A DNA stretch of 64,000 bases, taken from the NCBI GenBank assembly GCA_048941185.1, contig JBHLNW010000009.1:5236-69235 (forward strand), in the 5' to 3' direction. Source of the stretch: Promethearchaeota archaeon. Lineage in GTDB: Archaea > Asgardarchaeota > Lokiarchaeia > Sigyniarchaeales > SOKP01. The notes beneath the pieces are model-generated. The model did no database searches. It saw only the letters and a list, made by a program, of their open reading frames with translations, and was not told the DNA's origin. Made by a program: the position numbers and the translations under genes. Below are positions 1 to 64,000 of this stretch, in pieces (within the stretch, counting starts at the first letter, position 1; the number at the start of each line of letters is the position of its first letter).

Positions 1-138
1 GCAGAAGGAGCAGCTAGTCTATGTACTCAATGTGAAGAATGCCTTACTAAATGTCCCCAACAAATTAATATCCCCGATATTATGGAAAAAACAAACGCAA
101 TTTTTGAACAAGGGAAAGAAGTTTCAGATTTTTTTTAA
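1..138 (+). CDS. 3' end of an Fe-S oxidoreductase (aldo/keto-reductase-associated 4Fe-4S C-terminal domain), partial
   Basis: Frame 1 is open from base 1 to TAA at 136-138. It translates to AEGAASLCTQCEECLTKCPQQINIPDIMEK..., with a CxxCxxCxxxCP ferredoxin-like cysteine cluster. The 5' end lies outside the window. Confidence 0.45.
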   Translation, partial: AEGAASLCTQCEECLTKCPQQINIPDIMEKTNAIFEQGKEVSDFF

Positions 139-233
139 TTAAAAATCTCTATCTAATAATTTTATCACTATTTATAACCAAAAACTTATTTTAAAAAGAT
201 AAATAATTTGAATTAGAAACTAGCAATTTTTAT

Positions 234-326
234 GGCCCTTGACGGTTGGAGTGGTCTCTGACGCTGGGCTTCAAACCCAGTTATCCTGCGGAGGGATAGG
301 GGTTCGATTCCCCTCGAGGGCCGCCA
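234..326 (+). tRNA. tRNA-Sec (anticodon TCA), 9/4 fold, CCA encoded
   Basis: Folded by eye. 9-bp acceptor GGCCCTTGA/TCGAGGGCC. 7-bp D stem 245-251/256-262 with 4-nt loop TGGT. 5+1-bp anticodon stem, loop CTTCAAA with TCA at 271-273. Long variable arm TATCC-TGCGGAG-GGATA. 4-bp T stem GGGG/CCCC with loop TTCGATT. Discriminator G323, CCA at 324-326. Confidence 0.9.
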
Positions 327-338
327 ATTATACATAAA

Positions 339-1712
339 GTGTTTATAATGGTTGATTTTAGTAAAATATCAGATTATTTTAACAGCTTTAATGTTCCTGA
401 AAACATGCTAAATAGAGGTCAAATTGTCCTAAACGAATTCCTAAAACCCATGAAAATCCTTTTCGAACAAAAATCTGTTCCAAAAGAACCTTGGACTGAT
501 GAACAAATTGAATTTCTTCTTCAGATTCTTTCAAGTATGGATACAGATAAAGATAATAATGCTGCTAGAGTAGGTGAAAGAGAGGCTAGAATTGCTTCAA
601 AATTACACTTAAGAACTTCCGCAGGGTTTTGTCACGGTGTTGGAAGAAGCGGTTTTTTGACAGCACCTCAACCAAAAGCACCTGGAGGTTCAATAATGTA
701 TGAAATTTCTAATTATTTAGCTCAAAATATATTAAGAGAAAATGGTTTACCAAACATAAAAGGTGCTATTGTGGTTCCCTTATGTACAGGAATGTCTTTA
801 GCTTTAGCATTAGGTGCTTTGAAACCAAATCAAAATGAAAATAATTTAATTAACAAGCGATCAATGATAATTCCTCAAATTGATCATAAATCCCTTTTAA
901 AATCAATTAGTTTTATGGGATTTAAGCCTAAAATTGTTCCAGGTCAGATTTTTGGGGATGCTGTTAGAATTCCGGTTGAAAATATAAAAAGTAGTTTGGA
1001 TGATGACTGTTTCGGTATCATCTCACTTACTAGCTTTTTTCCACCTCGAGAACATGACGATATAAAAGAAATAAGTAAATTCGCAAAAGAAAATAATCTT
1101 GTACATATTGTTATAAACGCATATGGGGTTCAAAGCCCAGAATGGATGAAAATAATTCGTTCCGGAATCGACGCTGGAAGAGTAGACGCTATTATTCAGT
1201 CAACAGACAAAAATTTCCTTACACCTGTTGGAGGTGCTGTGATAGCCTCACCTTTCAAAGAAAATATAACAAAAATTAGCCAAACATACGCTGGTCGTGC
1301 CTCAGCTACACCAGTTGTTAATTTCTTAATTTCGATGTTATCTTTGGGTATTTCTGGTTATCAAAAATTAATTCAAGAACAAAAAAAAAACCGAATTATA
1401 CTTGAAACAGAACTCAGGAAAATTGCTGAAAAAATAAATGAAAGAATCCTTGATATTTATAATCCAATAGCAGTAGCGTTATCATTAAATAACATGAGAG
1501 AAGATCAGTTATATGCTCTTGGTGGTGCATTATACAATTTACGAGTTACGGGACCAAGAGTATATAACCCGAAAGAAAATGCATTCGGTACTTGCTGCAG
1601 TAATTATCCCACTCCATACATTATTATGAATGCAGCAATTGGAGCAAAAGAGCAAGATATCGTTTCTGCTGTAGAGAGATTTGAAAAAGCATATACTCAA
1701 ATAGTTCAGTAG
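339..1712 (+). CDS. spcS: O-phosphoseryl-tRNA(Sec) selenium transferase (SepSecS)
   Basis: 457-aa ORF, with the likely ATG at 348. PLP-lysine motif IQSTDKNFLTPVGG, plus GRSGFLTAPQPKAPGGS and overall SepSecS-like length. It lies directly downstream of tRNA-Sec. Confidence 0.85.
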   Translation: MFIMVDFSKISDYFNSFNVPENMLNRGQIVLNEFLKPMKILFEQKSVPKEPWTDEQIEFLLQILSSMDTDKDNNAARVGEREARIASKLHLRTSAGFCHGVGRSGFLTAPQPKAPGGSIMYEISNYLAQNILRENGLPNIKGAIVVPLCTGMSLALALGALKPNQNENNLINKRSMIIPQIDHKSLLKSISFMGFKPKIVPGQIFGDAVRIPVENIKSSLDDDCFGIISLTSFFPPREHDDIKEISKFAKENNLVHIVINAYGVQSPEWMKIIRSGIDAGRVDAIIQSTDKNFLTPVGGAVIASPFKENITKISQTYAGRASATPVVNFLISMLSLGISGYQKLIQEQKKNRIILETELRKIAEKINERILDIYNPIAVALSLNNMREDQLYALGGALYNLRVTGPRVYNPKENAFGTCCSNYPTPYIIMNAAIGAKEQDIVSAVERFEKAYTQIVQ

Positions 1713-1835
1713 TTTTACTATTTCCAATTTTTTAAATTTCTAATTAAACAGAAATAAAAATAAATAAAAACTATAAGTTCTATATTTTAATAAAAATTAT
1801 TTGAACGTGTTAAAATCGTGAATTAGGGATTCGTA

Positions 1836-2516
1836 ATGGAAAACCGGCTTTTAACCCAATTTAACAATGTTATTACTTCTCAATGGCTTTCTAAAGAAAT
1901 AGAAGAGGAATATAGCGCTTTAAGTCCTCGTGAGTTATTTGAATTAGCCTATCACACATGTAATTCAATATCAATGCGAAATATTTATATTAAATTATCT
2001 GCAAATGAAGATGAAGGTGGTTCAAAGGCAGTCTTCTACTCAAATAGCAAAAAATTTACAGCCATAGAAGCTTTAGATAAATCTTTAAAAATTTCTAAAT
2101 ATTTTAGTGAAGGAACTACTGGTGATAAAGTAACGTCAGAAATTCAACCTTTGCTAAAAAGCAGGAAAGAATTATTTGCTAAAAAGGATGTAGAACTAAA
2201 AAATCAGATTTTAAAAAGCATTTTGGTTGAAAGAAAACTCGATGAATGCGCTAATCTAGTGATGTTAAAGGGAATAAATCGAAAAATATATTTCGCGATT
2301 GGGGATGCAAGGGAATCAGCCGCTGTAGTTCCAATATTTATGGAAGCCGAAGGCGCAAGCCTAGTACAATTGGCTTTGAATAAATGGATGGAAACTGCTC
2401 AACGTTTAGAACAAGAACACAATTTTCCTGATAATCTTGTTCCCGGAATTCTAAAAAATCTTACTCAAATAAAAAGATGGCTTCTTGATTTAATTAGTTT
2501 AAATTTGGATAAATAG
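1836..2516 (+). CDS. hypothetical protein (226 aa), no recognisable motif
   Basis: Long ORF on the same strand, 123 nt after SepSecS. No family recognised by eye. Confidence 0.5.
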   Translation: MENRLLTQFNNVITSQWLSKEIEEEYSALSPRELFELAYHTCNSISMRNIYIKLSANEDEGGSKAVFYSNSKKFTAIEALDKSLKISKYFSEGTTGDKVTSEIQPLLKSRKELFAKKDVELKNQILKSILVERKLDECANLVMLKGINRKIYFAIGDARESAAVVPIFMEAEGASLVQLALNKWMETAQRLEQEHNFPDNLVPGILKNLTQIKRWLLDLISLNLDK

Positions 2517-2644
2517 AAATCACTTCAACTATTTTTATTCTAAAATTAATTCTATGATATTATTCTAATATATCTAAGGATATTCTTAGAATGTATATGA
2601 AAAAACGTAAAATAAATGTTTCACGATCTAAAGAATAAAAATAA

Positions 2645-2829
2645 TGGGCCATCGGGGAGTTTCATGATTGATCTAACCAATCAAGCCATTTCGAACCCCG
2701 GATCTCAGGTTTTTACTAAAATACGGACAATTTTTTCTGTTTTTTGTATGTCCGTAGGTCATTTATAAGACCTGCGCTTGTTGACCAAGCTTTTTTAAAA
2801 CCTTGTTAACCAGTCTGAGCTAATGGCCC
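2645..2829 (-). tRNA. intron-containing tRNA, probably tRNA-Ile (anticodon TAT), with three insertions (D-loop, 37/38, T-loop 59/60)
   Basis: Minus-strand acceptor GGGCCAT (2829-2823) pairs with ATGGCCC (2652-2646); discriminator A2645. D stem GCTC/(A)AGC. Anticodon stem CAGGT (2774-2770)/ACCTG (2710-2706); loop CTTATA|A with TAT at 2767-2765. 52-nt intron at 2763-2712 containing hairpin ACGGACA/TGTCCGT. T stem CGGGG/CCCCG with loop TTCGAA|T split by a 31-nt insert (2689-2659). About 25-29 nt extra in the D-loop (approx 2779-2807). Confidence 0.65.
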
Positions 2830-3045
2830 ACCTATTAAATTAATTTACTCAGATACATCTAATCAATTTAATTTTTTATACAATACCTATTACAATGGTT
2901 ATGTATCTAGATAGTAAATATAATCTAATAAAATCACGAAAAGATAAAAATTTTTTTATTGGTGTAATCTGTTATATTTATAAATGAAATAATAAAAAGA
3001 GACTTTAGTTAATTACAAAAAAAATATTGAATTAGTTGATACAAA

Positions 3046-3459
3046 ATGGCTGAAATGTTAACAGATCTACTTCAGAATATCTACAAAAGAATTGCTCAAT
3101 TAGGACAATCAATTCAACAATTAAATGATTCCCTCAATACTCTTAATCGAAATATTGAAGAAAAAATTGCAAATTTAACTGCGAAATTAGAAGAATTTTC
3201 TAATGAAATTAAAGTTACTCAAACAAAACATATTGATGTTGTAAAGGAGATTGGGGGAGGAACTACAAAAGAATTGAAAGTTATTCAAGAAGGCTTAGGT
3301 TTAGATTCTTTAAAAAATCTTATTAAGAAACTTGAGGATTTTTCTAAGCTTTCTGAAGGTGTTCTCAATCAAGATACTGTGAATTTATTATTATCAGAAG
3401 CAATTGATTCTGTTAAAAGTCTTAAACAATCTATTAAAGAAGAAGAGGTAATAGAATAA
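3046..3459 (+). CDS. coiled-coil protein (137 aa), paralogue of the next gene
   Basis: ORF with heptad-rich sequence (LLQNIYKRIAQLGQSIQQLNDSLNTLNRNIEEKIANL...). It starts MAEML, like its neighbour. No TM segment. Confidence 0.6.
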   Translation: MAEMLTDLLQNIYKRIAQLGQSIQQLNDSLNTLNRNIEEKIANLTAKLEEFSNEIKVTQTKHIDVVKEIGGGTTKELKVIQEGLGLDSLKNLIKKLEDFSKLSEGVLNQDTVNLLLSEAIDSVKSLKQSIKEEEVIE

Positions 3460-3477
3460 ATTTAAAGGTGTGAAAAG

Positions 3478-3897
3478 TTGGCAGAGGCTTTATTAGATGA
3501 AATGATTCAAAAAATAAATCAAATTATGGCTTCTTTGGATGGCACAATAGCTCAGATTAACCTAATGAGAGGTGCTATTGAACAAATGAGTCAAAATTTT
3601 TCTGAACAAACAGTTGCTATGACAGAAAATATTCGACTAATAGTAGAAGTTTTAAAACAATTTAGAGTTCAATCTACTAAGAGTCTTTCAGATCTTTCTG
3701 ATGATTTTAATGAAAAAATAAAAGAACTCTGGGAAAAGAAGTCCATTGAAGCAATTACAGAAGAAGAAAAGAAGGCAATTGATATTATAAGAAAAGCATC
3801 TAAAGCTGTAACAGATAATCTTTATTTTGCTCAATTATTGAATATAATTCAAAGTATTAGAGAAGAAACTAATAGAATAATTAGTGCCAGTCAATAA
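3478..3897 (+). CDS. coiled-coil protein (139 aa), paralogue of the previous gene
   Basis: TTG start preceded by aaaGGTGtgaaaag. The N-terminus (M)AEALLDEMIQKINQI parallels MAEMLTDLLQNIYKRI of the upstream ORF, with similar length and heptad pattern. Confidence 0.6.
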   Translation: MAEALLDEMIQKINQIMASLDGTIAQINLMRGAIEQMSQNFSEQTVAMTENIRLIVEVLKQFRVQSTKSLSDLSDDFNEKIKELWEKKSIEAITEEEKKAIDIIRKASKAVTDNLYFAQLLNIIQSIREETNRIISASQ

Positions 3898-3969
3898 TAA
3901 ATTTTTAATTTTTTTAAACTTAGTTTTAATTTAGTTTAATAATATATATTAGAAGGTGCATAAGGTTAA

Positions 3970-4875
3970 ATGCCAACGGGCTGTTTCGTCATATTGCTTC
4001 CCACCGATTCTGATTACAAGATTTTGGGATATTATTTTAAAGAGGGTAAATCTAGTTTTGAAATTAAAAATGATATTTTTCTAAGGTTAAATCTAGATCA
4101 TTCCAAGAATGAATATAATTTACTAAAAATAAAGGATCTTCAAATTTTTTCGTATAATCATAAATTTAAAGGAAAATTAACTCGGAATGCCTCAGGGCTT
4201 ATAATTGGGTTAATATTAAATGAAAATGACAAACCAGAAAAATTTCGTTCATCTCTTAAAGAAGCTGCAGAAGCTTTTGAAATCCCAAGTCTCAAAATTC
4301 TTAAGAAATCAAGAGAAGAATTTGAGGGGTTATTGAAGGATGTATATTTGGAGCATATAGAACCATTAGTAGATATATTACAACCTGAAGCATTAAAAGT
4401 TAGTATTATTAATATTACTAAATTTATGCTTAGCGGAGGGAAAAATGAAAGAAAAATTGCTCAAGAACTATTAGAAAAGGTTGAAAATGGTGATCATAAT
4501 AAAATTTCAGAGTATTATAATACCGCAGAAAGTGCAATGAAATCTTTAGATTATGAAAAAGCAGCCAAATTTTACGCTAAAGCTGCAGAAATTGCTGAAA
4601 GTCTGTATATAATGGATATAGCTGCTTCTCTTAAGGAAAAAGGCGATTTCTCTCAAAAAATACCTGATCTATCTAAAGAAAGAGAAAGAGTGGTACAAGA
4701 AGCTAGAAATGCTCTTAGAAATGAGGATTTTCATACTGCTTACACATTATATAGAAAAGCAAGTGAGATTTCTAAAAAATTAGTCCAATTTGATCAAGAA
4801 GAGGAATATAGATTAAAATCAAAAGCTTTAGAAGATTTTTATAAAATCGATGAAAAATATAGAAAAAATAAATAA
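3970..4875 (+). CDS. two-domain protein: N-terminal alpha/beta domain (longin/roadblock-like guess) plus two C-terminal MIT/TPR-like helical repeats
   Basis: 301-aa ORF. Residues ~1-105 alternate beta-like and helical segments (GCFVILLPT, KILGYYF, LQIFSYNHKF, GLIIGLILNE, KFRSSLKEAAEAFE). The C-terminal repeats AESAMKSLDYEKAAKFYAKAAEIAESL and QEARNALRNEDFHTAYTLYRKASEISKKL...YRLKSKALEDFYKIDEKYRK resemble the Vps4 MIT pattern (A..A...nYeeA..lY..A.e). Confidence 0.55.
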   Translation: MPTGCFVILLPTDSDYKILGYYFKEGKSSFEIKNDIFLRLNLDHSKNEYNLLKIKDLQIFSYNHKFKGKLTRNASGLIIGLILNENDKPEKFRSSLKEAAEAFEIPSLKILKKSREEFEGLLKDVYLEHIEPLVDILQPEALKVSIINITKFMLSGGKNERKIAQELLEKVENGDHNKISEYYNTAESAMKSLDYEKAAKFYAKAAEIAESLYIMDIAASLKEKGDFSQKIPDLSKERERVVQEARNALRNEDFHTAYTLYRKASEISKKLVQFDQEEEYRLKSKALEDFYKIDEKYRKNK

Positions 4876-4935
4876 ACTTCTTATGCTTTATTTTTCATAA
4901 ATAATATCCATTAAATTGCTGAATTTTTTTCTAAA

Positions 4936-5766
4936 ATGGTGGATTTTCATCGAAAGATAATATGCTTACTTACTGATTTTGGCTTAAAAGGTCAACATTA
5001 TGTAGCAAGTATGAAAGGAATAATACTAAAGATTAATCCTAGTATAAGAATAATGGATATAACGCATACTATTACTCCTTTTTCGATAATTGAAGCATCA
5101 TATATATTAAAAACCACTTATAGGTATTATCCTGAGGGAACGGTATATATAATTGTAGTGGATCCTGGTGTTGGAAGCTCTCGAGAAATATTAATTCTAA
5201 AAACCAAATCTAACCATTACTTTATTGGTCCTAATAATGGAATATTTTCTGATAATTTTATTAATAATATAGAGGAGTGTATTGAAATTCAAAATGATGA
5301 ATTCTTTAATAAACCAGTATCAAAAACATTCCACGGAAGAGATATTATGGCTCCAGTAGCTGCACACTTGATATCTGGTACTCCAATAAGCAAATTTGGT
5401 CCAAAATTTAATCCTAATAATTTAAAACAATCTCAGATTACATATAACATTGATTTTGAAAAAAAAGTTATCCAATGTTCAATCCAATATATTGACTCTT
5501 TTGGAAATGGCACAACTAATATAGAAATAGTAAATAATACAATTAAAAAAAGTCAAATCCGCATATACGAAAATGCAGAAATTAATTTTAAAGTTAAGGA
5601 AAAAAGCTATAAAGGATTTTTCGTTTTAAGTTTTTCACAGCTTCCAATAGGATCAATTGTATTTCTTGTAGGCTCAACAGGTTTTCTTGAAATTTCAATT
5701 AATCAAGGAAATGCATCAAAGATCCTTGGATTCGAAGTAGGAGAAATTATAACTATAGAATTATAG
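4936..5766 (+). CDS. S-adenosyl-L-methionine hydrolase (adenosine-forming), DUF62/chlorinase-fluorinase family
   Basis: N-terminal LLTDFGLKGQHYVASMKGIIL and VVDPGVGSSR motifs typical of the SAM hydroxide adenosyltransferase family; length 276 aa. Confidence 0.75.
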   Translation: MVDFHRKIICLLTDFGLKGQHYVASMKGIILKINPSIRIMDITHTITPFSIIEASYILKTTYRYYPEGTVYIIVVDPGVGSSREILILKTKSNHYFIGPNNGIFSDNFINNIEECIEIQNDEFFNKPVSKTFHGRDIMAPVAAHLISGTPISKFGPKFNPNNLKQSQITYNIDFEKKVIQCSIQYIDSFGNGTTNIEIVNNTIKKSQIRIYENAEINFKVKEKSYKGFFVLSFSQLPIGSIVFLVGSTGFLEISINQGNASKILGFEVGEIITIEL

Positions 5767-5781
5767 AAAAAAGTGTTTAAT

Positions 5782-6915
5782 ATGAATAATGAAATTTTGG
5801 TGTGTATTGAGAAAAACAATAAAAAATTTTTACAATCTGGCCAAATTTCTAAATACGTTTTTCCTATGAAAAGAATTGAGGCCCATGAGAAAAAAGTAAG
5901 TCATTTAATTACGAGATTTTTCATATTATCAATATCTCTAGATGGTTCTCCATTATACTTAGTACAAAAACGTGGAAAAAGTAAAAAAACATTTCCTGGA
6001 TATTTTACTGATTCATCATCAGGGCATGTAAATTGGGAAAAATACTTGGACTTAAATAAAATTAAGAATAATGCTTTAAGGGAACTTGAAGAAGAATTCG
6101 GAATCCCTCCAAGAGAAGTTAAGAAAGTGCAGCTTTATGATTTGAATTCAGAGGGTGATGAAATAGCATATATTTTTTTAGGATTTGTTAAATATGACGT
6201 TCCTTTAAATCCAGATGAGGAAGAATTAGATTTTAAATTTAGTAGATTTTATAACAAGGCTGAACTTGAAAAAATATTAGAAACTGAAAAATATATTGAT
6301 TATTCAAAACAAATTTGGGAAAAACTGTTAAATAAAGATATTTCCTCGATCTTCGAGAAGAAAAATGTAAATAATACCAAAAATACTTATAGAGTTGCTC
6401 TGTTTCTTGGAAGATTCCAACCTCTTCATCACGGGCATATTTATGTCATTAAGCAAATTTTAAAATTTAATAAAAAAATTAAAATTGGAATTGGTAGTTC
6501 TCAAATATCCAATACCTTAAATGATCCATTTACATCTGATGAAAGAAAAAAGTTTATTATCACAGCTCTAGAAAGAAGAAGTATTTCCTCAAAATCTTAC
6601 GAATTATTTGATATACCGGATATTTTCAACGCTAAAAAATGGGTAGATCATGTTATCTCAATTGTTGGGAAATTTGATATAGTTTATTCAAATAGTGACT
6701 GGGTGAGAGAATTATTTTCTAATAAGGGTATAAAAGTAGGGAACAAAATTTCCATTTTTAAAAAAAAGTTCAATGGGAACAATGTTAGAAATTTAATTAT
6801 TAAAAATAAAAAAGAGTGGAAAAGTTTAGTGCCTAATGAAGTTGTTGAACTTATAGGAGAATATAATGGGGTTAGTAGATTAAAAACTTTATATGAAAAA
6901 GAGAGAAAATCATAG
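5782..6915 (+). CDS. nadM: fusion protein: N-terminal Nudix hydrolase domain plus C-terminal archaeal-type nicotinamide-nucleotide adenylyltransferase
   Basis: Nudix signature RELEEEFGI (REUxEExGU) at about residue 100. NMNAT motif GRFQPLHHGH and later NDPFTSDERKKFI in the C-terminal half. The ORF track starts at GTG 5773; ATG at 5782. Confidence 0.75.
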   Translation: MNNEILVCIEKNNKKFLQSGQISKYVFPMKRIEAHEKKVSHLITRFFILSISLDGSPLYLVQKRGKSKKTFPGYFTDSSSGHVNWEKYLDLNKIKNNALRELEEEFGIPPREVKKVQLYDLNSEGDEIAYIFLGFVKYDVPLNPDEEELDFKFSRFYNKAELEKILETEKYIDYSKQIWEKLLNKDISSIFEKKNVNNTKNTYRVALFLGRFQPLHHGHIYVIKQILKFNKKIKIGIGSSQISNTLNDPFTSDERKKFIITALERRSISSKSYELFDIPDIFNAKKWVDHVISIVGKFDIVYSNSDWVRELFSNKGIKVGNKISIFKKKFNGNNVRNLIIKNKKEWKSLVPNEVVELIGEYNGVSRLKTLYEKERKS

Positions 6916-7973
6916 TGGTAGATAATACTTTAGAAATTGATGGAGCTTTAGGGGAAGGTGGAGGTGCCATACTTCGTATAGCAGCGGGATTTTCAATATT
7001 ATTAGAACGGCCAATTATAATCAATAATATACGAGCAAATAGACCTAAACCAGGTCTACGATTACAACATTTATTAGGTCTAAGAACTTTATCCAAATTA
7101 ACAAATAGTGAATTATCAGAATGTCAAGTTGGTACAGAAAAATTAACATTAAAACCAAGCCAATCAGTAAAAAGTAATATTGATGTAAAAATTACTACTG
7201 CAGCTAATATTGGTTTACTACTTCAGCCTATTCAAATCGCAAGTTTGGGTTTTAAAAAGCTTGACAAAATAAAGATAATTATTAATGGTGGTGGAACATT
7301 TGGAAAATGGGCTCCAAGTCTTAATTATCTTAAATATGTTACGTATAATATTTTTGGAAATCATGGATATACCATTGACATTGATATTCAAAAACATGGT
7401 TTTTACCCTAAAGGGGGTGCAGTTGCAATATGTACAATATATCCGCCTAAAAGCAAACTTAAATCGCTTGATTTAACAGAATTAGGCTTTATCAATTTAA
7501 TACAAGGAGAAATTATTTGTACAAATCATTTAATAAATAAAAAAATATGTGAAAGAATCAAAAAAACTCTAATACTCCACTTAAATAAAAATTTAGGCAT
7601 TGATGTTAAAATAAAATATAAATATGTAAATTCCTTAAGTCCAGGAGTAGGCCTTTCGTTGTGGGCAAATTCAGATACAGGGGCGATAATTTCTTCTGGA
7701 ACTATATTAGGTGAAAGAAATATTACTTCAGAAGATCTTGGTCGTATGGCAGCAGATAAAATCATAACATATATTAAAAACAAGATACCTGTTGATAATT
7801 ATTTAAGTGATCAATTAATTCCTTTCATAGGATTTATTGAAGAGCCTTCAAGCATAAAAGTCCTTGAGGTAACAAACCACACCAAAACTAACCTAGAATT
7901 ACTTAAGTTATTTTTAAAAAGAAATTATCAAATTAAAAAAGAAAAAACACATTTTATCATAGAATTTGAGTAA
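6915..7973 (+). CDS. rtcA: RNA 3'-terminal phosphate cyclase
   Basis: N-terminal EIDGALGEGGGAILRIAAGFSIL...RANRPKPGLRLQHL matches the RtcA signature. LSDQLIPF and a C-terminal His (EVTNHTKTNLELL) are present at the position of the adenylylated histidine. The GTG start overlaps the upstream stop (taGTG). Confidence 0.85.
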   Translation: MVDNTLEIDGALGEGGGAILRIAAGFSILLERPIIINNIRANRPKPGLRLQHLLGLRTLSKLTNSELSECQVGTEKLTLKPSQSVKSNIDVKITTAANIGLLLQPIQIASLGFKKLDKIKIIINGGGTFGKWAPSLNYLKYVTYNIFGNHGYTIDIDIQKHGFYPKGGAVAICTIYPPKSKLKSLDLTELGFINLIQGEIICTNHLINKKICERIKKTLILHLNKNLGIDVKIKYKYVNSLSPGVGLSLWANSDTGAIISSGTILGERNITSEDLGRMAADKIITYIKNKIPVDNYLSDQLIPFIGFIEEPSSIKVLEVTNHTKTNLELLKLFLKRNYQIKKEKTHFIIEFE

Positions 7974-8090
7974 ATTGATAAAAAACACATATAATAAGAA
8001 AGAATAATTTATCTATAGATTAGAAGAAATTTTTATAAGATTATTTTATTATATGTTTATTATAAAAATTATTAAAGTTTTCATATAACA

Positions 8091-8993
8091 ATGTCTCAGA
8101 CAGTTGCTGCATTTCAGCGGTGCCCTAGATGTGGAAATGAGAATGCAGCTGATAGTTACGCTTGTAATTTCTGTGGGCTTAGATTAAAAATAGAAAGAAT
8201 TGAAAAAATTAGGTTTTTTAGGAGATATGAAGCAGAATGGACTGGACCATATCGTTGGTATATGAAGATTTTTTATCTTTTTGTTAATGCTCCTAGAGCT
8301 TTTCATGACATCAATCATAAAAGAAGTAAAGCTCCTGGATGGCTAATTTTATTATTTTGCTCTTTATTATATGGATTAATGGGTTTAGCGTTCTTTTCAC
8401 ATGTTAATTTTGCTGGCAATCCACCCTTTTCTCTTGGTCATTTTTTATATGGTGCTAGTTTTTTTAGTGCCTTTTTTATTTTTGGATTTTGTTTTCAATT
8501 AATTTTCTTTTGGTTTTTAATATGGTTATTTGGTAAGGGAGCTAATTATGCTGTGGGGTTCACAGATAAGTTAGAAACCCGTTTTGGAGGATTAAAAGAA
8601 CAAAAAGAAAAATATAAAGAAACAGATGTAAGTCCATTTAGCATATATAAAGGTGGTACTATGCTACAATTAGAAGGAGCATATAAATTTAGAATGATGT
8701 TATGTGCGTTTACACCATTTTTGGTTATAAATGCTATTAAGAGTTTGGTTATACTTTTAGGATTTCCAACTGTAGATGCAATTAATATTGATCTAATATT
8801 CGATGCACCAACTTGGGTGACTTTAGATATAATCGATGCATTAACTTTGGCCACATGGGTACCTATTTTAATGACTCTTGCTATAAGAGAACTAAGTAAT
8901 TCTTCTACCACCCGTGTATTAATCCCTAATATCATTATTGGTGTAATAGTGGCCATTTTATTCTATTTCCTACGCCCAACATTATTTGGTTAA
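8091..8993 (+). CDS. zinc-ribbon membrane protein, possibly Yip1-like
   Basis: N-terminal CPRCGNENAADSYACNFCG zinc ribbon followed by 5-6 hydrophobic helices. The FVNAPRAFHDI segment before TM1 resembles Yip1-domain proteins (weak). Confidence 0.55.
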   Translation: MSQTVAAFQRCPRCGNENAADSYACNFCGLRLKIERIEKIRFFRRYEAEWTGPYRWYMKIFYLFVNAPRAFHDINHKRSKAPGWLILLFCSLLYGLMGLAFFSHVNFAGNPPFSLGHFLYGASFFSAFFIFGFCFQLIFFWFLIWLFGKGANYAVGFTDKLETRFGGLKEQKEKYKETDVSPFSIYKGGTMLQLEGAYKFRMMLCAFTPFLVINAIKSLVILLGFPTVDAINIDLIFDAPTWVTLDIIDALTLATWVPILMTLAIRELSNSSTTRVLIPNIIIGVIVAILFYFLRPTLFG

Positions 8994-9057
8994 ATTTATT
9001 AGCTCTCAACCCAAATGTAATATAAAAATTCTTTTTTTTTAATTATACAAATTTGAC

Positions 9058-9678
9058 ATGAATGAAGATTTTAATAATCCTGAGATTGAATCGAATATTG
9101 AATCTGAACTATTTGCATTAGTTAAATCCATAACAAATTTAAATATTAAATATCAAAACGGAATAGTTAATCAAAATTTCTTCAAAAAGGCATTAAAAAC
9201 AACCATGATTAACTTATTGAAGATTAATTTTACCTTAAAGGAAAATAAGCTTCATCTACCAGATCTCCTTGCTAGAATGGACCTAACGCAAGAGTATAAC
9301 TCCGCTATCGATATTATAAATCGAGTTTCATCACTTAGTCTATCTGATAAAGATATGGCAACAAAAAACCGTACCTTTTTAGAATTACCTGGAATTACTT
9401 CCAAAATAACAACGTCTTTTATCACCCTTATGGATGCGTTAACTTTGGATGGGTTACCAAAAAACGATCTAATTTTGAATTTATTTGAAGAGTTAATTTA
9501 TGATTTAGGTAAATTTCCAGGATTAGATAATATTCAATCTAGAGTTAAATCAGTTCAAACTAATGCCATTAATCAAGATGACCGAATATTTTCTAATGAA
9601 ACATTAAGAGAAAAATTAATAGAAGATTTATACCAAATTTTCAAACAATTTCAAAATAAACTAAATCTGAAATCATAG
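9058..9678 (+). CDS. vps28: Vps28 homologue (ESCRT-I subunit-like)
   Basis: Collinear by-eye matches to eukaryotic VPS28: ELFALVKSITNL vs ELFAVVKTMQAL; SFITLMDALTL vs LFITVMDKLRL; NLFEELIYDLGKFPGL vs DLRELMETMHRMSHLP; LREKLIEDLYQIFKQFQNKL vs VRQMLFDLESAYNAFNRFL. Similar length (206 vs ~221 aa). Confidence 0.75.
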   Translation: MNEDFNNPEIESNIESELFALVKSITNLNIKYQNGIVNQNFFKKALKTTMINLLKINFTLKENKLHLPDLLARMDLTQEYNSAIDIINRVSSLSLSDKDMATKNRTFLELPGITSKITTSFITLMDALTLDGLPKNDLILNLFEELIYDLGKFPGLDNIQSRVKSVQTNAINQDDRIFSNETLREKLIEDLYQIFKQFQNKLNLKS

Positions 9679-9767
9679 TTAAAATAATAAAATTAATATT
9701 TTTCCGGTAATTTAATTCATTAAATTTTAATAATTATTATCAAACTGAAAAATTAAAGGTAATTACA

Positions 9768-10046
9768 ATTCCACGTCCAAGTTTACGTTCCAAGGCTCAA
9801 GCAAGAAAAACTATCAGCACACCAGGGAACAGAAATGTCACCCATTATTGGAGAAAAAAACCCAAAAGAGCAAAATGTTCAATATGCAAAAAACCAATCC
9901 AGTCTGTTCCTAGATTAAGACCTTCTAAAATGACTAAAACTCATCACACTGCGAGAAGGGCAAATAGAATGCAAAGTGGTAGATATTGTGCAAAATGTCT
10001 TCAAACCTTAATAAAAGAAACTGTTTGGAGCCAAAAAATATCTTAA
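9768..10046 (+). CDS. rpl34e: ribosomal protein eL34, apparently ATT-initiated
   Basis: Not in the ORF track. The frame is open from 9711 and translates to (I)PRPSLRSKAQARKTISTPGNRNVTHYWRKKPKRAKCSICKKPIQSVPRLRP...RYCAKCL, a typical eL34. There is no ATG/GTG/TTG between the upstream stop (9708) and the conserved PRP. ATT at 9768 sits 7 nt after aaaGGTaa. Confidence 0.8.
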   Translation: MPRPSLRSKAQARKTISTPGNRNVTHYWRKKPKRAKCSICKKPIQSVPRLRPSKMTKTHHTARRANRMQSGRYCAKCLQTLIKETVWSQKIS

Positions 10047-10143
10047 ATTATCATTATATTTATTAATTTATTTTTAATAGTAAAAATCATAAATATCTCC
10101 ATTCTTAATTGAATTAGATTTGATTTTAAAATATTAATAAAAA

Positions 10144-10683
10144 ATGATCATAACAATTTCAGGACTTCACGGGACAGGTAAATCTACTATAGCTAAATTA
10201 ATTGCTAAAAAACTAAAAATCCAGTATTACAGTACTGGCCAAGTTTTTAGAGATCTAGCTCAGGAAATGAATCAGACTTTAGAAGAATTTACCCATTATG
10301 TAGAAAAAAACCCTAATATTGATGAAAAATTAGATAAAAAAATAATTGAAATTGCTCAAGGGGGAAATATTATTATAGATAGCCAATTAAGTGGATACAT
10401 CCTCAAGAATATAGCAGATTTCAAGATATTATTAATATGTTCCCTAGAAACTAGAGTTAAACGAATTTCAGAAAGAGATAACAGTACTTATGAAGAAAAA
10501 TTAAAAGAGACTATATTAAGAGAAAGATCGGAATTAGAGAGATTTAAACGTCTTTATGATATCGATTTAAATAATCAAGAGGAATTAAGCCTAATTTATG
10601 ACCTTATAATTGATACAGAAAATCTAACAGTAGAAGAAATTTTAGAAATAGTTCTTTCTAATTTAGAAAAAGTAGAAGTATAA
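10144..10683 (+). CDS. cmk: cytidylate kinase, archaeal type
   Basis: P-loop ISGLHGTGKST, 179 aa, and the position next to rpl34e typical of the archaeal eL34-cmk-eL14 string. Confidence 0.8.
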   Translation: MIITISGLHGTGKSTIAKLIAKKLKIQYYSTGQVFRDLAQEMNQTLEEFTHYVEKNPNIDEKLDKKIIEIAQGGNIIIDSQLSGYILKNIADFKILLICSLETRVKRISERDNSTYEEKLKETILRERSELERFKRLYDIDLNNQEELSLIYDLIIDTENLTVEEILEIVLSNLEKVEV

Positions 10684-10703
10684 CTCTTTTTTTATATAAT
10701 TGT

Positions 10704-10934
10704 ATGAATATATTTGCAACGTTAAAAATAACAAATCCTATTATTCCTAAAGCTATTAATATATGCCCTAAGTGTAATAAAAGAAGTAAAATAAATCAAG
10801 AAAAAAATATGAACAAAGATGAGATAGTTCACTGGTTTACTATCTTCATCAATAGAAATAAGGATCATCTCATATTAGACTGGCTTAGAGGACAAAAGCT
10901 ACCATTTGAAGTCATTTATGGAATGAGAAAATAA
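10704..10934 (+). CDS. hypothetical small protein (76 aa), doubtful
   Basis: ORF only. It has a single CPKC knuckle and no other support. Confidence 0.25.
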   Translation: MNIFATLKITNPIIPKAINICPKCNKRSKINQEKNMNKDEIVHWFTIFINRNKDHLILDWLRGQKLPFEVIYGMRK

Positions 10935-11088
10935 TAATGTAATTTTTTTTTCCAATCTAAACCTAATCAGCAACTTTTATTTCAATTGATTAATCTAGAT
11001 TTTTATTGACAAATAAGTATAAATATTAGTCTTAGATCATAGTATTTCAACTAATAATAAAATATGATAAATTTTTGATAAAAATAAA

Positions 11089-13338
11089 ATGAAATCAAGT
11101 GTAAAATCAAAAATAAAAATTTTAACCATTTTAGGAACCTTTTTCGCTTTCTCACCAATAATTACCACTAATCTTACTTTTATTACGGGTAATAGCATCA
11201 AAAGTTCGGAATATAGTGATGATATTAATTTAGATAATAAAAATCTACAAATCTCAGCAGTTTCGGGAAAGATTCATATTAGCGGTAATTCTGGTTGGAT
11301 TGATTTTAGAAATACGGGAAATTGCATAGGTCAAGGCACCTGTTCCGATCCTTATGTCATCGAAGATTTGGTAATAGATGGCAGAGGTTCAGGAAGTTGT
11401 ATCTTGATTGAATTCTCGAATGTGTATTTTAGGATTGAAAATTGTACGCTTTATAATTCCGGTTCAGGGCTATATAATGCAGGAATCAAATTAAGAAGCG
11501 TTTTAAATGGTACATTAATAAATAACGACTGTTCCACTAATAATGGTGTTGGGATAGGTTTACTGCAAAGTCAAAACATTACCATCGTTGGAAACATAGT
11601 AAACAATAATGATAATTTTGGTTTGTTTTTAGAAGTGAGTCATAATAATATTCTTTCAGAAAACACATTAAATGAGAATTCGGACGGGATTTACCTAGGT
11701 TTAAGCAATAAAAACACTATTTTGAATAACTCTGCTTCCAATAATGATTGGCAAGGGATTTATTTATCCTCTTCAAGTAATAACAATACTATAATGAACA
11801 ACTATGTTTCCTATAACAGCGACAATGGAATACACATATCTGATAGTCATGATATTAAAATTGTAGGAAATATCGCAAATCATAACAACTGGAATGGAAT
11901 ACTTATATGGGAAAGCAATAATAATACTATTTCGGGAAATAGTGCAAGCTATAACACTTTTGCGGGATTATATTTATGGAAAAGTAAAAAAAATATCATC
12001 GTAATGAACACAATTTCAAGTAATATTTATGGTATTTATTCAGATAATTCAAAATGTAATGAGGTTTCAGGTAACTTTTTTAGTGGAAATGGCGAGGATA
12101 TTTATGGTAATCCAGAAAGTTGCCCTTCTCATGAATTTCCTCTTGAAATTGTAATAATAATCTTATTGATTCTCTTTGTTATTATAATGGTTATAGGTGG
12201 GATGCTAATAATAAGAAAGAGAAGAATACCTAGAAAGCAAGTTATTTCAGATAGAAAATTGGGTGTAAGGTTAAAAGCGACTGAGATTGATACAAGAGAA
12301 AAGAAACGAAAGGTTGAAATTGAACCAGAACCAATTGTTCAATTGGAAATAGAAGAAGGAATAGTACATATTCCCCCGCTGGAAGTAGTGGAAGAAGTAG
12401 CTATCGAAAAAGTAATAATAGGCAAAGTTGCTAGGATAGAAAAAACTATTATTCCTGTTCAAACTTTTGAAGGCCATGGAAAGGGTATAAGCTCAGTGGT
12501 GTTCTCTCCTGATGGGAAATATGTTGTAAGTGCTTCAAACGACAAAACTATAAAAATATGGGAAACAACCTCAGGTAAGCTCATAAAAACGCTCGAGGGA
12601 CATAAAAAATATGTAACTTCAATTGCCATCTCTCCTGATGGAAAATACATAGTGAGTGGCTCGAACGATAGAACTGTAAAAGTCTGGGAATTTTCCACAG
12701 GAGCGTTAATCCGAACACTCGAAGGCCATAATTGGTACGTTACCGCCATAGCTGTTTCTCCTGATGGTAAATATATTGTCAGCGGTTCTTTTGATAAAGA
12801 TATTAGAGTATGGGATACAAATACCGGCGATATCGTAAGGACACTCGAGGGACACCAAAAAGAGGTACGTTCAGTTGCCATCTCTCCTGAGGGTGAATAT
12901 ATAGCTAGTGTCTCGGGTGACAGAACTCTAAAAGTCTGGAGTCTTGAGACTGGTCAGATTGTTAGAAGTATTGATGCTCACAAAAGACAAATAAATTCAG
13001 TTGTGTTTTCTCCTGATGGGAAACATGTCGTTAGTGGTTCGAATGATAAAACTATAAGAGAGTGGGATATTGCAACTGGAAAGCTCATGAGGTCTTTCGA
13101 AGGGCATAATTGGGATGTTTTAACTGTAGCTGTTTCTCTCGATGGTAATTATATGGTCAGTGGTTCATTTGATAAAGAAATTAAAGTGTGGGATTTAGCT
13201 ATTAACGAACTCGTAAGGACACTCGAGGGACATAAAAAATACGTAACTTCAGTTGCCATCTCTCCTGATAGTAAATATATAGTCAGTGGATCGAATGACA
13301 AGATCATAAAAATTTGGGAAGTCTTACAACAGCCATAG
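11089..13338 (+). CDS. receptor-like membrane protein: signal/TM, parallel beta-helix (PbH1) repeats, TM helix, seven WD40 repeats
   Basis: N-terminal hydrophobic KILTILGTFFAFSPIITT. About 22-aa repeats such as NNNDNFGLFLEVSHNNILSENTLNENSDGIYLGLSNKNTILNNSASNNDWQGIYL. TM LEIVIIILLILFVIIMVIGGMLII followed by RKRR. The C-terminus has seven exact 42-aa WD40 units (LEGH..V.S.A.SPDGKY.VSGS.D.T.K.W). Confidence 0.85.
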   Translation: MKSSVKSKIKILTILGTFFAFSPIITTNLTFITGNSIKSSEYSDDINLDNKNLQISAVSGKIHISGNSGWIDFRNTGNCIGQGTCSDPYVIEDLVIDGRGSGSCILIEFSNVYFRIENCTLYNSGSGLYNAGIKLRSVLNGTLINNDCSTNNGVGIGLLQSQNITIVGNIVNNNDNFGLFLEVSHNNILSENTLNENSDGIYLGLSNKNTILNNSASNNDWQGIYLSSSSNNNTIMNNYVSYNSDNGIHISDSHDIKIVGNIANHNNWNGILIWESNNNTISGNSASYNTFAGLYLWKSKKNIIVMNTISSNIYGIYSDNSKCNEVSGNFFSGNGEDIYGNPESCPSHEFPLEIVIIILLILFVIIMVIGGMLIIRKRRIPRKQVISDRKLGVRLKATEIDTREKKRKVEIEPEPIVQLEIEEGIVHIPPLEVVEEVAIEKVIIGKVARIEKTIIPVQTFEGHGKGISSVVFSPDGKYVVSASNDKTIKIWETTSGKLIKTLEGHKKYVTSIAISPDGKYIVSGSNDRTVKVWEFSTGALIRTLEGHNWYVTAIAVSPDGKYIVSGSFDKDIRVWDTNTGDIVRTLEGHQKEVRSVAISPEGEYIASVSGDRTLKVWSLETGQIVRSIDAHKRQINSVVFSPDGKHVVSGSNDKTIREWDIATGKLMRSFEGHNWDVLTVAVSLDGNYMVSGSFDKEIKVWDLAINELVRTLEGHKKYVTSVAISPDSKYIVSGSNDKIIKIWEVLQQP
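12463..13335 (+). repeat. intragenic tandem repeat, 7 x 126 nt (WD40 units)
   Basis: Repeat units are recognisable at DNA level, e.g. ggacataaaaaatatgtaacttcaattgccatctctcctgatgg at ~12600 vs ggacataaaaaatacgtaacttcagttgccatctctcctgatag at ~13230. Confidence 0.85.
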
Positions 13339-13756
13339 ATTTCAATTTGAATAAATTTACTTTTATTTAATTTTCTATTTTTCATAACTTCAATCTGTTG
13401 GTGGAATAAATCTTTCTGTTAAGTTGTAAGTATCTATTTAATTCATATAAAACGGCACTTTTTCTTAATTTGGATTAAAAATGGCTAGAAAAACGTTGAA
13501 AAGAATATATCTCTCTCTCAATTATCCAATATCTCTATTGTGGTAATAATTTAATTCATTCTACTCCATCAGGGATTAATTTTGCGAATGAAAATTTTTT
13601 TAACAGTGAGTATACTCAAATAATTTTATATAAAAAATCGAAAAAATTTTATTTCTATAATTATTTTTAGACTTACTATAAATTATATATTTTTACTGGA
13701 ATTAAAAAAAAGCCAGTAATTAAGTAATAATTAAAAATAATTTGGTGACAAATTAT

Positions 13757-14029
13757 ATGAGTTTATATGATATTGGAAGATTATGCGTAAAGACAATGGG
13801 AAGAGAAGCAGGACATTATTGTGTTATAGTTGATATAATTGATAAAAACTACTTGCTTATTGATGGTTTAAAAGTTCGAAGAAGAAGGGTAAATTATAGA
13901 CATATAGAACCAATCGTAGAAACAATTGAAATTAAAAAAGGAGCTAAACATGAAGAAGTCGCAAATGCAATTAAGAAAGCTAAATTGGATAAGAAAATGA
14001 ATGAATTAGTTTCTATACCAATAAAATAG
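13757..14029 (+). CDS. rpl14e: ribosomal protein eL14
   Basis: MSLYDIGRLCVKTMGREAGHYCVIVDIID...VRRRRVNYRHIEP is a typical eL14 KOW-like sequence. ATG at 13757 lies 9 nt after GGTGA (the ORF track starts at TTG 13742). Confidence 0.85.
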   Translation: MSLYDIGRLCVKTMGREAGHYCVIVDIIDKNYLLIDGLKVRRRRVNYRHIEPIVETIEIKKGAKHEEVANAIKKAKLDKKMNELVSIPIK

Positions 14030-14077
14030 TTTAAATGCATAAAATCCTAAATAATTTTTAATTCCCTAATATTTTTT

Positions 14078-14208
14078 GCAACGGTTGCCTAGCCCGGTAC
14101 GGCGCCGGCTTGGAGCGGAAATATTCCCAGAAAGCCGGTGTGTGAATGCACTCGGGGGTTCAATATATAAGAAATTACTTCTTATAAGAATAAATCCCTC
14201 CCGTTGCG
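14078..14208 (+). tRNA. tRNA-Ser (anticodon GGA) with two introns (37/38 and T-loop)
   Basis: Acceptor GCAACGG/CCGTTGC, discriminator G14208. Anticodon stem CCGGC (14105-09)/GCCGG (14134-38), loop TTGGAG|A with GGA at 14112-14114 and a 17-nt intron at 14116-14132. Long variable arm GTGTGAATGCAC (class II). T stem GGGGG/CCCTC, with the loop TTCAA..AT split by a ~30-nt insert (about 14164-14193) containing hairpin TATAAGAA/TTCTTATA. Confidence 0.8.
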
Positions 14209-14235
14209 TACTTCCCTTAGTTTGAATTATTTATT

Positions 14236-14838
14236 TTAAACATCTGGAAATTCCAAAGATTTTGCTTTTTGGCCAGCAAACATACCACCCATGCCACCCG
14301 AAGCTTGACTTTGAAGTTTGAGGACCCTTTGAACAAGAGTGTTAAAACCTAAAGAACAGAGAAAATACCAAGCTGTAAAATTTATAAAAACATTACCTGC
14401 TGCAATAAAACCGCCTATTAAGGGAATATCATTCGCATTCATTGGAGACAATGCAACTGGTTTACCAGCTAAAAGTGTATTCACAATCCCAAAGATAATA
14501 ATCATTGGCAGAAAAGTTATGCACGTTGGTTTCATTCTCTGGAGAGACATTCTTTGCTGTGATTGTTTAAACATACCTTGCTTACGTTCCCATCTTTTTC
14601 GAGCCTTTCTATATCGTTCAGGGTCAACCTCCGCTAGCCCTATTATTTTTTCTTTTTCTTCCTCATGAGATTTAATTTGTTTTTGCTTTCGGTTTATTTC
14701 CTCAGTATCTACTAATAACTTAGTTAAAGCTGCACTAATTAATGCTGTTGTTAAAGCTAAGAGTATAACGAATAACATTGAGCCTGGAGGTTTAGTAATA
14801 AAATCTAAGAAGGCATTTTGAAAGATTAATAACAACAT
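14236..14838 (-). CDS. DUF106 membrane protein (archaeal YidC/Oxa1/EMC3-type insertase homologue)
   Basis: 200 aa. TM1, then a charged coiled region (EEINRKQKQIKSHEEEKEK...RKARKRWERKQ), then two more TMs and a Gly/Met-rich tail. This topology and the position next to secY are typical of the Mj0480-like family. Confidence 0.65.
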   Translation of the reverse strand: MLLLIFQNAFLDFITKPPGSMLFVILLALTTALISAALTKLLVDTEEINRKQKQIKSHEEEKEKIIGLAEVDPERYRKARKRWERKQGMFKQSQQRMSLQRMKPTCITFLPMIIIFGIVNTLLAGKPVALSPMNANDIPLIGGFIAAGNVFINFTAWYFLCSLGFNTLVQRVLKLQSQASGGMGGMFAGQKAKSLEFPDV

Positions 14839-15017
14839 CTCTATATTTATTTATTTTTAAATTATTATAAAGTTTTCATATGGTTAAAAAATTAATTATT
14901 AGAAAATAAGATTATAATATCTTATTGGCTAATTATACTAGACTAAAGTTAAGTAAAAACTCACCATTAACTTTGACTGGTTTTACAGATTTTTTGTTTA
15001 CCCATAAGAAGTTTATC

Positions 15018-16520
15018 CTAATCCATTCCAAGCAATGCTCTCATACCGGGATACTGACTTGCAGCGAGTTCTTTAGCGAGAGTCTCCCCATATTGGTGGA
15101 TAATCCCTATAGCTATTAATAACCCAGTCCCAGAAGTCAATGCACCCAAAGTATCTGCTCCAAAACTCAAACATGCTATAATAAATCCGTTTAAGACGAT
15201 TAATGTTGGTATATATCGTTTTAATATTCGTTCAATTATTTTTGCGGAGCTTCTAAATCCCGGGACTTGCATTTTTGAGTCTATAATTTGTTGAGCGATA
15301 TCACGCGGAGCTAATCCTGAAACTTCAACCCAGACACGGCCGAGTATTATGCACAAAAATATAAATATCACTAAGTAAATAACTCCCCTCAACGGATTTG
15401 CTGCGAAATCTGCTAGACCTATTGGTGGTGTAAGTAAATATATTAATCCTCCTGTCGGAATAAGTTGAGTTCCTTGAATTCCTCCACTTTCGACTTCATC
15501 AAACATTCCTATAATATTAACCCAGAAATCTGGGATAGGTCCACCGTTATCTTGACGTAGCCAAGATTCAGGTCCAGCAAATAATTGGCCAAAAAATAGA
15601 ATATTCGCATACAATGCATTGACTAAAATAACAGGAATGTTGGAAACATAGAGTAATTTCATTGGGTATTTACTTTTAAAGCCTCTACTGCCTCGATATG
15701 CAAGTGGTATCTCAACACGAGTTGATTCAAACCAAATCACGATCAGGAAGATAGCTATAGTAGTAATTATCCCTAATAATGATGGATAAGTGCCTCCAGG
15801 AAAAGTCCGGGAAAATAATGTCCCCAATTGTCCCAGCGTGTCAGGATTATTATCAAATAATGCCCAAAAAAAGGCTATAACAATCCCTTTTGGTAATCCA
15901 TCTCCTTCACCTATAGCACTAGGCGTAGGAGCGAAACTAAAGGCATTCCAAAAGATTTGTCCAGCGACGCCAGCAGCTATGAATAAGGATACACCACTTC
16001 CAAGCCCCCAACCCTTCTGAAGAACTTCATCTAGCAATATAATAATTATTCCTGCAAATAGTAATTGGAAAAAAACAAAAACTCCATTTGCAAGTCCTAA
16101 CGAACCAAATGCCCCTCCGAAAATATAAGCTATAGAGTTGAATATTGTTAAAAATATGGCAAGGACTTTTTGAGCTCCACTAAACATTGCTCTATCATAT
16201 GGATCTGCCATATTGACATTAATTAATCGTGATCCAAGAAGTAATTGCATAATAAGGCCCGAGGTGACTATTGGCCCTATACCTAATTCTGTTAACATCC
16301 CCCTCTCACTAGCAAGAATAACTCTCAACCAATAAAAATAGTCTGTTGATTCATCAAGTTGTATTCCATAGAGCGGAATTTTACTCATAACTAGGTAAAT
16401 AATTAAGACTATTACAGTCCAGATCAATTTCTCTTTAAAAGAAACTTCGCGCTGCGGTTGTTTAACTTCCGGTATTGCCTTTACAAACGGAGAGAAGAAT
16501 CTAAGGAACTTTCCAGCCAT
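15018..16520 (-). CDS. secY: preprotein translocase subunit SecY (Sec61 alpha)
   Basis: 500 aa, 10-TM pattern. N-terminal FVKAIPEVKQPQREVSFKEKLIWT, LGIGPIVTSGLIMQLL and LYVSNIPVIL motifs characteristic of archaeal SecY. Confidence 0.9.
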   Translation of the reverse strand: MAGKFLRFFSPFVKAIPEVKQPQREVSFKEKLIWTVIVLIIYLVMSKIPLYGIQLDESTDYFYWLRVILASERGMLTELGIGPIVTSGLIMQLLLGSRLINVNMADPYDRAMFSGAQKVLAIFLTIFNSIAYIFGGAFGSLGLANGVFVFFQLLFAGIIIILLDEVLQKGWGLGSGVSLFIAAGVAGQIFWNAFSFAPTPSAIGEGDGLPKGIVIAFFWALFDNNPDTLGQLGTLFSRTFPGGTYPSLLGIITTIAIFLIVIWFESTRVEIPLAYRGSRGFKSKYPMKLLYVSNIPVILVNALYANILFFGQLFAGPESWLRQDNGGPIPDFWVNIIGMFDEVESGGIQGTQLIPTGGLIYLLTPPIGLADFAANPLRGVIYLVIFIFLCIILGRVWVEVSGLAPRDIAQQIIDSKMQVPGFRSSAKIIERILKRYIPTLIVLNGFIIACLSFGADTLGALTSGTGLLIAIGIIHQYGETLAKELAASQYPGMRALLGMD

Positions 16521-16816
16521 TCTTAATCAAAAATGCTAATCTTTTCGATATTAATATTATATATCTTCTTGAAATATTTTAAAATTTTAAAATTCGAGAT
16601 GTAATTTAAAAAAAAAATAATTTTAAAAAAAGTTTGTGATTCAAAGTGGTATTTGATATGATAATGAACAACTTGTCATAAAAATAAAAAAAGCAAATAA
16701 AAATATTTAAATATTTTTTTGGGTAAAACCGAAATTAAAATAATTAAGTTAGTAATCAAACTAATTCAATATCTTTTTTCCTCGCTTTAAACCAATTATT
16801 AATTTATCTGATGGAT

Positions 16817-17107
16817 TTAAAACAGACTCCCAATACCTGTTGGCTCTTCTTCTTCGGTTTCTTCTTTCTTCTTCTTCTCTTCTTTCTTCTTTTCTACTGG
16901 AGCAGCTACTGGAGCTGTAGCTACAGGTATAGTGCTTGCGGATTTTATTATATCTTCAATCTTTGTTTGTTTTAAGCCCGCGATTAGTTTAGTAATTTCT
17001 GTTTTATCAACTTTTGCACCTGCAGCAGTTAATACCTTTTCTACGTTTGCTTCGGTAATTTTACCTCCAGCTTTGTGGAGTAATAAAGCTGCATAAATAC
17101 TTTCCAT
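16817..17107 (-). CDS. rpl12: ribosomal stalk protein P1 (aL12)
   Basis: MESIYAALLLHKAGGKITEANV..., an Ala/Pro hinge, an acidic KKEE tract and the C-terminal GIGSLF. Confidence 0.9.
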   Translation of the reverse strand: MESIYAALLLHKAGGKITEANVEKVLTAAGAKVDKTEITKLIAGLKQTKIEDIIKSASTIPVATAPVAAPVEKKKEEKKKKEETEEEEPTGIGSLF

Positions 17108-17183
17108 ATTATCTAACCTCTTTTTTATTTTTTTATCATTTTATCTGTAATTTTAATTTATATCTCAAAAAAATCTTAAATTT

Positions 17184-18083
17184 TTATCCAAATAATCCAC
17201 CAATTCCCACACTTTCTGAATCTTCTTCTTCTTTCTCTTTTGGTTCTTTTTCTTCTATTTTAGGTTTTTGTTCTTGTGTTGGAACCACGATTCCTTCTCC
17301 AAAAATTATAGAATTTAATAAATTAGCTTCAGAAGCCGCTTTTAGGATATAATCTTCTGTCATATCTTCTATGAAGAATGGCATCTCAAATAAAATTGCA
17401 TTTGCTTCTCTATATGCTTTGGCAAAATCTTGTTTAAATTTTGATATATCCATATATAAAATCTCTTCAGGTATAATTTCACCATCGCTCCAAGCAAAGT
17501 GAATTTTTATCAAAGATTCTATTGGCGTAATTCCTAATTTTTTTAATACTGCTGCTTGTTTGACTGTCACCAAATCACCAGTTTTATGTGTTCTTGTATC
17601 TTCTCGAATATGTATAGTATCATTCATAATTCTCGTAGGTAATTTTAGTGTCATATTCAATTCACTAATAACTTGTCCTGTGGGTAATCCTGTATCCCCA
17701 GCTGGAACCCAAATATCCACAGGGGTGATTTCATTTGGTTTTGCTGGAACCATCCACTCATTTTCTAAAAATATATTCTTTAATTCAAAAATATCAATAT
17801 TAGTAAAAACTAGGCTTGATTGACCTGGGATGTGTTTAGCTAATCGATCTAAATCTTTCTTTTTCGATTCAGTTTTAAATTGTTCTATTGCTCGAAGTTG
17901 AAGGGATCTTTTAGACATCCTGAATATTGCTTTTCCTCTCAAAATTTTTCGCATTGTTTGAATTTGCATATCATTAATATGGGCAACCTCAATAACAACT
18001 ATATTTTTGTAATTCTTAAATAAATCAACTAAGTTATTAATTTCGTCTAATTTCCATTGTGGTATATGTTTATTCTTAATCAC
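17184..18083 (-). CDS. rplP0: ribosomal stalk protein P0 (uL10)
   Basis: 299 aa. N-terminal IPQWKLDEINNLVDLF, an acidic tail and the C-terminal GIGGLFG stalk motif. It lies between L1 and P1. Confidence 0.9.
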   Translation of the reverse strand: MIKNKHIPQWKLDEINNLVDLFKNYKNIVVIEVAHINDMQIQTMRKILRGKAIFRMSKRSLQLRAIEQFKTESKKKDLDRLAKHIPGQSSLVFTNIDIFELKNIFLENEWMVPAKPNEITPVDIWVPAGDTGLPTGQVISELNMTLKLPTRIMNDTIHIREDTRTHKTGDLVTVKQAAVLKKLGITPIESLIKIHFAWSDGEIIPEEILYMDISKFKQDFAKAYREANAILFEMPFFIEDMTEDYILKAASEANLLNSIIFGEGIVVPTQEQKPKIEEKEPKEKEEEDSESVGIGGLFG

Positions 18084-18087
18084 AAGT

Positions 18088-18816
18088 CTACACCTCGATA
18101 GTTTTGAGGAATTCTTCTGTAATTTTTACAGGATTCCCCATTGTAGATTTAAGATACATAGATTTAAAATTGTTGAACTTATGTGGCATTTGATCTGCTA
18201 TAAAATTTACCACAGTCTTCATATTCTCAAATAGTTTTTCTTTATTCATAGATTTTTTACCAATCTTGGCGAATATTATAGGCTGTTTTTTCATTTGAAT
18301 TCTAATGATTTTTTTATATCTTTCATAGGCTGTTTTTAAATCATCAGGACTAGAAATAATCCCATATCCAGTAGGAAAAGGTTTTGGCATTTTACCAACT
18401 GGTCCAAGAAATCTTGCTAAATATCGAGCAACGTCTCTCATCATTTTATCTTCTACGACAAAATAATCATATTTTTTAGCAAATTTTTTCTTATATTTTT
18501 TTTCTTCATTATTTAGTTTGACTAAACCTTCTGAATCAAAGGTGTCAACCCCTAGTTTTTTTGCTTCCAGCAATATTTCATCAGATGCGATAACACAAAT
18601 ATTTGGATTACCATCCGTTATTATATCATTTGATAAGATAATTTCTTTATCGATTCGGTTTTTAGGGTCTTTTAAATCTACATCTTTTATATTAATTATA
18701 AGATCAATAGACTCATCAAATTTTCTTATCTTGTCTTTTAAGCCTTTTTTTTTTATCACTGAGAAATTAATAGCAGCATTTAATGATTTTCTTAACATTT
18801 TATCATCTACTTTCAA
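18088..18816 (-). CDS. rpl1: ribosomal protein uL1
   Basis: Conserved order L11-L1-P0-P1. Motifs FDESIDLIINIKDVDLKDP and LGPVGKMP. The real start may be the internal Met at 18798. Confidence 0.85.
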   Translation of the reverse strand: MKVDDKMLRKSLNAAINFSVIKKKGLKDKIRKFDESIDLIINIKDVDLKDPKNRIDKEIILSNDIITDGNPNICVIASDEILLEAKKLGVDTFDSEGLVKLNNEEKKYKKKFAKKYDYFVVEDKMMRDVARYLARFLGPVGKMPKPFPTGYGIISSPDDLKTAYERYKKIIRIQMKKQPIIFAKIGKKSMNKEKLFENMKTVVNFIADQMPHKFNNFKSMYLKSTMGNPVKITEEFLKTIEV

Positions 18817-18822
18817 ATTTTA

Positions 18823-19317
18823 TTATACACCTCTTAATTTATCGTCATATTCTCCATTATCAATTCGTTTTTGGATGATTCTTGGATCTTCTCCTTCAAC
18901 TGTTAATCCTATTGATAATGCCGTTCCTAAAACTGTTTTTACAGCTGCTTTATATGTCTTATCCAAAAATTTATCTCTTTTACCATCAACTACATTTTGA
19001 ATTTGTTCTAGAGATAAGTTCCCAATTTTTTGTTCTGCAGCTGCAGAGCTACCTTTTTCAGCACCGATTTCTTTAAGTAATAATGATGCAGTAGAAGGGG
19101 TTTCAATGAAAATTTGAAACTCTTTTGATTCTGGATCACATTCAATTCGAACAGGGACTGTTAATCCTTTAAAAACCATTGTCTGTTTGTTAATTTCATC
19201 AACAACATCCTTAATATTTATCCCCGTTGGGCCGACAGCAGGGCCAATTGGAGGCCCTCCACTAGCACTTCCCCCTGTTACCAATGCTTTAACCACTACT
19301 TTTCCTCTTGTACTCAT
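18823..19317 (-). CDS. rpl11: ribosomal protein uL11
   Basis: GGSASGGPPIGPAVGPTGINIKDVVDEINKQT is the uL11 signature; first gene of the stalk operon. Confidence 0.9.
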   Translation of the reverse strand: MSTRGKVVVKALVTGGSASGGPPIGPAVGPTGINIKDVVDEINKQTMVFKGLTVPVRIECDPESKEFQIFIETPSTASLLLKEIGAEKGSSAAAEQKIGNLSLEQIQNVVDGKRDKFLDKTYKAAVKTVLGTALSIGLTVEGEDPRIIQKRIDNGEYDDKLRGV

Positions 19318-19519
19318 ATTAGTTCTTTCTTTTTGTAATTTAGTTCTATTATACTTTTAAAAGGCTAAGGAACATAAAAATAAAGTTATTATTTAAATGT
19401 TTTATTATTTCAATATCTATGTTATATTGAAACCGTTTTATTATTACGTCCTAAGTCCTTTAAAAATTACTTGAACTTAGTAAGTTAAATAATTAAAGGA
19501 TGTTAAAAAATTTTATTAA

Positions 19520-19705
19520 TTAAAATCTACAACAAAGCCTACGCCCATGATCAAGATTGTATTTAAGATATTCCTCAGAAAGTATTTCCATAACTGTATC
19601 ATAATCTAAATTTACTTGCTTAGCAATATCTTCAATCTCAATTGCAGGTCTTGAGATTAATTCACATATTTTTTTCTTTACTTCTTCGCTTACTTTTATA
19701 CTCAT
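19520..19705 (-). CDS. small hypothetical protein (61 aa), possible helix-turn-helix
   Basis: ORF only. KICELISRPAIEIEDIAKQVNLDYDTVMEILSE resembles a minimal wHTH. Confidence 0.35.
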   Translation of the reverse strand: MSIKVSEEVKKKICELISRPAIEIEDIAKQVNLDYDTVMEILSEEYLKYNLDHGRRLCCRF

Positions 19706-20037
19706 TGTGATTAATTAATAGTTATTATTAAAAAACTTTAACTAACAAATTTAATCATTTCATCAATAATTTTATAATTTGATTATATTAAATCTGCAGC
19801 ATATGTTTCAGTAGCAACTTTTGGCTTGGCATATAACAACTACAATTATTTCTTTATGAGAAGAAATCATATCTGAAAAAAAATTATACAATATACTGAT
19901 TCAGAAGCTATTAATACATTTTTTGGCATTATCTTTCTGTTGGCTTCTGATCTTAATTATGAAATTTCTTCTTTATATAAATTCTGATAATAAAATTAAA
20001 TTAAGATTAAAAAGATTATAATAATTTTTACTTAAAA

Positions 20038-20733
20038 TTAGTCTTCCAGAATTACTTCATGAGTAATTTTTCCAATTTGTTCTATGGATGCTTCAACAAT
20101 ATCTCCTGGTTGTATTGGTCCTACTCCACTGGGTGTACCTGTTGCTATAATGTCTCCAGGGACTAATGTGACAAACTTAGATAGATAAGCTAATGTTTCT
20201 GGAACTTTAAAAATCATATATTTGGTGTTTGAATGTTGATGAACATCTCCATTTATCTTTAATTGAATATCTAAATTATGAGGATCCGCAATCTCTATAC
20301 GGTGAGCTATTCTTGGGCCAATAGGACCAAAAGTATCGAAATTTTTGCTTCTATACCATGGTAAATTACTATTTCTATCACTTATCTGCATTTTTCTGGC
20401 AGTAATATCAAGAAAAATAGTATATCCTTCGATATAGCCATAAGCGTTTTTAGCTTGAATATTTTTACAATTCTGAGAAATTATAAATGCTAACTCTACT
20501 TCATAATCCACCTGATTATATTCTTTATTATTATATAGTGCTTTAGGGTAAATTATAGGCTTATTATTAGTTACCAAAGTATTTAATGTCTTTACAAAAA
20601 ATATAGGTTCTTTTGGAATCAGTGCTTTCATTTCCTTTGCATGTTCTTCATAATTTCTTCCTAAACATATAATTTTTGTTGGACTTATCTTATGATCTCC
20701 AAGCTTCATACTCTTTCTCTTTTTTAAGTACAA
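20038..20733 (-). CDS. fumarylacetoacetate hydrolase (FAH) family protein
   Basis: KIICLGRNYEEHAKEM, YEVELAFIIS, SKNFDTFGPIGP and GDIIATGTPSGVGP are typical FAH-family blocks. Confidence 0.8.
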   Translation of the reverse strand: MYLKKRKSMKLGDHKISPTKIICLGRNYEEHAKEMKALIPKEPIFFVKTLNTLVTNNKPIIYPKALYNNKEYNQVDYEVELAFIISQNCKNIQAKNAYGYIEGYTIFLDITARKMQISDRNSNLPWYRSKNFDTFGPIGPRIAHRIEIADPHNLDIQLKINGDVHQHSNTKYMIFKVPETLAYLSKFVTLVPGDIIATGTPSGVGPIQPGDIVEASIEQIGKITHEVILED

Positions 20734-20835
20734 GTCTTAAATTAATTTAAAATATGATTAAACTTTAAAGAAATTTATCCTTCAGATTATTGTAACTTAA
20801 ATGGAAATATAGAAATTTTAAAGAATCAAGAAGAA

Positions 20836-21405
20836 ATGAATGAAATAAATTCCGATATGAAATCAGATGAGAAAAAAGGGAAATCGTTAATTCAAACTAA
20901 TCTTACTAAACGAGTAGCAACATCTGCTATTTTCATGGCTGTTGGGATTGTATTAGCCCTCTTCAACCCTTTTGCGTTTGTTGAATTATTAGGAGGTCCT
21001 AGAATTTTTCCTATGGCTCATTTTATTAATGGAATGACTGGAGTTCTAATAGGTCTATCATTTGCCTGTACGACCTCGCTAGGCATCGCTATTTTTAGAT
21101 ATCCTTTAGGTATTGGCTCAATACATGCTTTTCACGGAGGAATATCAGGTGCTTTTGTAGTTGGAATCACTGCTTATATTTTAAGGAAAAAAAAACCCAA
21201 ATATGTAGAATATGCAGCCTTAACAGATCCAATAGGTACTGTATTTATTGCTGCAACAATTGCTAATTTTATTTCCCCAATTACTCTATTCTATTGGTGG
21301 GGCCTATTTGCTGCTGCTAGTATACCTGGATGTATTTTAGGTTTTGTAATGTTAAAACTATTAAAACATCAAGGATTTTCTTGGAGGGATTTCTTTCAAA
21401 ATTAA
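20836..21405 (+). CDS. membrane protein, ECF-type S-component-like (ThiW-like guess)
   Basis: 189 aa with 5-6 TM helices. Gly/His-rich inter-helix segments (FPMAHFINGMTGVLIG, IHAFHGGISGAFVVG) are reminiscent of ThiW-type substrate-capture proteins; weak. Confidence 0.35.
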   Translation: MNEINSDMKSDEKKGKSLIQTNLTKRVATSAIFMAVGIVLALFNPFAFVELLGGPRIFPMAHFINGMTGVLIGLSFACTTSLGIAIFRYPLGIGSIHAFHGGISGAFVVGITAYILRKKKPKYVEYAALTDPIGTVFIAATIANFISPITLFYWWGLFAAASIPGCILGFVMLKLLKHQGFSWRDFFQN

Positions 21406-21417
21406 GCTTATTGACTT

Positions 21418-22005
21418 ATGATGTCTCAAAGAGATATTAGCTTCGAAAATTGTATTGGCAAGCACACCCTATTATATGGAGAAACTGATACAAAAAAGAC
21501 TTATTACACAGCCAAATTTGTCCAATTTCTTATAAATGTAAAAAATTTCAATCCAAAGGAAATTAGTATTTTAGATTTTGCCCCACCAAAAGAATCTATT
21601 AACAATGTTAAAATTGGAGGTAAAATCATAGACTTCTTTGAAAACAGTGTTAACTGCAATAATATTTACTTCAAAGGAAATATTATTCCACCACGCCTTA
21701 AAGCTAGAAATAGAAAAGAACTCTATGAGAATGCATGTAAAAATTATAAAAAAACCTATAAAATATTAAAAATATTTAACGATAATCCAACTGAAATATT
21801 AATTGTTAACGATATTTCCATTTATCTTCATATAGGTAATAAAAAATTATTAATAGACTCAATTAGAAATTCAAATACTTTTTTTGGAAACACTTATTAT
21901 GGTTCTTCAATAAAAAGTGATTTTACTACTCATTTTAGTTTAAGAGAAAGACGATTAGTTGAATATTTAACAAAAAAAATGGATTATTGTTATGCTACAG
22001 GGTAG
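21418..22005 (+). CDS. P-loop NTPase-like protein with degenerate Walker A
   Basis: LLYGETDTKKTYYTAKF occupies the GxxxxGKT position with Gly replaced by Lys. ILDFAPP and ILIVNDISIY resemble the following strands of GPN-loop/KaiC-like NTPases. Confidence 0.4.
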   Translation: MMSQRDISFENCIGKHTLLYGETDTKKTYYTAKFVQFLINVKNFNPKEISILDFAPPKESINNVKIGGKIIDFFENSVNCNNIYFKGNIIPPRLKARNRKELYENACKNYKKTYKILKIFNDNPTEILIVNDISIYLHIGNKKLLIDSIRNSNTFFGNTYYGSSIKSDFTTHFSLRERRLVEYLTKKMDYCYATG

Positions 22006-22094
22006 AAATATTAATTTCATTTAAGTCAAAATAATTTTAACTAATGCTCAATTTATTAATCTACAAAAAAAAACATAAATTTTTAAAGATTAAC

Positions 22095-22739
22095 ATGAAA
22101 AAATTAATACTGTTTGGTCCCCCAGGCGCGGGAAAAGGCACATTTTCTGGCCAGATAAAAAAAGTGGTACCAGAAATCATTCATATAAGTACTGGAGATA
22201 TTTTTCGAGAAAATTTAAAAAACGAAACACCTTTAGGATTAAAAGCAAAAAGTTTTATGAATAAAGGAGAATTAGTCCCTGATGATATAACTATTGAAAT
22301 GGTTAGAAATAGATTAAATAAAGATGACGTTAAGCAAAATGGATTCATTCTTGATGGATTTCCTCGAACATTGGTTCAAGCAGAAGCGTTAACAGATATA
22401 ACCGAAATTGACTTACTTCTATTATTACAAGTTTCAAGAGATATTATCTTTAAACGAATATCAGGCAGATATGGATGTAATAGTTGTGGGGAAATATATA
22501 ATAAATATACACTCCCCCCAAAGGTTGAAGGAATTTGTGATAAATGTGGTGCTGAAATAAAATTTGAACAAAGAGGTGATGATAATGAAGAAACTTTAAA
22601 GAGTAGATTAGATGCTTACGAAAAAAATGCTAAACCTCTCATTAAATATTATAAGAAAAGAGGAAAACTGAAAATAGTTGATGCGACAGATACTTTGAGT
22701 TTTACAAAAGATGATATAAAAAAAATTATCGAAATTTAA
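22095..22739 (+). CDS. adk: adenylate kinase, bacterial/eukaryotic type with Zn-binding lid
   Basis: MKKLILFGPPGAGKGTF P-loop, GELVPDD, ILDGFPRT, and the lid CNSCGEIY...CDKCG. The ORF track starts 17 codons upstream at 22044. Confidence 0.9.
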   Translation: MKKLILFGPPGAGKGTFSGQIKKVVPEIIHISTGDIFRENLKNETPLGLKAKSFMNKGELVPDDITIEMVRNRLNKDDVKQNGFILDGFPRTLVQAEALTDITEIDLLLLLQVSRDIIFKRISGRYGCNSCGEIYNKYTLPPKVEGICDKCGAEIKFEQRGDDNEETLKSRLDAYEKNAKPLIKYYKKRGKLKIVDATDTLSFTKDDIKKIIEI

Positions 22740-22766
22740 AATTTCTTCTATTATTTATTCTGAATT

Positions 22767-23513
22767 ATGAAATATAATCTATGTGTTCCAGTTCCAATTA
22801 GATATGCAAATATAGAAGAAGTTAAATCCATAATTGAAAAAGTCAATAAAGCAAAACCTAATCTAATTGAATTCAGATTTGATTATCTCTCTAATTATAA
22901 AAATCTTTCATTGGAATTTATAAGAAATTTAATGGATATCATTTCTCCTTATGCTGCCACAATCTTTACATTCAGAAAATCAACTGAAGGAGGAAGAATT
23001 CACATAAAAGAAGATGAGCGTATTAAAATTTATAAAATGTTTTTAGATGCTAAACCTGATTATATTGATCTTGAACTGAATATCGATAATGAAATTATAG
23101 ATGAAATTATCAATTTAGCATATGAAAATGGTGTGAAAATGATTTTTTCTTACCATAATTTTGAAAGAACACTATCTTTTAATGAAGCAACAAATTTATT
23201 AGAACAATTCACTAAGAAATTGATTCAAGAATTAACCTTAAATCCAAAAATACTTGAAGGAACCATCAAAAAAATGATTTTCACAGCTCAAAGTTTTGAA
23301 GATAATTTAATTCCTTTAAGACTTTGTAGACAATTCTCAAGCTCTAATCAAAGAATTATATCATTCTGTATGGGACCATTGGGTATTTTTTCTAGAATTA
23401 ATTGTATTATTGCTGGATCTTATCTAACATATGCATTCTTAGAAGAAGAGACAGCGCAAGGCCAAATTAATATTGAAAAAATGAGAGAAATATATGATTT
23501 AATTCTAGATTAA
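22767..23513 (+). CDS. aroD: 3-dehydroquinate dehydratase, type I
   Basis: LIEFRFDYL (E-x-R-x-D), IFTFRKSTEGG, YIDLEL and SYHNFE blocks are typical of AroD type I. Confidence 0.8.
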   Translation: MKYNLCVPVPIRYANIEEVKSIIEKVNKAKPNLIEFRFDYLSNYKNLSLEFIRNLMDIISPYAATIFTFRKSTEGGRIHIKEDERIKIYKMFLDAKPDYIDLELNIDNEIIDEIINLAYENGVKMIFSYHNFERTLSFNEATNLLEQFTKKLIQELTLNPKILEGTIKKMIFTAQSFEDNLIPLRLCRQFSSSNQRIISFCMGPLGIFSRINCIIAGSYLTYAFLEEETAQGQINIEKMREIYDLILD

Positions 23514-23582
23514 CTCTAAATTTTTGATGTATCAAAATACGAATTATGAAGATTAAAAAAAGTGGAATTGTTAATTTATTAT

Positions 23583-24788
23583 ATGGTTGTTCATTTTGCC
23601 TTTTTATTCCATATTTATCAACCTCCAGTTCAAATCCCTTTAGTTATCAAACAAATTGTAAATGAATCTTACAAACCAATAATTGAAGCTTTAAAAGAGA
23701 ATCCAGAAGCAAAAATCACTCTTAACATTAATGGAACTTTAACTGAACAATTACACGATTTTGGATATGATGATTTGATTGGAGAAATTATAGCATTAGC
23801 ATCTAAAGGACAGATAGAATTTACTGGTTCTGGAAAATTTCATCCTCTACTTCCTTTAATACCTGAACCTGAAGTAAAAAGGCAAATAAAACTAAATAAT
23901 GATACAAATCAACATTTTTTTGGGAAAATTTATAGTCCTCGTGGATTTTTTCCTCCAGAAATGGCTGTATCTGGAGAAGTTTTTAAAACTGTGAAAAAAT
24001 CTGGTTTTGATTGGATAATTATGAGTGGGATTGCGAATACTTTACCAGAATTTCCGACAAACTATGTCTCTGTGCATCCAAATGGACTTAGATTGTTGTT
24101 TAGAGATGACTATATATCAATTGATTGTGCTTTTGATAAGATTAATAATGTTGAATCATTTATCAAACGTTTATATTACAAGCATACAGCTGAAGATTAT
24201 TATGTTATTTTAGCAATGGATGGCGAAACTTTTGGACACCACGTTAAGCATGCTATAAATAACTTTTTAATCCCATTGTTTCAAATAATTCCCCATAGAA
24301 CTGACGTAAAAATATGTACAGTATCAGAAATTGTTGATAAGTTTCCTAAAGGCTTCACCCAAATCCCACGAGATTCAAGTTGGTCAACAATGCCATATGA
24401 CATTGCTACTGATGTTCCTTTCCCTTTGTGGTTCGACCCTCAAAATGAAATACATATAGAACAACACAGATTTTTTATGTATGCTCTAACAATGATTCAT
24501 CTGTCTGCTAAATATCGTGATGGCATGGATGATGAGAAAAAAAGAATTTTTGATAATGCTAGGAATTTATTAGATAGGGGAATTCATAGCTGTCAGCAAT
24601 GGTGGGCTTCACAACGCCCTTGGTATTCTCCTGACATGATATTGCGTGGATTAAATGAAGTATTAATGGCAAGTGTCAATGCTAAGCGTAGTATTCCGGA
24701 GAATATACCAGATATTAAAGAAGCTATGGATTTAATTATGAAGGATATGTTAAAAGCTCAAAATAAAATTGTTTTGTCTTTACTTTAA
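23583..24788 (+). CDS. glycoside hydrolase family 57-like protein
   Basis: N-terminal FAFLFHIYQPP, NINGTLTEQL, the PPEMAVS region and AMDGETFGHH resemble GH57 catalytic-domain blocks. Confidence 0.6.
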   Translation: MVVHFAFLFHIYQPPVQIPLVIKQIVNESYKPIIEALKENPEAKITLNINGTLTEQLHDFGYDDLIGEIIALASKGQIEFTGSGKFHPLLPLIPEPEVKRQIKLNNDTNQHFFGKIYSPRGFFPPEMAVSGEVFKTVKKSGFDWIIMSGIANTLPEFPTNYVSVHPNGLRLLFRDDYISIDCAFDKINNVESFIKRLYYKHTAEDYYVILAMDGETFGHHVKHAINNFLIPLFQIIPHRTDVKICTVSEIVDKFPKGFTQIPRDSSWSTMPYDIATDVPFPLWFDPQNEIHIEQHRFFMYALTMIHLSAKYRDGMDDEKKRIFDNARNLLDRGIHSCQQWWASQRPWYSPDMILRGLNEVLMASVNAKRSIPENIPDIKEAMDLIMKDMLKAQNKIVLSLL

Positions 24789-24980
24789 TATTTATAAAAA
24801 TGAAATTAGTTAAAAAATGAAAGTTCTCAAATTGGTATAATTTGGTAAAAATTAAGAGAGTTATCCAATAAACTTATTCCTAGAAATTTTTTTAAAACTA
24901 TAAATAGATTTGAAGTTAAGATAAGTATAACGAAATTATAATATAAACAGAAACAATAGCTATTTTAAGAAGTGATTTTA

Positions 24981-26363
24981 ATGACGGAAATTCCAAAATT
25001 GAAATTTTCTGAGGCGATAACAACAAAAAGAATGTTTTTTTTTTCATTCCAAAGTATCATTAGTGGGTTTTTATTTGGAATGTGGGGTCAAATTCAATAT
25101 TTTGCTGCATCAGTTCTTTTAATTCCAGCAGTATTTATTCCTTTAATTTATTTAGTCTATTCCATTGTAGATGCTGTCAATGATCCAATAATAGGCTATC
25201 TAGCAGATAAATCTAAGAGATTCACCTCAAAATACGGTAAGCGTTTTATATGGATTATGGTTGGAGTAGGAATTGGACCAATTATACTGGTTTTTAATTT
25301 TATCCAAATTTCATCATCAACAACTATCTCAGTGATTTGGTTAATGATAATGATGGGCGTTTATGAAACGTTTATGACTTCATTTGAAATTAATCATAAC
25401 GCATTATTTCCAGATCTATTCAGAGTAGCTAAAGATAGGCGGAAACTGACAATAATAGGAGCGATTTTAGGAGGTAGTATTACTATTTTAATAGGAGGCT
25501 TGGTGCCATCCTTAATTAATTTTACAGGATATTTTACAACTGTTATAATAATAAGCATTATTACTTATATTTGTGTAATCCCTTATAGTCTTGGTATACG
25601 TGAACCTACCGAGATGAGGATTTTTCGAGCAGAATTGGATAAAACTGAAAGAGGAACCTCCCCAGTAAGAGAAATTGTTAAACGAGTGTTTAAGGATAAG
25701 AATTGGATGGCAATCACTATCGCAGTTTTTTGTTGGTCTATTGCCGGAGCTTGTTGGTTATATGGACTTAACTTTTTTGTAACGCATAATTTAGGTTTAG
25801 AAATTGGCTCTACTGCTATTCCATTAATTATGGTAAACCTAATTGGTATTTTATCTGCTCCTATTTGGACTTGGATTGCTAAAAAAATCGGTGTTAGGAG
25901 AGCATATATTATAGGAATGATATGTGTAATAATTACCGATTTTGCTTTTATCTTTGCGACAAATATATTAGATGTTATTATTCTATTTACTCTTGCAGGT
26001 TTTGGTTATGGTGCGACCTTCGGAGTAATCACTAGACTATTAGAAGCACAAGGTATCGATAATGCTGCTATAAATTCAGGAAAACGGGAAGAAGGAAGCT
26101 ATATGGGAATTTTAAGAATATTTACAGCGTTTTCTTACTTTTTCCAAACTATAATCTTTTCCATAGTATCTGGAATAACAAGATATAATGCTGCTCTTGG
26201 AATAGGGAATAGTGATTTCGCAAAATTTGGCTTGAAATTTCAAATGTCAATTATCCCAATGATAATTCTATTGATTGGTACTCTCATTTTCATATTCATG
26301 TACAAAATATCCAAAGAGGATGCAATAGCAAATAAAATTAAATTAGAGGAAATGAATCTTTAA
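24981..26363 (+). CDS. MFS transporter, glycoside-pentoside-hexuronide (GPH) family-like
   Basis: About 12 TM segments. DAVNDPIIGYLADKS is the GPH/MelB-type signature after TM2. Confidence 0.7.
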   Translation: MTEIPKLKFSEAITTKRMFFFSFQSIISGFLFGMWGQIQYFAASVLLIPAVFIPLIYLVYSIVDAVNDPIIGYLADKSKRFTSKYGKRFIWIMVGVGIGPIILVFNFIQISSSTTISVIWLMIMMGVYETFMTSFEINHNALFPDLFRVAKDRRKLTIIGAILGGSITILIGGLVPSLINFTGYFTTVIIISIITYICVIPYSLGIREPTEMRIFRAELDKTERGTSPVREIVKRVFKDKNWMAITIAVFCWSIAGACWLYGLNFFVTHNLGLEIGSTAIPLIMVNLIGILSAPIWTWIAKKIGVRRAYIIGMICVIITDFAFIFATNILDVIILFTLAGFGYGATFGVITRLLEAQGIDNAAINSGKREEGSYMGILRIFTAFSYFFQTIIFSIVSGITRYNAALGIGNSDFAKFGLKFQMSIIPMIILLIGTLIFIFMYKISKEDAIANKIKLEEMNL

Positions 26364-26412
26364 CATTATTTTTTTTTTATTAACTCTTTAAGACAATTCT
26401 TCAAATTAAAAC

Positions 26413-26434
26413 AATGGATTAGTTTTAATCCATT
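26413..26434. terminator. 9-bp perfect hairpin between convergent genes
   Basis: AATGGATTA-gttt-TAATCCATT followed by attttc, 50 nt after the MFS stop codon. Function as a terminator is a guess. Confidence 0.25.
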
Positions 26435-26570
26435 ATTTTCTCAGTGATAATATGAACTTTAGAACTTAATGTTTAGTTAGTTATGGGCAATCATAATGAG
26501 TCATAAGCAATCATTTGGAATCACGACATTTTTTGATTAAAAAAAATAGGAAAATAAAAAAGAAAGGAAA

Positions 26571-26770
26571 TTAGTTTTTTTTAAAGACGTTCCCACAATT
26601 TCCACATTTGGTATTTCGACTAAAGACTGGAGTGCCCTGCTTCAGCGGTATGCTGAAAAAGCTTTACCTATACTGTAATAAAGCACGTTATTCCTGTCTG
26701 CTTCCTCATGAAGTTTACGTGGATTCTCATTACCACATTGGGGACATTTAACTCTTTTGAATTCTGTCAT
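26571..26770 (-). pseudogene. small four-Cys zinc-ribbon protein interrupted by a frameshift at a homopolymer
   Basis: MTEFKRVKCPQCGNENPRKLHEEADRNNVLYYSIGKAF stops at TGA (26642-44). The -1 frame continues FSIPLKQGTPVFSRNTKCGNCGNVFKKN* and supplies the second CxxC. The two frames overlap only across a 9-nt window holding the T5 run (A5 on the plus strand, 26656-26660). Confidence 0.55.
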
Positions 26771-26832
26771 ATTACTACCCTTAACTCTGTTATGATTATT
26801 ATAAATATTTAGTAGAGTTAACAAATTTAAAT

Positions 26833-27363
26833 TTAGGTTTTTAAATTAGTTTTTATTACAATCTCTCGTACAATTCTCTTGATTTTTTTCCCTGTAGTAT
26901 CAATAATGATTTCAGCTGCTGCCTTATAGTAGGGCTTTCGAAAATTTAGTGCTTTTAATATTTCTCTTTTCGGATCTTCTTTATTAATTATAGGTCTCGT
27001 TTCGATGCCATTTTTTAAAGATCTTTTATAGATTTCATCTATAGTTGCCTTTAATAAAACCATATGACAGTTTTTTCTTAAATTTTCAACATTCTTTTCA
27101 TTTAGAACAACTCCACCTCCACATGAAATAATCACCTTAGTTAATTTAGCAATTCTTTCACATATTGAGGTTTCATATTCTCTAAATTTAATTTCTCCAT
27201 CATCAGCAAAAATTTTAGAAATAGATTTACCAACTTCTTGAGTAATTTCTTGATCGGTCTCTATAAATTTATAATCCTTTCCAAGATATTTCGCTAAAGC
27301 TTTACCCACCATTGTTTTTCCAGTGGCCATAAAACCAATTAAAGCAATGGAATCTTTAGGCAT
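26833..27363 (-). CDS. aroK: shikimate kinase, AroK (P-loop) type
   Basis: IALIGFMATGKTMVGKALAKYLG Walker A, TDQEI, and GGGVV in ISCGGGVVLN; 176 aa. Confidence 0.8.
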   Translation of the reverse strand: MPKDSIALIGFMATGKTMVGKALAKYLGKDYKFIETDQEITQEVGKSISKIFADDGEIKFREYETSICERIAKLTKVIISCGGGVVLNEKNVENLRKNCHMVLLKATIDEIYKRSLKNGIETRPIINKEDPKREILKALNFRKPYYKAAAEIIIDTTGKKIKRIVREIVIKTNLKT

Positions 27364-27409
27364 TTTGAGTTACTTATATTAGGTTATTAATTACATTGCG
27401 TCTAACTTT

Positions 27410-27973
27410 TTAAAATGATAATTCTTGTGAAAATCCATGTTTTTGTAATTTACCCTTTTTCAACTCAATATAATTACCGTTTATATATGCTGGGAAATTA
27501 AATTTTTCTGGATCTAAAGCTTCATTTTTAACATAAATAGGATCAGAATGCGTAGCAACCACTCTCCCAAAAAAACACACATGTGTTCCAAATTCTACTT
27601 TCTTTATCACTTTACATTCCATATTCCATGGAAACTCTTTTATCATTGGGACTTGTACGATAGAGGCTTTTTGTTTTGTTAAATTCAATTCTTTCCATTT
27701 ATTAACATCTCTTCCAGAACGTGTACCAATATAGTCAGTTTCCTTTAATTGTTCTATTGTTGGATAATTAATTACAAATTCACCAAGTTTTTCAATTAAA
27801 TTATATGAGTGTCGTTTAGGTTGTATAGATACAGCAATAATAGGGGGATCAAAACAAACTTTCCCTACATATGCTAAAGTTATTAGATTCGCTTCTTCTC
27901 CTGTTCCTACAGAAATAACAGCTGCTGGCATAGGGAAAGTTGAAATTTTTTGGCTAAGGGGAATTTTTTTCAT
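27410..27973 (-). CDS. flavin reductase-like FMN-binding protein (flavoredoxin family)
   Basis: PMPAAVISVGTGEEANLITLAYVGKVCFDPPIIAVSI and HSYNLIEKLGEFVINYP are typical of the flavin reductase-like domain. Start assumed at the Met at 27973. Confidence 0.7.
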   Translation of the reverse strand: MKKIPLSQKISTFPMPAAVISVGTGEEANLITLAYVGKVCFDPPIIAVSIQPKRHSYNLIEKLGEFVINYPTIEQLKETDYIGTRSGRDVNKWKELNLTKQKASIVQVPMIKEFPWNMECKVIKKVEFGTHVCFFGRVVATHSDPIYVKNEALDPEKFNFPAYINGNYIELKKGKLQKHGFSQELSF

Positions 27974-28091
27974 CTTAAACCTAATAAATAGTACCAAATT
28001 AAATAATCTCACTTTTTCTTATAAAACTATTAAATAATAAAGAATTAGTAAATAATCAAATTTCATTGAAAATAATAAAAGGTGAAAGACT

Positions 28092-28712
28092 ATTATAATA
28101 AAACATCGGGGTATTGAACCTAAGATTGATCCTTCTGCATTTATTGCACCCACAGCTGCTGTTATAGGTAAAATTACAATTGGAAAGGATTCAAGGATAA
28201 TGTATGGTTCAGTTCTTGATTCAGAGGATTCTAAGATCGAAATTGGTGACTGCTCTATAATATGTGAAAATGCAGTACTTAGAGCTTCGGCATCAGGAAA
28301 AGCAAATTATCCTGTAACTATTGGAGATCATGTTTTCATATCACCACATTCAACGCTTATTGGTTGCAAAGTTGAATCTAATTCATACATAGCAACAGGA
28401 GTAACTATTCTACAAGGAGCCATTATTCAATCTGGTGCTGCAGTTGCTGTAGGAGCCTTTGTTCATGCAAATACAATTGTTCCAGCTAATTCATTTATTC
28501 CTCCAAATAATATTGCTATTGGAGATCCTATCAAGATTTATCGTCCAAAAGACCAAGAAGCATTAGCTAAAGCTATTAAATCAATTGAATTTGCTAAAGT
28601 CGCATTCAATGTTGATGCAGAATGGGAAAATCGTTTTGAGAGATACAGACAAGCTACACAGGTAAGATCAAAAGAATTTGAGAGTCATTTTAATGATGAG
28701 ATAATTGGTTAA
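28092..28712 (+). CDS. gamma-carbonic-anhydrase-like left-handed beta-helix (hexapeptide repeat) protein, apparently ATT/ATA-initiated
   Basis: The ORF track starts at Met 28200. However, the in-frame upstream sequence IIIKHRGIEPKIDPSAFIAPTAAVIGKITIGKDSRI is the conserved family N-terminus. No ATG/GTG/TTG occurs after the TGA at 28083. ATT at 28092 lies 6 nt after GGTGA (28081-85). Confidence 0.7.
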   Translation: MIIKHRGIEPKIDPSAFIAPTAAVIGKITIGKDSRIMYGSVLDSEDSKIEIGDCSIICENAVLRASASGKANYPVTIGDHVFISPHSTLIGCKVESNSYIATGVTILQGAIIQSGAAVAVGAFVHANTIVPANSFIPPNNIAIGDPIKIYRPKDQEALAKAIKSIEFAKVAFNVDAEWENRFERYRQATQVRSKEFESHFNDEIIG

Positions 28713-28737
28713 GATAGAAAACTTTGAGTCATCCAAT

Positions 28738-29631
28738 ATGGAAGATAATAATATTATTACTGCGAGTACAAAGGTTTTGTGTATAATTGGGTATCCAATT
28801 GAACATTCGATGAGCCCTATAATGCATAATGCTATGATCAAAGACCTAGCTCTTGATTTTATTTACTTAGCGTTTAATATTTATCCAAATAATTTGAAAT
28901 TTGCTATAAAGGCATTTAAAACCCTTAATATTAAAGGTATTAATGTGACTATCCCTTTCAAGCAAAAGATCATTAAGTATTTAGACGAAATTGATCCTAT
29001 ATCACAGAAAATTGGAGCGATAAACACAATAAAAAATGAGGAGGGATATCTAATTGGGAGAAATACTGATGCAGAAGGTGGTAAAAAAGCTTTATTCAAT
29101 GTTGGTTATAATATTTCTGGGACAAATGTCTTACTATTAGGTGCAGGCGGAGCAGCAAGAGCTTTGGGTTATAGTCTAGCTAAGGATGTGAATAAAATTG
29201 TAATAGTAAACAGAACTGAAAAGAAAGCAGAAAAACTTACAAGGGAATTGAACCAGAATTTTGGGATAAAGGCTGAACCAAAGAAATTTATAATTAATGT
29301 CCTGAAAGAAGAAACGAGAAAAGCTGATATATTAATAAATACTACTCCAGTGGGAATGTATCCAAATGTTAATGAATCACCAATTCCTGAGAAATTTTTG
29401 CATAAAGAATTAATTGTTTTTGATGTAATTTATAACCCATTAGAAACTAAATTAATAAAAAATGCTAATGAAAGAGGATGCAAAACACTAGGGGGTTTAG
29501 ATATGTTAGTAAATCAAGGTGCTGCTTCTTTTGAGTGGTGGACAAACAATAAACCAAATATTAACTTAATGAAGAAGGTAACTGTTGATTTTCTTAGAAA
29601 AAATAAAGAAAAAAACAAATTATTGAATTGA
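28738..29631 (+). CDS. aroE: shikimate 5-dehydrogenase
   Basis: IGYPIEHSMSPIMHNA, NVTIPFK, NTDAEG, and GAGGAARA in LLLGAGGAARALGY; typical AroE blocks. Confidence 0.85.
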   Translation: MEDNNIITASTKVLCIIGYPIEHSMSPIMHNAMIKDLALDFIYLAFNIYPNNLKFAIKAFKTLNIKGINVTIPFKQKIIKYLDEIDPISQKIGAINTIKNEEGYLIGRNTDAEGGKKALFNVGYNISGTNVLLLGAGGAARALGYSLAKDVNKIVIVNRTEKKAEKLTRELNQNFGIKAEPKKFIINVLKEETRKADILINTTPVGMYPNVNESPIPEKFLHKELIVFDVIYNPLETKLIKNANERGCKTLGGLDMLVNQGAASFEWWTNNKPNINLMKKVTVDFLRKNKEKNKLLN

Positions 29632-29988
29632 GGTTCCACAAAGAGCACAAAATTTTGCATTTCCGGTTTTGTCTAACTCAGATCCACAATTATAACAAAA
29701 AATTGGTTTTTCTTCAGCTTTTTGTGATTTTATAATAATTTTTTGTTGTTCCTGTTGATTTAAAGACCCAACTACTTGGTAATTTGAATTTAGTTGATTA
29801 TTTTCCTTTTCTTCATAACAAACACTATTACAATGTATACATCTCCTTTTATGTTCCTTATCTAAATAAACAGCAAGGTAAATTAATAACCCGATACCAC
29901 CTGTGAATATAGCCAAAATAATTGCTAATGCAATATTAAAATCGTTTGGTTTTGTATAAACATTCATCTTACATTCTGGGCAATACAT
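29620..29988 (-). CDS. LITAF-like (CxxC, hydrophobic stretch, CxxC) membrane-associated zinc-ribbon protein with an extra C-terminal zinc ribbon, paralogue 1
   Basis: YCPECK...(13 aa)...IALAIILAIFTGGIGLLIYLAVYL..EHKRRCIHCNS, then a Q/N-rich linker, then FCYNCGSELDKTGNAKFCALCG. Confidence 0.6.
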   Translation of the reverse strand: MYCPECKMNVYTKPNDFNIALAIILAIFTGGIGLLIYLAVYLDKEHKRRCIHCNSVCYEEKENNQLNSNYQVVGSLNQQEQQKIIIKSQKAEEKPIFCYNCGSELDKTGNAKFCALCGTSIQ

Positions 29989-30119
29989 TTTTCTATCACT
30001 CCAAATTTTTTAATTTTTTACTTGAATATAAGGAAATTTTAATTAAATTAAAAAAAATTGGAGTCCGATTTTTAAAATTGATGAAGATTAATATCTCTAT
30101 CAAAAAATAGATAAAAATT

Positions 30120-30488
30120 TTATATAATTTTACTTCCACAATTCTGGCAGAATTTTGTACCAGCTTCTACTTTTTCGCCACAAAATGCGCAAAAATTAGG
30201 TTTAGCACCTAAAATTTCTTCAGTTGAGTTTGTAAGTGTGTTATATAAACCCTTTTGGGTTTCAGATTGAGATTGATAGGTATAAGGATGTGAATTCTTA
30301 AAAGTTGAAATTTTAGTTCCGCAATGGATACAATGCTGTTTTGGTTTATTATAATGAACAGCAAGGTAAATTATCAACCCGATTCCCCCCGTGAAGATTA
30401 ACAATATTACTGCAAGACAAGTATCAATCTTCTCACGTGTCAATAAAACCTTTTGCTGACAACGGGGGCAAAAAGCAGTTTCATTCAT
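30120..30488 (-). CDS. LITAF-like zinc-ribbon membrane protein, paralogue 2
   Basis: FCPRCQQKV...CLAVILLIFTGGIGLIIYLAVHY..KQHCIHCGT, linker, then FCAFCGEKVEAGTKFCQNCG. DNA-level similarity to paralogue 1 across the hydrophobic segment. Confidence 0.6.
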   Translation of the reverse strand: MNETAFCPRCQQKVLLTREKIDTCLAVILLIFTGGIGLIIYLAVHYNKPKQHCIHCGTKISTFKNSHPYTYQSQSETQKGLYNTLTNSTEEILGAKPNFCAFCGEKVEAGTKFCQNCGSKII

Positions 30489-30546
30489 TTAAAATTCTCT
30501 AATCTTTATTTTTCTTTTAATAATTTAAAATAATTAATATAAGTTT

Positions 30547-30933
30547 CTATTCTTTAATCGTACTTCCGCAACTAGGACAAGTAGTTTCATAATTTTTTAT
30601 TTCTTCTTGGCAATATGGACAAATTATGCTTTTTTCTTTTTCTGTTTTTTCTTGTTCAATTGTTTGAAGTATTCGAGCAATCTGTGCTTTTGGTTCTGGA
30701 AAATCTTCCTTTGATTTGTAAAATTCTAATTTATGATGGCATGTTGGACAAATTTTTCTTTTTAAAATAACATAACGATAAATTAAAAATGGAATTAAAG
30801 CAATACCTAATGAAGAAATGATAGTAAGAATCCAAATGTTATAATACATACTATCCATAGCCCTTCTTTTTGGCTTCAAGATTTCTTTCTCACAATGATT
30901 ACAATATGCGAAATTTTTCCGCATTTCTCTCAT
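30547..30933 (-). CDS. LITAF-like zinc-ribbon membrane protein, paralogue 3 (divergent)
   Basis: YCNHCEKEI...IWILTIISSLGIALIPFLIYRYVIL.RKICPTCHH, linker, then ICPYCQEEIKNYETTCPSCG. Confidence 0.55.
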   Translation of the reverse strand: MREMRKNFAYCNHCEKEILKPKRRAMDSMYYNIWILTIISSLGIALIPFLIYRYVILKRKICPTCHHKLEFYKSKEDFPEPKAQIARILQTIEQEKTEKEKSIICPYCQEEIKNYETTCPSCGSTIKE

Positions 30934-31134
30934 TTTAAATAAGATAATTTAACAATTTTAAATTTTCTAATAGTTTTTAATAATTATTAATAAACAAACT
31001 GGTTTTTACTATATTTTGTTAAAAATTTAATAATTTAACTTAATTAAAAATAAAAAAAATAAGTCCTTATTGATATTTATTTACTTAATTTTAATTTGAA
31101 ATTAAATCAAAAAAAACTTATTTTCTGAATTAGT

Positions 31135-31740
31135 TTGAAGCAAAAATCTATTTTTATCGTTTTAGAAGGAGGAGATGCTGCAGGAACAACCACTCATAGT
31201 CTTCTTCTTAAAGACTTTTTAGAAAGTAAAGGTTTAAAAGTTCATTTAACACAAGAACCTTCACAAAGTAAAATAGGAAAACTTTTAAGAGAATTCTTGA
31301 AAAACAAAGATATTCCCCCTACTACGGATGCTTTATTATTTGCAGCTGACAGAAACCTCCATTATGAAAATGAAATCAAAAAAAAACTTGAAGAAGGTTT
31401 CATTGTTATTTCTGATAGATATATTGAATCTTCAATAGTATACCAATCTATACAATCTAATAAAATTTCAGTTGAATGGGTTAAAGAAATAAATAAATTT
31501 GTAGGGTTGCCTGATATTACAATAATTTTGGATATTGAACCAAATATTGCTTTAGCAAGAAAAGAGAGTAAAGATTTAGAAAAATTTGAAGATACTCTAT
31601 TCTTAGATAAAGTTAGAAATCTATATCTTCAACGTGCCAAGCAGGAAGGATATTACATAATCAGTTCAGATGATATTATTGAACTTGTTCAAAAAAAAAT
31701 CCAAAAAATTATTATGGATAAGTTAAAAAATATGATCTAA
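31135..31740 (+). CDS. tmk: thymidylate kinase
   Basis: FIVLEGGDAAGTTT (variant P-loop), LTQEP, DRY in VISDRYIESS, and a lid-region arginine; TTG start. Confidence 0.75.
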   Translation: MKQKSIFIVLEGGDAAGTTTHSLLLKDFLESKGLKVHLTQEPSQSKIGKLLREFLKNKDIPPTTDALLFAADRNLHYENEIKKKLEEGFIVISDRYIESSIVYQSIQSNKISVEWVKEINKFVGLPDITIILDIEPNIALARKESKDLEKFEDTLFLDKVRNLYLQRAKQEGYYIISSDDIIELVQKKIQKIIMDKLKNMI

Positions 31741-31833
31741 TTTATAGAACTAAATAATACAACATTATTTTTCTAAATATATAACAAAAATACCATAAAT
31801 TTAATCAGAAATCATATATTTTTTATTACCATA

Positions 31834-33123
31834 TTGAAACACGGAACAAGCTCAAAAGATAATTCTTTTGATATTGATAAACTATATGATTATGTTAAGA
31901 TTTTTAGCTTTCCTCGTTTAGTTGGAACAAGTGGAGAGAAGAAAGCCGTTGATCTAACAATAAAAACTTTTAAAGAGATTGGATTTAATGAGGGACAAAT
32001 TCAACTAGAACCTTTTAAATTTTCTGATTTTTATTCTACTACACTTATTAAACTTATAATGGTCATTAATTTAACATTTTCCTTGTTTATATTAATGTTT
32101 GCATATATAAATTTATTTATTACGATCTTTATCGGGGGAATAATGGCATTTTTCGTGATATTACTTGTTAAGGGGCTAAAACACCCTGAATTTCCTGGTT
32201 TTTGGGGAGAGTATTATGGAAAGACTATTTCAGCTACTAATGTTTATGTAAAGATACCTGCAAAGAATATCAGAGATAAAGATGCCGGAAATATGATTAT
32301 TTCGGCACACTTAGATTCTAAGTCTCAAACTTTTAAGACATATTGGAGAGTAATTTTTTATAAACTATGGCTATATAGTGGGCTTTTTTTAGGAGGGTTT
32401 ATTATAGCTCTTTTTATTAGCACTTATACTATAATTAAAATAGAGCTATGGATATTGGGACTTGGTATATGGATTTTTACAATATTAATCTCGATTTCGA
32501 ATATACTTTTGATATTTTTAAATACTCATAATAATTCTCCGGGTGCATTAGATAATGCTTCAGGGATGTCGGTTGTATTTGAATTAAGCAAAATATTCAA
32601 AGAAAATCCTCTAAATAACTTCAATGTCTGGATTGTTCAGTTTTCTGCTGAAGAATCGGGAACGATGGGTTCTAGAATTTTTGTAAACAATCATGAGGAT
32701 GAATTTATGAAGGGAAGAATATTTCAATTTAATTTTGATATGATTTCTTGTATAAATGAGACTAGAAATCAAGTAGAATATCTGAAATCATATGGAATAT
32801 TACCTCGAAAAAAAGTTGCTCCACTCCTTAGTAAATACTTAGAAAAAGCTGCAATTAATGAAAAGATTAAAATAAAAGGATTTCATTTATCAACAGGAGC
32901 CCATACTGATTCTGTACCATTCCATTTAAGAGGATATGATTCTGTTGACATTGTTACAAGAGCTGGTGCTAAATATTCTCATACTATTAATGATAAACCC
33001 GATAAAGTTGATCCTCAAGTATTATTAGATGCATGTTTATTAGTTTGGTGCGTAGTTATTTCTTTAGATGAGGATTATGAAAAATTATGTAAAAATCAAG
33101 ATTTAATATGTGAAGTGAGTTAA
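31834..33123 (+). CDS. M28-family zinc peptidase with an inserted multi-TM region
   Basis: FPRLVGTSGEKKA, ISAHLDSKSQTF, the DNASG motif in GALDNASGMSVVFEL, the SAEESG motif in FSAEESGTMG, and GAHTDSVPF. Hydrophobic segments lie between the N-terminal and catalytic blocks. Confidence 0.75.
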   Translation: MKHGTSSKDNSFDIDKLYDYVKIFSFPRLVGTSGEKKAVDLTIKTFKEIGFNEGQIQLEPFKFSDFYSTTLIKLIMVINLTFSLFILMFAYINLFITIFIGGIMAFFVILLVKGLKHPEFPGFWGEYYGKTISATNVYVKIPAKNIRDKDAGNMIISAHLDSKSQTFKTYWRVIFYKLWLYSGLFLGGFIIALFISTYTIIKIELWILGLGIWIFTILISISNILLIFLNTHNNSPGALDNASGMSVVFELSKIFKENPLNNFNVWIVQFSAEESGTMGSRIFVNNHEDEFMKGRIFQFNFDMISCINETRNQVEYLKSYGILPRKKVAPLLSKYLEKAAINEKIKIKGFHLSTGAHTDSVPFHLRGYDSVDIVTRAGAKYSHTINDKPDKVDPQVLLDACLLVWCVVISLDEDYEKLCKNQDLICEVS

Positions 33124-33156
33124 TTAGGTAAAGAAAAAAGTAATATATACAAATTG

Positions 33157-33693
33157 CTACATTAATTCTTCTATTTCTTTTTGAATTTTTTCAATTCGTT
33201 TTTTAGATTTTAATAAAATCTTACTTCTTCCATATTTACGAAACCATCTATTAAATCTGTCTTGGATGGTAACTTCTCGTGTGCCAGCCATATGTTTATC
33301 AGCTAAACATATGATTTTTTCTTCTAAAGTTGAAGGTATATAATTTTTTTCAGGCAAACCTACTCTTCTCGCATCTTCTTTATCCAAACCTCCTAATATA
33401 TGAGTTTCACAGATTCGAGCAAGCTTATTTGAAAAACCTCTTTGTTTCAAGATTTTACCTCCAATTAATGCATGTTTAAAACTATGTGTTTTCACTCTTC
33501 CAATATCATGTAATAAGGCTCCAATTTCAACTAAATTTACATCTACTTTGACTTTTTTTATTTTATGCGCAATTTCTATAGCTTTATCAGCGACTTTCTC
33601 TGAATGGCGTCTAACAGAAAGCGGAACTTTCAACATCTTTAGTAGATCTAAAGCAAAATATCGATCTGGTAAAATTTCTTCTTTATTATCCAT
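33157..33693 (-). CDS. HD/HDIG-domain phosphohydrolase
   Basis: VRRHSEKVADKAIEIA and GALLHDIGRVKTH (HD motif); 178 aa. Confidence 0.75.
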   Translation of the reverse strand: MDNKEEILPDRYFALDLLKMLKVPLSVRRHSEKVADKAIEIAHKIKKVKVDVNLVEIGALLHDIGRVKTHSFKHALIGGKILKQRGFSNKLARICETHILGGLDKEDARRVGLPEKNYIPSTLEEKIICLADKHMAGTREVTIQDRFNRWFRKYGRSKILLKSKKRIEKIQKEIEELM

Positions 33694-33825
33694 TAGTTTT
33701 TATAATTAACCAACAATCTTTAAGTTTTAGATATTAAAAAATTCACTCAATAGTAATTCTAAATAAGAGCTCTACGATTATTACAAGTCTAAAACTTAAT
33801 AAAAAAAATAAAGTGGAATATTTTA

Positions 33826-34317
33826 TTAAAATTCTTCATAAGGACCACTGATTAATCCTCCAATTGAACCACCTATTAATACTCCTATAAATGCACTAAT
33901 TATACCCCCTAAAGTCTCAATTAATTGGCTTCCTTGAAATAACGCCATTAAATCCACTTGAGAAAAAATACTTAATATTATCCAAATGGAAAGAACTATT
34001 ATAACCACTAATGATACCGCAATTACACCTCGTTTTAAACCTTTAGCAATTGTGCCTGAGAAATAACCTATGAAAATCCATGCTAAAATTTCTGGTACAA
34101 AGAAACCGAGGATAGAAGGAGACCCAGTGAAATATGAAATCATATCAAAATCAAAATTTGCTCCTACTAATAATGCTACTATTCTTAATCCATCGATTCC
34201 AGAAGACATTATGGTTATAATATCTGTCATATTAAAGAAAAGAGCTGAGAAAAAACTTAATGTGACCCCAACAATAATCCCAATAACTAATCGATAAGAT
34301 GTCATTAATAATAACAC
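33826..34317 (-). CDS. hypothetical integral membrane protein
   Basis: 163-aa ORF with 4-5 hydrophobic helices and a Gly-rich C-terminal helix. No family recognised. Confidence 0.45.
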   Translation of the reverse strand: MLLLMTSYRLVIGIIVGVTLSFFSALFFNMTDIITIMSSGIDGLRIVALLVGANFDFDMISYFTGSPSILGFFVPEILAWIFIGYFSGTIAKGLKRGVIAVSLVVIIVLSIWIILSIFSQVDLMALFQGSQLIETLGGIISAFIGVLIGGSIGGLISGPYEEF

Positions 34318-34535
34318 TTTAGGATAAAAATCCTATTTTATAATTTTTTTCTGGGAATTACAATAATAATAAAAATCATTTTGCTATATTAATACTTTAG
34401 TTCTTAAGGTTTTACAAAAATCTACTCAATAAAATATTAAAGTTATCATGAATTCAATAACATATTCTTAAATTAGTAAGATTCTAAAATATTTTAATTA
34501 TATTAGTATAAGAAAAAATAGATAAGGCAACAAAT

Positions 34536-35345
34536 TTGGCTCGAAAGAAAAAGAAAACCGAAGAAACCGAAGAAAAGAAAAAAATCGAAAATCTAGAGGA
34601 TTTTAGTGAAGATTTTGATATCGATTTCAAAGAAGAACTTGATCTGGAAGAGGAACTTGATTTACTTGATACTGAAGATATTGAAGCAGGTCTAGAAATT
34701 AAGGATAAATTAATTGATAAAGATGAAGAAAGAAAACAGCTCTACTTAAGCTGTGGTATTCACATTGGCACCAAATTATTAACGGGAGATGCTCGAAGAT
34801 TTATTTATAGACAGACTAATTATGGATTATATGTTATTGATTTAACACAAACAGATGAACGACTTAAAATTGCAGCAAAATTTTTAAGTAAGTATGTTGA
34901 AGAGGGAAGTGATAAGGTTATCGTTACTTCAGTTCGGCGGTATGGTAAAGAACCAGTTAAAAAATTTTGTGAGGCATTAGGGTGTAGAGTTATCACTTCG
35001 AGATTTATACCTGGGTCTCTTACAAATCCTATAATCGATACTTATATCAAAGATGCAAGCGTAGTGGTAATAGTAGATCCTCACGCTGATAAAGTAATAT
35101 TACGAGAAGCTAAATTAGCTCGGATTCCGGTCGTTTCATTATTTGATACTGATGATACTCTTGATGGCATAGATCTTGCAATCCCAGCAAATAATCGAGG
35201 TAAAAAAGCTTTAGGATTAACATTCTGGCTCTTAGCAAGACAAATAATGTTAGATCTTGGTAAAATTTCAAGTGAAGAAGAATTTCCTTATACTTTAGAA
35301 GAATTCACTTCGAAAATTGTACCAGTCTATCGTCAAGAACAATAA
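34536..35345 (+). CDS. rps2: ribosomal protein uS2 with an acidic N-terminal extension
   Basis: YLSCGIHIGTKLLTGDARRFIYRQTNYGLYVIDLTQTDERLKIAAKFL and IVDPHADKVILREAKLARIPVVSLFDTD are uS2 blocks. They are preceded by a ~65-aa K/E/D-rich segment starting at TTG 34536. Confidence 0.85.
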   Translation: MARKKKKTEETEEKKKIENLEDFSEDFDIDFKEELDLEEELDLLDTEDIEAGLEIKDKLIDKDEERKQLYLSCGIHIGTKLLTGDARRFIYRQTNYGLYVIDLTQTDERLKIAAKFLSKYVEEGSDKVIVTSVRRYGKEPVKKFCEALGCRVITSRFIPGSLTNPIIDTYIKDASVVVIVDPHADKVILREAKLARIPVVSLFDTDDTLDGIDLAIPANNRGKKALGLTFWLLARQIMLDLGKISSEEEFPYTLEEFTSKIVPVYRQEQ

Positions 35346-35530
35346 ACGTTAAGATTTGAAGGTTTTACACTGTTTTGTTTATATTTTTTGACAAAAGGAA
35401 ATTATCTTTATTTTTGAATTATTATTTCACAAAAATAAAAACACTCTTCCAAAGATATTTAAATTCGAAATTAATATTTATTCTTGAAATTAATAGTTGA
35501 ACAAACGATAAAATTCCCTTCTTATATCTT

Positions 35531-35959
35531 ATGAATATATTAGATAATTTGAAAATAGATGAGAAAATATTACTGAAACAAAACCAAAATTCTGAATTTT
35601 ATTTAACAAATTATCGATTAATTTTACATAATGATAAACCAGACTATATTAAAATCTATTCTAAAAATATTAATCAATACGGAGAAGTCTTTGAAGATTA
35701 TATTCTTTTGGAATTAGAATATCTTAAACTAATTATCTTGGATGATTATATTTATGGACCTGAAGCTTATTTGTATCTTGGAAAAGGTTCAAATGAAGGA
35801 GAATTTAGTAAGATGAAAAGAAATATAAAAAGAAAAAGAATTAAATTCAAAACTGACATTGAGATTGGAATTGGGTTTGAAAGCTTTCATATTCAAAATC
35901 AATTTTTATTAAACATTATTAATTTAAAACCGGATATCATAATTGGTGGATTTTCTTAA
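35531..35959 (+). CDS. hypothetical protein (142 aa), possible PH/GRAM-like N-terminus
   Basis: ORF only. EKILLKQNQNSEFYLTNYRLIL resembles the first strands of bacterial PH/GRAM-like domains (weak). Confidence 0.35.
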   Translation: MNILDNLKIDEKILLKQNQNSEFYLTNYRLILHNDKPDYIKIYSKNINQYGEVFEDYILLELEYLKLIILDDYIYGPEAYLYLGKGSNEGEFSKMKRNIKRKRIKFKTDIEIGIGFESFHIQNQFLLNIINLKPDIIIGGFS

Positions 35960-36333
35960 TAATATAATTTGAAATGATTATCAAACCTAAAATTACGATT
36001 ATTAATCCAGCTTTTTGTACTTCTTCCAAATTTACATCCTCCAAAATTATTTCAAATTTTAAAAATAATGTACAATATATATGCTAATATTAAACGTTTT
36101 CATAACATCTATCTTTTTTTATTCGATCTTGATATATACTTTAGAGCAGGTATTAGAACGAATTAATATCTTCAATGGAATAATGAATTTATTAAATATT
36201 AATCTCTATGTTTTTCAAGTTTATAATACTTCTTAGATAATTCCTAATTCTTTTGAATTATATATATTAAATTTTTAACATAAAATCAATTATCTATACT
36301 TGAAGAATTAACAATCATTATAAACTGATTTTA

Positions 36334-37110
36334 ATGAAGAAAATAATCGCTTTTAGTGGAAAGGGTGGTGTTGGAAAAACAACTAGTTTAGCACTTTTTT
36401 TAAAATACATTTTAGAAACTAAGAATAAATTAGATATTTTAGTAATAGATTCTGATCCTGATGCGAACATTGCTGATGTTATTGGAGAAGAAGTTCAATT
36501 TTGTGATACTATTGGCGGAAAAATGAAAACTTTAAAAGATAAAATTCAAAAGAGGCAATTACCTTTAGATGTGCCAAAAAACCAAATTATTGAAGGAGAT
36601 GTTTATAAATGCTTAATAGAAATGAATGAATTTGATCTTTTAGAGATGGGTCGCCAAGAAGGAGAAGGTTGTTATTGTTACATTAATTCTGTATTAAAAA
36701 ATGTGATTGATACCCTCTCGAAAAATTATGATATTACACTATTAGACTCTCCTGCAGGATTAGAACATTTTGCGCGAAAAACAGGGCGTGATGTAACAGA
36801 TTTAGTTGTAGTTACGGATCCTTCGAAAATGGGTATCCATACACTAAAACGTATATTAGAGATTACAAAAGAAGTAGATTTGAAATTTGAAAATATTTGG
36901 GTCTTAGGAAATCGATTCCCTAATAATTTAAGAGAAATATTGAAAAAAGAAATTGAAAAGATTAATCAACCAAATGTACAATTACTAGGTTTTATTTCTA
37001 ACAATGAACAAATTAGTGAAATTAACTTAACTGGTGGAAACTTATTAGACTTACCAAATAACAATATTTCCTATTTAGAAGCTAAAGAAATATTTACCAA
37101 AATTTTATAA
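36334..37110 (+). CDS. cooC: CooC-type (MinD/ParA family) nickel-insertion accessory ATPase
   Basis: Deviant Walker A FSGKGGVGKTT and the CooC-specific GEGCYCYIN (CxC) motif; 258 aa. Confidence 0.75.
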   Translation: MKKIIAFSGKGGVGKTTSLALFLKYILETKNKLDILVIDSDPDANIADVIGEEVQFCDTIGGKMKTLKDKIQKRQLPLDVPKNQIIEGDVYKCLIEMNEFDLLEMGRQEGEGCYCYINSVLKNVIDTLSKNYDITLLDSPAGLEHFARKTGRDVTDLVVVTDPSKMGIHTLKRILEITKEVDLKFENIWVLGNRFPNNLREILKKEIEKINQPNVQLLGFISNNEQISEINLTGGNLLDLPNNNISYLEAKEIFTKIL

Positions 37111-37112
37111 AA

Positions 37113-37778
37113 TTAAAGATAATCACTAATATTTTTATTTCGAAAACGTTTTTCTACTCCGCTTCTCATACCTGGTAGTTCAAAACATTTGTCAGGAATC
37201 ATCTTTTTAAAGAAAGTCTTATTTTCTCGTTCAAAAATGAATTGTGACTTATATAATGTCTCAAAAAGTTGCTCTCCAGAAAATTGGATATCTCTGAAAT
37301 ATGGAATTATTGGTCTATTTTTACTTACTAGGCCAACTACATCGCTTAAAGGTGATTCATTCTCTTCTATCTTTCCCTCTTCATTGATTAAACTAGTTTT
37401 TTTGTCATGTTCATTATATAAACATATTATACATCTCGGCCATCTTTCATGAAAATAGCTTAAAACTCTATCCATGACTTTATGTTTAAGCAAGACTATT
37501 CCATATAATACCCCACGATCATTAATTTCAGTTCGGGTAAATTGTTTAGCACGATACGTTTCTGTTCCAATTTCTCGCATCATTCGATTAATTTTTTTTG
37601 CAAAGGAAGTACCTGAATTGCGGAATACTACTTCTGGTACTTCTTTAATCTGTGAAATAAGAGTTGGAGAAAATCTATTATGACGGGGAAGATTTTGAAT
37701 TAATTCTTCATGAGAATATCCCTTAGCTCGCCCAATAACTTCCATAGGATCTTTTTGACATTCTTTTTTCGTGTTCAT
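37113..37778 (-). CDS. DUF4130-like protein, partner of the DNA modification/repair radical SAM enzyme
   Basis: ETYRAKQFTRTEINDRGVLYGIVLLKHKVMDRVLSYFHERWP and FERENKTFFKKMIPDKCFELPGM match the DUF4130 pattern. It lies immediately downstream of the radical SAM gene. Confidence 0.55.
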   Translation of the reverse strand: MNTKKECQKDPMEVIGRAKGYSHEELIQNLPRHNRFSPTLISQIKEVPEVVFRNSGTSFAKKINRMMREIGTETYRAKQFTRTEINDRGVLYGIVLLKHKVMDRVLSYFHERWPRCIICLYNEHDKKTSLINEEGKIEENESPLSDVVGLVSKNRPIIPYFRDIQFSGEQLFETLYKSQFIFERENKTFFKKMIPDKCFELPGMRSGVEKRFRNKNISDYL

Positions 37779-37798
37779 CTCCTCAATAGTTTACTTTT

Positions 37799-39100
37799 TT
37801 AAGTAAAATTCAGAATTGTTGTTTGAGAATTTCCATTTAATTTAAGAAATGGATCTGCTCTCTTTAATACTACTCCAACTGATCGAAGATCCTTTCTTTT
37901 ATTAAACACAAAATTTTTTTCTCTTAAATTAATTATTCGTTTTGCGGAAATCGGGCCAATACCCGGCACTCTTAGTAATTCTTGATAGGATGCTTCATTA
38001 GGATTTATAAGATTATGATCCTTAAAATATTTGCGAGCTAAGTGAATCTTTGGATCACCAAAAGGTAAATTTCCATTTTCATTTATTATTTCCATAAGAT
38101 CATGTAATTTATAATGATAGATTCGTAATAACCAATCACTTTGGTATAATCGATGTTCTCTAGCTAATGGTGCGGCTTGTTTACTAGCTAATGGTGTACC
38201 CTCGATAGGTATAAATGAAGAAAAATAAGCCCTTCTTAAATCAATCTGTTTATATCCCCAGTCGATTCTTTTAAGTAATTCAAAGTCAGTCTCATTTTCC
38301 GCTGCTCCAATCACAAATTGAGTAGTTTGACCACTATTTAGAATTGGCGCACCATCCCAACGAAATTTTTTATATCCATTTTCTCTCCGATCCTTAATCA
38401 TTTTTTCTTGGAATTTCAATTGTTTATCTTGCTTTAAATCTTTCATAATTTTAAGGGTGTTTTCATTATGCGCAGTACGTATCTGTTTTAACCAGCGCTG
38501 TCGAGTTATTATATCGTTATTGAAATCTTTTTGATCTGCGATCTCTGCCAGATGTACTTTAGAGGAGGCTTCCATATTTATTGAAATACGATCGGAGAGA
38601 GTTACTGCCTCTTTAAGAAGGTATTGACTTACACCTGGTAAACATTTAAAATGTACATATCCTTGAAACTTATACTTGTATCGAAGAAGACGAATTGCTT
38701 CCAACATTTGTTCGGTTGTTGTATCAGCACTACCACATACTCCAGATGATATGAATACTCCTTCAGCTACATTCATAGAATAAAGTTTCATAAATGTACG
38801 TGCATATTCTTCAGGTGTAAAGCTCATTTTTTTCCTGCAATTATGAGAAAAACAGTACTTACAATTGTAAATACACTTATTAGTAAAAAGAGTTTTAAAA
38901 AGACTCATGCAACGCCCATCAGGTGTATAACTATGACAAATTCCGCCACTTGCAGTTGCCCCTATCCAATTTTTCGAATCTCCAAAAAGTTTTGGATATT
39001 TATCGGTACGACTGGAAGCTGTGCTGGCACAAATATCATATTTTGAATTTTCTCCCAAGATACGTATTTTTTCTAAAACAGAAGGCACTTTACCCATCAA
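37799..39100 (-). CDS. radical SAM protein of the putative DNA modification/repair type, with a C-terminal helix-hairpin-helix
   Basis: CIYNCKYC (CxxxCxxC) cluster motif and C-terminal LLRVPGIGPISAKRIINLR (HhH); 433 aa. Confidence 0.7.
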   Translation of the reverse strand: MMGKVPSVLEKIRILGENSKYDICASTASSRTDKYPKLFGDSKNWIGATASGGICHSYTPDGRCMSLFKTLFTNKCIYNCKYCFSHNCRKKMSFTPEEYARTFMKLYSMNVAEGVFISSGVCGSADTTTEQMLEAIRLLRYKYKFQGYVHFKCLPGVSQYLLKEAVTLSDRISINMEASSKVHLAEIADQKDFNNDIITRQRWLKQIRTAHNENTLKIMKDLKQDKQLKFQEKMIKDRRENGYKKFRWDGAPILNSGQTTQFVIGAAENETDFELLKRIDWGYKQIDLRRAYFSSFIPIEGTPLASKQAAPLAREHRLYQSDWLLRIYHYKLHDLMEIINENGNLPFGDPKIHLARKYFKDHNLINPNEASYQELLRVPGIGPISAKRIINLREKNFVFNKRKDLRSVGVVLKRADPFLKLNGNSQTTILNFT

Positions 39101-39305
39101 TTAAATATAATATCATACCAAATTAAGGTATATAATTTAAAATCTTAATATTTTGCTTATAAAAAGAAGGGGATATTGAATTTTCAAATTAATTTAAAAA
39201 AAATAATAAAAAAAATCCAAATTCTTGTCGATACACAAACTTAAATCTATTTTTAGTTTATCGAATTATATTTACTAAAAACTCAAATATTAAACTGATA
39301 CAAAG

Positions 39306-41123
39306 ATGCCTAAATATACTGGTGGAGAGATTATCTCCAAATATCTAATAAAAGAAGGAGTTAAACATGTCATTGGAATACCAGGGCATGGTAATCTTCC
39401 TCTTGTAGATGCATTCTTTAAAAATAAAGACAAGCTCAAATTAATTCAGCCTAAACAAGAAATGAGTGCTGTACACTTAGCGGTTGGATATTATAGAATC
39501 ACTGGACACCCATTATGTGTTTTTACTTCAATTGGACCTGGTGCAATTAATACTGCTATTGGTGTTGCAGATGCCTATGTAGATTCTTTTCCTTGTCTTA
39601 TTATAACTGGGGATACTCACGTGTATATGAGAGGGAAAGGAGTGCTACAAGAAATTGAGAGAAAAAAAGATTCAAGCATGCCTAAAATTTTAGAACCAAT
39701 AGTAAAACGTAGTTTTGAAGTTGATACGGTGCGACAACTAGCTACAATTATGCAAAGAGCTTTCAATATAATGTTAACTGGAAGAAGAGGACCGGTTCAT
39801 ATTGATCTACCAATGGATGTGCAAGCAAATTCTATCGAGATAGAGATTCCAGAACCTTTAGAAAGAAGGTCAATTGGACGAATACGAGGCGATCCTGAGA
39901 TGATAAAGAAAGCTGTTAAGTTAATTAAGGATTCGAAAAGACCTGTTTTATTCATAGGTGGAGGCGCAATTACCTCAAATGCAAGTGAAGAAATTAAGGT
40001 ATTAGTTGAAAAAATCGGTGCAGCAGTGGTAGTAACTATGATGGGAAAAGACGTTATTGATAATACTCATCCATTATACTGTTGGTCAGCAGGTTCTAAA
40101 GGTACTACTGTTGGATTAAAAATGACTTCAAATGCCGATCTGATTCTTGCAGTTGGTTGTAGATTTGCTGATGAAACTGCGAGTTCATATAAAGAAGGAG
40201 TTAGTTTTTCAATCCCACCTACTAAATTGATTCATATAGATATCGATCCTCATGAAATTGGTAAGAATTATCCTGTTAGTGTAGGAATTATTGGAGATGC
40301 TAAAGCTTGTTTAATTCAGATTTTAGAAGAATTATCAGATTATACAAGAAATTACAAAAATACAGATTACTTCAAAGAAATTCAAGAAGAAAAAAATAAG
40401 TGGTTTAAATTTCTTGAAGAATATCGAGATGATTCTAAAGTTCCTGTAATGATATCTACTGTATTAAGAGAAATAAGAAAATTCTTTGACAGAGATGCTA
40501 TTATTGTAACAAGTTCTGGAAATGTTCAAGCTCAAATGCTTCAAGAATTAGAATTTTATCAACCTAAAACATGTCTAACTGCAGGTGGTTTTTCAACAAT
40601 GGGATATAGTGTCCCAGCAGCTATCGGAGCCAAGTTAGGTGTTATTGACATGGGGAATCCAAACCAACAAGTGGTAGCTCTTGTTGGAGATGGGGATTTC
40701 ATGATGACAATTTCCGAATTATCTATAGCAGTACAACTTGGATTGGAAAACATCTTCTTCATTGTACTCAATAACTTTGGTTGGATTGCGATTAAAGACC
40801 TACAACAAGCAGCGTTTGGTGAAGATCGGGCGTATGGAACAACTTTTGAAGATAAAAACGGGAAGAGTTATTCCCCTGATTTTGCTCGAATTGGTGAAGC
40901 ATTTGGGTGCTATGCTGAACAAATCTCTAAAAAGGAAGAAATTATACCCGCTCTTGAAAGAGCGGCAAAATCTAAAAAACCAGCGGTCATAGAAATAAAA
41001 GTTCAAAGGGAATATCCTTACACTGGCTCACCTGCTGTTGGTTGGTGGGATGTACCGAGACCAGAATATTTAAAAGAGCGAAGAAAGCAATATGAAGAAG
41101 AAATAAAAGGAGAAAGATTATAA
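39306..41123 (+). CDS. thiamine-diphosphate-dependent enzyme (acetolactate synthase large subunit / IolD-like)
   Basis: GIPGHGNLPLVDAF, FTSIGPGAINTAIGVADAYVDSFPCLIITGD, and the TPP-binding GDGDF...NN motif (LVGDGDFMMT...LNNFGW); 605 aa. Confidence 0.75.
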   Translation: MPKYTGGEIISKYLIKEGVKHVIGIPGHGNLPLVDAFFKNKDKLKLIQPKQEMSAVHLAVGYYRITGHPLCVFTSIGPGAINTAIGVADAYVDSFPCLIITGDTHVYMRGKGVLQEIERKKDSSMPKILEPIVKRSFEVDTVRQLATIMQRAFNIMLTGRRGPVHIDLPMDVQANSIEIEIPEPLERRSIGRIRGDPEMIKKAVKLIKDSKRPVLFIGGGAITSNASEEIKVLVEKIGAAVVVTMMGKDVIDNTHPLYCWSAGSKGTTVGLKMTSNADLILAVGCRFADETASSYKEGVSFSIPPTKLIHIDIDPHEIGKNYPVSVGIIGDAKACLIQILEELSDYTRNYKNTDYFKEIQEEKNKWFKFLEEYRDDSKVPVMISTVLREIRKFFDRDAIIVTSSGNVQAQMLQELEFYQPKTCLTAGGFSTMGYSVPAAIGAKLGVIDMGNPNQQVVALVGDGDFMMTISELSIAVQLGLENIFFIVLNNFGWIAIKDLQQAAFGEDRAYGTTFEDKNGKSYSPDFARIGEAFGCYAEQISKKEEIIPALERAAKSKKPAVIEIKVQREYPYTGSPAVGWWDVPRPEYLKERRKQYEEEIKGERL

Positions 41124-42608
41124 TCCCTTATAAACAGAAAACTCCATATCTAATCTTTTCTTTAGTTTTTCTGATAGATTAAATCTCTCAGAATATAACT
41201 TGAAAATATGTTTATCAATCTGTTTTTGTTCCCGAAGGAAATTGTAGTTCAAATCTTGCATTTTGTTTTTAATAATTTCATTTACTAATATTTCAACTTG
41301 AATCTTCGTATTTTCATCAGGCAAAATAAAAGGTAATGCATGGATTCCTGTAATTTGTATACTACTAGTATTATTTATTATTCCTTTTGCCAAATAATTG
41401 TATAAAGAACTATTTAGTAAACCTAAAACGTAAAGAATAGAGATTGATTTATTCTTTATAATAAATCCAATAGCCTTATTAGAATCCCAAAAACATCCTC
41501 TGGGCATATAACGTGCTGCTAATCTTGAACTTACTCCACTTATAACAATCCCTTCTTTTTCAAATGGTACATTTTTAGGTATATCATAACATTTTATTGA
41601 TTCTTTTTTCCAATCTAAAGCTTCCATTATTGGTCTATAATATTGATCTGCCCCACCTCTTTTCAAATATGGTTTCCAATGATTTGATTCTAAAGTATCC
41701 CGATTAATGACGGAGTATTTATTATTAGGATCAATTATTTTCAAGTTTCTTTTATCAAAAATATCTGCTAGTTCTGTACCTTCGATAGCTGCTATAAACC
41801 TTTTATTATCATGTGTATGCATCCCAATAAATCCTTGAATATACTCATTTAATTTTGGGGCTTTTTCAAATAAATTAAGTACTTCTTCTTCAATATCAGT
41901 AAAAAATATGTTAAATGGTAAAGAATTATATTTAATTTGTTTTATTTCAGAAACAATAGGTGGATTATAATAATCATCCTCAGTAGCAACACGAGGAATT
42001 ATCTTCATAACATTATTTTCCCTTAGAATTTTATATTTTTGACCAGAACTTTTTGTTAAAATAAGAATTACTGGACTTGTACTCACATTTTGATTAGAAA
42101 ATAAATTTTTTGGTGCTAAAAGAATCTCATTAATTATACAGTTATTAAGAATAAATTTTCTTAACTTCTTATGGGTACTTAGGGTTAAAAAAGAATCACT
42201 CGTTATAAATCCTAATTTTCCTCCTTCTTTTAGCCTCCAAATACTATTTACAATAAACATTGCGTATGTTTCATGAGCATTAATTTTCCCATAAATCTTA
42301 CTTAATTTTTTTTTATTTTTTCTAATATAAGCACTGGCTTTATTTAGATATGGGGGATTTCCTAAAATAAAATCAAATTTATTATAAGAATCAGGGTATA
42401 GAGCAGTAAGAGTATCCTGTAATTGAGTAGAAACTCCCAACTTTTTAACCTCACTTATAAAACTTGAATTTATATCAAAAGCAAATATTTGACTACAATC
42501 AATTCCCGCTGCTATTAATTTTTTAATAAAAATCCCCGGTCCAACGCAAGGATCTAATATTCTCTGTCCATCTTTTATTTCCCCTAGTCTTGATATTATA
42601 TATTCCAC
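41118..42608 (-). CDS. gamma-class N6-adenine DNA methyltransferase (Eco57I/TaqI-like), solitary
   Basis: Motif I ILDPCVGPGIF and motif IV ILGNPPYL. Upstream in frame, beyond the GTG of the ORF track, lies LGVVLTPPQTVEYIISRL (motix X-like, xxTPxxiv), so the true N-terminus is probably near 42659. Confidence 0.75.
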   Translation of the reverse strand: MEYIISRLGEIKDGQRILDPCVGPGIFIKKLIAAGIDCSQIFAFDINSSFISEVKKLGVSTQLQDTLTALYPDSYNKFDFILGNPPYLNKASAYIRKNKKKLSKIYGKINAHETYAMFIVNSIWRLKEGGKLGFITSDSFLTLSTHKKLRKFILNNCIINEILLAPKNLFSNQNVSTSPVILILTKSSGQKYKILRENNVMKIIPRVATEDDYYNPPIVSEIKQIKYNSLPFNIFFTDIEEEVLNLFEKAPKLNEYIQGFIGMHTHDNKRFIAAIEGTELADIFDKRNLKIIDPNNKYSVINRDTLESNHWKPYLKRGGADQYYRPIMEALDWKKESIKCYDIPKNVPFEKEGIVISGVSSRLAARYMPRGCFWDSNKAIGFIIKNKSISILYVLGLLNSSLYNYLAKGIINNTSSIQITGIHALPFILPDENTKIQVEILVNEIIKNKMQDLNYNFLREQKQIDKHIFKLYSERFNLSEKLKKRLDMEFSVYKGL

Positions 42609-42661
42609 AGTTTGAGGGGGTGTTAAAACTACTCCTAGATCATTACTCCTGAATTCAATTG

Positions 42662-43834
42662 TTAATCCGCCCTCTTAACATTTTTTATATTTTTATCAAC
42701 TTCATTTAATAAAATAGTATAAAACTCGCATATTTTTTTCAGAATTTTGATATTTATTTTATCTACATCATCATGAACAGAATGTACATAACTATGAACA
42801 CTTCTGTCGCCAGTACCTATTCCTTGGAAGTCTTTATTATAAAGAAATAATCCATCACTGTATAAACCAATATAAAACTTTCGAGTCTTCTTTTCTAAAA
42901 TCATCATATCTTTATTTTCTAAAATATAATTATAAGCTTTATAATACTTATTATTAAGAAGACCATGATCCCATATGTTGATCTTATTAGCGAATGAATC
43001 AAAATTAGATATAAAAGTCTTGTCTCTGTCAAAATCTTTTATATATTTGTAGAAATTTCTTACTCCCATTGTACCTGATTCTTCTGCCCCAGTAAATACA
43101 AACCACAAATTATAACTTTTTAGCGCATTTTTTTCAAGAGAGAAATAATTTAGCAGTTCTAAAAGACAAGCTATTCCAGAAGCATTATCTATTGCTCCTT
43201 TGGAAATATTATTAGTTCTATTTAACCATAAGCCTAATATAGCCATATTATTTAAACCTAAAACCAAAATACCCAAAATATGTAATAGTAGATAAGTGTT
43301 TGGTAATAAAAAATAATTTGAAATTGTAATTATAAGACCTAAGGGAAAGGTGATTACCCACACATAATAGATTTCGATACGAATTTTTATCGAGAATGTT
43401 TGTCCTTTTGAATCTAAATGAGAGAAGAGTAAAATATTGTGATCAGAGTTTTCGTCCTTACTTTTTGGAGATAATTTTAAATATAAATTCTGAGAATAAT
43501 ATTTACGTCCTAATTTTATTCTCTCTGGATTTCTTGCAAGTATGATTAAAATTGATATAAGTATCAAAATCAAAATTAAATTTACTAGACTAAAAATAAT
43601 ATGTAAATTTAAAAATAATACTAAAACCAGCCAACTTACCAGTGTTAAAGCTAATTTTGGATAAATTCTTGAAAAAAAAATACTAAAAGAGAATTCTTGA
43701 AAGCTTGGAGAAAAACCGTAATTTTCTATTTTCTTCTTTACAAGATTAAATGCTCTCTTCTCAAATTTAGTTCCAGACAATCTTGGAAAAGAGAGTTCTT
43801 TTAAATTTCCCAATATGCGATTTTCATCAATCAT
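42662..43834 (-). CDS. M28-family zinc peptidase with an inserted multi-TM region (paralogue of 31834-33123)
   Basis: FPRLSGTKFEKRA, FSHLDSKGQTF, the DNASG motif in AIDNASGIACLLEL, and the GAEESG motif in FTGAEESGTMG; same architecture as the other copy. Confidence 0.75.
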   Translation of the reverse strand: MIDENRILGNLKELSFPRLSGTKFEKRAFNLVKKKIENYGFSPSFQEFSFSIFFSRIYPKLALTLVSWLVLVLFLNLHIIFSLVNLILILILISILIILARNPERIKLGRKYYSQNLYLKLSPKSKDENSDHNILLFSHLDSKGQTFSIKIRIEIYYVWVITFPLGLIITISNYFLLPNTYLLLHILGILVLGLNNMAILGLWLNRTNNISKGAIDNASGIACLLELLNYFSLEKNALKSYNLWFVFTGAEESGTMGVRNFYKYIKDFDRDKTFISNFDSFANKINIWDHGLLNNKYYKAYNYILENKDMMILEKKTRKFYIGLYSDGLFLYNKDFQGIGTGDRSVHSYVHSVHDDVDKINIKILKKICEFYTILLNEVDKNIKNVKRAD

Positions 43835-43845
43835 AATTTAAAATT

Positions 43846-45513
43846 TTATTGTAAATATGCTCCATCTTTTGCCGAGCTTACGAGTTTTTTATAAATACTT
43901 AAAAAACCTGTTTTAATCTTTTCTTCAGGTCTTTTCCATTCCTTTAATCTTTTCTCTATCTCATTATTAGATATTAATAAATTTAATTTTCGATTATTAA
44001 TATCAATTTCAATCTCGTCTCCATCTTTGACAATAGCTATTGGCCCTCCTTCAATTGCTTCTGGACAAACATGTCCTATACAAGGACCTCTTGTAGCTCC
44101 GGAATATCTTCCATCAGTTATCATTGCTACTGAATCTTCCAAACCCATACCAACTAAAAGTGCTGCTGGAATTGATAATTCTCTCATTCCAGGAGACCCT
44201 TTGGGCCCCTCATACCGTATAACTAAAATGTCTCCTTCTTGTATTTTTTTTGATATTAAAGCTTTCCTAACATCCTCTTCAGATTTAAAAACTTTAGCAC
44301 ATCCTTTATGATATCTCATTTTTGGGTTGACAGCACTTTGTTTAATAACTGCTCCCTCGGGTGCTAAATTTCCTTTTAAAACAGCAATACATCCTTCACT
44401 TGAAATTGGATCCTCTATACCTCTTATAATCTGGTAATCATCATACTCTATTTTCTTGAGATATTCTTTAAGAGTTAAACCTAACACTGTTTTAGTGGAC
44501 AAATCTAATAAACTTGATAATTTTTTCATTAATACTTTTACACCACCAGCTTCATGAAATTCTGAGAGAGTATATTCTGAGCTTGGTTTGAATTTGGATA
44601 GTAAAGGAACAGTTTTACTTATTTCATCAAAATCGAAATGGTTTAGATCACCACCTATCTCATGTGATAATGCACATAAATGAAGAATCATGTTTGTTGA
44701 TCCACCAAATGATAAGGCAACTTTTATTGCATTTTCTATAGAATCATGTGTAATCAAATCTAAAGCTCTCATATTTTTTTTAATTAAACTAATTATAGTT
44801 TTTCCAGTTTCTTCACATAGCTTTTCTCTCTCTTTACTTACAGCACTCATCAATGCGCAATCTGGTAAAGAAAGCCCCATTGCCTCGACTATACATGCCA
44901 TAGTATTTGCAGTACCCATCATATTACAAGCTCCAGGAGAACAACATGTTTCTGATTCAATAAGAAATAAAATTTCTTTTTTCAATAAACCTGCATTATA
45001 TTTTCCTATTGCTTCCTTAATATCAGAAGTAACAAATGTTTTTCCCTTAAGTGGTCCGTCTTGAAAGGTTTTAGGAAGCATTGTCCCTCCTGTTAAGAAA
45101 ATTGTGGGAATATCACATCTCACCGCAGCTAAAAGCATACCAGGGATAATTTTATCGCATGAACATAACATTACCATCCCATCAAAATCATAGGCTTTAA
45201 TTGTGGATTCAATTGATCCAGCGATTATTTCTCGCGAGGGTAAAATATAATTAGAATAAACTCCGGAGTTAGCAATTCCATCACAACACGCAATTGTATT
45301 AAATTCCATTGGAGTACCACCCGCTTCTTTTACTCCTTCTTTAACAAATTTTGCTAGTTTTTGTAAATGAATATGTCCTGGATTAATTTCATTCCAAGAA
45401 TTAACAATTGCAATCTTTGGTTTTTGTAGGTCTTCATAAGAATACCCACAACCAAAAAATAATGCTCTTTCATATGCTTTTCTTGAATCCAATTCAATTC
45501 TGTTTGACGACAT
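43846..45513 (-). CDS. ilvD: dihydroxy-acid dehydratase (IlvD/Edd family)
   Basis: [27 protein letters not shown], and TDGRxSG in [14 protein letters not shown]; 555 aa. Confidence 0.85.
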
Positions 45514-45656
45514 TGAGATCTATATATGTAATTAATTAATGAAATTTCCTATAATAATTCAAATTCCGATGAACTAATTAAATCTTTATATAAATCCTAA
45601 GCAAACTATATTTATTCTTTTGGTAGTTTATATTTTATTTCAAGGATAGAATAATA

Positions 45657-46469
45657 ATGACTTATATAGAACTTGATAATGGTTATAAAATTCACTATGT
45701 AGATAAAGGAAAGGGTAGAATACTTGTTTTTATACATGGATTTCTAGGTAGTTCATGGATCTATGAAGAACTTATTGAATACTTCTCTAAAAAATATCGC
45801 GTTATAGCAATTGACCATATTGGTCATGGCATGAGCGATAAACCTGATTCTGAAAGCTATGAATTAACTGATTTAGCTAAATATCTTGAACAAACACTTT
45901 CGAAAATTATCGGAGAAGAAAAAATTATTTTACATGGACATAGTATGGGCGGAATGATTGCATTGATATATGCAACTACACCTAATTTAATAAAACGCCT
46001 AAATGGTTTGATTTTAATGGCTACAGCGCCAAAACTAAAAAATCCCGGATTAATTCAATATATTGAGGATTTAAGAGCAGAGAAAATGAGAATAAAAGAT
46101 CGTGAGGTTATAGAAACAATATTTATAAATCTGTGTTTCAATCGTAAATATCAAAGAAAAAATCCAGATCTAATAAAGGAATTTGTTGATAGAACCCTTA
46201 AGAATGAAGAATATGTCGGGTTAAGGACAATGAACTCAATAGTGAATAATTACAACGTTGAAGAAAAGATACATAATATAAATGTCCCTACTCTAATACT
46301 CACAGGTGACAAAGATATCTTTATCCTTCCTGAAGAATCAAAGAACATGCATCAAATAATCCCTAATTCTGAATTGGTTGTTTTCTCACCTAAAATTGGT
46401 CACATGATAAATTATGAAGCTAGGGATGATTATATTGAGGTTATGGAAGATTTTCTTGAAAATTTTTAG
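45657..46469 (+). CDS. alpha/beta-fold hydrolase
   Basis: FIHGFLGSS, the nucleophile elbow GHSMGG, and C-terminal GHMINYE (catalytic His region). Confidence 0.75.
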   Translation: MTYIELDNGYKIHYVDKGKGRILVFIHGFLGSSWIYEELIEYFSKKYRVIAIDHIGHGMSDKPDSESYELTDLAKYLEQTLSKIIGEEKIILHGHSMGGMIALIYATTPNLIKRLNGLILMATAPKLKNPGLIQYIEDLRAEKMRIKDREVIETIFINLCFNRKYQRKNPDLIKEFVDRTLKNEEYVGLRTMNSIVNNYNVEEKIHNINVPTLILTGDKDIFILPEESKNMHQIIPNSELVVFSPKIGHMINYEARDDYIEVMEDFLENF

Positions 46470-46502
46470 TATAAATCTATTTGAAACTATACCATTAAAT
46501 TA

Positions 46503-46715
46503 TTAAAATTCAATCCATCCAAGAAATGCTTTTGGATGGCAAATAAAGGGTTCTACTGCTACATCATCACAGGTTTATTCAAGTTCATTTTTTATGACTT
46601 TTGCTCCTTCAGCTTCTTGTAGACTACAAGGCATGCGAGGACCGATTTCTTTAACAATTTTTTCTACTAAATTATACATATAATCCGCATATTCTTTTGA
46701 AACTTCTAAATTCAT
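46503..46715 (-). pseudogene. decayed 5' fragment of an M28-like peptidase gene
   Basis: Minus-strand ATG at 46715: MNLEVSKEYADYMYNLVEKIVKEIGPRMPCSLQEAEGAKVIKNELE, stop (46575-77), then in frame TCDDVAVEPFICHPKAFLGWIEF, stop. The IGPR..(G/C)S..E..(A/G)A..I..EL....V..E.F pattern is the usual M28 N-terminus. No catalytic part follows. Confidence 0.4.
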
Positions 46716-46865
46716 TTTTATTTAGCTCTAATTGTGGCTTATTTTTTAAATGAGATTTGTTCTTAAGAAATATAAATTTAACCAAAGGACAAAAATATTA
46801 ATTATATATGCTTACCTAACAAATAATTTATTATATTTCAAAAAAGCTTAGGAAATCGATTTTTT

Positions 46866-47789
46866 TTGAGTTTAGAGTTTTATCAAGTAATAACATTAAT
46901 ATTAATCGGAGCGCTTGTAGGAATAAGTATTAGTTTTGTAGGTCAAACAGGTCAAGGTGTTGTTCTTCCAATTATACTTCTATTGACCGGAGATGCTTTT
47001 CTAGCGATTGCGATAAATTTGTTAAATGATTTAATAACGTCAGCTATTGTTAGCATTGGATATATAAGAAAAGGAGAGTTTAAAATCAGGAAAGATACTT
47101 TAATAATTATAATCGTAGCTATATCAATTTCACTTTTAGGTGTTTTGATATTATTAACCACACCAATAGGAAATATTTATGGATGGTTTATACCACTATT
47201 TATTACAATTTTAGGGATCATTTTTCTTTATCGAGGATTTCCTACAAAAGAAACATTAAAAAGAACTGCTTATAAATTATCTAAAAAATTTGTAAAAAAA
47301 GATAATAAAACGGAAACTTTTAGAGAAAATAGTATTCAACCTGATGAAATATTTGCAAATAGAGAAGAGGATATTCAAGGATTTATACCTATTGGATCAC
47401 AGCTTTTCTATATTTTAGCACTTATTTTTGGAATTTTTATTGGAATTAATTCTGGTTTATTTGGAGCAAATTCAGGATTTATATTTGTACTTGCTTTGGT
47501 TCTAATTTATGGATATCCAATTAAAAAAGGTGTTGGGACGGCTTTAATTTTAAGCATTGTTATGTGTCTAGGAACATTCCTAATTTACCAAATATTAGGA
47601 ATTATTATTAAAGGTCAATTCTTTTTTGATTTAGAAATTTCAATTTACTTGGCAATAGGTTCAATTGTAACAGGAATAATAGCATCTATGTTTGTACAAA
47701 GATTATCGGCAAAAACTATGGGAAGAGGAGTAGGGTTTGTTATTTTTATATTAGGTATAATTTCTTTAATATTTTATTTTATCTCTTGA
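46866..47789 (+). CDS. TauE/SafE-like anion exporter family membrane protein
   Basis: Two-fold repeated TM bundles with Gly-rich helices (FVGQTGQGVVLPIILL; INSGLFGANSGFIFVLAL) separated by a hydrophilic loop; TTG start. Confidence 0.5.
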   Translation: MSLEFYQVITLILIGALVGISISFVGQTGQGVVLPIILLLTGDAFLAIAINLLNDLITSAIVSIGYIRKGEFKIRKDTLIIIIVAISISLLGVLILLTTPIGNIYGWFIPLFITILGIIFLYRGFPTKETLKRTAYKLSKKFVKKDNKTETFRENSIQPDEIFANREEDIQGFIPIGSQLFYILALIFGIFIGINSGLFGANSGFIFVLALVLIYGYPIKKGVGTALILSIVMCLGTFLIYQILGIIIKGQFFFDLEISIYLAIGSIVTGIIASMFVQRLSAKTMGRGVGFVIFILGIISLIFYFIS

Positions 47790-47841
47790 ATCTGCTTTTT
47801 GTATTAGACTTTAATAAAGGGTAATATTATAAGAATTTAAT

Positions 47842-48948
47842 ATGGAAAAATTAAAAGTAGGGATTATAGGAACAGGTGTTATATTTAATCTAAACATATT
47901 AGGTTATTTAAATCGACAGGATGTGGAAATTACTTGCTTATGCAATAGAACTGTTGAAAAAGCAAGGCAGAAAATTAAACAATTTAACTTAAAAAAAAAT
48001 CTGCCAATCTACTCTGATTATAAGGAGATGATTGAGAAAGAGAGTTTAGATCTTATAGAGATCCTTTTACCGCATTACCTACATGCAGACGCAACTATTT
48101 ATGCTGCTCGGAAAGGAATAAAAGGAATTTCTGTTCAAAAACCAATGGCACTAACTTTAGAACAAGCAGATAAAATGATTGAGGCATGTGAGAAATCTGG
48201 TTCAATATTATCAATTTATGAAAATTTTGTGTTTGCACCACATATAATGAAAGCAAAAGAATTATTAGATAGTGATTACATTGGTGATCCTTCATCAATT
48301 CGAATTAAGACTGCTATAGGTCTTAAAGGTGGTTGGAAAATCCCGGAAAGCGCGGAATTATGGAGAAAAGACCCTAAAAAAATCGGTGGCGCAGATCAAG
48401 GCTCGCCAATTCTATTCGATAATGGATGGCACGCTTTTTCTTTAGCCTATTGGTTCTTCAATGAAGAAATTGAAAAAGTTTTTGCTTGGACAGATAATTA
48501 TCAAGGCTTAGATGCCCCTGCTTATGTAATGTTTAAATATAAGCAAAGTAAAGAACATCTGGTCCCCCAATATGGCAATATGGAATTTTCATTAATGCCA
48601 GAAATGGACTTCTCAGATTCAAAATATTATCCCGTTGATGAATTCATTGAAATAATTGCTAGTCGAGGAATTATGAAGATAAATCAAGGTACTTCGATAG
48701 GAAATAAGCTTTCAGATTCTAGAATTTTCCCTCCTATCGCTATTATACGAGATGGGGAAGTAGAAAAATACACAGATTTCGAAAAAGATTGGAAATATAG
48801 TTTTATTAACTCAACAAATTATTTTATTGATGCTGTAAGAAATAATAAGCAACCATTACTCTCTGGTGAACAAGCAAGATCAATATTAAAATTTAATTTA
48901 GCTGCAATAAAGTCTGTAGAACAAGGTAAAGAAATCTCTCTTGATTAA
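47842..48948 (+). CDS. Gfo/Idh/MocA family oxidoreductase
   Basis: N-terminal Rossmann KVGIIGTGVIF, the EKPMA-type motif variant in GISVQKPMALT, and a C-terminal alpha/beta domain. Confidence 0.8.
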   Translation: MEKLKVGIIGTGVIFNLNILGYLNRQDVEITCLCNRTVEKARQKIKQFNLKKNLPIYSDYKEMIEKESLDLIEILLPHYLHADATIYAARKGIKGISVQKPMALTLEQADKMIEACEKSGSILSIYENFVFAPHIMKAKELLDSDYIGDPSSIRIKTAIGLKGGWKIPESAELWRKDPKKIGGADQGSPILFDNGWHAFSLAYWFFNEEIEKVFAWTDNYQGLDAPAYVMFKYKQSKEHLVPQYGNMEFSLMPEMDFSDSKYYPVDEFIEIIASRGIMKINQGTSIGNKLSDSRIFPPIAIIRDGEVEKYTDFEKDWKYSFINSTNYFIDAVRNNKQPLLSGEQARSILKFNLAAIKSVEQGKEISLD

Positions 48949-48958
48949 TTCACTCATT

Positions 48959-50218
48959 CTATAATATATCTTTATCATACTTGAATACTTTATGCTTTAA
49001 ACCTCCCTCTACTCCTTTCTTAAAATCAGTCCTTTTATCCCTTAAAAATTTTCTAAATATAACTCCGTTAACATCCGTTGGTTCCTCCACAATACAGGAT
49101 TGATCTTTCTCGCTTTCAACAGATATTTCCTCCCAAACAACAGTTCGTTTTTGTTGATGAGAAATATATGGCAGTTTAGCAAATATACATAAGTTTCTAC
49201 CTTGTTCACCCGTATATATAGGTTCTCCTCCATTTTTTATAACATCTATAAAATGTTCAGTTGAATTAATAAAAGAATATCTCCAATCTCGAGGTAAATT
49301 TTCCCCGTAAGTTTTATTTTCCTCTTCATTATATACTACAATTGGTGGGAATTGAGGACTTTTAGAAAGAAAATTGCCTCCAGAAGTGCATTGGTTTATC
49401 CACATTATACCTTTTTCTCCTGAAATTTCTATAAATTCATCACAATCATAATAATTACTTGGGTAATAAAGATTTGGAGCAAGAGTAAATTGCATAGAAC
49501 CATATTTAGGAGGTTCATTTAGACTCTTCTTTGGATATTTCCAAAAAATGGTACTTGGAGAGTCTTGCACAGTAGAAAAGAAATCAATCCAGCTATATAC
49601 ACTAGAAACCCTTTCTTCACCCATTAACCATAATGCCATAGAAAATTTATGAATTCCATCATCATAGATCCATAAACCCCCTCCGCATAGGTCCGTTTTA
49701 CGACGCCATATAAGCGTTTTAAGATCTCTAGGCATACTAGGACCTCCAGTTCCTATAGTGTTTATTCTAAAATTTAAAGGGTTTCCTATTATACCTTGTT
49801 TTAGTAATTCTTTTGCTTTTAAATATATAGGGTAAAATCTGAAGTTCTCGTAAAGTTTCAATTTAACGCTTTCTTCTTTACAAATTTGAACCATTTTTTC
49901 ACAATCAGTAATAGTGTGGGCTAGTGGTTTTTGTACTGAAATACCTGAGACTCCCGCTTTGGCGGAATATTCTGTCATTGGTGCGTGAAGATGGTGTGGA
50001 GTTAAAATTTCTACGATATCTAAATCCTCATGGTCAATCATTTTACGATAATCCTTATATACTTTTATTGTTCTTAATCCCCATCGCTCAATTTTTTCAG
50101 CAGCAGCTTTAGTATTTATATCTACTACAGCAATAAGTTCGGTATCCTGTGAATGGAGATATCCTAAAACATTCAAATTTGCAATATCGCCACATCCAAT
50201 TAATCCAACTCTAAGCAT
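48959..50218 (-). CDS. Gfo/Idh/MocA family oxidoreductase (paralogue, with C-terminal extension)
   Basis: LRVGLIGCGDIAN and GISVQKPLAHT. Collinear similarity to the neighbouring convergent gene (e.g. DEFIEISGEKGIMWINQ vs DEFIEIIASRGIMKINQ). Confidence 0.8.
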   Translation of the reverse strand: MLRVGLIGCGDIANLNVLGYLHSQDTELIAVVDINTKAAAEKIERWGLRTIKVYKDYRKMIDHEDLDIVEILTPHHLHAPMTEYSAKAGVSGISVQKPLAHTITDCEKMVQICKEESVKLKLYENFRFYPIYLKAKELLKQGIIGNPLNFRINTIGTGGPSMPRDLKTLIWRRKTDLCGGGLWIYDDGIHKFSMALWLMGEERVSSVYSWIDFFSTVQDSPSTIFWKYPKKSLNEPPKYGSMQFTLAPNLYYPSNYYDCDEFIEISGEKGIMWINQCTSGGNFLSKSPQFPPIVVYNEEENKTYGENLPRDWRYSFINSTEHFIDVIKNGGEPIYTGEQGRNLCIFAKLPYISHQQKRTVVWEEISVESEKDQSCIVEEPTDVNGVIFRKFLRDKRTDFKKGVEGGLKHKVFKYDKDIL

Positions 50219-50492
50219 ATTTCTAAAATTAACAAGTAATATTTAATATTCTTTTAAGTTGACTCAAAATTATAAATCTTTATAATATTTTATACTTAAT
50301 TTTGAAGAATTCAATCTTAATAGTTTTAATTTTAGGAGCTTCAATTAAATTTTTTAAAAAGGGCAAAAATTACTAACTTATTCATAAAAAAATGTAAAGA
50401 GTTATAAGAATAAACTTTTTAATAATTATTTTACTAAAAATCATGGTTTTTATAGTTAGACAAGTAGAAATATATTTTCAAAAATTATTAAG

Positions 50493-51701
50493 ATGGATCC
50501 TTTTTCATTATTAATAAAACCTGCTTCAGCAGATTGTAACCTGAGATGCGATTACTGTTTTTACATTGATCATTTAGAAAAAGTTGAGAAGAAGCCTCGA
50601 ATGTCAGATAAAGTGTTAGAAAATACGATATCAAGCTATATGCAAACAAAACAAAACAACAGATTTAACTTTGGATGGCAGGGAGGAGAACCAACGTTGA
50701 TGGGACTGAAGTTTTGGGAAAAAGTAATAAATTTTCAGAAACAATACGCTCCTAAAGGGGCAATTATTAGTAATGGACTTCAAACCAATGGAACTCTGAT
50801 TTCTTCCGATTTAGCGAAATTTTTTGCTGAGTATAAGTTTCTTCTTGGCGTCAGCCTTGATGGCCCTTCTTATGTCCATAACTACTATAGGAAAACAATT
50901 AGTCAAAAACCGACTCATAACTTAGTAATGCGTGGGATAGAAATTCTTAGAAATTATAATATTGAGTTCAATATTCTAATTTTAGTTAATAATGAAAATG
51001 TAAGAAAAGCTAGTGAGATATACAATTACCTGCGAAACGAAGGTTTTAATTATCATCAATACATTCCATGTGTAGAATTTGAGAGAAATAATGATATGAA
51101 ATCATTTTCAATAGACGGAGAAGAATGGGGAGATTTTCTATGTGAATTATTTGACCAATGGATAAAAGAAGATATAAATAGAATATCTATACGTCTTTTT
51201 GATTCAATTTTGGAATATTTAGTCTATGGAAGGTATAATGTATGCCATATGGGAAAAAATTGTTGCCAATATTTTGTTATTGAATATGATGGAAGTATCT
51301 ACCCATGTGATTTCTTTGTACGGGAGGATCTATTATTAGGAAATGTCCTTGAAAACAAATGGGAAGATATCTTAAATTCACCAATTTATCAAAAATTTGG
51401 TCAAAATAAATCTAGATGGCATGAAAATTGTAAAAGCTGTTCATTCATCAATTTATGTCATGGAGATTGCCAGAAGTTTCGTATTGAAAACCCTCAAGGT
51501 TTAAAAATTAAGAGTGTTTTATGTAAGGGTTGGAAAAAATTTTATACATATGCTTTACCTCGGTTAAAATTAATTGCAGATAAACTTAAAAATGGAAATA
51601 AAATAGTTTCCTTAGCCCAAATAAAAACAAAAAAAATTGGACGTAATTCTTTATGTCCGTGTGGGAGTGGAAAGAAGTATAAAAATTGTTGCATGATTTA
51701 A
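50493..51701 (+). CDS. anaerobic sulfatase-maturase-like radical SAM/SPASM protein with a C-terminal SEC-C motif
   Basis: LIKPASADCNLRCDYCFY (CxxxCxxC), Cys-rich SPASM region (CHMGKNCC...YPCDFF...CKSCSFINLCHGDC), and the terminal CPCGSGKKYKNCC. Confidence 0.7.
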   Translation: MDPFSLLIKPASADCNLRCDYCFYIDHLEKVEKKPRMSDKVLENTISSYMQTKQNNRFNFGWQGGEPTLMGLKFWEKVINFQKQYAPKGAIISNGLQTNGTLISSDLAKFFAEYKFLLGVSLDGPSYVHNYYRKTISQKPTHNLVMRGIEILRNYNIEFNILILVNNENVRKASEIYNYLRNEGFNYHQYIPCVEFERNNDMKSFSIDGEEWGDFLCELFDQWIKEDINRISIRLFDSILEYLVYGRYNVCHMGKNCCQYFVIEYDGSIYPCDFFVREDLLLGNVLENKWEDILNSPIYQKFGQNKSRWHENCKSCSFINLCHGDCQKFRIENPQGLKIKSVLCKGWKKFYTYALPRLKLIADKLKNGNKIVSLAQIKTKKIGRNSLCPCGSGKKYKNCCMI

Positions 51702-51876
51702 TCAAGTGTGTTTCATGCTTTATTTTTTAAAAAGTATAGTATTAAAAGCTCTATAATAAAATACAGTAATTATAAGAATATTCATATTCTTATTTGTAAT
51801 AAAATCTTAGGTGTTAATAAAGTCTTTAAAGTAAGAATACTTTTTTGCTTTATTAATTAATCGAATTGATACTAAA

Positions 51877-52626
51877 ATGGTTAATATATTCACTGACCTT
51901 GGAATTGTCGGTATTGCATACTTTTATGTTCTTTTAACGATATTCATCCCAGTGATTTTATACAAAAAAGAGAAAATTAACAAGTTTGCTGCTCGAAAAG
52001 CCATTCATATGTTTGCTGGTTTAGCGATTTTAACATCACCGTTTTATTTTTGGCCATTTTGGCCAACAATTATAGCAGGTACTTTAACTGTGTTTGTGTA
52101 TTTTAGTTCAAAAAAATCAAAGGTAAAGCAATTAAAAGATTTATATAATGCAATTTCTGAAGAACAAGAAGAAAGCTTAAAACGAGCTTTTCTTCAAGGG
52201 CCATTCTTTTATTGCCTTTCAATTACATCCTTAGTTTTTATTTTTGGAGTGTTTGCTCCTAAGCAGTTTTATTTTCCAATAGCTGGAATTTTATTAATGA
52301 TAGTTGCCGATACATTAGCTTCAGTGATAGGAAAGCGTTGGGGAAAGATAGGTATAAGTTTACCTTGGACAAATTCAAAAAGAACATTAGAGGGCTCGTT
52401 ATGTTTTTTTATAACAGCTTTTTTTCTTTGTTTTCTCTCATTTTTCTTATTTGGACTGTTAATTCCCACGTTTCAAGATCCATTGCCAATCCCGACTATT
52501 TTAATATATTCTTTAATTACAAGTGCAATCGCAGCAGTGATAGAGCTAATTTCACCTAGCACGTACGATGATTTGACAGTTCCCTTAGGCAGTACATTAA
52601 TAATATATCTTCTTACTTTACTTTAA
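51877..52626 (+). CDS. polyprenol (dolichol/phytol) kinase family membrane protein
   Basis: RKAIHMFAGL, VIGKRWGKIGISLPWTNSKRTLEGSLCFFI and C-terminal YDDLTVPL resemble the CTP-dependent dolichol/phytol kinase family; 7-8 TM. Confidence 0.55.
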   Translation: MVNIFTDLGIVGIAYFYVLLTIFIPVILYKKEKINKFAARKAIHMFAGLAILTSPFYFWPFWPTIIAGTLTVFVYFSSKKSKVKQLKDLYNAISEEQEESLKRAFLQGPFFYCLSITSLVFIFGVFAPKQFYFPIAGILLMIVADTLASVIGKRWGKIGISLPWTNSKRTLEGSLCFFITAFFLCFLSFFLFGLLIPTFQDPLPIPTILIYSLITSAIAAVIELISPSTYDDLTVPLGSTLIIYLLTLL

Positions 52627-52684
52627 CGTCAATCTATCATTTATTTTATCTCAATAAGTAATTAAAATTATAAAATAACTTATC

Positions 52685-54079
52685 ATGGAAAAAATACAAA
52701 AATCCTTTGATGTAATAGTAGCTGGTGCTGGTACAGGTGGTACAACTGCTGCGAGATTTGCTGCTAAAAAGGGTTTAAAAGTCTGTTTAATTGATGGAAA
52801 GCAGAGAGCGTATATTGGAGATAAAATATGTGGTGATGCCGTAGGAAACGAAATATTTGATCTTTTAAAGATAAATCATCCAAAAAATAAAGAACTCTCA
52901 TGTCATATAAAAGGAGCAAAGCTATACTCACCAAATCTTAAGAAATGTATTTCTTTAATAGATCCAAAACAAGCGGGGTATATTGTAAATAGATTAGAAT
53001 TTGGACAGAGATTATTAAATGAAGCTCTCGATGCAGGTGTAGATCAATTCTTAGACAAAACTATGGCTTTAGATTTATTGTATAAAAATGGAACTGTAAA
53101 TGGGTTGCGAATTAAATTAAGTAATGGGGAAAAAATCAATCTAAATGCAAAAATTGTAATTGATGCCACAGGTTTTTATTCCCCCCTAAGAAAAAATGTA
53201 AAAAGCTCTTTAGTTGAAAAACAAATCTTAAAGGAAGATAGCATATTGTGTTATCGTGAGATTGTAAATTTTACAGCAAAGGATCAAGAAGTTCAAGATC
53301 CTGAATATATTACAATAATTCTTGATCAGGAAAAAGCACCAGGAGGATATATTTGGTATTTTCCTAAAAATGAGTTTTCTATCAACATCGGAATTGGAAC
53401 ATTTATGGAATATAGAGGTAAAGTTAAAGAACTCTACAAAAAAAATGTGTTTCAAGAGTATATTAAATCACGTAATATCAAAATTATATCTTCAGGTGGG
53501 GGTGTCGTTCCCGTTAGAAGACCATTGTGGTCGTGTGCTGACAATGGCTTTATGCTCGTAGGAGATGCAGCATGCCAAGTTAATCCTCTTCATGGTGGTG
53601 GAATAGATCCTTCTATGAGGGCAGGATATCACGCAGCAAGTTCGGCGATTAATGCTATAGAAAGTGGTAACAATTCGATAAGTGAATTATGGGATTATAA
53701 TTATAAAATAATGACAAGTTTTGGGGCAGAATTTGCCTCATTAGATTTATTAAGAATTGTACTTCAATCTCTTTCTAATGATGATTTAAATTTTGGTTTA
53801 GAACGTGATTTATTAAATGGTGCCGAAATTTTAGAAATATCCTCCACCGGCAGTTTAAATTTATCCTTAGTTGATATGGCAGTAAAAGCTTTTAAAGGAA
53901 TATCTCGTCCTAACCTGTTATTAGATTTAAACTTCCTGAGAATAAAAATGAAAGAGATGTCTAAATTTTATAGAAGTTTTCCGGATAAATTGGAATATTT
54001 TTATGAATGGAAAGAAAATGTTATTGAAATCTATGATAAAATTAAAAAAATGATTGTAAATAAGAAAAAAAGTAAATAG
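52685..54079 (+). CDS. geranylgeranyl reductase family flavoprotein (digeranylgeranylglycerophospholipid reductase-like)
   Basis: FAD fold DVIVAGAGTGGTTAARFAA, CGDAV, IDATG, LVGDAACQVNPLHGGGI; 464 aa. Confidence 0.8.
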   Translation: MEKIQKSFDVIVAGAGTGGTTAARFAAKKGLKVCLIDGKQRAYIGDKICGDAVGNEIFDLLKINHPKNKELSCHIKGAKLYSPNLKKCISLIDPKQAGYIVNRLEFGQRLLNEALDAGVDQFLDKTMALDLLYKNGTVNGLRIKLSNGEKINLNAKIVIDATGFYSPLRKNVKSSLVEKQILKEDSILCYREIVNFTAKDQEVQDPEYITIILDQEKAPGGYIWYFPKNEFSINIGIGTFMEYRGKVKELYKKNVFQEYIKSRNIKIISSGGGVVPVRRPLWSCADNGFMLVGDAACQVNPLHGGGIDPSMRAGYHAASSAINAIESGNNSISELWDYNYKIMTSFGAEFASLDLLRIVLQSLSNDDLNFGLERDLLNGAEILEISSTGSLNLSLVDMAVKAFKGISRPNLLLDLNFLRIKMKEMSKFYRSFPDKLEYFYEWKENVIEIYDKIKKMIVNKKKSK

Positions 54080-54089
54080 ACATAAAAAT

Positions 54090-54917
54090 GTGAAACAAAT
54101 GGTTGATATTGTTATTGATGAATATATTGAAAGAAGTACATATGAATACATAATTAAAAAAATCAACAATGAGGGTGCTTTGCATTTCTCTTTAATAGAT
54201 CCAGATCCAATAAGACAAAGTCCAAGTAAAGCTGCAAAGATGGCAAAATACGCTGAAGACGCTGGAAGTGATGGGATCTTAATTGGAGGTAGCACTGTGT
54301 TTGATCAAAATTTTGTTGATAAAACAATTCAAGCAATAAAAAGTAAGGTAAAAGTACCTATAATTATTTTTCCTGGAGGTATTAGTAATATATCTCAATA
54401 TGCTGATGCCATTTTATTCATGTCATTGTTGAACTCATATGATCCTTATTTTATTATAGGGCAGCAAGCTCTTGCTTCCTATACTATCAAATCTTATAAT
54501 TTAGAATATATCTCAATGGCCTATTTAATAGTAGAACCTGGTGCAACAGCAGGTTGGATTGGAAAAGCAAATTTATTACCTAGAAAAAAACCTAAATTAA
54601 CCACTGCTTACGCTTTAGCCGCTGAAATGATGGGATTTAAACTTCTTTATTTAGAAGCAGGTTCTGGCAGTAAAAAGATTCCATTCGAACATGTCAAAAC
54701 ATGTTCTTCAGTAATTAATATTCCAATAATTATTGGAGGGGGTGTAGAGAATAAAGAGGATGCCAGAGCTTTTGTCGAAGCAGGAGCTGATATTGTAGTA
54801 ATGGGCACTTTTATAGAAAATAATGTATTAAAGGATAATGGAGACTCATTAAAAGTTATAATTGATGAGATTAAGAATACTGGTAAGACTCAGAAAAAGA
54901 ATTATTCAATAAAATAA
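54090..54917 (+). CDS. geranylgeranylglyceryl phosphate synthase (PcrB/GGGPS family)
   Basis: HFSLIDPD, ILIGGST, LLYLEAGSG and IIIGGGV blocks of the GGGPS TIM barrel. ATG at 54099 is an alternative start. Confidence 0.8.
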   Translation: MKQMVDIVIDEYIERSTYEYIIKKINNEGALHFSLIDPDPIRQSPSKAAKMAKYAEDAGSDGILIGGSTVFDQNFVDKTIQAIKSKVKVPIIIFPGGISNISQYADAILFMSLLNSYDPYFIIGQQALASYTIKSYNLEYISMAYLIVEPGATAGWIGKANLLPRKKPKLTTAYALAAEMMGFKLLYLEAGSGSKKIPFEHVKTCSSVINIPIIIGGGVENKEDARAFVEAGADIVVMGTFIENNVLKDNGDSLKVIIDEIKNTGKTQKKNYSIK

Positions 54918-54930
54918 ATTTAGAATTATC

Positions 54931-55803
54931 ATGAAATTTAAAGACATTTTCGAAATTCTTCGTCCGATTAATGATATTATGGGAAGTTTAACAGTGATAA
55001 TAGGTATTTTAAATACTAAAACGGGTATTGATCCAATTATCCTAATTATGAATATAATTTTAGGTGTTATAACATACTTCTTTATAGCAGGTTCTGGAAT
55101 GGTTATAAACGATTATTATGATATAGAAATTGATAAAATAAATCGCCCTGAAAGACCTATACCTCGAGGATCCATATCATTAAAACAGGCTAAAATTTTA
55201 TGGATCACAACTGTGTTGATTGGGATCATAATCGCAATACTTCATAGCATATTATTTAATATTGGATATCTAAATGTTATTTTAGCAGTATTTTTTGCTT
55301 TTATGGGATGGTTATATGCGGCTTGGGGTAAAAAAAGTGGATTTATTGGAAATATTATTGTTAGTATTTCCTTTTCAATTGGTCTTGTTTATGGAGCTGT
55401 TTTGAACAATTCGATTGTCCCTCCATATATATATTTCTTCTTTTTTACGTCATTTTTTCTTTTACTTTCTCGAGAAGTCATTAAAGGTTGTGAAGATATT
55501 GAAGGAGATAAAAATGAAGGTGTTAAAACATTAGCAATCAGGATTGGGATTAAAAAAGCAACAATTTTTTCAATTATATTTGGCCTTCTAGCAATAATTT
55601 TCTTCATATTACCATATTTCACTAATATCATAAATCATATTTTGTTTTTGTTTTCTATGATTTTTGGTTTAGCTGTAGCCTCATATACCATAATACTAAT
55701 GCTAAAGAGTAATTTAGAAAGAAAAGATTTTAAAAAAGTTAGCTTAATGCTAAAAATATCTATGTTTCTTGGATTAATTGCTTTCATCTTTGCTAGCATT
55801 TAG
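54931..55803 (+). CDS. UbiA-family prenyltransferase, digeranylgeranylglyceryl phosphate synthase-like
   Basis: NDYYDIEIDKINRPERPIPRG (first Asp-rich motif), a second motif region EDIEGDK, and 8-9 TM. It lies adjacent to GGGPS. Confidence 0.75.
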   Translation: MKFKDIFEILRPINDIMGSLTVIIGILNTKTGIDPIILIMNIILGVITYFFIAGSGMVINDYYDIEIDKINRPERPIPRGSISLKQAKILWITTVLIGIIIAILHSILFNIGYLNVILAVFFAFMGWLYAAWGKKSGFIGNIIVSISFSIGLVYGAVLNNSIVPPYIYFFFFTSFFLLLSREVIKGCEDIEGDKNEGVKTLAIRIGIKKATIFSIIFGLLAIIFFILPYFTNIINHILFLFSMIFGLAVASYTIILMLKSNLERKDFKKVSLMLKISMFLGLIAFIFASI

Positions 55804-57213
55804 CAAATCTAAAAGGCCATCAAAATATTTTTTTTCAATTAAATCCCTTAGTTTTTGTATAAATTTACTATTGATTTTGTGATATGGGAAAGTTTGTATT
55901 AATTTTTTTACTTGAGTTAAGCCTAAATACTTCCTTGTATACTCTGCATCAGAATATTTGTAGGTTGTAAGGAATTCACTGTCTAATTTCTTTCTAAAAA
56001 CTTCTAATGTAAAATTAAAATAATCTTTTAGTAATATCTGTTCACTTATTTTAAGTTCCGGTTGAAAAAATATTTGAATTGGATGTGTCCGATATGTATT
56101 CCCCGAAACATAAATTCCATCGACCCTAAAATCTTCAGTAATTACTCCTAATCCAACTCTTCCATCAAAAGAACCTGTATCAACTGTTCGAACATATAAT
56201 TTGTTCGACTGGATTTTTACTTTTAAATTATCATTAATATGAATATTTAAAATTTTGTATTCATTGTTTTGATAATTATTGGCATCAATTACACGGATCT
56301 CGTTGTTTCCATTATTTTTCAATACTTCTTGCCTTAATAAATAATAATTTATCCCTAAGGGTTTTTGAATATGGTATTTATTAAGGAATTCCTCGAATTC
56401 AAACCCTGTTCGGTATTTAAATTCTGGTTTAAGCATATATCTTTTTTCAATAACTTGATTGTACTTTTTGATTTTAATCCCTTTAAATTCTACATTTTCA
56501 GTTTTCGGAATCTTTTTTCTTTTAAAGAAACCGATACAGATATTGGTTCCAGTATATTCAAATATTTTTATTTCGAATATTATCACTTTTTCGATTTTAT
56601 AGCATTTAAGGAAATCAAAACGAAATTTATTTGAAACAGAAGCACCATATAAGAAATTTGATGGAATAATATAAATTAGATGCTTTATATCATTTCTTAA
56701 ATCATTTATCATAGCAATTTGGTATAAATCTTGATAACCTTCATTTTTGTTCTTAAAAAGTTCTAAGTATTTTTGAGTCTCTTTATGCTTTCTAATATAT
56801 CCTAAATATAAATATGGGGGATTAGTAATGTGAACTAAAGGAAAGCTTGTATCTTTCAAAAATCTAGGAAAGTTGTCTAAATTATTTCGTATTTGAATAT
56901 TTTTTTTAGCAATTTCTGTGGGTATACCATAATTTTTAGCATTAATAAGACATTTTTGTACCATTTCTGGCTGAACATCAAATAAATAAATATGTTCTCT
57001 AAAAAATTCAATTCTTTTTTCAACTGAAATCGAGCTTAGGACAGGTAAAATTAAATTACCCTCTCCAGCATATAAATCAATCCAGATATATTCCCATAAT
57101 TTCTCTTCTATTTCAGGAAAAATATATTTTAAAAAAATATCTCTGGAGGTTAAATGAACACCTAAAGATCTTCGATGTTTATTCTCTTTAATATCCTCTG
57201 TCTTATTTCCCAT
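55774..57213 (-). CDS. gamma-class N6-adenine DNA methyltransferase-like protein, solitary
   Basis: LGVHLTSRDIFLKYIF (xxTPxxI-like, degenerate), motif I IDLYAGEGNL, motif IV ITNPPYLYLG. The large C-terminal region is of unknown type. The 3' end overlaps the convergent prenyltransferase gene by 30 nt. Confidence 0.6.
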   Translation of the reverse strand: MGNKTEDIKENKHRRSLGVHLTSRDIFLKYIFPEIEEKLWEYIWIDLYAGEGNLILPVLSSISVEKRIEFFREHIYLFDVQPEMVQKCLINAKNYGIPTEIAKKNIQIRNNLDNFPRFLKDTSFPLVHITNPPYLYLGYIRKHKETQKYLELFKNKNEGYQDLYQIAMINDLRNDIKHLIYIIPSNFLYGASVSNKFRFDFLKCYKIEKVIIFEIKIFEYTGTNICIGFFKRKKIPKTENVEFKGIKIKKYNQVIEKRYMLKPEFKYRTGFEFEEFLNKYHIQKPLGINYYLLRQEVLKNNGNNEIRVIDANNYQNNEYKILNIHINDNLKVKIQSNKLYVRTVDTGSFDGRVGLGVITEDFRVDGIYVSGNTYRTHPIQIFFQPELKISEQILLKDYFNFTLEVFRKKLDSEFLTTYKYSDAEYTRKYLGLTQVKKLIQTFPYHKINSKFIQKLRDLIEKKYFDGLLDLLNASKDESN

Positions 57214-57276
57214 ATGAATTTGACTCTCTAATACATACAGATACTTTTATTAATAACCTAAGCTCAATATAAGTTT

Positions 57277-59520
57277 ATGATTGATTGGATTATAATGATA
57301 TTTTTTCAGCTTTATACTTTAGGGTATCTAAACCTTGAACAAATTTTCATTACAAATTTGCTATTATTAGTAATATTCCGTGGATTATACATCATTGCAT
57401 ACTATTTTAACTACCATAAAGATCGTAATGAGGAATTGGGAGAAACAATAAAGCTATTTACTAAAAATGAGAAAATTTACTTTACCATTAAACAAATTTC
57501 AATAATTCTTTTTGGAATGATCCTTTCCCCAATTACAATTTTTATTTGTTTTTATTCGCTTTTAGTTAGTAGCAACTTTATTAAACAAATTGGAGAAAAT
57601 CTTAGATTAAAACTAATTATAATTTTAGCAAGATTAATCAATATTTTTGCTCCTTTAATAGGAATTATTTGGTTTCTCTTAATCGAAATAAATTATTATT
57701 CAATCGCAGCAGTCGCAATCAGTTTATTAGCCTATTTACATTATGGTTTAAAAAATTCTACTCTTTCATTACCTAAATTAATAGAAAAATATAATAAACG
57801 ACATTTTAATAAATTCCCAAAAGCAGCTCAAATTTTTGTCATGTTCATATTAGTTGCCGCCCCTACTACAATTCTCTCTTTATCTGCAGCTTATGCCCCT
57901 CCGGATAAAAAGACTTACATGGTTGAAATGAGAGACGGAATAAGATTAGCTACTGATGTTTATCTAGCTCCTGGTTCATTTGGTGCTCCTAGACCAGTTA
58001 TTCTAATTAGGACCCCATACAATAAAAATGAAATGGATATTTACAGAACTTTTTACTCCACGCAGGATTATCATTTAGTTATGCAAGATTTGAGAGGAAC
58101 TTATGATTCTGAAGGTGGAGCTAAATTCTTGATATTTTCAAAATCATATCAAGATGGTGTCGATACTATTAATTGGATTATGGATCAAAGTTGGTGTAAT
58201 GGTAAAATAGCAAGTGCTGGGGCTTCAGCTCTCTGTATTAATCAATATTTCTATGCAGGAATGAATCCAGAAGGATTAGTAGCTCAACAATTATGGTTTG
58301 GAACACCAGAATTATTTGATCATGCTATATATCAAGGTTCTTATCATAAATCTTTAGTTGAAACCTGGATAGAAGGTGTCGCCCCGGATAACTTTGAACA
58401 CCATATGAATACCATATTTAGTTTATTTCCAAAAAATGAAATTTTATATAACTCAACATCCTTATCAATTCCTATTGGACCATATTATTCAAATGTTTCT
58501 GTAGCAGGAATTCATGTGGGGGGATGGTATGACCACTTTCTACAAGGAACTATAGATGGTTTTGTAGGATATGATGATTATGGAGCAGTCAGTGCGCGTG
58601 GAAAACAAAAATTAATAATGGGTCCATGGACACATGTTAATTTGTTTGATTCAACTAAACAAGGTGAATTGACATATCCAAAAAATTCGAGAGGATTTGA
58701 TTTGGCATTTAGTTGGGAACAAGAAGTTTTTGATTACGCTCTTTTAGGTAAACCTACAAATTGGGATGGAGCTAGAGTTGCTTATTATCTAATGGGTGAT
58801 GTGAATACTTCTTCAGAAAATTGGAATTATTGGAGATATGCATACGATTGGCCACTTGACTATGTTGACGAGAAGTGGTATTTCACCTCTGCAAATGGTT
58901 TAATCAACAGTTCTCTTCCACTAATAAATAAAAATTTCAGTTATCTATATGACCCTCGAGATCCAGTACCAAACAGAGGTGGACAAAATGAACCATTCGA
59001 TCTTGAAGGTCCATATGATCAAAGATCTATTGAAAATAGATCTGATGTGTTAATTTTTGAAACTTCAGAGTTAATTAATGCTGTAGAAATTGTAGGAAGA
59101 ATTTGGGGTAATTTATATATAACTTCAAACTGCACAGATACAGATTTCACAGTTAAATTGACAGATGTCTATCCAAATGGGCGTTCAATGTTAATAACTG
59201 ACGGATCTTTAACAGTTAGATCAAGATATAATTATACTACAGATGTGTTTATGACTGGAAACCCGTTTAAAGTATACAATCTTACGGTGGATTGTTGGTC
59301 TACTGCCTATGTATTCGCTCCAGGACATAAAATTCGAGTAGCAATCTCGAGTTCAAATTATGCACGTTTTGCAGCAAACCCAAACACTGGTGCTCCTATA
59401 GCAACTAACTATTTGAAATATAATATAGCAAACAATACTTTACTTACAGGCCCAGATTACCCCTCATGTATAATCTTACCACGGTTAGTTAACATGAGCA
59501 GTACACACGTTTCTTTTTAA
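57277..59520 (+). CDS. membrane-anchored CocE/NonD (X-Pro dipeptidyl-peptidase S15) family hydrolase
   Basis: About 200 aa of TM helices, then MRDGIRLATDVYLAPG...RPVILIRTPYNK, GKIASAGASALC (nucleophile region), and a C-terminal beta-sandwich region (VEIVGRIWGNLYITSNCTDTDFTVKLTDVYPNGRS). Confidence 0.75.
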   Translation: MIDWIIMIFFQLYTLGYLNLEQIFITNLLLLVIFRGLYIIAYYFNYHKDRNEELGETIKLFTKNEKIYFTIKQISIILFGMILSPITIFICFYSLLVSSNFIKQIGENLRLKLIIILARLINIFAPLIGIIWFLLIEINYYSIAAVAISLLAYLHYGLKNSTLSLPKLIEKYNKRHFNKFPKAAQIFVMFILVAAPTTILSLSAAYAPPDKKTYMVEMRDGIRLATDVYLAPGSFGAPRPVILIRTPYNKNEMDIYRTFYSTQDYHLVMQDLRGTYDSEGGAKFLIFSKSYQDGVDTINWIMDQSWCNGKIASAGASALCINQYFYAGMNPEGLVAQQLWFGTPELFDHAIYQGSYHKSLVETWIEGVAPDNFEHHMNTIFSLFPKNEILYNSTSLSIPIGPYYSNVSVAGIHVGGWYDHFLQGTIDGFVGYDDYGAVSARGKQKLIMGPWTHVNLFDSTKQGELTYPKNSRGFDLAFSWEQEVFDYALLGKPTNWDGARVAYYLMGDVNTSSENWNYWRYAYDWPLDYVDEKWYFTSANGLINSSLPLINKNFSYLYDPRDPVPNRGGQNEPFDLEGPYDQRSIENRSDVLIFETSELINAVEIVGRIWGNLYITSNCTDTDFTVKLTDVYPNGRSMLITDGSLTVRSRYNYTTDVFMTGNPFKVYNLTVDCWSTAYVFAPGHKIRVAISSSNYARFAANPNTGAPIATNYLKYNIANNTLLTGPDYPSCIILPRLVNMSSTHVSF

Positions 59521-59591
59521 TTACTGTATTCAAATTTCTTTTTTTATTATAAAAATTAAATAAAAAGCAAAAAAAAATTCATTAATTATTT

Positions 59592-60641
59592 CTATTTTTT
59601 ATATCTTTCAGCTTTATAGATTTTGTAGAAGTCTTCAATTGTACTAAGAGTTACTAATGCTATAATTAAACCAGCAATTCCTCTGAAAATTCCATAAAAT
59701 TCCGGTGCAAGTCCTATATTTACAAGAGGGTCCCCAAGCTCGTTAACAACCAGTATTGGAAAGATTTCCGGTCGATTCATCATCAGTATTACAACTGAAA
59801 TTGAAGCAAGCTTAATACCTATAGTAATACCATGTATAATCTGATGTGCAAAAAATTGGCGATTTCCTATAAGTCCTCGACTTAAATCTAAGATTCCTTC
59901 AATCAAAATAAACATACCAGCGAATCGAAGGTATAAAAGAAACACGGGGTCAATTAAACTAGTTACAGTAGGGATTGGCTGTGCTATAAAGAAAATTCCA
60001 ATCATAATTACAATTGCTCCACCAATAATTTCTCCTACTGGCTTCACAAATGGTTTTGTAGGTCTTTTCTTTATCTCGGAAATTGGGATTCCTTCCTCAC
60101 GAGCCCGTTCAAGCTCTTGTCTATACTTTTCACGTTCCTTTTTGGACTTAAAATCCTCAGGAAAATATCCTTCCATTGACAACGCAACGAATATAATGGT
60201 TATTATTGCAAATGCAGAAAGACATCCAATTTGTATTCCTGAAATAATACCACCGATTAATTCACCAAAATCGACATTTCCAAATATGAAATTTACTACT
60301 TGGGTTATTATAGAAATTCCAATTATTACAGAGAACACAATAACTAAAACTTTAACAAAAACGGGCCACATTTCTTCAGTAATATAGAATTTTGGCGTAC
60401 CTCGACGCTTATATTCCTTCGCAATACTGCTTGGGGTTCCCATATGGGTAATTGCCCTCCTCACTGTTTCTAATGTAGGTTGTCCTGTTTCTGATAATTC
60501 TTTTGCCTTACTCCATATATGTTCTTCAAGTTCAGCTAAAATCTCTTTATGTTCTTTTTTATCTTTCAACCATTCTGGTAGCTTTGATTTTACTTCCTTC
60601 AAAAATTCTTTTATTACATTGTTTATTTCTTTTTCACTCAT
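59592..60641 (-). CDS. DUF1700-type N-terminal helical domain fused to a multi-TM domain (PadR-associated membrane sensor candidate)
   Basis: IKEFLKEVKSKLPEWLKDKKEHKEILAELEEHIWSKAKE...MGTPSSIAKEY matches the DUF1700 pattern (L..L....R.EIL.D.EEH....G.P..IA.EY). It is followed by ~6 TM helices, and its start overlaps the PadR gene stop. Confidence 0.6.
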   Translation of the reverse strand: MSEKEINNVIKEFLKEVKSKLPEWLKDKKEHKEILAELEEHIWSKAKELSETGQPTLETVRRAITHMGTPSSIAKEYKRRGTPKFYITEEMWPVFVKVLVIVFSVIIGISIITQVVNFIFGNVDFGELIGGIISGIQIGCLSAFAIITIIFVALSMEGYFPEDFKSKKEREKYRQELERAREEGIPISEIKKRPTKPFVKPVGEIIGGAIVIMIGIFFIAQPIPTVTSLIDPVFLLYLRFAGMFILIEGILDLSRGLIGNRQFFAHQIIHGITIGIKLASISVVILMMNRPEIFPILVVNELGDPLVNIGLAPEFYGIFRGIAGLIIALVTLSTIEDFYKIYKAERYKK

Positions 60642-61176
60642 TTTTTAAACCTCTTTCTTTTAATTCTTTTTCAATATTATGTCCACATACATCACAAAAG
60701 CGAAGATCTAAATTTGTAAGTTCGATTTTGTTAGCACACATAGGACAAAAGAAATATTTTTCAGATTTTAAGTTAATGTTTATATCAAATAAGGGTCCTA
60801 TAGCTTCGGTTAACTTGCTATAAAAACCTGCAAGGTGATTAAAAATTTTCTGACCATACTCAGTAACTGTGTAAAATTTTCTTCTTCTTCCTGATTCTTC
60901 TCTTCTAGATTTTATTATATGATCATCCTCTAATTTTCTTAAAATGGGATAAAGAGTTCCCTCTTCAATTACCAACATATCACTGGTTTTTTCCTCTAAA
61001 TCTTTCAAAATTTGGTATCCATGCGAACCTTTTTCACCTGCTTGAATAATTATTGATAAAATGCACAGTGAACTTATACCTCTATTGATCTCCGTTTCTT
61101 GTTTTTCAACAAATTCTCTGAAATCTTTCGAAGCTATCAATGCACTTGGATCTAACTCTCTTACACGTTTTATCAT
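60634..61176 (-). CDS. PadR-family transcriptional regulator with a C-terminal zinc ribbon
   Basis: SHGYQILKDLEEKT....EEGTLYPILRKLEDDHIIKS...RRRKFYTVTEYG is the PadR wHTH signature. The C-terminus is FFCPMCANKIELTNLDLRFCDVCG. Confidence 0.8.
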   Translation of the reverse strand: MIKRVRELDPSALIASKDFREFVEKQETEINRGISSLCILSIIIQAGEKGSHGYQILKDLEEKTSDMLVIEEGTLYPILRKLEDDHIIKSRREESGRRRKFYTVTEYGQKIFNHLAGFYSKLTEAIGPLFDININLKSEKYFFCPMCANKIELTNLDLRFCDVCGHNIEKELKERGLKNE

Positions 61177-62093
61177 TTCAATATCACTCCTTTTTTTATT
61201 TTGATATGATTAATACTTATTTTATATTGTTTAGATAAAGAATTTTTGGGCTGAGGTGAATCTTTCTCTTCGGTGTAGTCAGAATTAGTCTTTTTTATTT
61301 TTGATTCGGCTATTCTCAAGGTAATTATAGCAATAAGAAATGTCACTATAACATATGGATTAGTTGATTGATAAATAAAAATACTTATCACAATTAGAGA
61401 ACTGTGAGCAAACATCGCACTTAACAAATTTCTGTTTGATAAGTTATAAACTGAATCAATGATAAGAGAATGACTCAACATCAGTAAATAGGAATAAAGA
61501 GTTACATTTATACCATTTGCAATATTAATAGGTTGATGCCATATCCACCAGTAAGTTCCTAATAATAGACTACCTATCTCTCTACCTAATCTTCTTTGTA
61601 ATTCACCTAATGCATACCCTCTCCAACACGGTTCTTCAAAAAACGGGCTTGAAAGTAAACCAGTAAAGAAAAGCAATGGAATTAGACCTATTAAACCAAA
61701 ACCAAATGACTCTAAACTTTCAAGTCTGAAAATATTAAAGTCTACTTCATTCCTGCTAATAAAACTAATAAAATTTCCTATAATTGTTAACAATGGAAGG
61801 AGCACCGCAGCTGGTACTAGCCAAATTGATCTTTCTCCTTTCAATCGTATACTGTCAAATATTTCTTTTACTTTCATGGATCCCTTTGATAATCTATTTA
61901 ATACAAATAGCGAAATTAATGGTCCTAACGCTCCAATTGATTGTCCTATGATGATTGGTATTTCAAATTCTATGATATTTAATCGATTCAATGCCATTGG
62001 TATCCAAATTGACCAACTGATAACAAGTGTCATTAATAAGAATTTTAATATCATATATCCATCATATTTATTTCTCAAGCTTACAGCCTTCAT
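61173..62093 (-). CDS. CPBP-family intramembrane glutamic endopeptidase (CAAX protease-like)
   Basis: FFEEPCWRGY (EExxxR motif), the later FAHS histidine motif, and ~8 TM. There is a 4-nt overlap (ATGA) with the PadR gene. Confidence 0.75.
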   Translation of the reverse strand: MKAVSLRNKYDGYMILKFLLMTLVISWSIWIPMALNRLNIIEFEIPIIIGQSIGALGPLISLFVLNRLSKGSMKVKEIFDSIRLKGERSIWLVPAAVLLPLLTIIGNFISFISRNEVDFNIFRLESLESFGFGLIGLIPLLFFTGLLSSPFFEEPCWRGYALGELQRRLGREIGSLLLGTYWWIWHQPINIANGINVTLYSYLLMLSHSLIIDSVYNLSNRNLLSAMFAHSSLIVISIFIYQSTNPYVIVTFLIAIITLRIAESKIKKTNSDYTEEKDSPQPKNSLSKQYKISINHIKIKKGVILK

Positions 62094-62261
62094 TTCTTTA
62101 TTTTACAATATTTTATATTATAGTATTCTACGAATACTATATAGTGAATAGTATTTAAAGTTTACTATCACTTCCAAGTAATCTTTTTTTAAAAAATATA
62201 TATTTCCCCTCCTTTTACTTATTAAAACCCCAATTATTAGAATTAGTAATTAAAGTTAGAA

Positions 62262-63767
62262 ATGCATGACAAAAATATTCCTGTTATAGTCGGAGCAGGT
62301 CAAATAACTCAAAAAAAAAATATCGATATACCACTTGACCCACTTAGTTTGATTGTCCAAGCATGTCAGAATGCTATTAATATGTCTAATGTAAAAAACT
62401 TGCGAAATATGATTGACACGATATTTATGTCAACCATCTCAAGCTGGATTTATGATGACCCTCCAACTCGACTAAGTACCCTTCTTGATATAAAACCAAC
62501 CAAAAAATACTCTGCTCCCATAAGTGGTAATATGCCTCAATTTTTAGTGAATAAAGCGGCTAAAGCGATTTCATTAGGAGAAAGCAAAGCAGTTCTCATT
62601 GCTGGAGGTGAAGCATCCTATTCTAAATATCGCTCTAAAAAAGGGCAAATAACGCTTAATTGGCCAAAAATTCCACCAGGAGCAATAAATGAAGCTCGTA
62701 AAGCAGTCATTTATTATTTAAGTCAGTTTGAAAATGAATATAGGTTAACTAATCCCCCATATATATATGCTTTAATTGAGACGGCTTTAAGAGCCGCATC
62801 AGGTAGAACTCTGCATGAACACTTGGAATACATTGGTAAACATTATGAAAGATTTTCAAAAATAGCATCAGAAAATCCTTATGCTTGGGAAAGAAATCCA
62901 TATTTAGCTGATGAGATAACCACACCCAGTCCCGAAAATCGTAAAATTTGCCATCCATACACTAAACGCATGGTTGCTAATCTATACGTAGATCAAGCAG
63001 CTTCAATAGTTATTACCTCCGAAGAACTCGCAAATGATATTGGTATCAATCGAAAATTTTGGGTTTACCCTATGGGAGGTGTAGACCTTAAAAATATTTT
63101 TTATTTGTCTCAACGTCCAAAATTGTATGATTCACCAGCAATTAGAGAAGGTTCACATTTAGTTTTAAACCAAGCGGGTCTCAAACTGGAAGATATAAAT
63201 GCTTTTGATCTTTATAGTTGTTTTCCGTGTATGGTTGAAATTGCTAAAAGAGAAATTGGTATTGCTGAAGACGATCCACGTGATTTGACTATAACTGGAG
63301 GACTTTCCTTTTTTGGGGGTCCTTTCAGTAGTTATTCAATGCATTCAATTGTTTCAGCAGTTAATCTTATTCAAAAAAATCCTCCGATGAAAATTATGGT
63401 GTTAGCGAACGGAGGATATAACACAGTACAATCTTTTGGTATTTATGGTGATGAGCCTCCTGCTAAAATATGGAACGAAAACGATTATGAAAAGGTCCAA
63501 CACTCAATTAATGCAAAATTATTGTCAAAACCAGTCGAAGAAGCAACTGGTAGTTTCACAGTAGAAGCTTATACAATTGTTTATGATAGAAAAGGTTTAC
63601 CTGAATTTGGTATTGCAATTGGACATTTAAAAACTAGTGAACGTACATTTGCTTTAATCTTGACTGATTTGAAAACATTTATGAAACTAGAACAAGAAGA
63701 ACTCGTAGGTCAAACCTTTTCTATTGAATATGATACAAAATTGAAACATAATAAGCTTTTAATCTAG
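62262..63767 (+). CDS. thiolase-like protein (long, ~500 aa type)
   Basis: IPVIVGAGQITQKK and the thiolase-fold C-terminal blocks (FDLYSCFPCMVEIAKREIGI, ITGGLSFFGGPFSSYSMHSIV), plus an extra C-terminal domain. Confidence 0.6.
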   Translation: MHDKNIPVIVGAGQITQKKNIDIPLDPLSLIVQACQNAINMSNVKNLRNMIDTIFMSTISSWIYDDPPTRLSTLLDIKPTKKYSAPISGNMPQFLVNKAAKAISLGESKAVLIAGGEASYSKYRSKKGQITLNWPKIPPGAINEARKAVIYYLSQFENEYRLTNPPYIYALIETALRAASGRTLHEHLEYIGKHYERFSKIASENPYAWERNPYLADEITTPSPENRKICHPYTKRMVANLYVDQAASIVITSEELANDIGINRKFWVYPMGGVDLKNIFYLSQRPKLYDSPAIREGSHLVLNQAGLKLEDINAFDLYSCFPCMVEIAKREIGIAEDDPRDLTITGGLSFFGGPFSSYSMHSIVSAVNLIQKNPPMKIMVLANGGYNTVQSFGIYGDEPPAKIWNENDYEKVQHSINAKLLSKPVEEATGSFTVEAYTIVYDRKGLPEFGIAIGHLKTSERTFALILTDLKTFMKLEQEELVGQTFSIEYDTKLKHNKLLI

Positions 63768-63893
63768 CCAACGAGCTTTTCATTTTTTATTTTTTAAAAT
63801 AATTATTATATTTTATATCCTTAAATGTAAAAAATCAATAAATTGAAAACTAAAAAAATAAAAAGACCTAATTCATAAAAATATTAAAGGAGA

Positions 63894-63943
63894 CGGGTTA
63901 AGAATAATTTGAATTCAGTTTCCGGGTAAGAATAAATTTAATA
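63894..63943 (+). repeat. imperfect ~21-nt direct repeat upstream of a gene starting at 63985
   Basis: cgggttaagaataatttgaatt (63894-63915) and cgggtaagaataaatttaata (63923-63943), 42-90 nt upstream of ATGGGCCAAAAA at 63985. Confidence 0.3.
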
Positions 63944-64000
63944 CGAGTGGAATGTTAATAAAATAATAATAAGGATAGTATAAAATGGGCCAAAAAAATT

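Follow-up and report, generated by a model that had tools for sequence, protein, structure and literature searches.

Multi-intron tRNA genes, hidden D-arm introns and an (αβ)2 form of the splicing enzyme EndA have already been published for Asgard archaea. In Atabeyarchaeia and Freyarchaeia, introns are reported in 92–95% of tRNA genes, with several introns in more than half (Valentin-Alvarado et al., 2024; PMC11291895), and a further study describes D-arm introns that sit at bulge-helix-bulge (BHB) motifs and are systematically missed by annotators (bioRxiv 10.64898/2026.10.13.758758, 2026). The main text of the latter makes no mention of Lokiarchaeia. A different line of work concerns the decoding of AUA: of 167 archaeal genomes surveyed, just 2 had tRNA-Ile(UAU), those of Nanoarchaeum equitans and Korarchaeum cryptofilum (PMC6000648).

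Here we analyze a tRNA-Ile(UAU) gene with three introns from a Lokiarchaeial (Asgard) archaeon, Lokiarchaeia being the class also named Promethearchaeia. The gene occupies 185 nt on the minus strand (positions 2645–2829) of the window, by which we mean the whole 64,000-nt stretch of DNA analyzed. It resembles the published Asgard multi-intron genes (PMC11291895; bioRxiv 10.64898/2026.10.13.758758) in having short (~20–50 nt) BHB-type introns at non-canonical D- and T-arm positions, and the likeness extends to D-arm introns that annotators miss, a two-paralogue (αβ)2 EndA and the lack of intron copies elsewhere. Unlike the published focus on Jordiarchaeia and Atabeyarchaeia, the host belongs to a Lokiarchaeial genus and the gene is a UAU isoleucine decoder. 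Also unlike the published cases, a single orthologous gene is followed here through 69 sequences, which display five intron sites in ten combinations.

The locus also recalls tRNA genes of Thermoproteales (Sugahara 2008; Fujishima 2010), which, as cited in later work, carry up to three BHB or HBh′ introns per gene in the D, anticodon and T arms, are served by a heterotetrameric EndA with a specificity loop and show precise intron presence or absence between relatives. Thermoproteales introns form recurrent sequence families across different tRNA genes, a pattern read as transposition, whereas the introns studied here have no second copies and come from another phylum. A preliminary description of this DNA had regarded multiple non-canonical tRNA introns as best known from Thermoproteales and a few other lineages; with a host from the Asgard archaea, whose heavily interrupted tRNA genes are already in print, the locus is less exotic than that suggested. 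Its less ordinary aspect is the identity of the gene, a UAU decoder present family-wide together with a lack of TiaS. Like N. equitans and K. cryptofilum, this archaeon combines a genomic UAU anticodon for AUA with a genome in which TiaS is not found, and like the Korarchaeum gene its tRNA-Ile(UAU) gene bears an intron (PMC6000648). In contrast to those two organisms, the Lokiarchaeia show both the tRNA and the lack of TiaS across a whole family, and one to four introns hide the gene.

Read on the minus strand, the locus starts with GGGCCAUUAGCUCAG (5′ GGGCCAT...) and reaches its 3′ end at ATGGCCCA, with CCCCGAUGGCCCA as the 3′ terminus. Excising locus positions 24–50 (27 nt), 68–119 (52 nt) and 141–171 (31 nt) leaves 75 nt, which ARAGORN identifies as tRNA-Ile(tat) with a full cloverleaf. 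The preliminary description had proposed a tRNA gene broken by inserts of about 25–29 nt in the D-loop, 52 nt in the anticodon loop and 31 nt in the T-loop, each forming a hairpin. This anatomy is borne out: a normal cloverleaf appears after excision, the first insert measures 27 nt, the other two sizes are exact and each insert does contain a hairpin of its own.

Exon 1 (window 2807–2829, minus strand, as for all features of the gene) covers tRNA positions 1–21, that is, the acceptor 5′ strand GGGCCAU, U8 and A9, the D-stem 5′ strand GCUC and the D-loop through A21; it is identical or nearly so across the 69 orthologs. The 27-nt D-loop intron (2780–2806; ACAAGG...GGUCAAC) follows between positions 21 and 22. 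Exon 2 (2763–2779), invariant among all orthologs, supplies the D-stem 3′ strand AAGC, G26, the anticodon-stem 5′ strand CAGGU and the loop CUUAUAA, with the anticodon UAU at 2765–2767. After the 52-nt anticodon-loop intron (2711–2762), exon 3 (2690–2710) provides positions 39–59, namely the anticodon-stem 3′ strand ACCUG, the variable loop AGAUC, the T-stem 5′ strand CGGGG and the T-loop residues UUCGAA. The 31-nt T-loop intron (2659–2689) lies between positions 59 and 60, and exon 4 (2645–2658) contributes U60, the T-stem 3′ strand CCCCG, the acceptor 3′ strand AUGGCCC and the discriminator A73.

In the spliced product, the acceptor stem pairs GGGCCAU with AUGGCCC, the D stem pairs GCU(C) with (A)AGC around the D-loop AGACUGGUUA, the anticodon stem pairs CAGGU with ACCUG and the T arm reads CGGGG-UUCGAAU-CCCCG, so that removal of the inserts restores a canonical cloverleaf with a 7-nt anticodon loop and a 7-nt T-loop. 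The UAU anticodon with A73, A37 and A38 gives the tRNA an isoleucine-type body, from which its aminoacylation identity is predicted. The D stem has one C13·A22 mismatch, present likewise in 33 of the 69 orthologs. The exons have a G+C content of 55% against a genome average of 30%, and the unspliced locus folds far more strongly than its shuffles (z = −5.1).

Exon 4 does not encode CCA, and a T-rich run lies directly 3′ of it; T-runs occur downstream of nearly all orthologs of the gene. A TATA-like box, TTTATAATA, is seen about 25–33 nt upstream of many orthologs, the upstream region of the studied gene differs, and such matches carry no weight as evidence in DNA of 30% GC. Just 3′ of the tRNA (window 2606–2628, minus strand) we observed a palindromic element, GATCGTGAAAC-N-(A/T)TTT(T/C)ACG(ATC), which recurs 15–25 nt downstream of the tRNA-Ile gene in many orthologs despite differing flanks and has about five more copies in the genome (contigs C28, C93, C154, C155 and others). 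A terminator hairpin and a site of protein binding are both possible explanations for it.

The unspliced locus escaped the finders that we applied. ARAGORN reported only a tRNA-Sec in the window, Rfam made no call there with the gathering score as threshold, nor with E ≤ 10, and a whole-genome run of the Rfam tRNA model, which placed approximately 29 loci above its cut-off in this 97%-complete genome, did not report it. The expectation that standard finders would miss the locus thus holds for both ARAGORN and Rfam. Two orthologs with two introns (L005 and L023) likewise gave no call with either program; an ortholog with the anticodon intron only (L087), which lies near a tRNA-Sec gene as in the studied window, scored 52.3 bits with the Rfam tRNA model. 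Because ARAGORN and the Rfam model miss the gene, this genome and those of its relatives seem to have a gap in their tRNA sets at AUA.

We scored every boundary pair in the locus against BHB geometry: a central helix (H) of 4 bp, bulges of 3 nt on both strands with cleavage following their second nucleotide, an outer helix (h) in the exons and a further helix (h′) in the intron. The T-loop intron yields the top-scoring BHB of all boundary pairs, a strict hBHBh′ in which H is UUCG/UGAA (4 bp), h is the 5-bp T stem and h′ is UGG/UCA (3 bp), followed by a 6-bp hairpin. The D-loop intron has a relaxed HBh′ motif (4/0/4) with H = UGGU/GUCA, h′ = CAAG/CUUG and h = 0. For the anticodon-loop intron, an HBh′ motif (4/0/3) pairs U33–U36 with GUAA in the 3′ part of the intron, in register 38/39 only, and continues into a 3-bp h′ and an 8-bp internal hairpin (UACGGACA/UGUCCGUA). 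A motif can thus be drawn at all three junctions, one strict and two relaxed, as the preliminary description had proposed to verify; its placement of the anticodon intron at the canonical 37/38 site is disfavored, the relaxed motif fitting 38/39 instead.

This placement is a matter of register. Because an A-run makes boundaries from 36/37 to 39/40 equivalent, the sequence does not position the cut of the anticodon intron uniquely, and registers 38/39 and 37/38 give an identical mature sequence. A one-nucleotide offset of the anticodon stem from this motif puts the 3′ splice site in a 1×2 internal loop in place of a clean 3-nt bulge. Two other sets of boundaries were rejected upon inspection. 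A 42-nt intron built on the 8-bp hairpin (locus positions 73–114) would leave a 17-nt anticodon loop, and a 25-nt excision between the two copies of a D-loop repeat (see below) would give a 12-nt D-loop and would not match the empty sites of orthologs.

Thermodynamic folding gives a mixed picture. When the four exon helices are imposed on RNAfold, the anticodon HBh′ emerges unaided. The unconstrained minimum free energy (MFE) is −59.8 kcal/mol, compared to −45.2 kcal/mol for the cloverleaf with three BHBs, and neither the unconstrained MFE structure nor RNAalifold reproduces the BHB helices of the D-loop and T-loop introns. Such a failure is expected for 4-bp helices and we treat it as uninformative, yet it stands as a caveat. 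RNAalifold offers two alternatives: it pairs GGUC of the anticodon stem with a nearly invariant UGACC in the intron, a helix that it prefers over the anticodon stem, and it pairs intron GCUUG with exon CAAGC. The UGACC element (intron positions 2–6; window 2756–2761, minus strand) is itself a side observation, conserved as (A/U/G)UG(A/G)CC with near invariance in the 69 orthologs. Its complement is formed by GGUC(A) in the anticodon-stem 5′ strand plus C32, and the resulting helix competes with the BHB fold.

Orthologs were collected by BLAST searches of related genomes, with the locus and its spliced form as queries, and by an exact-pattern scan of 185,579 species genomes. The 110 loci with the gene correspond to 69 distinct ortholog sequences, and the named records among them are metagenome-assembled genomes of Promethearchaeota/Promethearchaeia (Asgard kingdom Promethearchaeati), the current NCBI names of Lokiarchaeota/Lokiarchaeia. 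In silico splicing gives exactly 75 nt for all 69 orthologs. When each gene was aligned with the 75-nt product, leaving the motif out of account, we found five intron sites that occur in ten combinations of one to four introns per gene: a first D-loop site (D1) at about 15–17 in 25 orthologs, a second (D2) at 21/22 in 66, the anticodon loop in all 69, the variable loop at 45/46 in 16 and the T-loop at 58–60 in 18. Orthologs with four introns (D1, D2, anticodon and T, or D2, anticodon, variable and T) include L008, L014, L017, L054, L060, L114 and L118, among others. The D1 and variable-loop introns depart from strict BHB geometry at their alignment-defined boundaries.

Two of the three introns of the studied gene are exactly absent in relatives. 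Three distinct orthologs that lack the D2 intron (L040, L049 and L087) read GGTTA|AAGC, the junction predicted by the BHB, and the orthologs without a T-loop intron, which are the majority, read TTC(G/A)AAT, again the BHB-predicted junction. No ortholog among the 69 lacks the anticodon intron, and its boundaries are therefore placed by the cloverleaf and the motif only. The D-loop insert ranges from 18 to 28 nt while the exon frame remains constant. Median identity to the studied gene is 95% for exons and 68–78% for introns, and compensatory changes affect acceptor-stem pairs 3:70, 4:69 and 6:67, as well as 7:66, where both sides are changed in ortholog L087.

The splicing motifs are conserved along with the exons. 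At alignment-defined junctions, the D2 intron forms a 4-bp H helix with an h′ of at least 2 bp in 64 of 66 orthologs, the anticodon intron forms a 4-bp H helix in register 38/39 in 62 of 69, and the T-loop intron combines an H of 4 bp with an h of at least 2 bp in 17 of 18; when boundaries are shifted by as much as 6 nt, this H-helix performance is matched in at most 1.2% of cases. In a MAFFT alignment of 36 sequences, the cloverleaf plus BHB structure has 96.3% of cells paired versus 26–46% with slid partners, and the D-loop motif has its H helix paired in 100% and its h′ in 95% of cells. Twelve pairs show compensatory changes, seven of which are among the eight pairs of the anticodon-intron hairpin, and none of 500 shuffles reaches the observed structure values. 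The 31-nt T-loop intron is homologous across several genera, having the same position, length and covarying hairpin in its 18 orthologs. Such homology suggests either that the intron was gained long ago and has since been precisely lost several times, or that recombination has exchanged it.

The preliminary description had also raised the question of which EndA type this genome encodes. The assembly (3.83 Mb, 174 contigs) contains two tRNA_int_endo genes. A 198-aa paralogue is nearest to the catalytic subunit of the A. pernix (αβ)2 enzyme (3p1z_B, E = 6e-35) and keeps the Tyr/His/Lys residues. Within its loop (...KPR...), a Lys aligns with residue 44 of the Aeropyrum pernix chain, which we take to be the crenarchaeal specificity-loop residue implicated in cutting non-canonical sites. 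In the 202-aa paralogue, Ser replaces the catalytic His, and this protein looks like a structural β subunit. The genome also encodes RtcB (E = 7e-171). EndA would thus be of the two-gene (αβ)2, broad-specificity type, with a substrate range predicted from these features. The same two-paralogue pattern occurs in 44 of 60 Asgard genomes (bioRxiv 10.64898/2026.10.13.758758), and the genome studied here matches it.

We consider it very likely that the locus is a functional single-copy tRNA-Ile(UAU) gene that decodes AUA and has three protein-spliced introns. In silico splicing, the motifs, relatives joined precisely where the motifs predict, covariation and the EndA and RtcB genes all speak for this view and uphold the core of the preliminary description. 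A precursor of about 185 nt would be transcribed, in which each intron and its flanking exon sequence would fold into a BHB, of the strict hBHBh′ form for the T-loop intron and of the relaxed HBh′ form for the other two. On both strands, EndA would then cleave at a point two nucleotides 3′ of the central 4-bp helix. Ligation of the four exons by RtcB would yield the 75-nt tRNA, to which CCA would be added afterwards. The cut site in the anticodon loop and an order of intron removal are presumed parts of this scheme.

Other readings of the locus differ in how much of this scheme they give up. A decaying tRNA pseudogene disrupted by three insertions would agree with the rejection of the locus by standard finders and with the C13·A22 mismatch, but it is exceedingly improbable given exons that are nearly invariant in 69 orthologs beside diverged introns, compensatory changes in the acceptor stem and T-run terminators conserved downstream. 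A degenerate copy is also hard to reconcile with a genome in which AUA is common and neither TiaS nor a second UAU tRNA locus was detected. Slightly less remote, though still very improbable, is a real gene from which only two introns are spliced, the D-loop insert being retained in the mature tRNA as an expanded D-loop. The D-loop motif of the studied gene is only an HBh′ without an outer exon helix and is not predicted by MFE or RNAalifold, and tRNAscan-SE has been reported to leave D-arm inserts inside 'mature' tRNAs (bioRxiv 10.64898/2026.10.13.758758). Against retention stand the three distinct orthologs in which the insert is missing precisely at the BHB-predicted junction, the almost complete pairing of the H and h′ helices in the alignment and an insert length that varies within a fixed exon frame. 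Moreover, a D-loop of 37 nt would disrupt the contacts of G18–G19 with the T-loop that tRNA structure requires.

The most serious competitor leaves all three introns in place and concerns only how one of them is removed. Should the anticodon intron be cut at the canonical 37/38 site, by a eukaryote-like ruler or by non-BHB recognition, the product would be the same, since the A-run makes the boundaries from 36/37 to 39/40 interchangeable. The 38/39 motif is imperfect, its outer helix being out of register with the H helix, and the invariant UGACC of the intron suggests additional, unexplained pairing. However, inspection of the coordinates at 37/38 finds only one of four H pairs, as against an H helix at 38/39 in 62 of 69 orthologs with wobble-compatible one-sided changes. 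We hence view a 37/38 cut as a possible but doubtful alternative to BHB-guided cutting at 38/39.

The origin of the introns was considered in light of direct repeats at their junctions. The preliminary description had noted repeats flanking the D-loop and T-loop inserts and had read them as traces of intron gain by transposition or duplication. At the D-loop a repeat exists, TGGTTAACAAG/TGGTCAACAAG, with 10 of 11 positions matching and both junctions spanned; only 0.15% of dinucleotide shuffles produce a repeat this good across the junctions, and 33 of 66 orthologs retain 9 or more of 10 matches. At the T-loop the proposed pair TCGAAAT/TGAAACT is at chance level (best junction-spanning 10-mer identity 5/10), and the shared GAAA is produced by the BHB helix UUCG/UGAA. 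The anticodon intron likewise has a junction-spanning repeat at chance level only (6/10).

The D-loop repeat is in turn entangled with splicing structure. Its halves are structurally constrained by the UGGU/GUCA helix, which has conserved tandem G·U pairs, and by CAAG/CUUG, and it is the cause of the alternative hairpin GCUUG/CAAGC that RNAalifold prefers. The repeat is offset by 2 nt from the two cut sites, and the dinucleotide AC is part of both copies and missing from the empty site. A blastn-short search of the 3.83-Mb genome with the three introns, with and without flanks, found no second intron copy; the matches besides self were low-complexity, at most 17–20 nt long and had E ≥ 0.007. 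Owing to the 2-nt offset and the lack of a second copy, the repeat argues only weakly for transposition or duplication; local duplication is an origin that it would fit but does not demonstrate. Related copies in other tRNA genes, by which a transposing or duplicating intron family of the Thermoproteales type would be recognized, were not found in this genome, in agreement with the view that copying between tRNA genes is not the route of intron gain in Asgard archaea (bioRxiv 10.64898/2026.10.13.758758).

The genome appears to hold further tRNA genes of this kind. At window positions 14078–14208 (plus strand) lies a 131-nt class II tRNA-Ser(GGA) with G73 and two introns, the first 17 nt long at 37/38 with a strict BHB (H 4 bp, h 8 bp, h′ 3 bp) and the second 30 nt long in the T-loop (H 4 bp, h 4 bp). 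Within the window it is called neither by ARAGORN nor by Rfam at gathering score. A scan for acceptor stems and T arms returned at least five further loci of 130–180 nt that resemble multi-intron tRNAs, tRNA-Ser(GGA) included. Four others (C160:68439–68611, C166:13060–13235, C57 15959–16120 on the minus strand and C28 14217–14348 on the minus strand) have an intact acceptor stem and T arm; by eye they appear to be tRNAs, among them class II Leu, each with two or three putative introns. We also applied a SPLITS-like solver, in which acceptor stem and T arm are located and BHB-guided splicing is followed by ARAGORN. As the solver favors the fewest introns and mis-solved the tRNA-Ile(UAU) locus, its census is a list of candidates and gives no intron counts.

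The role of tRNA-Ile(UAU) follows from what accompanies it. TiaS (PF08489; TiaS_FLD) was not found in the 97%-complete genome nor in any of the 25 family genomes searched; the same search was positive in 70 of 121 genomes of the phylum and in 4 of 4 archaeal controls. TiaS is also absent from several other Asgard families. In the long open reading frames of the window, ATA accounts for 41.6 per 1000 codons and for 37% of isoleucine codons. The genome yielded no second UAU tRNA locus, and tRNA-Ile(UAU) was detected in 99 of 126 family genomes. With no TiaS found, AUA common and no other UAU locus, the gene is very probably the sole AUA decoder of the genome and not a pseudogene. Its tRNA is probably essential given the lack of TiaS and the frequency of AUA, and the distribution of the two genes suggests a family-wide switch of the AUA decoding system.

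For this Lokiarchaeial family, in which the searched genomes gave no TiaS, the UAU tRNA is the only AUA decoder found, and recognizing its gene leads to a corrected annotation for a codon that makes up approximately 4% of the total. A more speculative and rather improbable extension can be drawn by analogy to eukaryotic tRNA-Ile(UAU). TiaS would have been lost in the family, AUA would be read by a genomic UAU tRNA as in eukaryotes and the anticodon intron would be kept since the intron-containing precursor would be the obligatory substrate of an anticodon modification (for example, pseudouridylation of U34/U36), with UGACC forming part of the precursor structure. If true, this would represent a eukaryote-like trait of decoding and tRNA maturation in Asgard archaea that extra introns have hidden from annotation.

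Follow-up and report, generated by a model that had tools for sequence, protein, structure and literature searches.

P1, P2 and P3, three consecutive genes of the window (the whole 64-kb stretch of DNA that was analysed), form a conserved set in which P3 is predicted to join an N-terminal longin fold to a TPR-like helical half, and in which P1 and P2 are distant all-alpha paralogues. We tentatively favour a reading in which this set is a conserved, Asgard-specific longin scaffold that has two helical partners and a small GTPase as its target. The features on which the description is based are as follows.

3046–3459, + strand: P1, open reading frame of 137 aa, ATG start
3478–3897, + strand: P2, open reading frame of 139 aa, TTG start (reads MAEAL...)
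3970–4875, + strand: P3, open reading frame of 301 aa
3970–4281, + strand: predicted longin domain of P3, residues 1–104 (β1-β2-α1-β3-β4-β5-α2; AlphaFold2 pLDDT 75–90)
4300–4875, + strand: TPR-like helical region of P3, residues 111–301 (AlphaFold2 secondary structure, Pfam, internal repeat)
4525–4617 and 4702–4794, + strand: internal repeat of P3, residues 186–216 and 245–275 (self-comparison)

Three genes in conserved order

The three genes are real and more than chance open reading frames, because the databases hold 337 relatives of P3 and 654 of P1 (the best 120 of the latter being 83–100% identical) and because the order P1-P2-P3 is conserved among the 83 related loci compared. The same order and strand are found in 80 Lokiarchaeial species genomes of GTDB, and the order is kept in approximately 60 metagenomic contigs, which are nearly all of the 66 loci with enough flanking sequence. 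The family proteins are 65–95% identical across approximately 100 Lokiarchaeial species, and the divergent lineages L084, L086 and L092 keep the adjoining genes at identities of 35–37% for P1, 42–50% for P2 and 26–35% for P3. P1 and P2 occur without an adjoining P3 in a few contigs (L097 and L122), and P3 is present without P1 and P2 at L091. The set comes close to belonging to the core gene set of Lokiarchaeia, and the cassette that the original prediction had proposed is conserved.

That prediction also described P1 and P2 as tandem genes that both start with MAE and have nearly the same length, which is correct, although the spacer between them is 18 nt and not 19 nt. SD-like GGTG motifs lie 5′ of P2 and P3 in approximately two-thirds of the loci; before P2 the motif is found in 53 of 80 loci, and the P2 gene of the window has AGGTG 9 nt upstream of its TTG. 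Read-through from P1 into P2 was considered and rejected: the two reading frames are in phase in the window but out of phase in L002. The idea of a selenoprotein read through a UGA codon was likewise rejected, the stop codon of P1 being TAA.

The longin fold and TPR-like repeats of P3

The longin fold consists of β1-β2-α1-β3-β4-β5-α2(-α3), with a five-stranded sheet and no helix ahead of β1; the roadblock/LC7 fold has a helix ahead of its first strand (α-β-β-α-β-β-β). The AlphaFold2 model of P3 contains strands at residues 4–11, 17–23, 49–54, 57–65 and 74–83 and helices at residues 34–43 and 89–102, after which a further helix follows at 115–130. The predicted alpha/beta N-terminal domain of approximately 105 residues is thereby recovered, and its strand and helix order and the Foldseek matches agree on a longin fold for the domain as modelled. 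The domain is not of the roadblock kind, the other fold that had been suggested, because its first element is the strand at residue 4 and no N-terminal helix is present. The Foldseek matches in the PDB (E values of 2e-4 to 2e-2, probabilities of 0.96–1.0 across the matches) are led by the GATOR1 subunit NPRL2 (7t3b_B, 6ces_N, 9v0j_A) and yeast Npr2 (8adl_S), and include DENND10 (8p0v_M), the AP2, AP5 and AP1 sigma subunits (6uri_S, 8yab_C, 8d9w_e), Sec22b (2nup_C) and Lst4 (4zy8_D). The relationship is one of structure: the Pfam families NPR2, NPR3 and Folliculin give no match to P3 at E ≤ 1, hhalign of the N-terminal domain against the NPRL2 N-terminus returns a probability of 0.3% with no sequence-level similarity, and a profile of the domain finds no longin among the PDB sequences.

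Residues H44 and S61 are nearly invariant in alignments of the P3 family. All of the 59 Lokiarchaeial sequences aligned have R72; in distant family members its column holds R or K but is poorly aligned. In linear sequence only, R72 of P3 (KLTRNASGLIIGLIL) stands two residues before β5, as does R78 of NPRL2 (KYSRNALLFNLGFV; NPRL2 sequence verified). The P3 protein of the window does not have a GP motif before β2 (...LLPTDSDYKILG..., that is, ...PTDSDYK...); Helarchaeial members and further branches of the family have it, with an invariant G and a nearly invariant P. GAP-type longins such as FLCN, NPRL2 and SMCR8/C9orf72 are reported to have a GP motif closing the β1-β2 loop and an arginine finger (PMC12290439). 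The finger is catalytic and lies beside the motif, and these proteins pair with a second longin subunit and act as GAPs on a cognate GTPase.

The Helarchaeial branch of the family is adjacent to small GTPases. Homologues of P3 in Helarchaeota, found by profile at E values of 7e-12 to 9e-9, have a small GTPase gene 3–22 bp upstream in four distinct contexts (L085, L087, L089 and L090; L088 is nearly identical to L087). In L085 the GTPase gene spans 6443–6979 and the P3 homologue 7001–7927. The two GTPases tested belong to the Rab-like kind, with Pfam Ras at 9e-49 for that of L085 and 6e-51 for that of L087, and the best PDB matches of the L085 protein are Sec4/Rab1 at 4e-36. The GTPase-linked relatives carry the invariant G and nearly invariant P just ahead of β2, and an RR pair stands just before β5 in most relatives of this type, including all those found beside a GTPase. 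No small GTPase gene is present in the 64-kb window or beside the three genes in any Lokiarchaeial locus.

The C-terminal half of P3 is TPR-like across the family. The model places helices at residues 115–130, 139–154, 158–172, 175–191, 195–211, 215–250 and 254–300, with pLDDT values below 50 for residues 275–288. The two repeats that had been predicted here are real but short: self-comparison aligns residues 186–216 with 245–275 at a score of 53, shuffled sequences averaging 29.5 (z 4.2), and the repeats share the pattern A..A...D(Y/F)..A...Y.KA.EI. The Pfam families TPR_12, TPR_2 and COG4_N match residues 162–212. Since TPR families match widely (TPR_2 in 17 and TPR_12 in 16 of 25 diverse family members, with a best E value of 1.9e-7) and the protein of the window falls below the cut-offs (TPR_12, 21.1 vs 30.1; TPR_2, 17.2 vs 27), the region is described as TPR-like rather than as a canonical TPR. 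Some relatives are named “TPR repeat protein” in the databases and the rest “hypothetical protein”, and a sequence search of the PDB with P3 brings up designed consensus TPR proteins at E values of 0.04–0.1.

COG4_N (PF20663) scores 28.1 bits (cut-off 27.3) and matches 15 of the 25 family members at E ≤ 0.1. An identity as a COG subunit was nevertheless set aside, the match covering only profile positions 47–95 of 107 and lying on the TPR-like repeat, as a compositional or repeat match would. A match to AP-1 gamma among the PDB sequences (P3 residues 125–196, E 0.004) was taken for helical-repeat noise, and PDB sequence searches with the P3, P1, P2 and N-terminal domain profiles give only noise. 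The original prediction that the products belong to no nameable family stands, as none of the three meaningfully passes a curated family threshold.

Helical partners, neighbouring genes and alternative readings

The alternative that survives best, although it is unlikely, dispenses with a GTPase: P3, with or without P1 and P2, would be a TPR-type adaptor or regulator, for example in assembly, of the SAM hydroxide adenosyltransferase (SAM_HAT) and the NUDIX-NMN adenylyltransferase (NUDIX/NMNAT) encoded next to it. The order P3-SAM_HAT-NUDIX/NMNAT is found in all non-Helarchaeial lineages examined, even at L091, where P1 and P2 are missing, with 13–127 bp between P3 and SAM_HAT. However, the SD-like GGTG motif of P2 and P3 precedes SAM_HAT in 0 of 56 loci, and a conserved sequence of a different kind lies upstream of SAM_HAT; together these suggest a separate expression unit. 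Additionally, the Helarchaeial homologues of P3 do not lie beside SAM_HAT or NUDIX/NMNAT genes, and we know of no partner of SAM_HAT or NMNAT that has a longin or TPR domain.

The nature of P1 and P2 bears on a second alternative. P1 is acidic and all-alpha and begins with a long heptad-like helix, after which come three shorter ones; its AlphaFold2 model, which is of low confidence (pLDDT 59), has helices at residues 2–57, 63–81, 86–103 and 109–135, and both the alignment and the model indicate conserved glycine-containing breaks between them. P2 is also all-alpha and has the invariant motifs LDGT.AQI, EN.RLI.EV.K and NLY..QLL..IQS in the alignment. Direct BLASTP comparison of the two proteins is weak (25% identity, E 0.004), and hhalign of their profiles gives a probability of 92.4% (E 5.2e-7) over 101 collinear columns, and a search of the window with the P1 profile recovers P2 at E 7e-5. 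The two proteins are distant paralogues, as had been proposed. The accompanying description of both as heptad-rich throughout holds for a part of P1: a regular 3/4 hydrophobic spacing extends over residues ~5–55, a heptad-like helix of approximately 50 residues, but the periodicity peaks of the whole proteins (3.35 for P1 and 3.8 for P2) are not significant against shuffles (p 0.08–0.09), and the P1 model consists of four helices and not of one continuous coiled coil.

It is improbable that P1 and P2 are structural coiled coils of a SNARE-, BLOC-1/BORC-, ESCRT-III-like or cytoskeletal kind, with their assembly regulated by the longin domain of P3. Longin domains regulate assembly in Sec22, Ykt6 and VAMP7, and one of the structures that P3 matches is the longin domain of Sec22b. 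P1 and P2 resemble the small coiled-coil subunits of BLOC-1/BORC, SNAREs and prefoldin in their length of ~140 aa, their all-alpha and acidic character, their occurrence as paired paralogues and their position beside a gene for a longin protein. In L084 and L086, the P1 orthologue has a long PPPG poly-proline tail, a type of sequence to which profilin, SH3 or WW modules bind. Sub-threshold profile matches point the same way, with STX6_10_61_N in 9 of 20 P1 members (E 0.03–0.09), Muted in 2 of 15 P2 members (E 0.005), and SNAPIN (E 1.2) and prefoldin alpha (E 0.13) as the best family matches of P1/P2; however, none of the STX6_10_61_N, Muted and SNAPIN matches comes close to its curated cut-off, and they lie amid generic coiled-coil noise such as Apolipoprotein and Baculo_PEP_C. 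Searches of Pfam, NCBIfam and the PDB with P1 return sub-threshold coiled-coil noise and no known family, the family and PDB searches with P2 return no family match, and neither protein has a significant profile or solved-structure match to BLOC-1/BORC, SNAREs, prefoldin or ESCRT-III. Foldseek with the low-confidence P1 model finds nothing below E 0.2, the matches being generic four-helix bundles, with CdvB at E 0.8. In contrast to a single SNARE-type helix or to the BLOC-1/BORC and prefoldin subunits, P1 is predicted to be a multi-helix bundle with glycine-containing breaks, and no transmembrane anchor is present in P1 or P2. In the literature on BLOC-1/BORC in Asgard archaea, no reported homologues were found. 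The likeness to BLOC-1/BORC or SNARE subunits that had been suggested for P1 and P2 is not borne out.

The remaining alternatives concern genes farther from the cassette.

9058–9678: Vps28-like gene (PF03997, 26.3 bits vs 24.5)
2935–3000, + strand: AT-rich block with TTTATAAA at 2976–2983 (blastn alignment in 66–79 of 83 related loci)
2645–2829, opposite (−) strand: tRNA-Ile(UAU) with three introns, unannotated, spliced by hand
1836–2516: Sel_Asgard, an Asgard-specific Sel protein (NF045535, 224 bits)
339–1712: SepSecS
234–322: tRNA-Sec

The original prediction took the repeats of P3 for MIT domains that bind ESCRT-III tails, which would make the cassette an Asgard ESCRT accessory; this is now very improbable. 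The repeats share the Ala/aromatic pattern of helices 1–2 of the MIT domains of Vps4, Vta1 and spastin, and MIT is itself a TPR-like three-helix unit. However, Pfam MIT (PF04212) matches residues 241–281 at E 0.35 with 11.4 bits where the cut-off is 30, the families that recur in the 25 diverse members are those of TPR and not MIT, and the top 50 Foldseek matches of P3 include no structure of MIT, Vps4 or Vta1. The ESCRT link had been drawn through the Vps28-like gene, which lies 4.2 kb downstream of P3 and keeps its position in close relatives. Four unrelated housekeeping genes intervene, and the adjacency is confined to a close Lokiarchaeial clade, being absent at L091 and in L084 and L086, which bear all three genes (the sequence of L092 is too short to judge). 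The genes annotated nearby include neither ESCRT-III nor Vps4. The P1-P3 set is probably not an ESCRT/MIT module.

The AT-rich block at 2935–3000 probably serves the P1 transcription unit as its archaeal TATA/BRE promoter. The tRNA-Ile(UAU) gene is hidden in the “intergenic” region 5′ of P1; Rfam and ARAGORN find nothing in the unspliced region, and the tRNA emerged after manual splicing. That the cassette belongs to the selenocysteine system directly upstream (tRNA-Sec, SepSecS and the Sel protein), whose neighbourhood recurs in 68–70 of 83 loci, has almost nothing left to recommend it and is largely refuted by synteny breaks, as the opposite-strand tRNA-Ile and the promoter-like block stand between the two groups, their distance varies by kilobases in L042, L061, L063 and L078, and the selenocysteine genes are absent upstream of the set in L037, L079 and the divergent L084, L086 and L092.

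A possible GTPase-directed complex and known longin systems

Regulation or readout of a GTPase is the most likely role of P1–P3, because relatives of P3 adjoin a Rab-like GTPase gene. In eukaryotes, the proteins of the NPRL2/FLCN/DENN/AP-sigma group assemble into dimeric platforms to which small GTPases bind and which function as GAPs or GEFs. P1, P2 and P3 probably encode one protein complex, in which P3 would be the scaffold: its longin domain belongs structurally with the same group, and its TPR-like C-terminal domain would offer a surface for protein-protein interactions. P1 and P2, as old paralogues, most likely pair as a heteromeric helical bundle that would dock onto P3. The complex may regulate, as a GAP or GEF, or read out a Rab-, Arf- or Rag-like GTPase encoded elsewhere in the genome; we infer that P3 may bind this GTPase and may use Arg72 catalytically. 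Counting against this reading are the lack of a small GTPase gene near the Lokiarchaeial set, the missing GP motif of the window protein, the absence of sequence similarity to NPRL2, the low confidence of the P1 model, the tight linkage of P3 to SAM_HAT and NUDIX/NMNAT, and the contigs in which P1 and P2 have no P3 beside them. The idea of a trafficking or signalling building block in the original prediction survives in this form, through a link between longin and small GTPase and not through MIT and ESCRT-III.

Among known systems, NPRL2/Npr2 (GATOR1/SEACIT) and FLCN/SMCR8 share the longin strand and helix order of P3 and provide its best structural matches, and the Helarchaeial relatives resemble GAP-type longins in having a GP motif before β2 and lying beside a small GTPase gene. 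Unlike this class, P3 has no detectable sequence homology to it, the protein of the window does not carry the GP motif, the C-terminus is TPR-like and not an NPRL2 C-terminal or DENN domain, no second longin subunit is encoded in the cassette, and the Helarchaeial neighbour GTPase is Rab-like and not Rag-like. The P3 family is also similar to the expanded longin and roadblock proteins of Asgard archaea, which include NPRL2-like longin asCOGs, in being Asgard-restricted, longin-based, patchy and lineage-specific (bioRxiv 10.1101/2020.10.19.343400; PMC10933270; PMC12290439). NPRL2-like longins and a GTPase-containing operon have already been described in Asgard archaea (bioRxiv 10.1101/2020.10.19.343400), and the P3 family, like the operon of Liu et al. 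(LAMTOR1-like protein, Rab-like GTPase and DENN), is partly operon-linked to a Rab-like GTPase. In the literature on Asgard longins, we found neither a longin-TPR architecture nor the pair of helical partners described.

A more far-reaching proposal, which we regard as doubtful, is that the cassette encodes an undescribed Lokiarchaeial complex of an NPRL2-like longin-TPR subunit and two lineage-specific helical subunits that replace the Helarchaeial Rab-like GTPase gene; together with the Helarchaeial locus, it would then represent the first genome-encoded Asgard pairing of a GTPase with a longin regulator and a stage of GATOR1/folliculin-type GAP platforms that precedes eukaryotes. Small GTPases and longin and roadblock proteins are encoded by the dozen in Asgard genomes, and hardly any of them can be paired, as their genes seldom lie together (PMC10933270). 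The fixed partner genes of P3 and the fixed Rab-like GTPase neighbour of its Helarchaeial relatives provide concrete pairs for GAP/GEF and complex tests and, as a by-product, an annotation for three “hypothetical” genes. The P3 family could tell whether GAP-type longin platforms predate eukaryotes.

Organization of the P1-P2-P3 locus and an unannotated tRNA gene

The window proteins share 65-100% identity with Promethearchaeota/Lokiarchaeia MAG proteins, and the first 12 kb are AT-rich (26-34% G+C). All three ORFs of the original prediction are found there exactly as placed:

3046-3459, plus strand: P1, ORF of 137 aa
3478-3897, plus strand: P2, ORF of 139 aa with a TTG start
3970-4875, plus strand: P3, ORF of 301 aa

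The spacer between P1 and P2 measures 18 nt rather than the predicted 19 nt. AGGTG is present upstream of both P2 and P3, and a conserved GTTGAT precedes P1; an SD-like motif of the AGGTG type is absent before the next gene, SAM hydroxide adenosyltransferase (SAM_HAT), in the window and in 56 of 56 related loci.

The 530-bp "intergenic" region 5' of P1 holds a conserved block (77 of 83 loci), which is a tRNA gene:

2645-2829, minus strand: tRNA-Ile(UAU), previously unannotated, with three introns
2780-2804, minus strand: D-loop intron
2711-2762, minus strand: intron at position 37/38
2659-2689, minus strand: T-loop intron

When spliced by hand, the gene yields a perfect 77-nt cloverleaf in ARAGORN; neither ARAGORN nor Rfam detects it in the unspliced genomic sequence. 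The number and position of its introns vary by lineage among the 77 of 83 related loci that keep it, and it is inverted relative to P1 in L023, L026, L035, L036 and L042. Because the tRNA gene occupies 2645-2829, a 50-aa ORF at 2616-2768 is spurious.

Conservation of gene order and neighboring genes

P1, P2 and P3 are always adjacent and in the same order in 80 GTDB species-representative genomes and 3 further loci. This order alone carries little information, because the entire SepSecS-to-Vps28 block is also conserved in this close clade. A profile search for P3 against 1.8 billion cluster representatives reaches full-length homologues down to 20-36% identity. In the divergent lineages L084 (GCA_021498095.1), L086 and L092, a clear P2 orthologue (42-50% identical) lies directly upstream of P3 and is preceded by a P1 orthologue (35-37% identical); these divergent cases are the telling ones. 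The databases contain 337 relatives of P3 and 654 of P1, and all source names of family members are "hypothetical" or "TPR repeat protein".

Scanning metagenomes with divergent P2 sequences as seeds yielded 66 loci, in which the order is kept wherever both flanks are present, with few exceptions. In the L096/L097 lineage, P1-P2 is followed by an unrelated membrane protein instead of P3, and on contig L122, P3 was not found within 600 nt of P1-P2. On contig L157, a truncated P2 gene is fused to high-G+C bacterial ribosomal protein genes, which is probably an assembly chimera. Since P1-P2 occurs without P3 in some contigs and P3 occurs without P1/P2 in the L091 lineage, the closest association is that of P1 with P2, and P3 usually but not obligatorily adjoins them.

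Downstream of the triad lie SAM_HAT, a NUDIX-NMNAT fusion, RNA 3'-phosphate cyclase, a zinc-ribbon membrane protein and a Vps28-like protein. SAM_HAT and NMNAT are retained downstream of P3 across all non-Helarchaeial lineages, even in L091, and a functional tie of the triad to these adjacent SAM and NAD enzymes is therefore possible. A compact selenocysteine cluster (234-2516) lies upstream of the triad, with archaeal SelB further upstream in related loci (L002):

234-322: tRNA-Sec (Rfam, 61 bits)
within 234-2516: SepSecS (PF05889, 378 bits)
within 234-2516: Sel protein, Asgard-specific, putative Sec-system component (NF045535, 224 bits)

Only in the close clade are the Sec genes and Vps28 found with the triad; they are displaced or missing in L037, L042, L078, L079, L084, L086 and L092. 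A link of the triad to the selenocysteine system is largely ruled out by these synteny breaks.

Elsewhere in the window, 11089-13338 encodes a 749-aa protein with a NosD/right-handed beta-helix region (residues ~109-335) and a seven-blade WD40 propeller (~457-746). An EMC3/TMCO1-like insertase gene adjoins SecY at 14236-16520 (minus strand); together they form a eukaryote-like pair for membrane-protein insertion, which L001 also conserves. Additionally, MAGs labeled Hodarchaeota, Hermodarchaeota, Thorarchaeota or Odinarchaeota (L004, L009, L011, L014, L045, L062 and others; JBHL... assemblies) contain the triad locus in the Lokiarchaeial gene order, with proteins 70-90% identical; the lineage names that the submitters gave to this batch look unreliable. 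For L069, the label is Nanopelagicaceae bacterium.

Predicted structures of P1, P2 and P3

The paralogy proposed for P1 and P2 is marginal in pairwise comparison (25% identity, E 0.004) and is borne out by profiles: profile-profile alignment gives a probability of 92.4% (E 5.2e-7), collinear from residue 1, and a P1 profile search of the window retrieves P2 at E 7e-5. The two proteins are acidic and free of Pro and Cys, and each has sharply conserved motifs, glycines among them (MLTDLLQNIY.RI.QLG, IG and GLGL in P1; LDGT.AQI, EN.RLI.EV and NLY..QLL in P2). As predicted, neither has a nameable family: searches of Pfam, NCBIfam and PDB sequences and with Foldseek gave nothing beyond sub-threshold coiled-coil noise. 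A structural coiled-coil role of P1/P2 is possible. AF2 models P1 as four helices, with a low confidence (pLDDT 59) that is common among subunits that fold only within a complex. Two P1 orthologues carry a proline-rich C-terminal tail of 60-80 residues:

L086, 5831-6493: P1 orthologue, tail (PPPG)n with n about 13
L084, 5730-6404: P1 orthologue

In eukaryotes, proline-rich tails of this kind are ligands of profilin, SH3, WW or EVH1 modules.

In the AF2 model of P3 (pLDDT 79.5), residues 4-102 adopt the longin order b-b-a-b-b-b-a. Of the longin/roadblock-like fold originally proposed, the longin part stands and the roadblock part does not, because the N-terminal helix is absent from the model. 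Foldseek matches in the PDB include NPRL2 (several GATOR1 entries), yeast Npr2, DENND10, the AP-2, AP-5 and AP-1 sigma subunits, Sec22b, Lst4 and a Lokiarchaeial Rag-like GTPase entry. Chains 6ces_N, 7t3a/b, 9v0j and 8adl_S were confirmed by sequence as NPRL2/Npr2; a relation between P3 and NPRL2 is undetectable at the sequence level.

The C-terminal 190 residues are helical and contain a genuine internal repeat (z 4.2), as had been claimed. The assignment of these repeats to MIT is not supported: MIT does not recur among 25 diverse family members, whereas TPR_2, TPR_12 and COG4_N recur in 15-17 of them; the window P3 itself is slightly under the TPR cut-offs and slightly over that of COG4_N, with a partial match only. 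Judged from these profiles, "TPR-like" fits the repeat better than "MIT". The reading of the triad as an MIT-ESCRT module, for which nearby Vps28 had been cited, is poorly supported.

Helarchaeial GTPase pairing and a possible function

In four different Helarchaeial contexts, a small GTPase gene is followed after 3-22 bp, in the same orientation, by a P3 homologue:

L085, 6443-7927: GTPase and longin-TPR gene pair
L087, 5440-6927: GTPase and longin-TPR gene pair
L089, 5423-6921: GTPase and longin-TPR gene pair
L090, 5077-6558: GTPase and longin-TPR gene pair

Where tested, in L085 and L087, the GTPase is Rab-like (Pfam Ras, 9e-49 and 6e-51, respectively), and the closest solved proteins to that of L085 are Sec4 and Rab1 (about 1e-36). 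An actin gene lies less than 4 kb downstream of the pair in L085 and L089, and a 723-aa upstream protein in L085 has weak UFM1-ligase/PCI matches.

The GTPase-linked homologues carry a G-P pair before longin strand b2, with G invariant and P nearly so. Most of these homologues, and all those adjoining a GTPase, also have an RR pair before b5, and the GTPase-paired proteins end in an acidic ...LEVVDEE tail. According to a 2025 survey (PMC12290439), a GP motif at this spot beside an arginine finger sets GAP-type longins (FLCN, NPRL2, SMCR8 and C9orf72) apart from other longins and is shared by some Asgard longins. The Helarchaeial genes are a candidate GTPase-regulator pair. The window P3 lacks the GP motif before b2 and retains the invariant R72 within TRNASGLIIG, which resembles SR78NALLFNLG of NPRL2 in sequence and position, a likeness inferred from the linear sequence. 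Neither a GTPase gene nor a P3 paralogue was found within the 64-kb window.

Longin expansions, NPRL2-like longins and one GTPase-longin/DENN operon are known in Asgard archaea (bioRxiv 10.1101/2020.10.19.343400; PMC10933270); our literature search found no description of the longin-TPR family, its two partner genes or the Helarchaeial Rab-like pairing. The protein architecture and the conservation of the set are established. The best-supported reading, which we consider possible and a little short of probable, is an Asgard-specific system in which P3, a longin-TPR protein, would be the scaffold, P1 and P2 would join it in a complex as helical partner subunits, and the three together may regulate a small GTPase.

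Follow-up and report, generated by a model that had tools for sequence, protein, structure and literature searches.

Eukaryotic LITAF (SIMPLE) is a monotopic membrane protein that binds about one zinc ion per molecule; mutations in its cysteine knuckles (C96 and C148) abolish membrane association, and the protein binds TSG101 and ligases of the Nedd4 family (PMC5095921). It has also been found to support high membrane curvature (PMC8353527). Monotopic membrane hairpins stabilised by zinc are rare, LITAF-type proteins being one of a small number of cases. Caveolin and the reticulons carry an analogous hydrophobic hairpin, inserted into one leaflet and able to wedge or curve membranes (analogies drawn in PMC5095921), but they are devoid of a zinc clamp and have no sequence relation to the Asgard proteins described here. 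Zn_Ribbon_1 and DZR proteins (PF13240 and PF12773), the eukaryotic lysosomal two-segment protein BRI3 (PF10164) and the phage families phrog_2546 and phrog_3845 complete the set of described systems to which the locus can be compared.

The window (the whole 64,000-nt stretch of Asgard archaeal DNA analysed) contains three co-oriented minus-strand open reading frames, designated P1, P2 and P3. A preliminary description had placed three tandem genes of common architecture at 29620-30933, and an ORF check recovered them exactly there, together with all of the motifs quoted for them (IFTGGIGL in P1 and P2; HKRRCIHC, KQHCIHC and KICPTC ahead of the linker). The layout common to the three proteins consists of a CxxC knuckle, a hydrophobic stretch of 20-25 residues with a central Gly or Pro, a second CxxC, a linker and a Cys4 zinc ribbon. 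Two of the four CxxC motifs per protein thus flank the hydrophobic stretch, and two make the C-terminal ribbon. This pattern is far beyond chance. The features are as follows:

29620-29988, minus strand: P1 gene, 122 aa; LITAF-like module, linker and C-terminal ribbon; the most divergent copy
29821-29988, minus strand: P1 LITAF-like module, residues 1-56; knuckles C3/C6 and C50/C53
29863-29940, minus strand: P1 hydrophobic segment, residues 17-42
29635-29697, minus strand: P1 C-terminal Cys4 zinc ribbon, C98, C101, C114 and C117 (from alignment)
29996-30002, minus strand: Shine-Dalgarno-like GGAGTGA, 7 nt 5' of the P1 ATG, read from sequence
30120-30488, minus strand: P2 gene, 122 aa; LITAF-like module, disordered Q/S/T-rich linker and C-terminal zinc ribbon
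30300-30479, minus strand: P2 LITAF-like module, residues 4-63; knuckles C7/C10 and C53/C56
30351-30422, minus strand: P2 predicted hydrophobic hairpin, residues 23-46; turn T33-G34-G35
30135-30191, minus strand: P2 C-terminal Cys4 zinc ribbon, C100, C103, C114 and C117; cysteines invariant
30547-30933, minus strand: P3 gene, 128 aa; LITAF-like module, conserved helix and C-terminal zinc ribbon
30715-30909, minus strand: P3 LITAF-like split zinc ribbon, residues 9-73; 24.3 bits for the module alone
30892-30903, minus strand: P3 knuckle 1, C11/C14
30739-30750, minus strand: P3 knuckle 2, C62/C65
30763-30849, minus strand: P3 hydrophobic segment, residues 29-57
30646-30699, minus strand: P3 Pro-flanked conserved helix PEPKAQIARILQTIEQEK, residues 79-96
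30565-30621, minus strand: P3 C-terminal Cys4 zinc ribbon, C105, C108, C119 and C122; cysteines invariant

The GGAGTGA element near P1 constitutes weak evidence in a genome as AT-rich as this one.

The C-terminal ribbon follows the pattern CxxC-x10-12-CxxC and is a bona fide member of Zn_Ribbon_1 in P2 (36.9 bits against a gathering score of 25) and P3 (25.5 bits), whereas P1 falls below the gathering score at 14.2 bits with its cysteine pattern retained. DZR was matched by P3 at 28.1 bits and by P1 at 22.3 bits, the latter under the gathering score. Unlike in Zn_Ribbon_1 and DZR proteins, the N-terminal knuckles are parted by a hydrophobic insertion of ~42 residues. NCBI names for these proteins are 'zinc-ribbon domain-containing protein' or 'hypothetical', and miss the N-terminal module.

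The preliminary description had likened the N-terminal half to the LITAF domain. Searches with the zf-LITAF-like profile (PF10601, gathering score 23.8) returned 36.1 bits for P3 (profile positions 6-70 of 70) and 26.6 bits for P2 (positions 5-69), while P1, at 18.5 bits (positions 6-65), remained below the gathering score; the isolated P3 module scored 24.3 bits. For a domain this small, these scores lie near the borderline. Across the family, 42 of 44 isolated modules matched PF10601 at E<=0.01; at E<=0.001 so did 57 of the 149 distant representatives. Pfam profiles run on family representatives brought up no competitor for the module, NCBIfam profiles gave sub-threshold noise only, and PADLOC defence models gave no match. 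BRI3 was matched, towards the C-terminal end of its profile, by 13 of 44 modules (up to E 1e-4). These matches stay under the gathering score and again involve a Cys-knuckle-hydrophobic-Cys-knuckle element, with PF10601 better or equal throughout the family.

Profile-profile alignment (hhalign) of the archaeal module with vertebrate LITAF/CDIP1 gave a probability of 92.7-93.7% (E 2-4e-7) over 60-64 columns, bringing into register both knuckles, the central Gly, the IPF motif and an F/T-Y-K tail (FYK in P3). A reversed alignment, used as a control, yielded 0.2% probability, and the best of 100 column shuffles scored 21.6 against a real score of 38.6. A more stringent set of 150 shuffles, in which knuckles and block order were kept, had a mean of 20.6 (SD 4.0, maximum 34.8; z ~4.5 for the real score). 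The generic CxxC-hydrophobic-CxxC layout accounts for roughly half of what hhalign scored. The P2 subfamily alone reached just 22.5% probability against vertebrate LITAF/CDIP1.

In the reverse direction the similarity is remote, vertebrate LITAFs scoring just 1-12.5 bits on the archaeal profile. When 1.84 billion representatives were searched exhaustively with the profile, 360 matches at E<=1e-3 were obtained, and none of the 150 listed resembled a eukaryotic LITAF, so the archaeal profile by itself does not extend to eukaryotes. The eukaryotic profile is itself shallow, since searching for homologues of the human LITAF domain recovered only 19 sequences, all of them from vertebrates. A PDB sequence search with the module profile gave nothing below E 0.39. 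With Foldseek, the P2 model had no significant match in BFVD or PDB; local matches of 23-24 residues to RanBP2/NZF-type fingers (E>4) probably involve the C-terminal ribbon. The P3 model matched a 106-aa viral protein in BFVD (A0A2Z4GYZ6, E 2e-5) and no LITAF protein significantly, an iridovirus LITAF protein ranking 49th (E 0.78). Overall, the LITAF reading of the N-terminal half is largely supported.

Features common to LITAF/SIMPLE, CDIP1 and the Asgard module include the succession of CxxC, a short beta region, 20-25 hydrophobic residues, CxxC and an aromatic-Y-K tail, and the central Gly and I-P-aromatic motif of the hydrophobic stretch; a zinc-clamped monotopic hairpin would probably be a further common trait. 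However, the module is N-terminal in the Asgard proteins (starting at residue 3-11) and C-terminal in LITAF/CDIP1; the Asgard proteins are without the Pro-rich region and PSAP/PPxY motifs, possess an extra C-terminal zinc ribbon, and do not have the Cys-rich hydrophobic core seen in LITAF. Their genes stand in tandem arrays of two to four, unlike those of LITAF/CDIP1, and an archaeon has no endosomes on which such proteins could act. The HxCxxC form that the preliminary description gave for the eukaryotic LITAF domain is not reproduced here: none of the three proteins has a His at position -2 relative to knuckle 2 (RRCIHC in P1, QHCIHC in P2, where the His is adjacent rather than at -2, and KICPTC in P3). 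This His may be dispensable, given that the mutations tested in LITAF concerned the knuckles C96 and C148 (PMC5095921).

The module also has matches among phage protein families. In phrog_2546, positions 121-177 of 180 matched the P2 module (31.7 bits) and positions 1-24 matched the C-terminal ribbon of P1; this viral family therefore has the same two domains, with the ribbon first and the module last. A second phage family, phrog_3845, matched the module too, and further occurrences were seen on virus-like and mobile-element contigs, sometimes with swapped domain order. A tblastn search of 50,697 phage records with the module and two variant architectures produced no informative match, and a viral contig scan produced one weak partial match. 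Since phage families match, the module is not strictly a eukaryotic and Asgard one, and its proposed status as a 'eukaryotic signature' is weakened.

These occurrences also bear on the possibility, doubtful in our view but the one among the alternatives that deserves most attention, that the proteins became LITAF-like by convergence, through independent insertion of a hydrophobic hairpin between the knuckles of a Zn_Ribbon_1-type ribbon, with no kinship to eukaryotic LITAF. The P2 module knuckles (FCPRCQQKV...HCIHCGTKI) do resemble the protein's own C-terminal ribbon (FCAFCGEKV...FCQNCGSKI), and the DZR profile aligns to residues 8-118 of P2, where one N-terminal and one C-terminal knuckle make up the pair. 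The weak reverse scores, the generic share of the hhalign score and the occurrences in phage families and on mobile-element contigs, sometimes with swapped domain order, point the same way. Convergence of architecture alone would however leave unexplained a position-specific similarity that exceeded every one of the 150 architecture-preserving shuffles, the in-register central Gly, post-turn IPF motif and aromatic-Y-K tail, and the passing of a curated Pfam gathering score by P3 and P2.

Whatever its origin, the hydrophobic segment had been proposed to be a re-entrant hairpin, and both structure prediction and covariation are in line with this reading. Among 228 proteins, the uncharged stretch had a median length of 23 residues (5th-95th percentile 20-25), in keeping with the ~22 hydrophobic residues expected between the knuckles of a LITAF domain; the spacing of the knuckles was tight (39-48 residues), and Gly or Pro occurred in the central third of the stretch in 227 proteins. 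AlphaFold2 split the stretch of P2 and P3 into two helices of 10-13 residues. In P2 (pLDDT 73-92 over residues 1-60) the model placed strands at residues 4-7, 12-17, 52-53 and 59 and helices at 23-32 and 36-47, the two helices being parted by a break, with C7, C10, C53, C56, T33 and G37 invariant in the orthologue alignment. In P3, helix 28-40 and helix 46-56 were separated by a break at S41-A45 (AlphaFold2/DSSP), and across 45 orthologues S41, G43 and F49 were invariant and P48 nearly so.

Covariation was analysed by mean-field DCA on 299 modules, a modest sample (Neff 176). Twelve of the 20 top long-range pairs fell in an antiparallel band (p ~0.0035, for a band chosen post hoc), including the helix-helix pairs 23-35, 22-37 and 29-37 and the strand-knuckle pairs 13-51, 12-52 and 13-57. 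The pattern speaks for an antiparallel hairpin that would bring the knuckles into apposition, and the strand-knuckle pairs, along with the joint invariance of the four module cysteines, lend indirect support to a single zinc site shared by both knuckles.

A hydrophobic stretch of 20-25 residues could also span the bilayer, and many prokaryotic zinc-ribbon proteins are bitopic. Both the length of the uncharged stretch, suited to a transmembrane helix, and the commonness of such proteins in prokaryotes speak for an ordinary single-pass topology, the short N-terminal tail lying outside the cytoplasm; the first CxxC would then take no part in a common zinc site, and the resemblance to LITAF would be superficial. 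We regard this topology as unlikely: it provides no explanation for a lone invariant CxxC outside, the flanks are equally basic (2.15 vs 2.42 K+R) with no asymmetry between them, a Gly/Pro break near-universally interrupts the stretch, which AlphaFold2 models as two short helices, and the covarying pairs 13-51, 12-52 and 17-48 would sit on opposite sides of the membrane.

Outside the module, P3 is distinguished by the helix between module and ribbon. P79, I85, R87, I88 and I92 are invariant across 45 orthologues, and a helix at residues 82-100 was predicted by AlphaFold2 with low pLDDT. By-eye comparison of FPEPKAQIARILQTIEQEK with the MIM1 and MIM2 consensus motifs revealed a fit to neither.

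The genome does contain the Vps28 gene noted in the preliminary description, in the form of a Vps28-like gene ~20 kb away from the array (PF03997, 26.3 bits against a gathering score of 24.5). In addition, a RING-H2 finger (PF13639, gathering score 27.3) follows module and ribbon in two of 149 distant representatives (P0135, 33.8 bits, and P0175, 26.8 bits), both on contigs too short to place; a synteny test found the gene beside P0135 to be unrelated to aroE. The RING-fused members and the Vps28-like gene offer hints that the array might be the archaeal stock from which eukaryotic LITAF/CDIP1-type proteins derive, already working with the Asgard ubiquitin-ESCRT system in marking or bending membranes. 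To this idea we attach a low probability; if true, it would make the module a new membrane-embedded eukaryotic signature.

We likewise rate as improbable the notion that P1, P2 and P3 serve as an archaeal ESCRT-I/ubiquitin-ligase membrane adaptor equivalent to LITAF/CDIP1. Besides the Vps28-like protein and the two RING-H2 fusions, the partnership of LITAF with TSG101 and Nedd4-family ligases (PMC5095921) speaks in its favour. Nevertheless, the motif search that the preliminary description had suggested found no P(S/T)AP and a single chance PPxY in 100 family proteins (97 database homologues and the three window proteins), and searches of family proteins for LPxY and YPxL were likewise negative. 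The array was never beside an ESCRT or ubiquitin gene in the loci examined, its neighbours being shikimate-pathway, thymidylate kinase, peptidase and ribosomal genes; Vps28 is ~20 kb distant, and RING fusions are confined to the two unplaced representatives. No functional partner was indicated by gene context.

Full-length matches were recovered in 32 species genomes, all labelled Asgard or 'uncultured archaeon', and every one of the 32 carried a tandem array of two to four copies, confirming the expansion of the family in Asgard archaea. The array often adjoins thymidylate kinase, and four sequenced contexts keep it in synteny with both this gene and an M28 peptidase (L001, L002, L003 and L087, the last that of a divergent P3-type member). 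The array is thus conserved across related archaea, with no demonstrated link to eukaryote-like vesicle sorting, and the co-conserved paralogues probably act together. Contrary to the recent duplication suggested for P1 and P2, their divergence is ancient: they share 44% protein identity (57% in aligned codons), with 71% nucleotide identity in the hydrophobic core only, while P1 is 67-78% identical to the third array gene in other genomes.

Each paralogue has ~48 orthologue clusters in database searches (E 1e-15 to 1e-78; 48 for P2 and 49 for P3, most of the latter with precomputed PF10601), and the four module cysteines do not vary across an alignment of 44 sequences; among the 149 distant representatives their conservation is at least 90%. 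Long chance reading frames are common at ~29% GC, but the idea that these are spurious or decaying frames in AT-rich DNA is refuted by conservation (orthologue clusters number in the dozens, are 40-87% identical, and keep length and order alongside invariant cysteines) and merits practically no credence.

We therefore return to, and hold with moderate confidence, the reading of P1, P2 and P3 as anciently diverged Asgard paralogues, small membrane proteins in which a LITAF-like zinc-clamped monotopic anchor is joined to a second ribbon. The N-terminal 60-70 residues would form a LITAF-like 'split' zinc ribbon, with the first CxxC knuckle on a beta-hairpin; the 20-25-residue hydrophobic helix-Gly/Pro-turn-helix would enter the cytoplasmic leaflet and return, and the second CxxC knuckle would complete a single Cys4 zinc site. 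Because the site would be completed in this way, zinc would clamp the base of the hairpin and keep the protein monotopic. A flexible linker (a disordered, Q/S/T/P-rich segment in P1 and P2, one with the conserved helix in P3) may then tether an ordinary second Cys4 zinc ribbon on the cytoplasmic side. Most probably the proteins serve as a zinc-stabilised membrane anchor, possibly doubling as a leaflet wedge, that would keep a small zinc-ribbon interaction module at the membrane's inner face.

A conserved multi-copy Asgard family with a LITAF-like module was absent from the searchable full-text literature. Should the similarity be convergent, insertion of a hairpin into a zinc ribbon would represent a recurrent route to a monotopic anchor. 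If the anchor reading holds, the family would provide a simple prokaryotic model for LITAF-type membrane insertion, and a concrete set of small proteins in which zinc binding, topology, curvature and binding to Asgard ESCRT/ubiquitin components could be tested.

The array consisted of three co-oriented open reading frames in the AT-rich window (GC of 26–36% per 2-kb block, mostly about 27–32%), separated by gaps of 58 bp (P3–P2) and 131 bp (P2–P1), and lying exactly where the preliminary description had placed them:

30547–30933, minus strand: P3 gene, ORF of 128 aa
30646–30699, minus strand: P3 residues 79–96, conserved Pro-flanked helix PEPKAQIARILQTIEQEK between module and ribbon
30120–30488, minus strand: P2 gene, ORF of 122 aa
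29620–29988, minus strand: P1 gene, ORF of 122 aa
7 nt upstream of the P1 ATG, minus strand: Shine-Dalgarno-like sequence GGAGTGA

Each protein has a CxxC pair (knuckle) near its N-terminus and then 13–17 residues that are mainly polar. Next comes a hydrophobic stretch with Gly at its centre, containing IFTGGIGL in P1 and P2 and SSLGIALIPF in P3, and a short basic segment leads from there to a second CxxC. Together these elements make up what is termed here the module, which is followed by a linker and a C-terminal CxxC-x10-12-CxxC zinc ribbon. All motifs quoted in that description were recovered, and its tandem triplet of LITAF-like proteins is confirmed as an observation. The strongly conserved P3 helix, with invariant positions P79, I85, R87, I88 and I92, was confined to P3-type proteins and matched no known motif.

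Searches with the Pfam zf-LITAF-like profile (PF10601, gathering score 23.8) bore out the proposed assignment for P3 (36.1 bits, profile positions 6–70 of 70) and P2 (26.6 bits, positions 5–69), while P1 fell below the gathering score (18.5 bits, positions 6–65). The P3 module by itself accounted for 24.3 bits, the rest of the score coming from a second stretch. As isolated sequences, 42 of 44 modules matched PF10601 at E ≤ 0.01; apart from this, only the eukaryotic family BRI3 recurred among the module matches (13/44). Among 149 distant representatives, 57 matched PF10601 at E ≤ 0.001 and no rival family for the module was seen; sequence searches of NCBIfam, PADLOC and PDB gave no match. The C-terminal ribbon was an ordinary Zn_Ribbon_1/DZR (36.9 bits in P2 and 25.5 bits in P3, gathering score 25). 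Precomputed PF10601 matches were already attached to many P3-type proteins in a public protein collection, so the LITAF assignment is latent in databases; NCBI names these proteins only 'zinc-ribbon domain-containing' or 'hypothetical'.

The human LITAF and CDIP1 query sequences were validated: the proteins scored 87.9 and 83.5 bits, respectively, on PF10601, and the LITAF domain was 99% identical to a database protein. The LITAF query (161 aa, CCPSC ending at 99, HYCPNC ending at 151) agrees with the numbering in PMC5095921. Alignment of 44 archaeal module sequences with five vertebrate LITAF/CDIP1 domains using hhalign gave probabilities of 92.7–93.7% (E = 2–4e-7, 60–64 columns), with both knuckles, the central Gly, the IPF motif (LIPFLIY in P3, FIPFCVD in LITAF) and the aromatic-Y-K tail in register. 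The real alignment scored 38.6 (93.7%), against 10.0 (0.2%) for reversed LITAF, a maximum of 21.6 (22%) in 100 full column shuffles, and a mean of 20.6 (SD 4.0, maximum 34.8, none reaching the real score) in 150 shuffles preserving knuckles and block order; the signal thus divides about equally between generic layout and position-specific similarity. By subfamily, P3 alone reached 79% and P2 alone 22.5% against the vertebrate domains, and P3 versus P2 reached 96.6%. The archaeal HMM scored only 1–12.5 bits on vertebrate LITAFs, and an exhaustive search of 1.84 billion representatives yielded 360 matches at E ≤ 1e-3, with no recognisable eukaryotic LITAF among the 150 matches listed. As judged from these sequence profiles, the relation to eukaryotic LITAF is remote. 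Unlike LITAF and CDIP1, P1–P3 carry the module N-terminally, have a second zinc ribbon after it and belong to a family with no Pro-rich region; the archaeal module also differs from LITAF in lacking His at position -2 of the second knuckle. Common ancestry is plausible but unproven, its main rival being that a prokaryotic zinc ribbon acquired the insertion independently.

The suggestion of a eukaryotic-signature module is weakened, since the module is not confined to Asgard archaea plus eukaryotes. The P2 module was matched at the C-termini of phage families phrog_2546 and phrog_3845, and phrog_2546 additionally has a match to the ribbon at the N-terminus, so the P1–P3 domains occur there in swapped order. 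P0154 (L089 151–753), a protein of 200 aa in which two LITAF-like modules stand in tandem, heads a tailed-virus-like contig encoding Dit_like, Pam3_gp18 and E217_GP41. Of other distant representatives, P0239 adjoins an HTH_17 excisionase-type gene and P0194 an IS240 transposase, and a short module-only protein shares an archaeal contig with genes for a Ras-like GTPase and fibrillarin. In the full texts covered, no report linking LITAF with Asgard or eukaryotic signature proteins was found; co-mention of LITAF and 'archaea' was incidental, and papers naming zf-LITAF-like all dealt with eukaryotes.

For LITAF itself, experiments have shown a re-entrant hairpin held together by a single Cys4 site (PMC5095921). 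Across 228 complete modules, knuckle-to-knuckle spacing was 39–48 residues (median 42), with an uncharged stretch of 20–25 residues bearing Gly or Pro in its central third in 227 cases. AlphaFold2, run with the family alignment, predicted for P2 strands at 4–7 and 12–17, helices at 23–32 and 36–47 separated by a three-residue break (TGG), and short strands around the second knuckle (pLDDT 73–92 over residues 1–60); for P3, helices at 28–40 and 46–56 flanked a five-residue break at lower confidence (mean pLDDT 66.8). Mean-field DCA, run as an independent check on 299 non-identical modules (Neff 176), placed 12 of the 20 top long-range pairs in an antiparallel band with the predicted turn at its centre (hypergeometric p about 0.0035), a supportive rather than decisive result because the band was set after sight of the first list. 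Alongside helix-helix pairs (23–35, 22–37, 29–37/38), the band contained pairs between the first beta-hairpin and the region of the second knuckle (13–51, 12–52, 13–57), and the P1/P2-type subset gave the same result. A bitopic helix is possible, but Lys plus Arg in the ten flanking residues were similar on both sides (2.15 and 2.42), without the asymmetry expected of a bitopic protein. Together, module statistics, modelling and covariation favour the hairpin topology first proposed, in which one Cys4 site clamps a re-entrant segment. The top structural match to both models, aligned over the whole length, was an unnamed 106-aa viral protein (BFVD A0A2Z4GYZ6; E = 2.2e-5, probability 1.00 for P3; E = 2e-3 for P2).

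Full-length homologues formed about 48 clusters each for P2 and P3 (E = 1e-15 to 1e-78), every named one from an Asgard MAG; an NCBI protein with the same sequence as P2 of the window belongs to a MAG labelled 'Candidatus Thorarchaeota archaeon'. Scanning one genome per GTDB species gave full-length matches in 32 genomes, labelled Promethearchaeota/Promethearchaeia, Hermod-, Thor- or Hodarchaeota, or 'uncultured archaeon', the remaining matches covering the generic C-terminal ribbon only. All 32 loci carried 2–4 tandem, co-oriented module genes. Four rather than three were present at L019, L021, L027 and L029, and two only at, for example, L002, L015 and L020, where no P3-type copy was recognisable. 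On a closed 3.3-Mb chromosome the array has the same flanks as in the window, with thymidylate kinase and M28 peptidase to one side and shikimate dehydrogenase to the other; more distant contigs, one of them with a divergent P3-type protein, kept part of this synteny. Among records L005–L036, MAGs submitted in a single batch (accessions JBHL...) have orthologues 60–87% identical and the same synteny and bear Thor-, Hod-, Hermod- or Promethearchaeota labels. The phylum names on these records seem unreliable and, given this inconsistency, taxonomy was trusted only to 'Asgard'. P1 was 67–78% identical to the third array gene of other genomes and 44% to P2, and P1/P2 nucleotide identity was 57% overall, reaching 71% only in the hydrophobic core; on these values the duplication, previously read as recent, is an ancient one, and the DNA similarity within the core is due to constraint on that region rather than to recency.

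An ESCRT/Nedd4-type role, also proposed, fared poorly. The array lies among housekeeping genes (shikimate kinase, dehydroquinase, shikimate dehydrogenase, adenylate and thymidylate kinases, M28 peptidase, ribosomal proteins), and 100 family proteins contained no P(S/T)AP and one chance PPxY. The Vps28 mentioned in the preliminary description was present as a Vps28-like gene, about 20 kb from the array and outside its conserved neighbourhood, in what may be an ESCRT-I-type neighbourhood:

3970–4875, plus strand: 301-aa protein, marginal COG4_N (28.1 bits, gathering score 27.3, no separate stretch)
8091–8993, plus strand: 300-aa protein with N-terminal zinc ribbon, preceding the Vps28-like gene
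9058–9678, plus strand: Vps28-like protein, 206 aa (PF03997 26.3 bits, gathering score 24.5, profile 2–188 of 188)

Separately, the plus strand at 11089–13338 encodes a 749-aa protein that joins a NosD/right-handed beta-helix N-terminal half to a seven-blade WD40 propeller (WD40 301 bits).

The only hint of a ubiquitin connection came from two distant representatives combining module, ribbon and a C-terminal RING-H2 (PF13639, gathering score 27.3), P0135 (L092 137–703, 33.8 bits) and P0175 (L091 20–598, 26.8 bits, just below), which by domain content would be membrane-anchored putative E3 ligases; both lie on contigs too short to show their gene neighbourhood. These rare fusions aside, nothing supports a role as an ESCRT or ubiquitin adaptor.

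The best-supported explanation, and a fairly probable one, is that the module is a LITAF-like split zinc ribbon whose hydrophobic part forms a re-entrant hairpin. The module would then form a zinc-clamped monotopic anchor presenting a tethered cytoplasmic zinc ribbon, and the P1–P3 paralogues probably act together; by likeness to LITAF (PMC8353527), a wedge or curvature role would be plausible.
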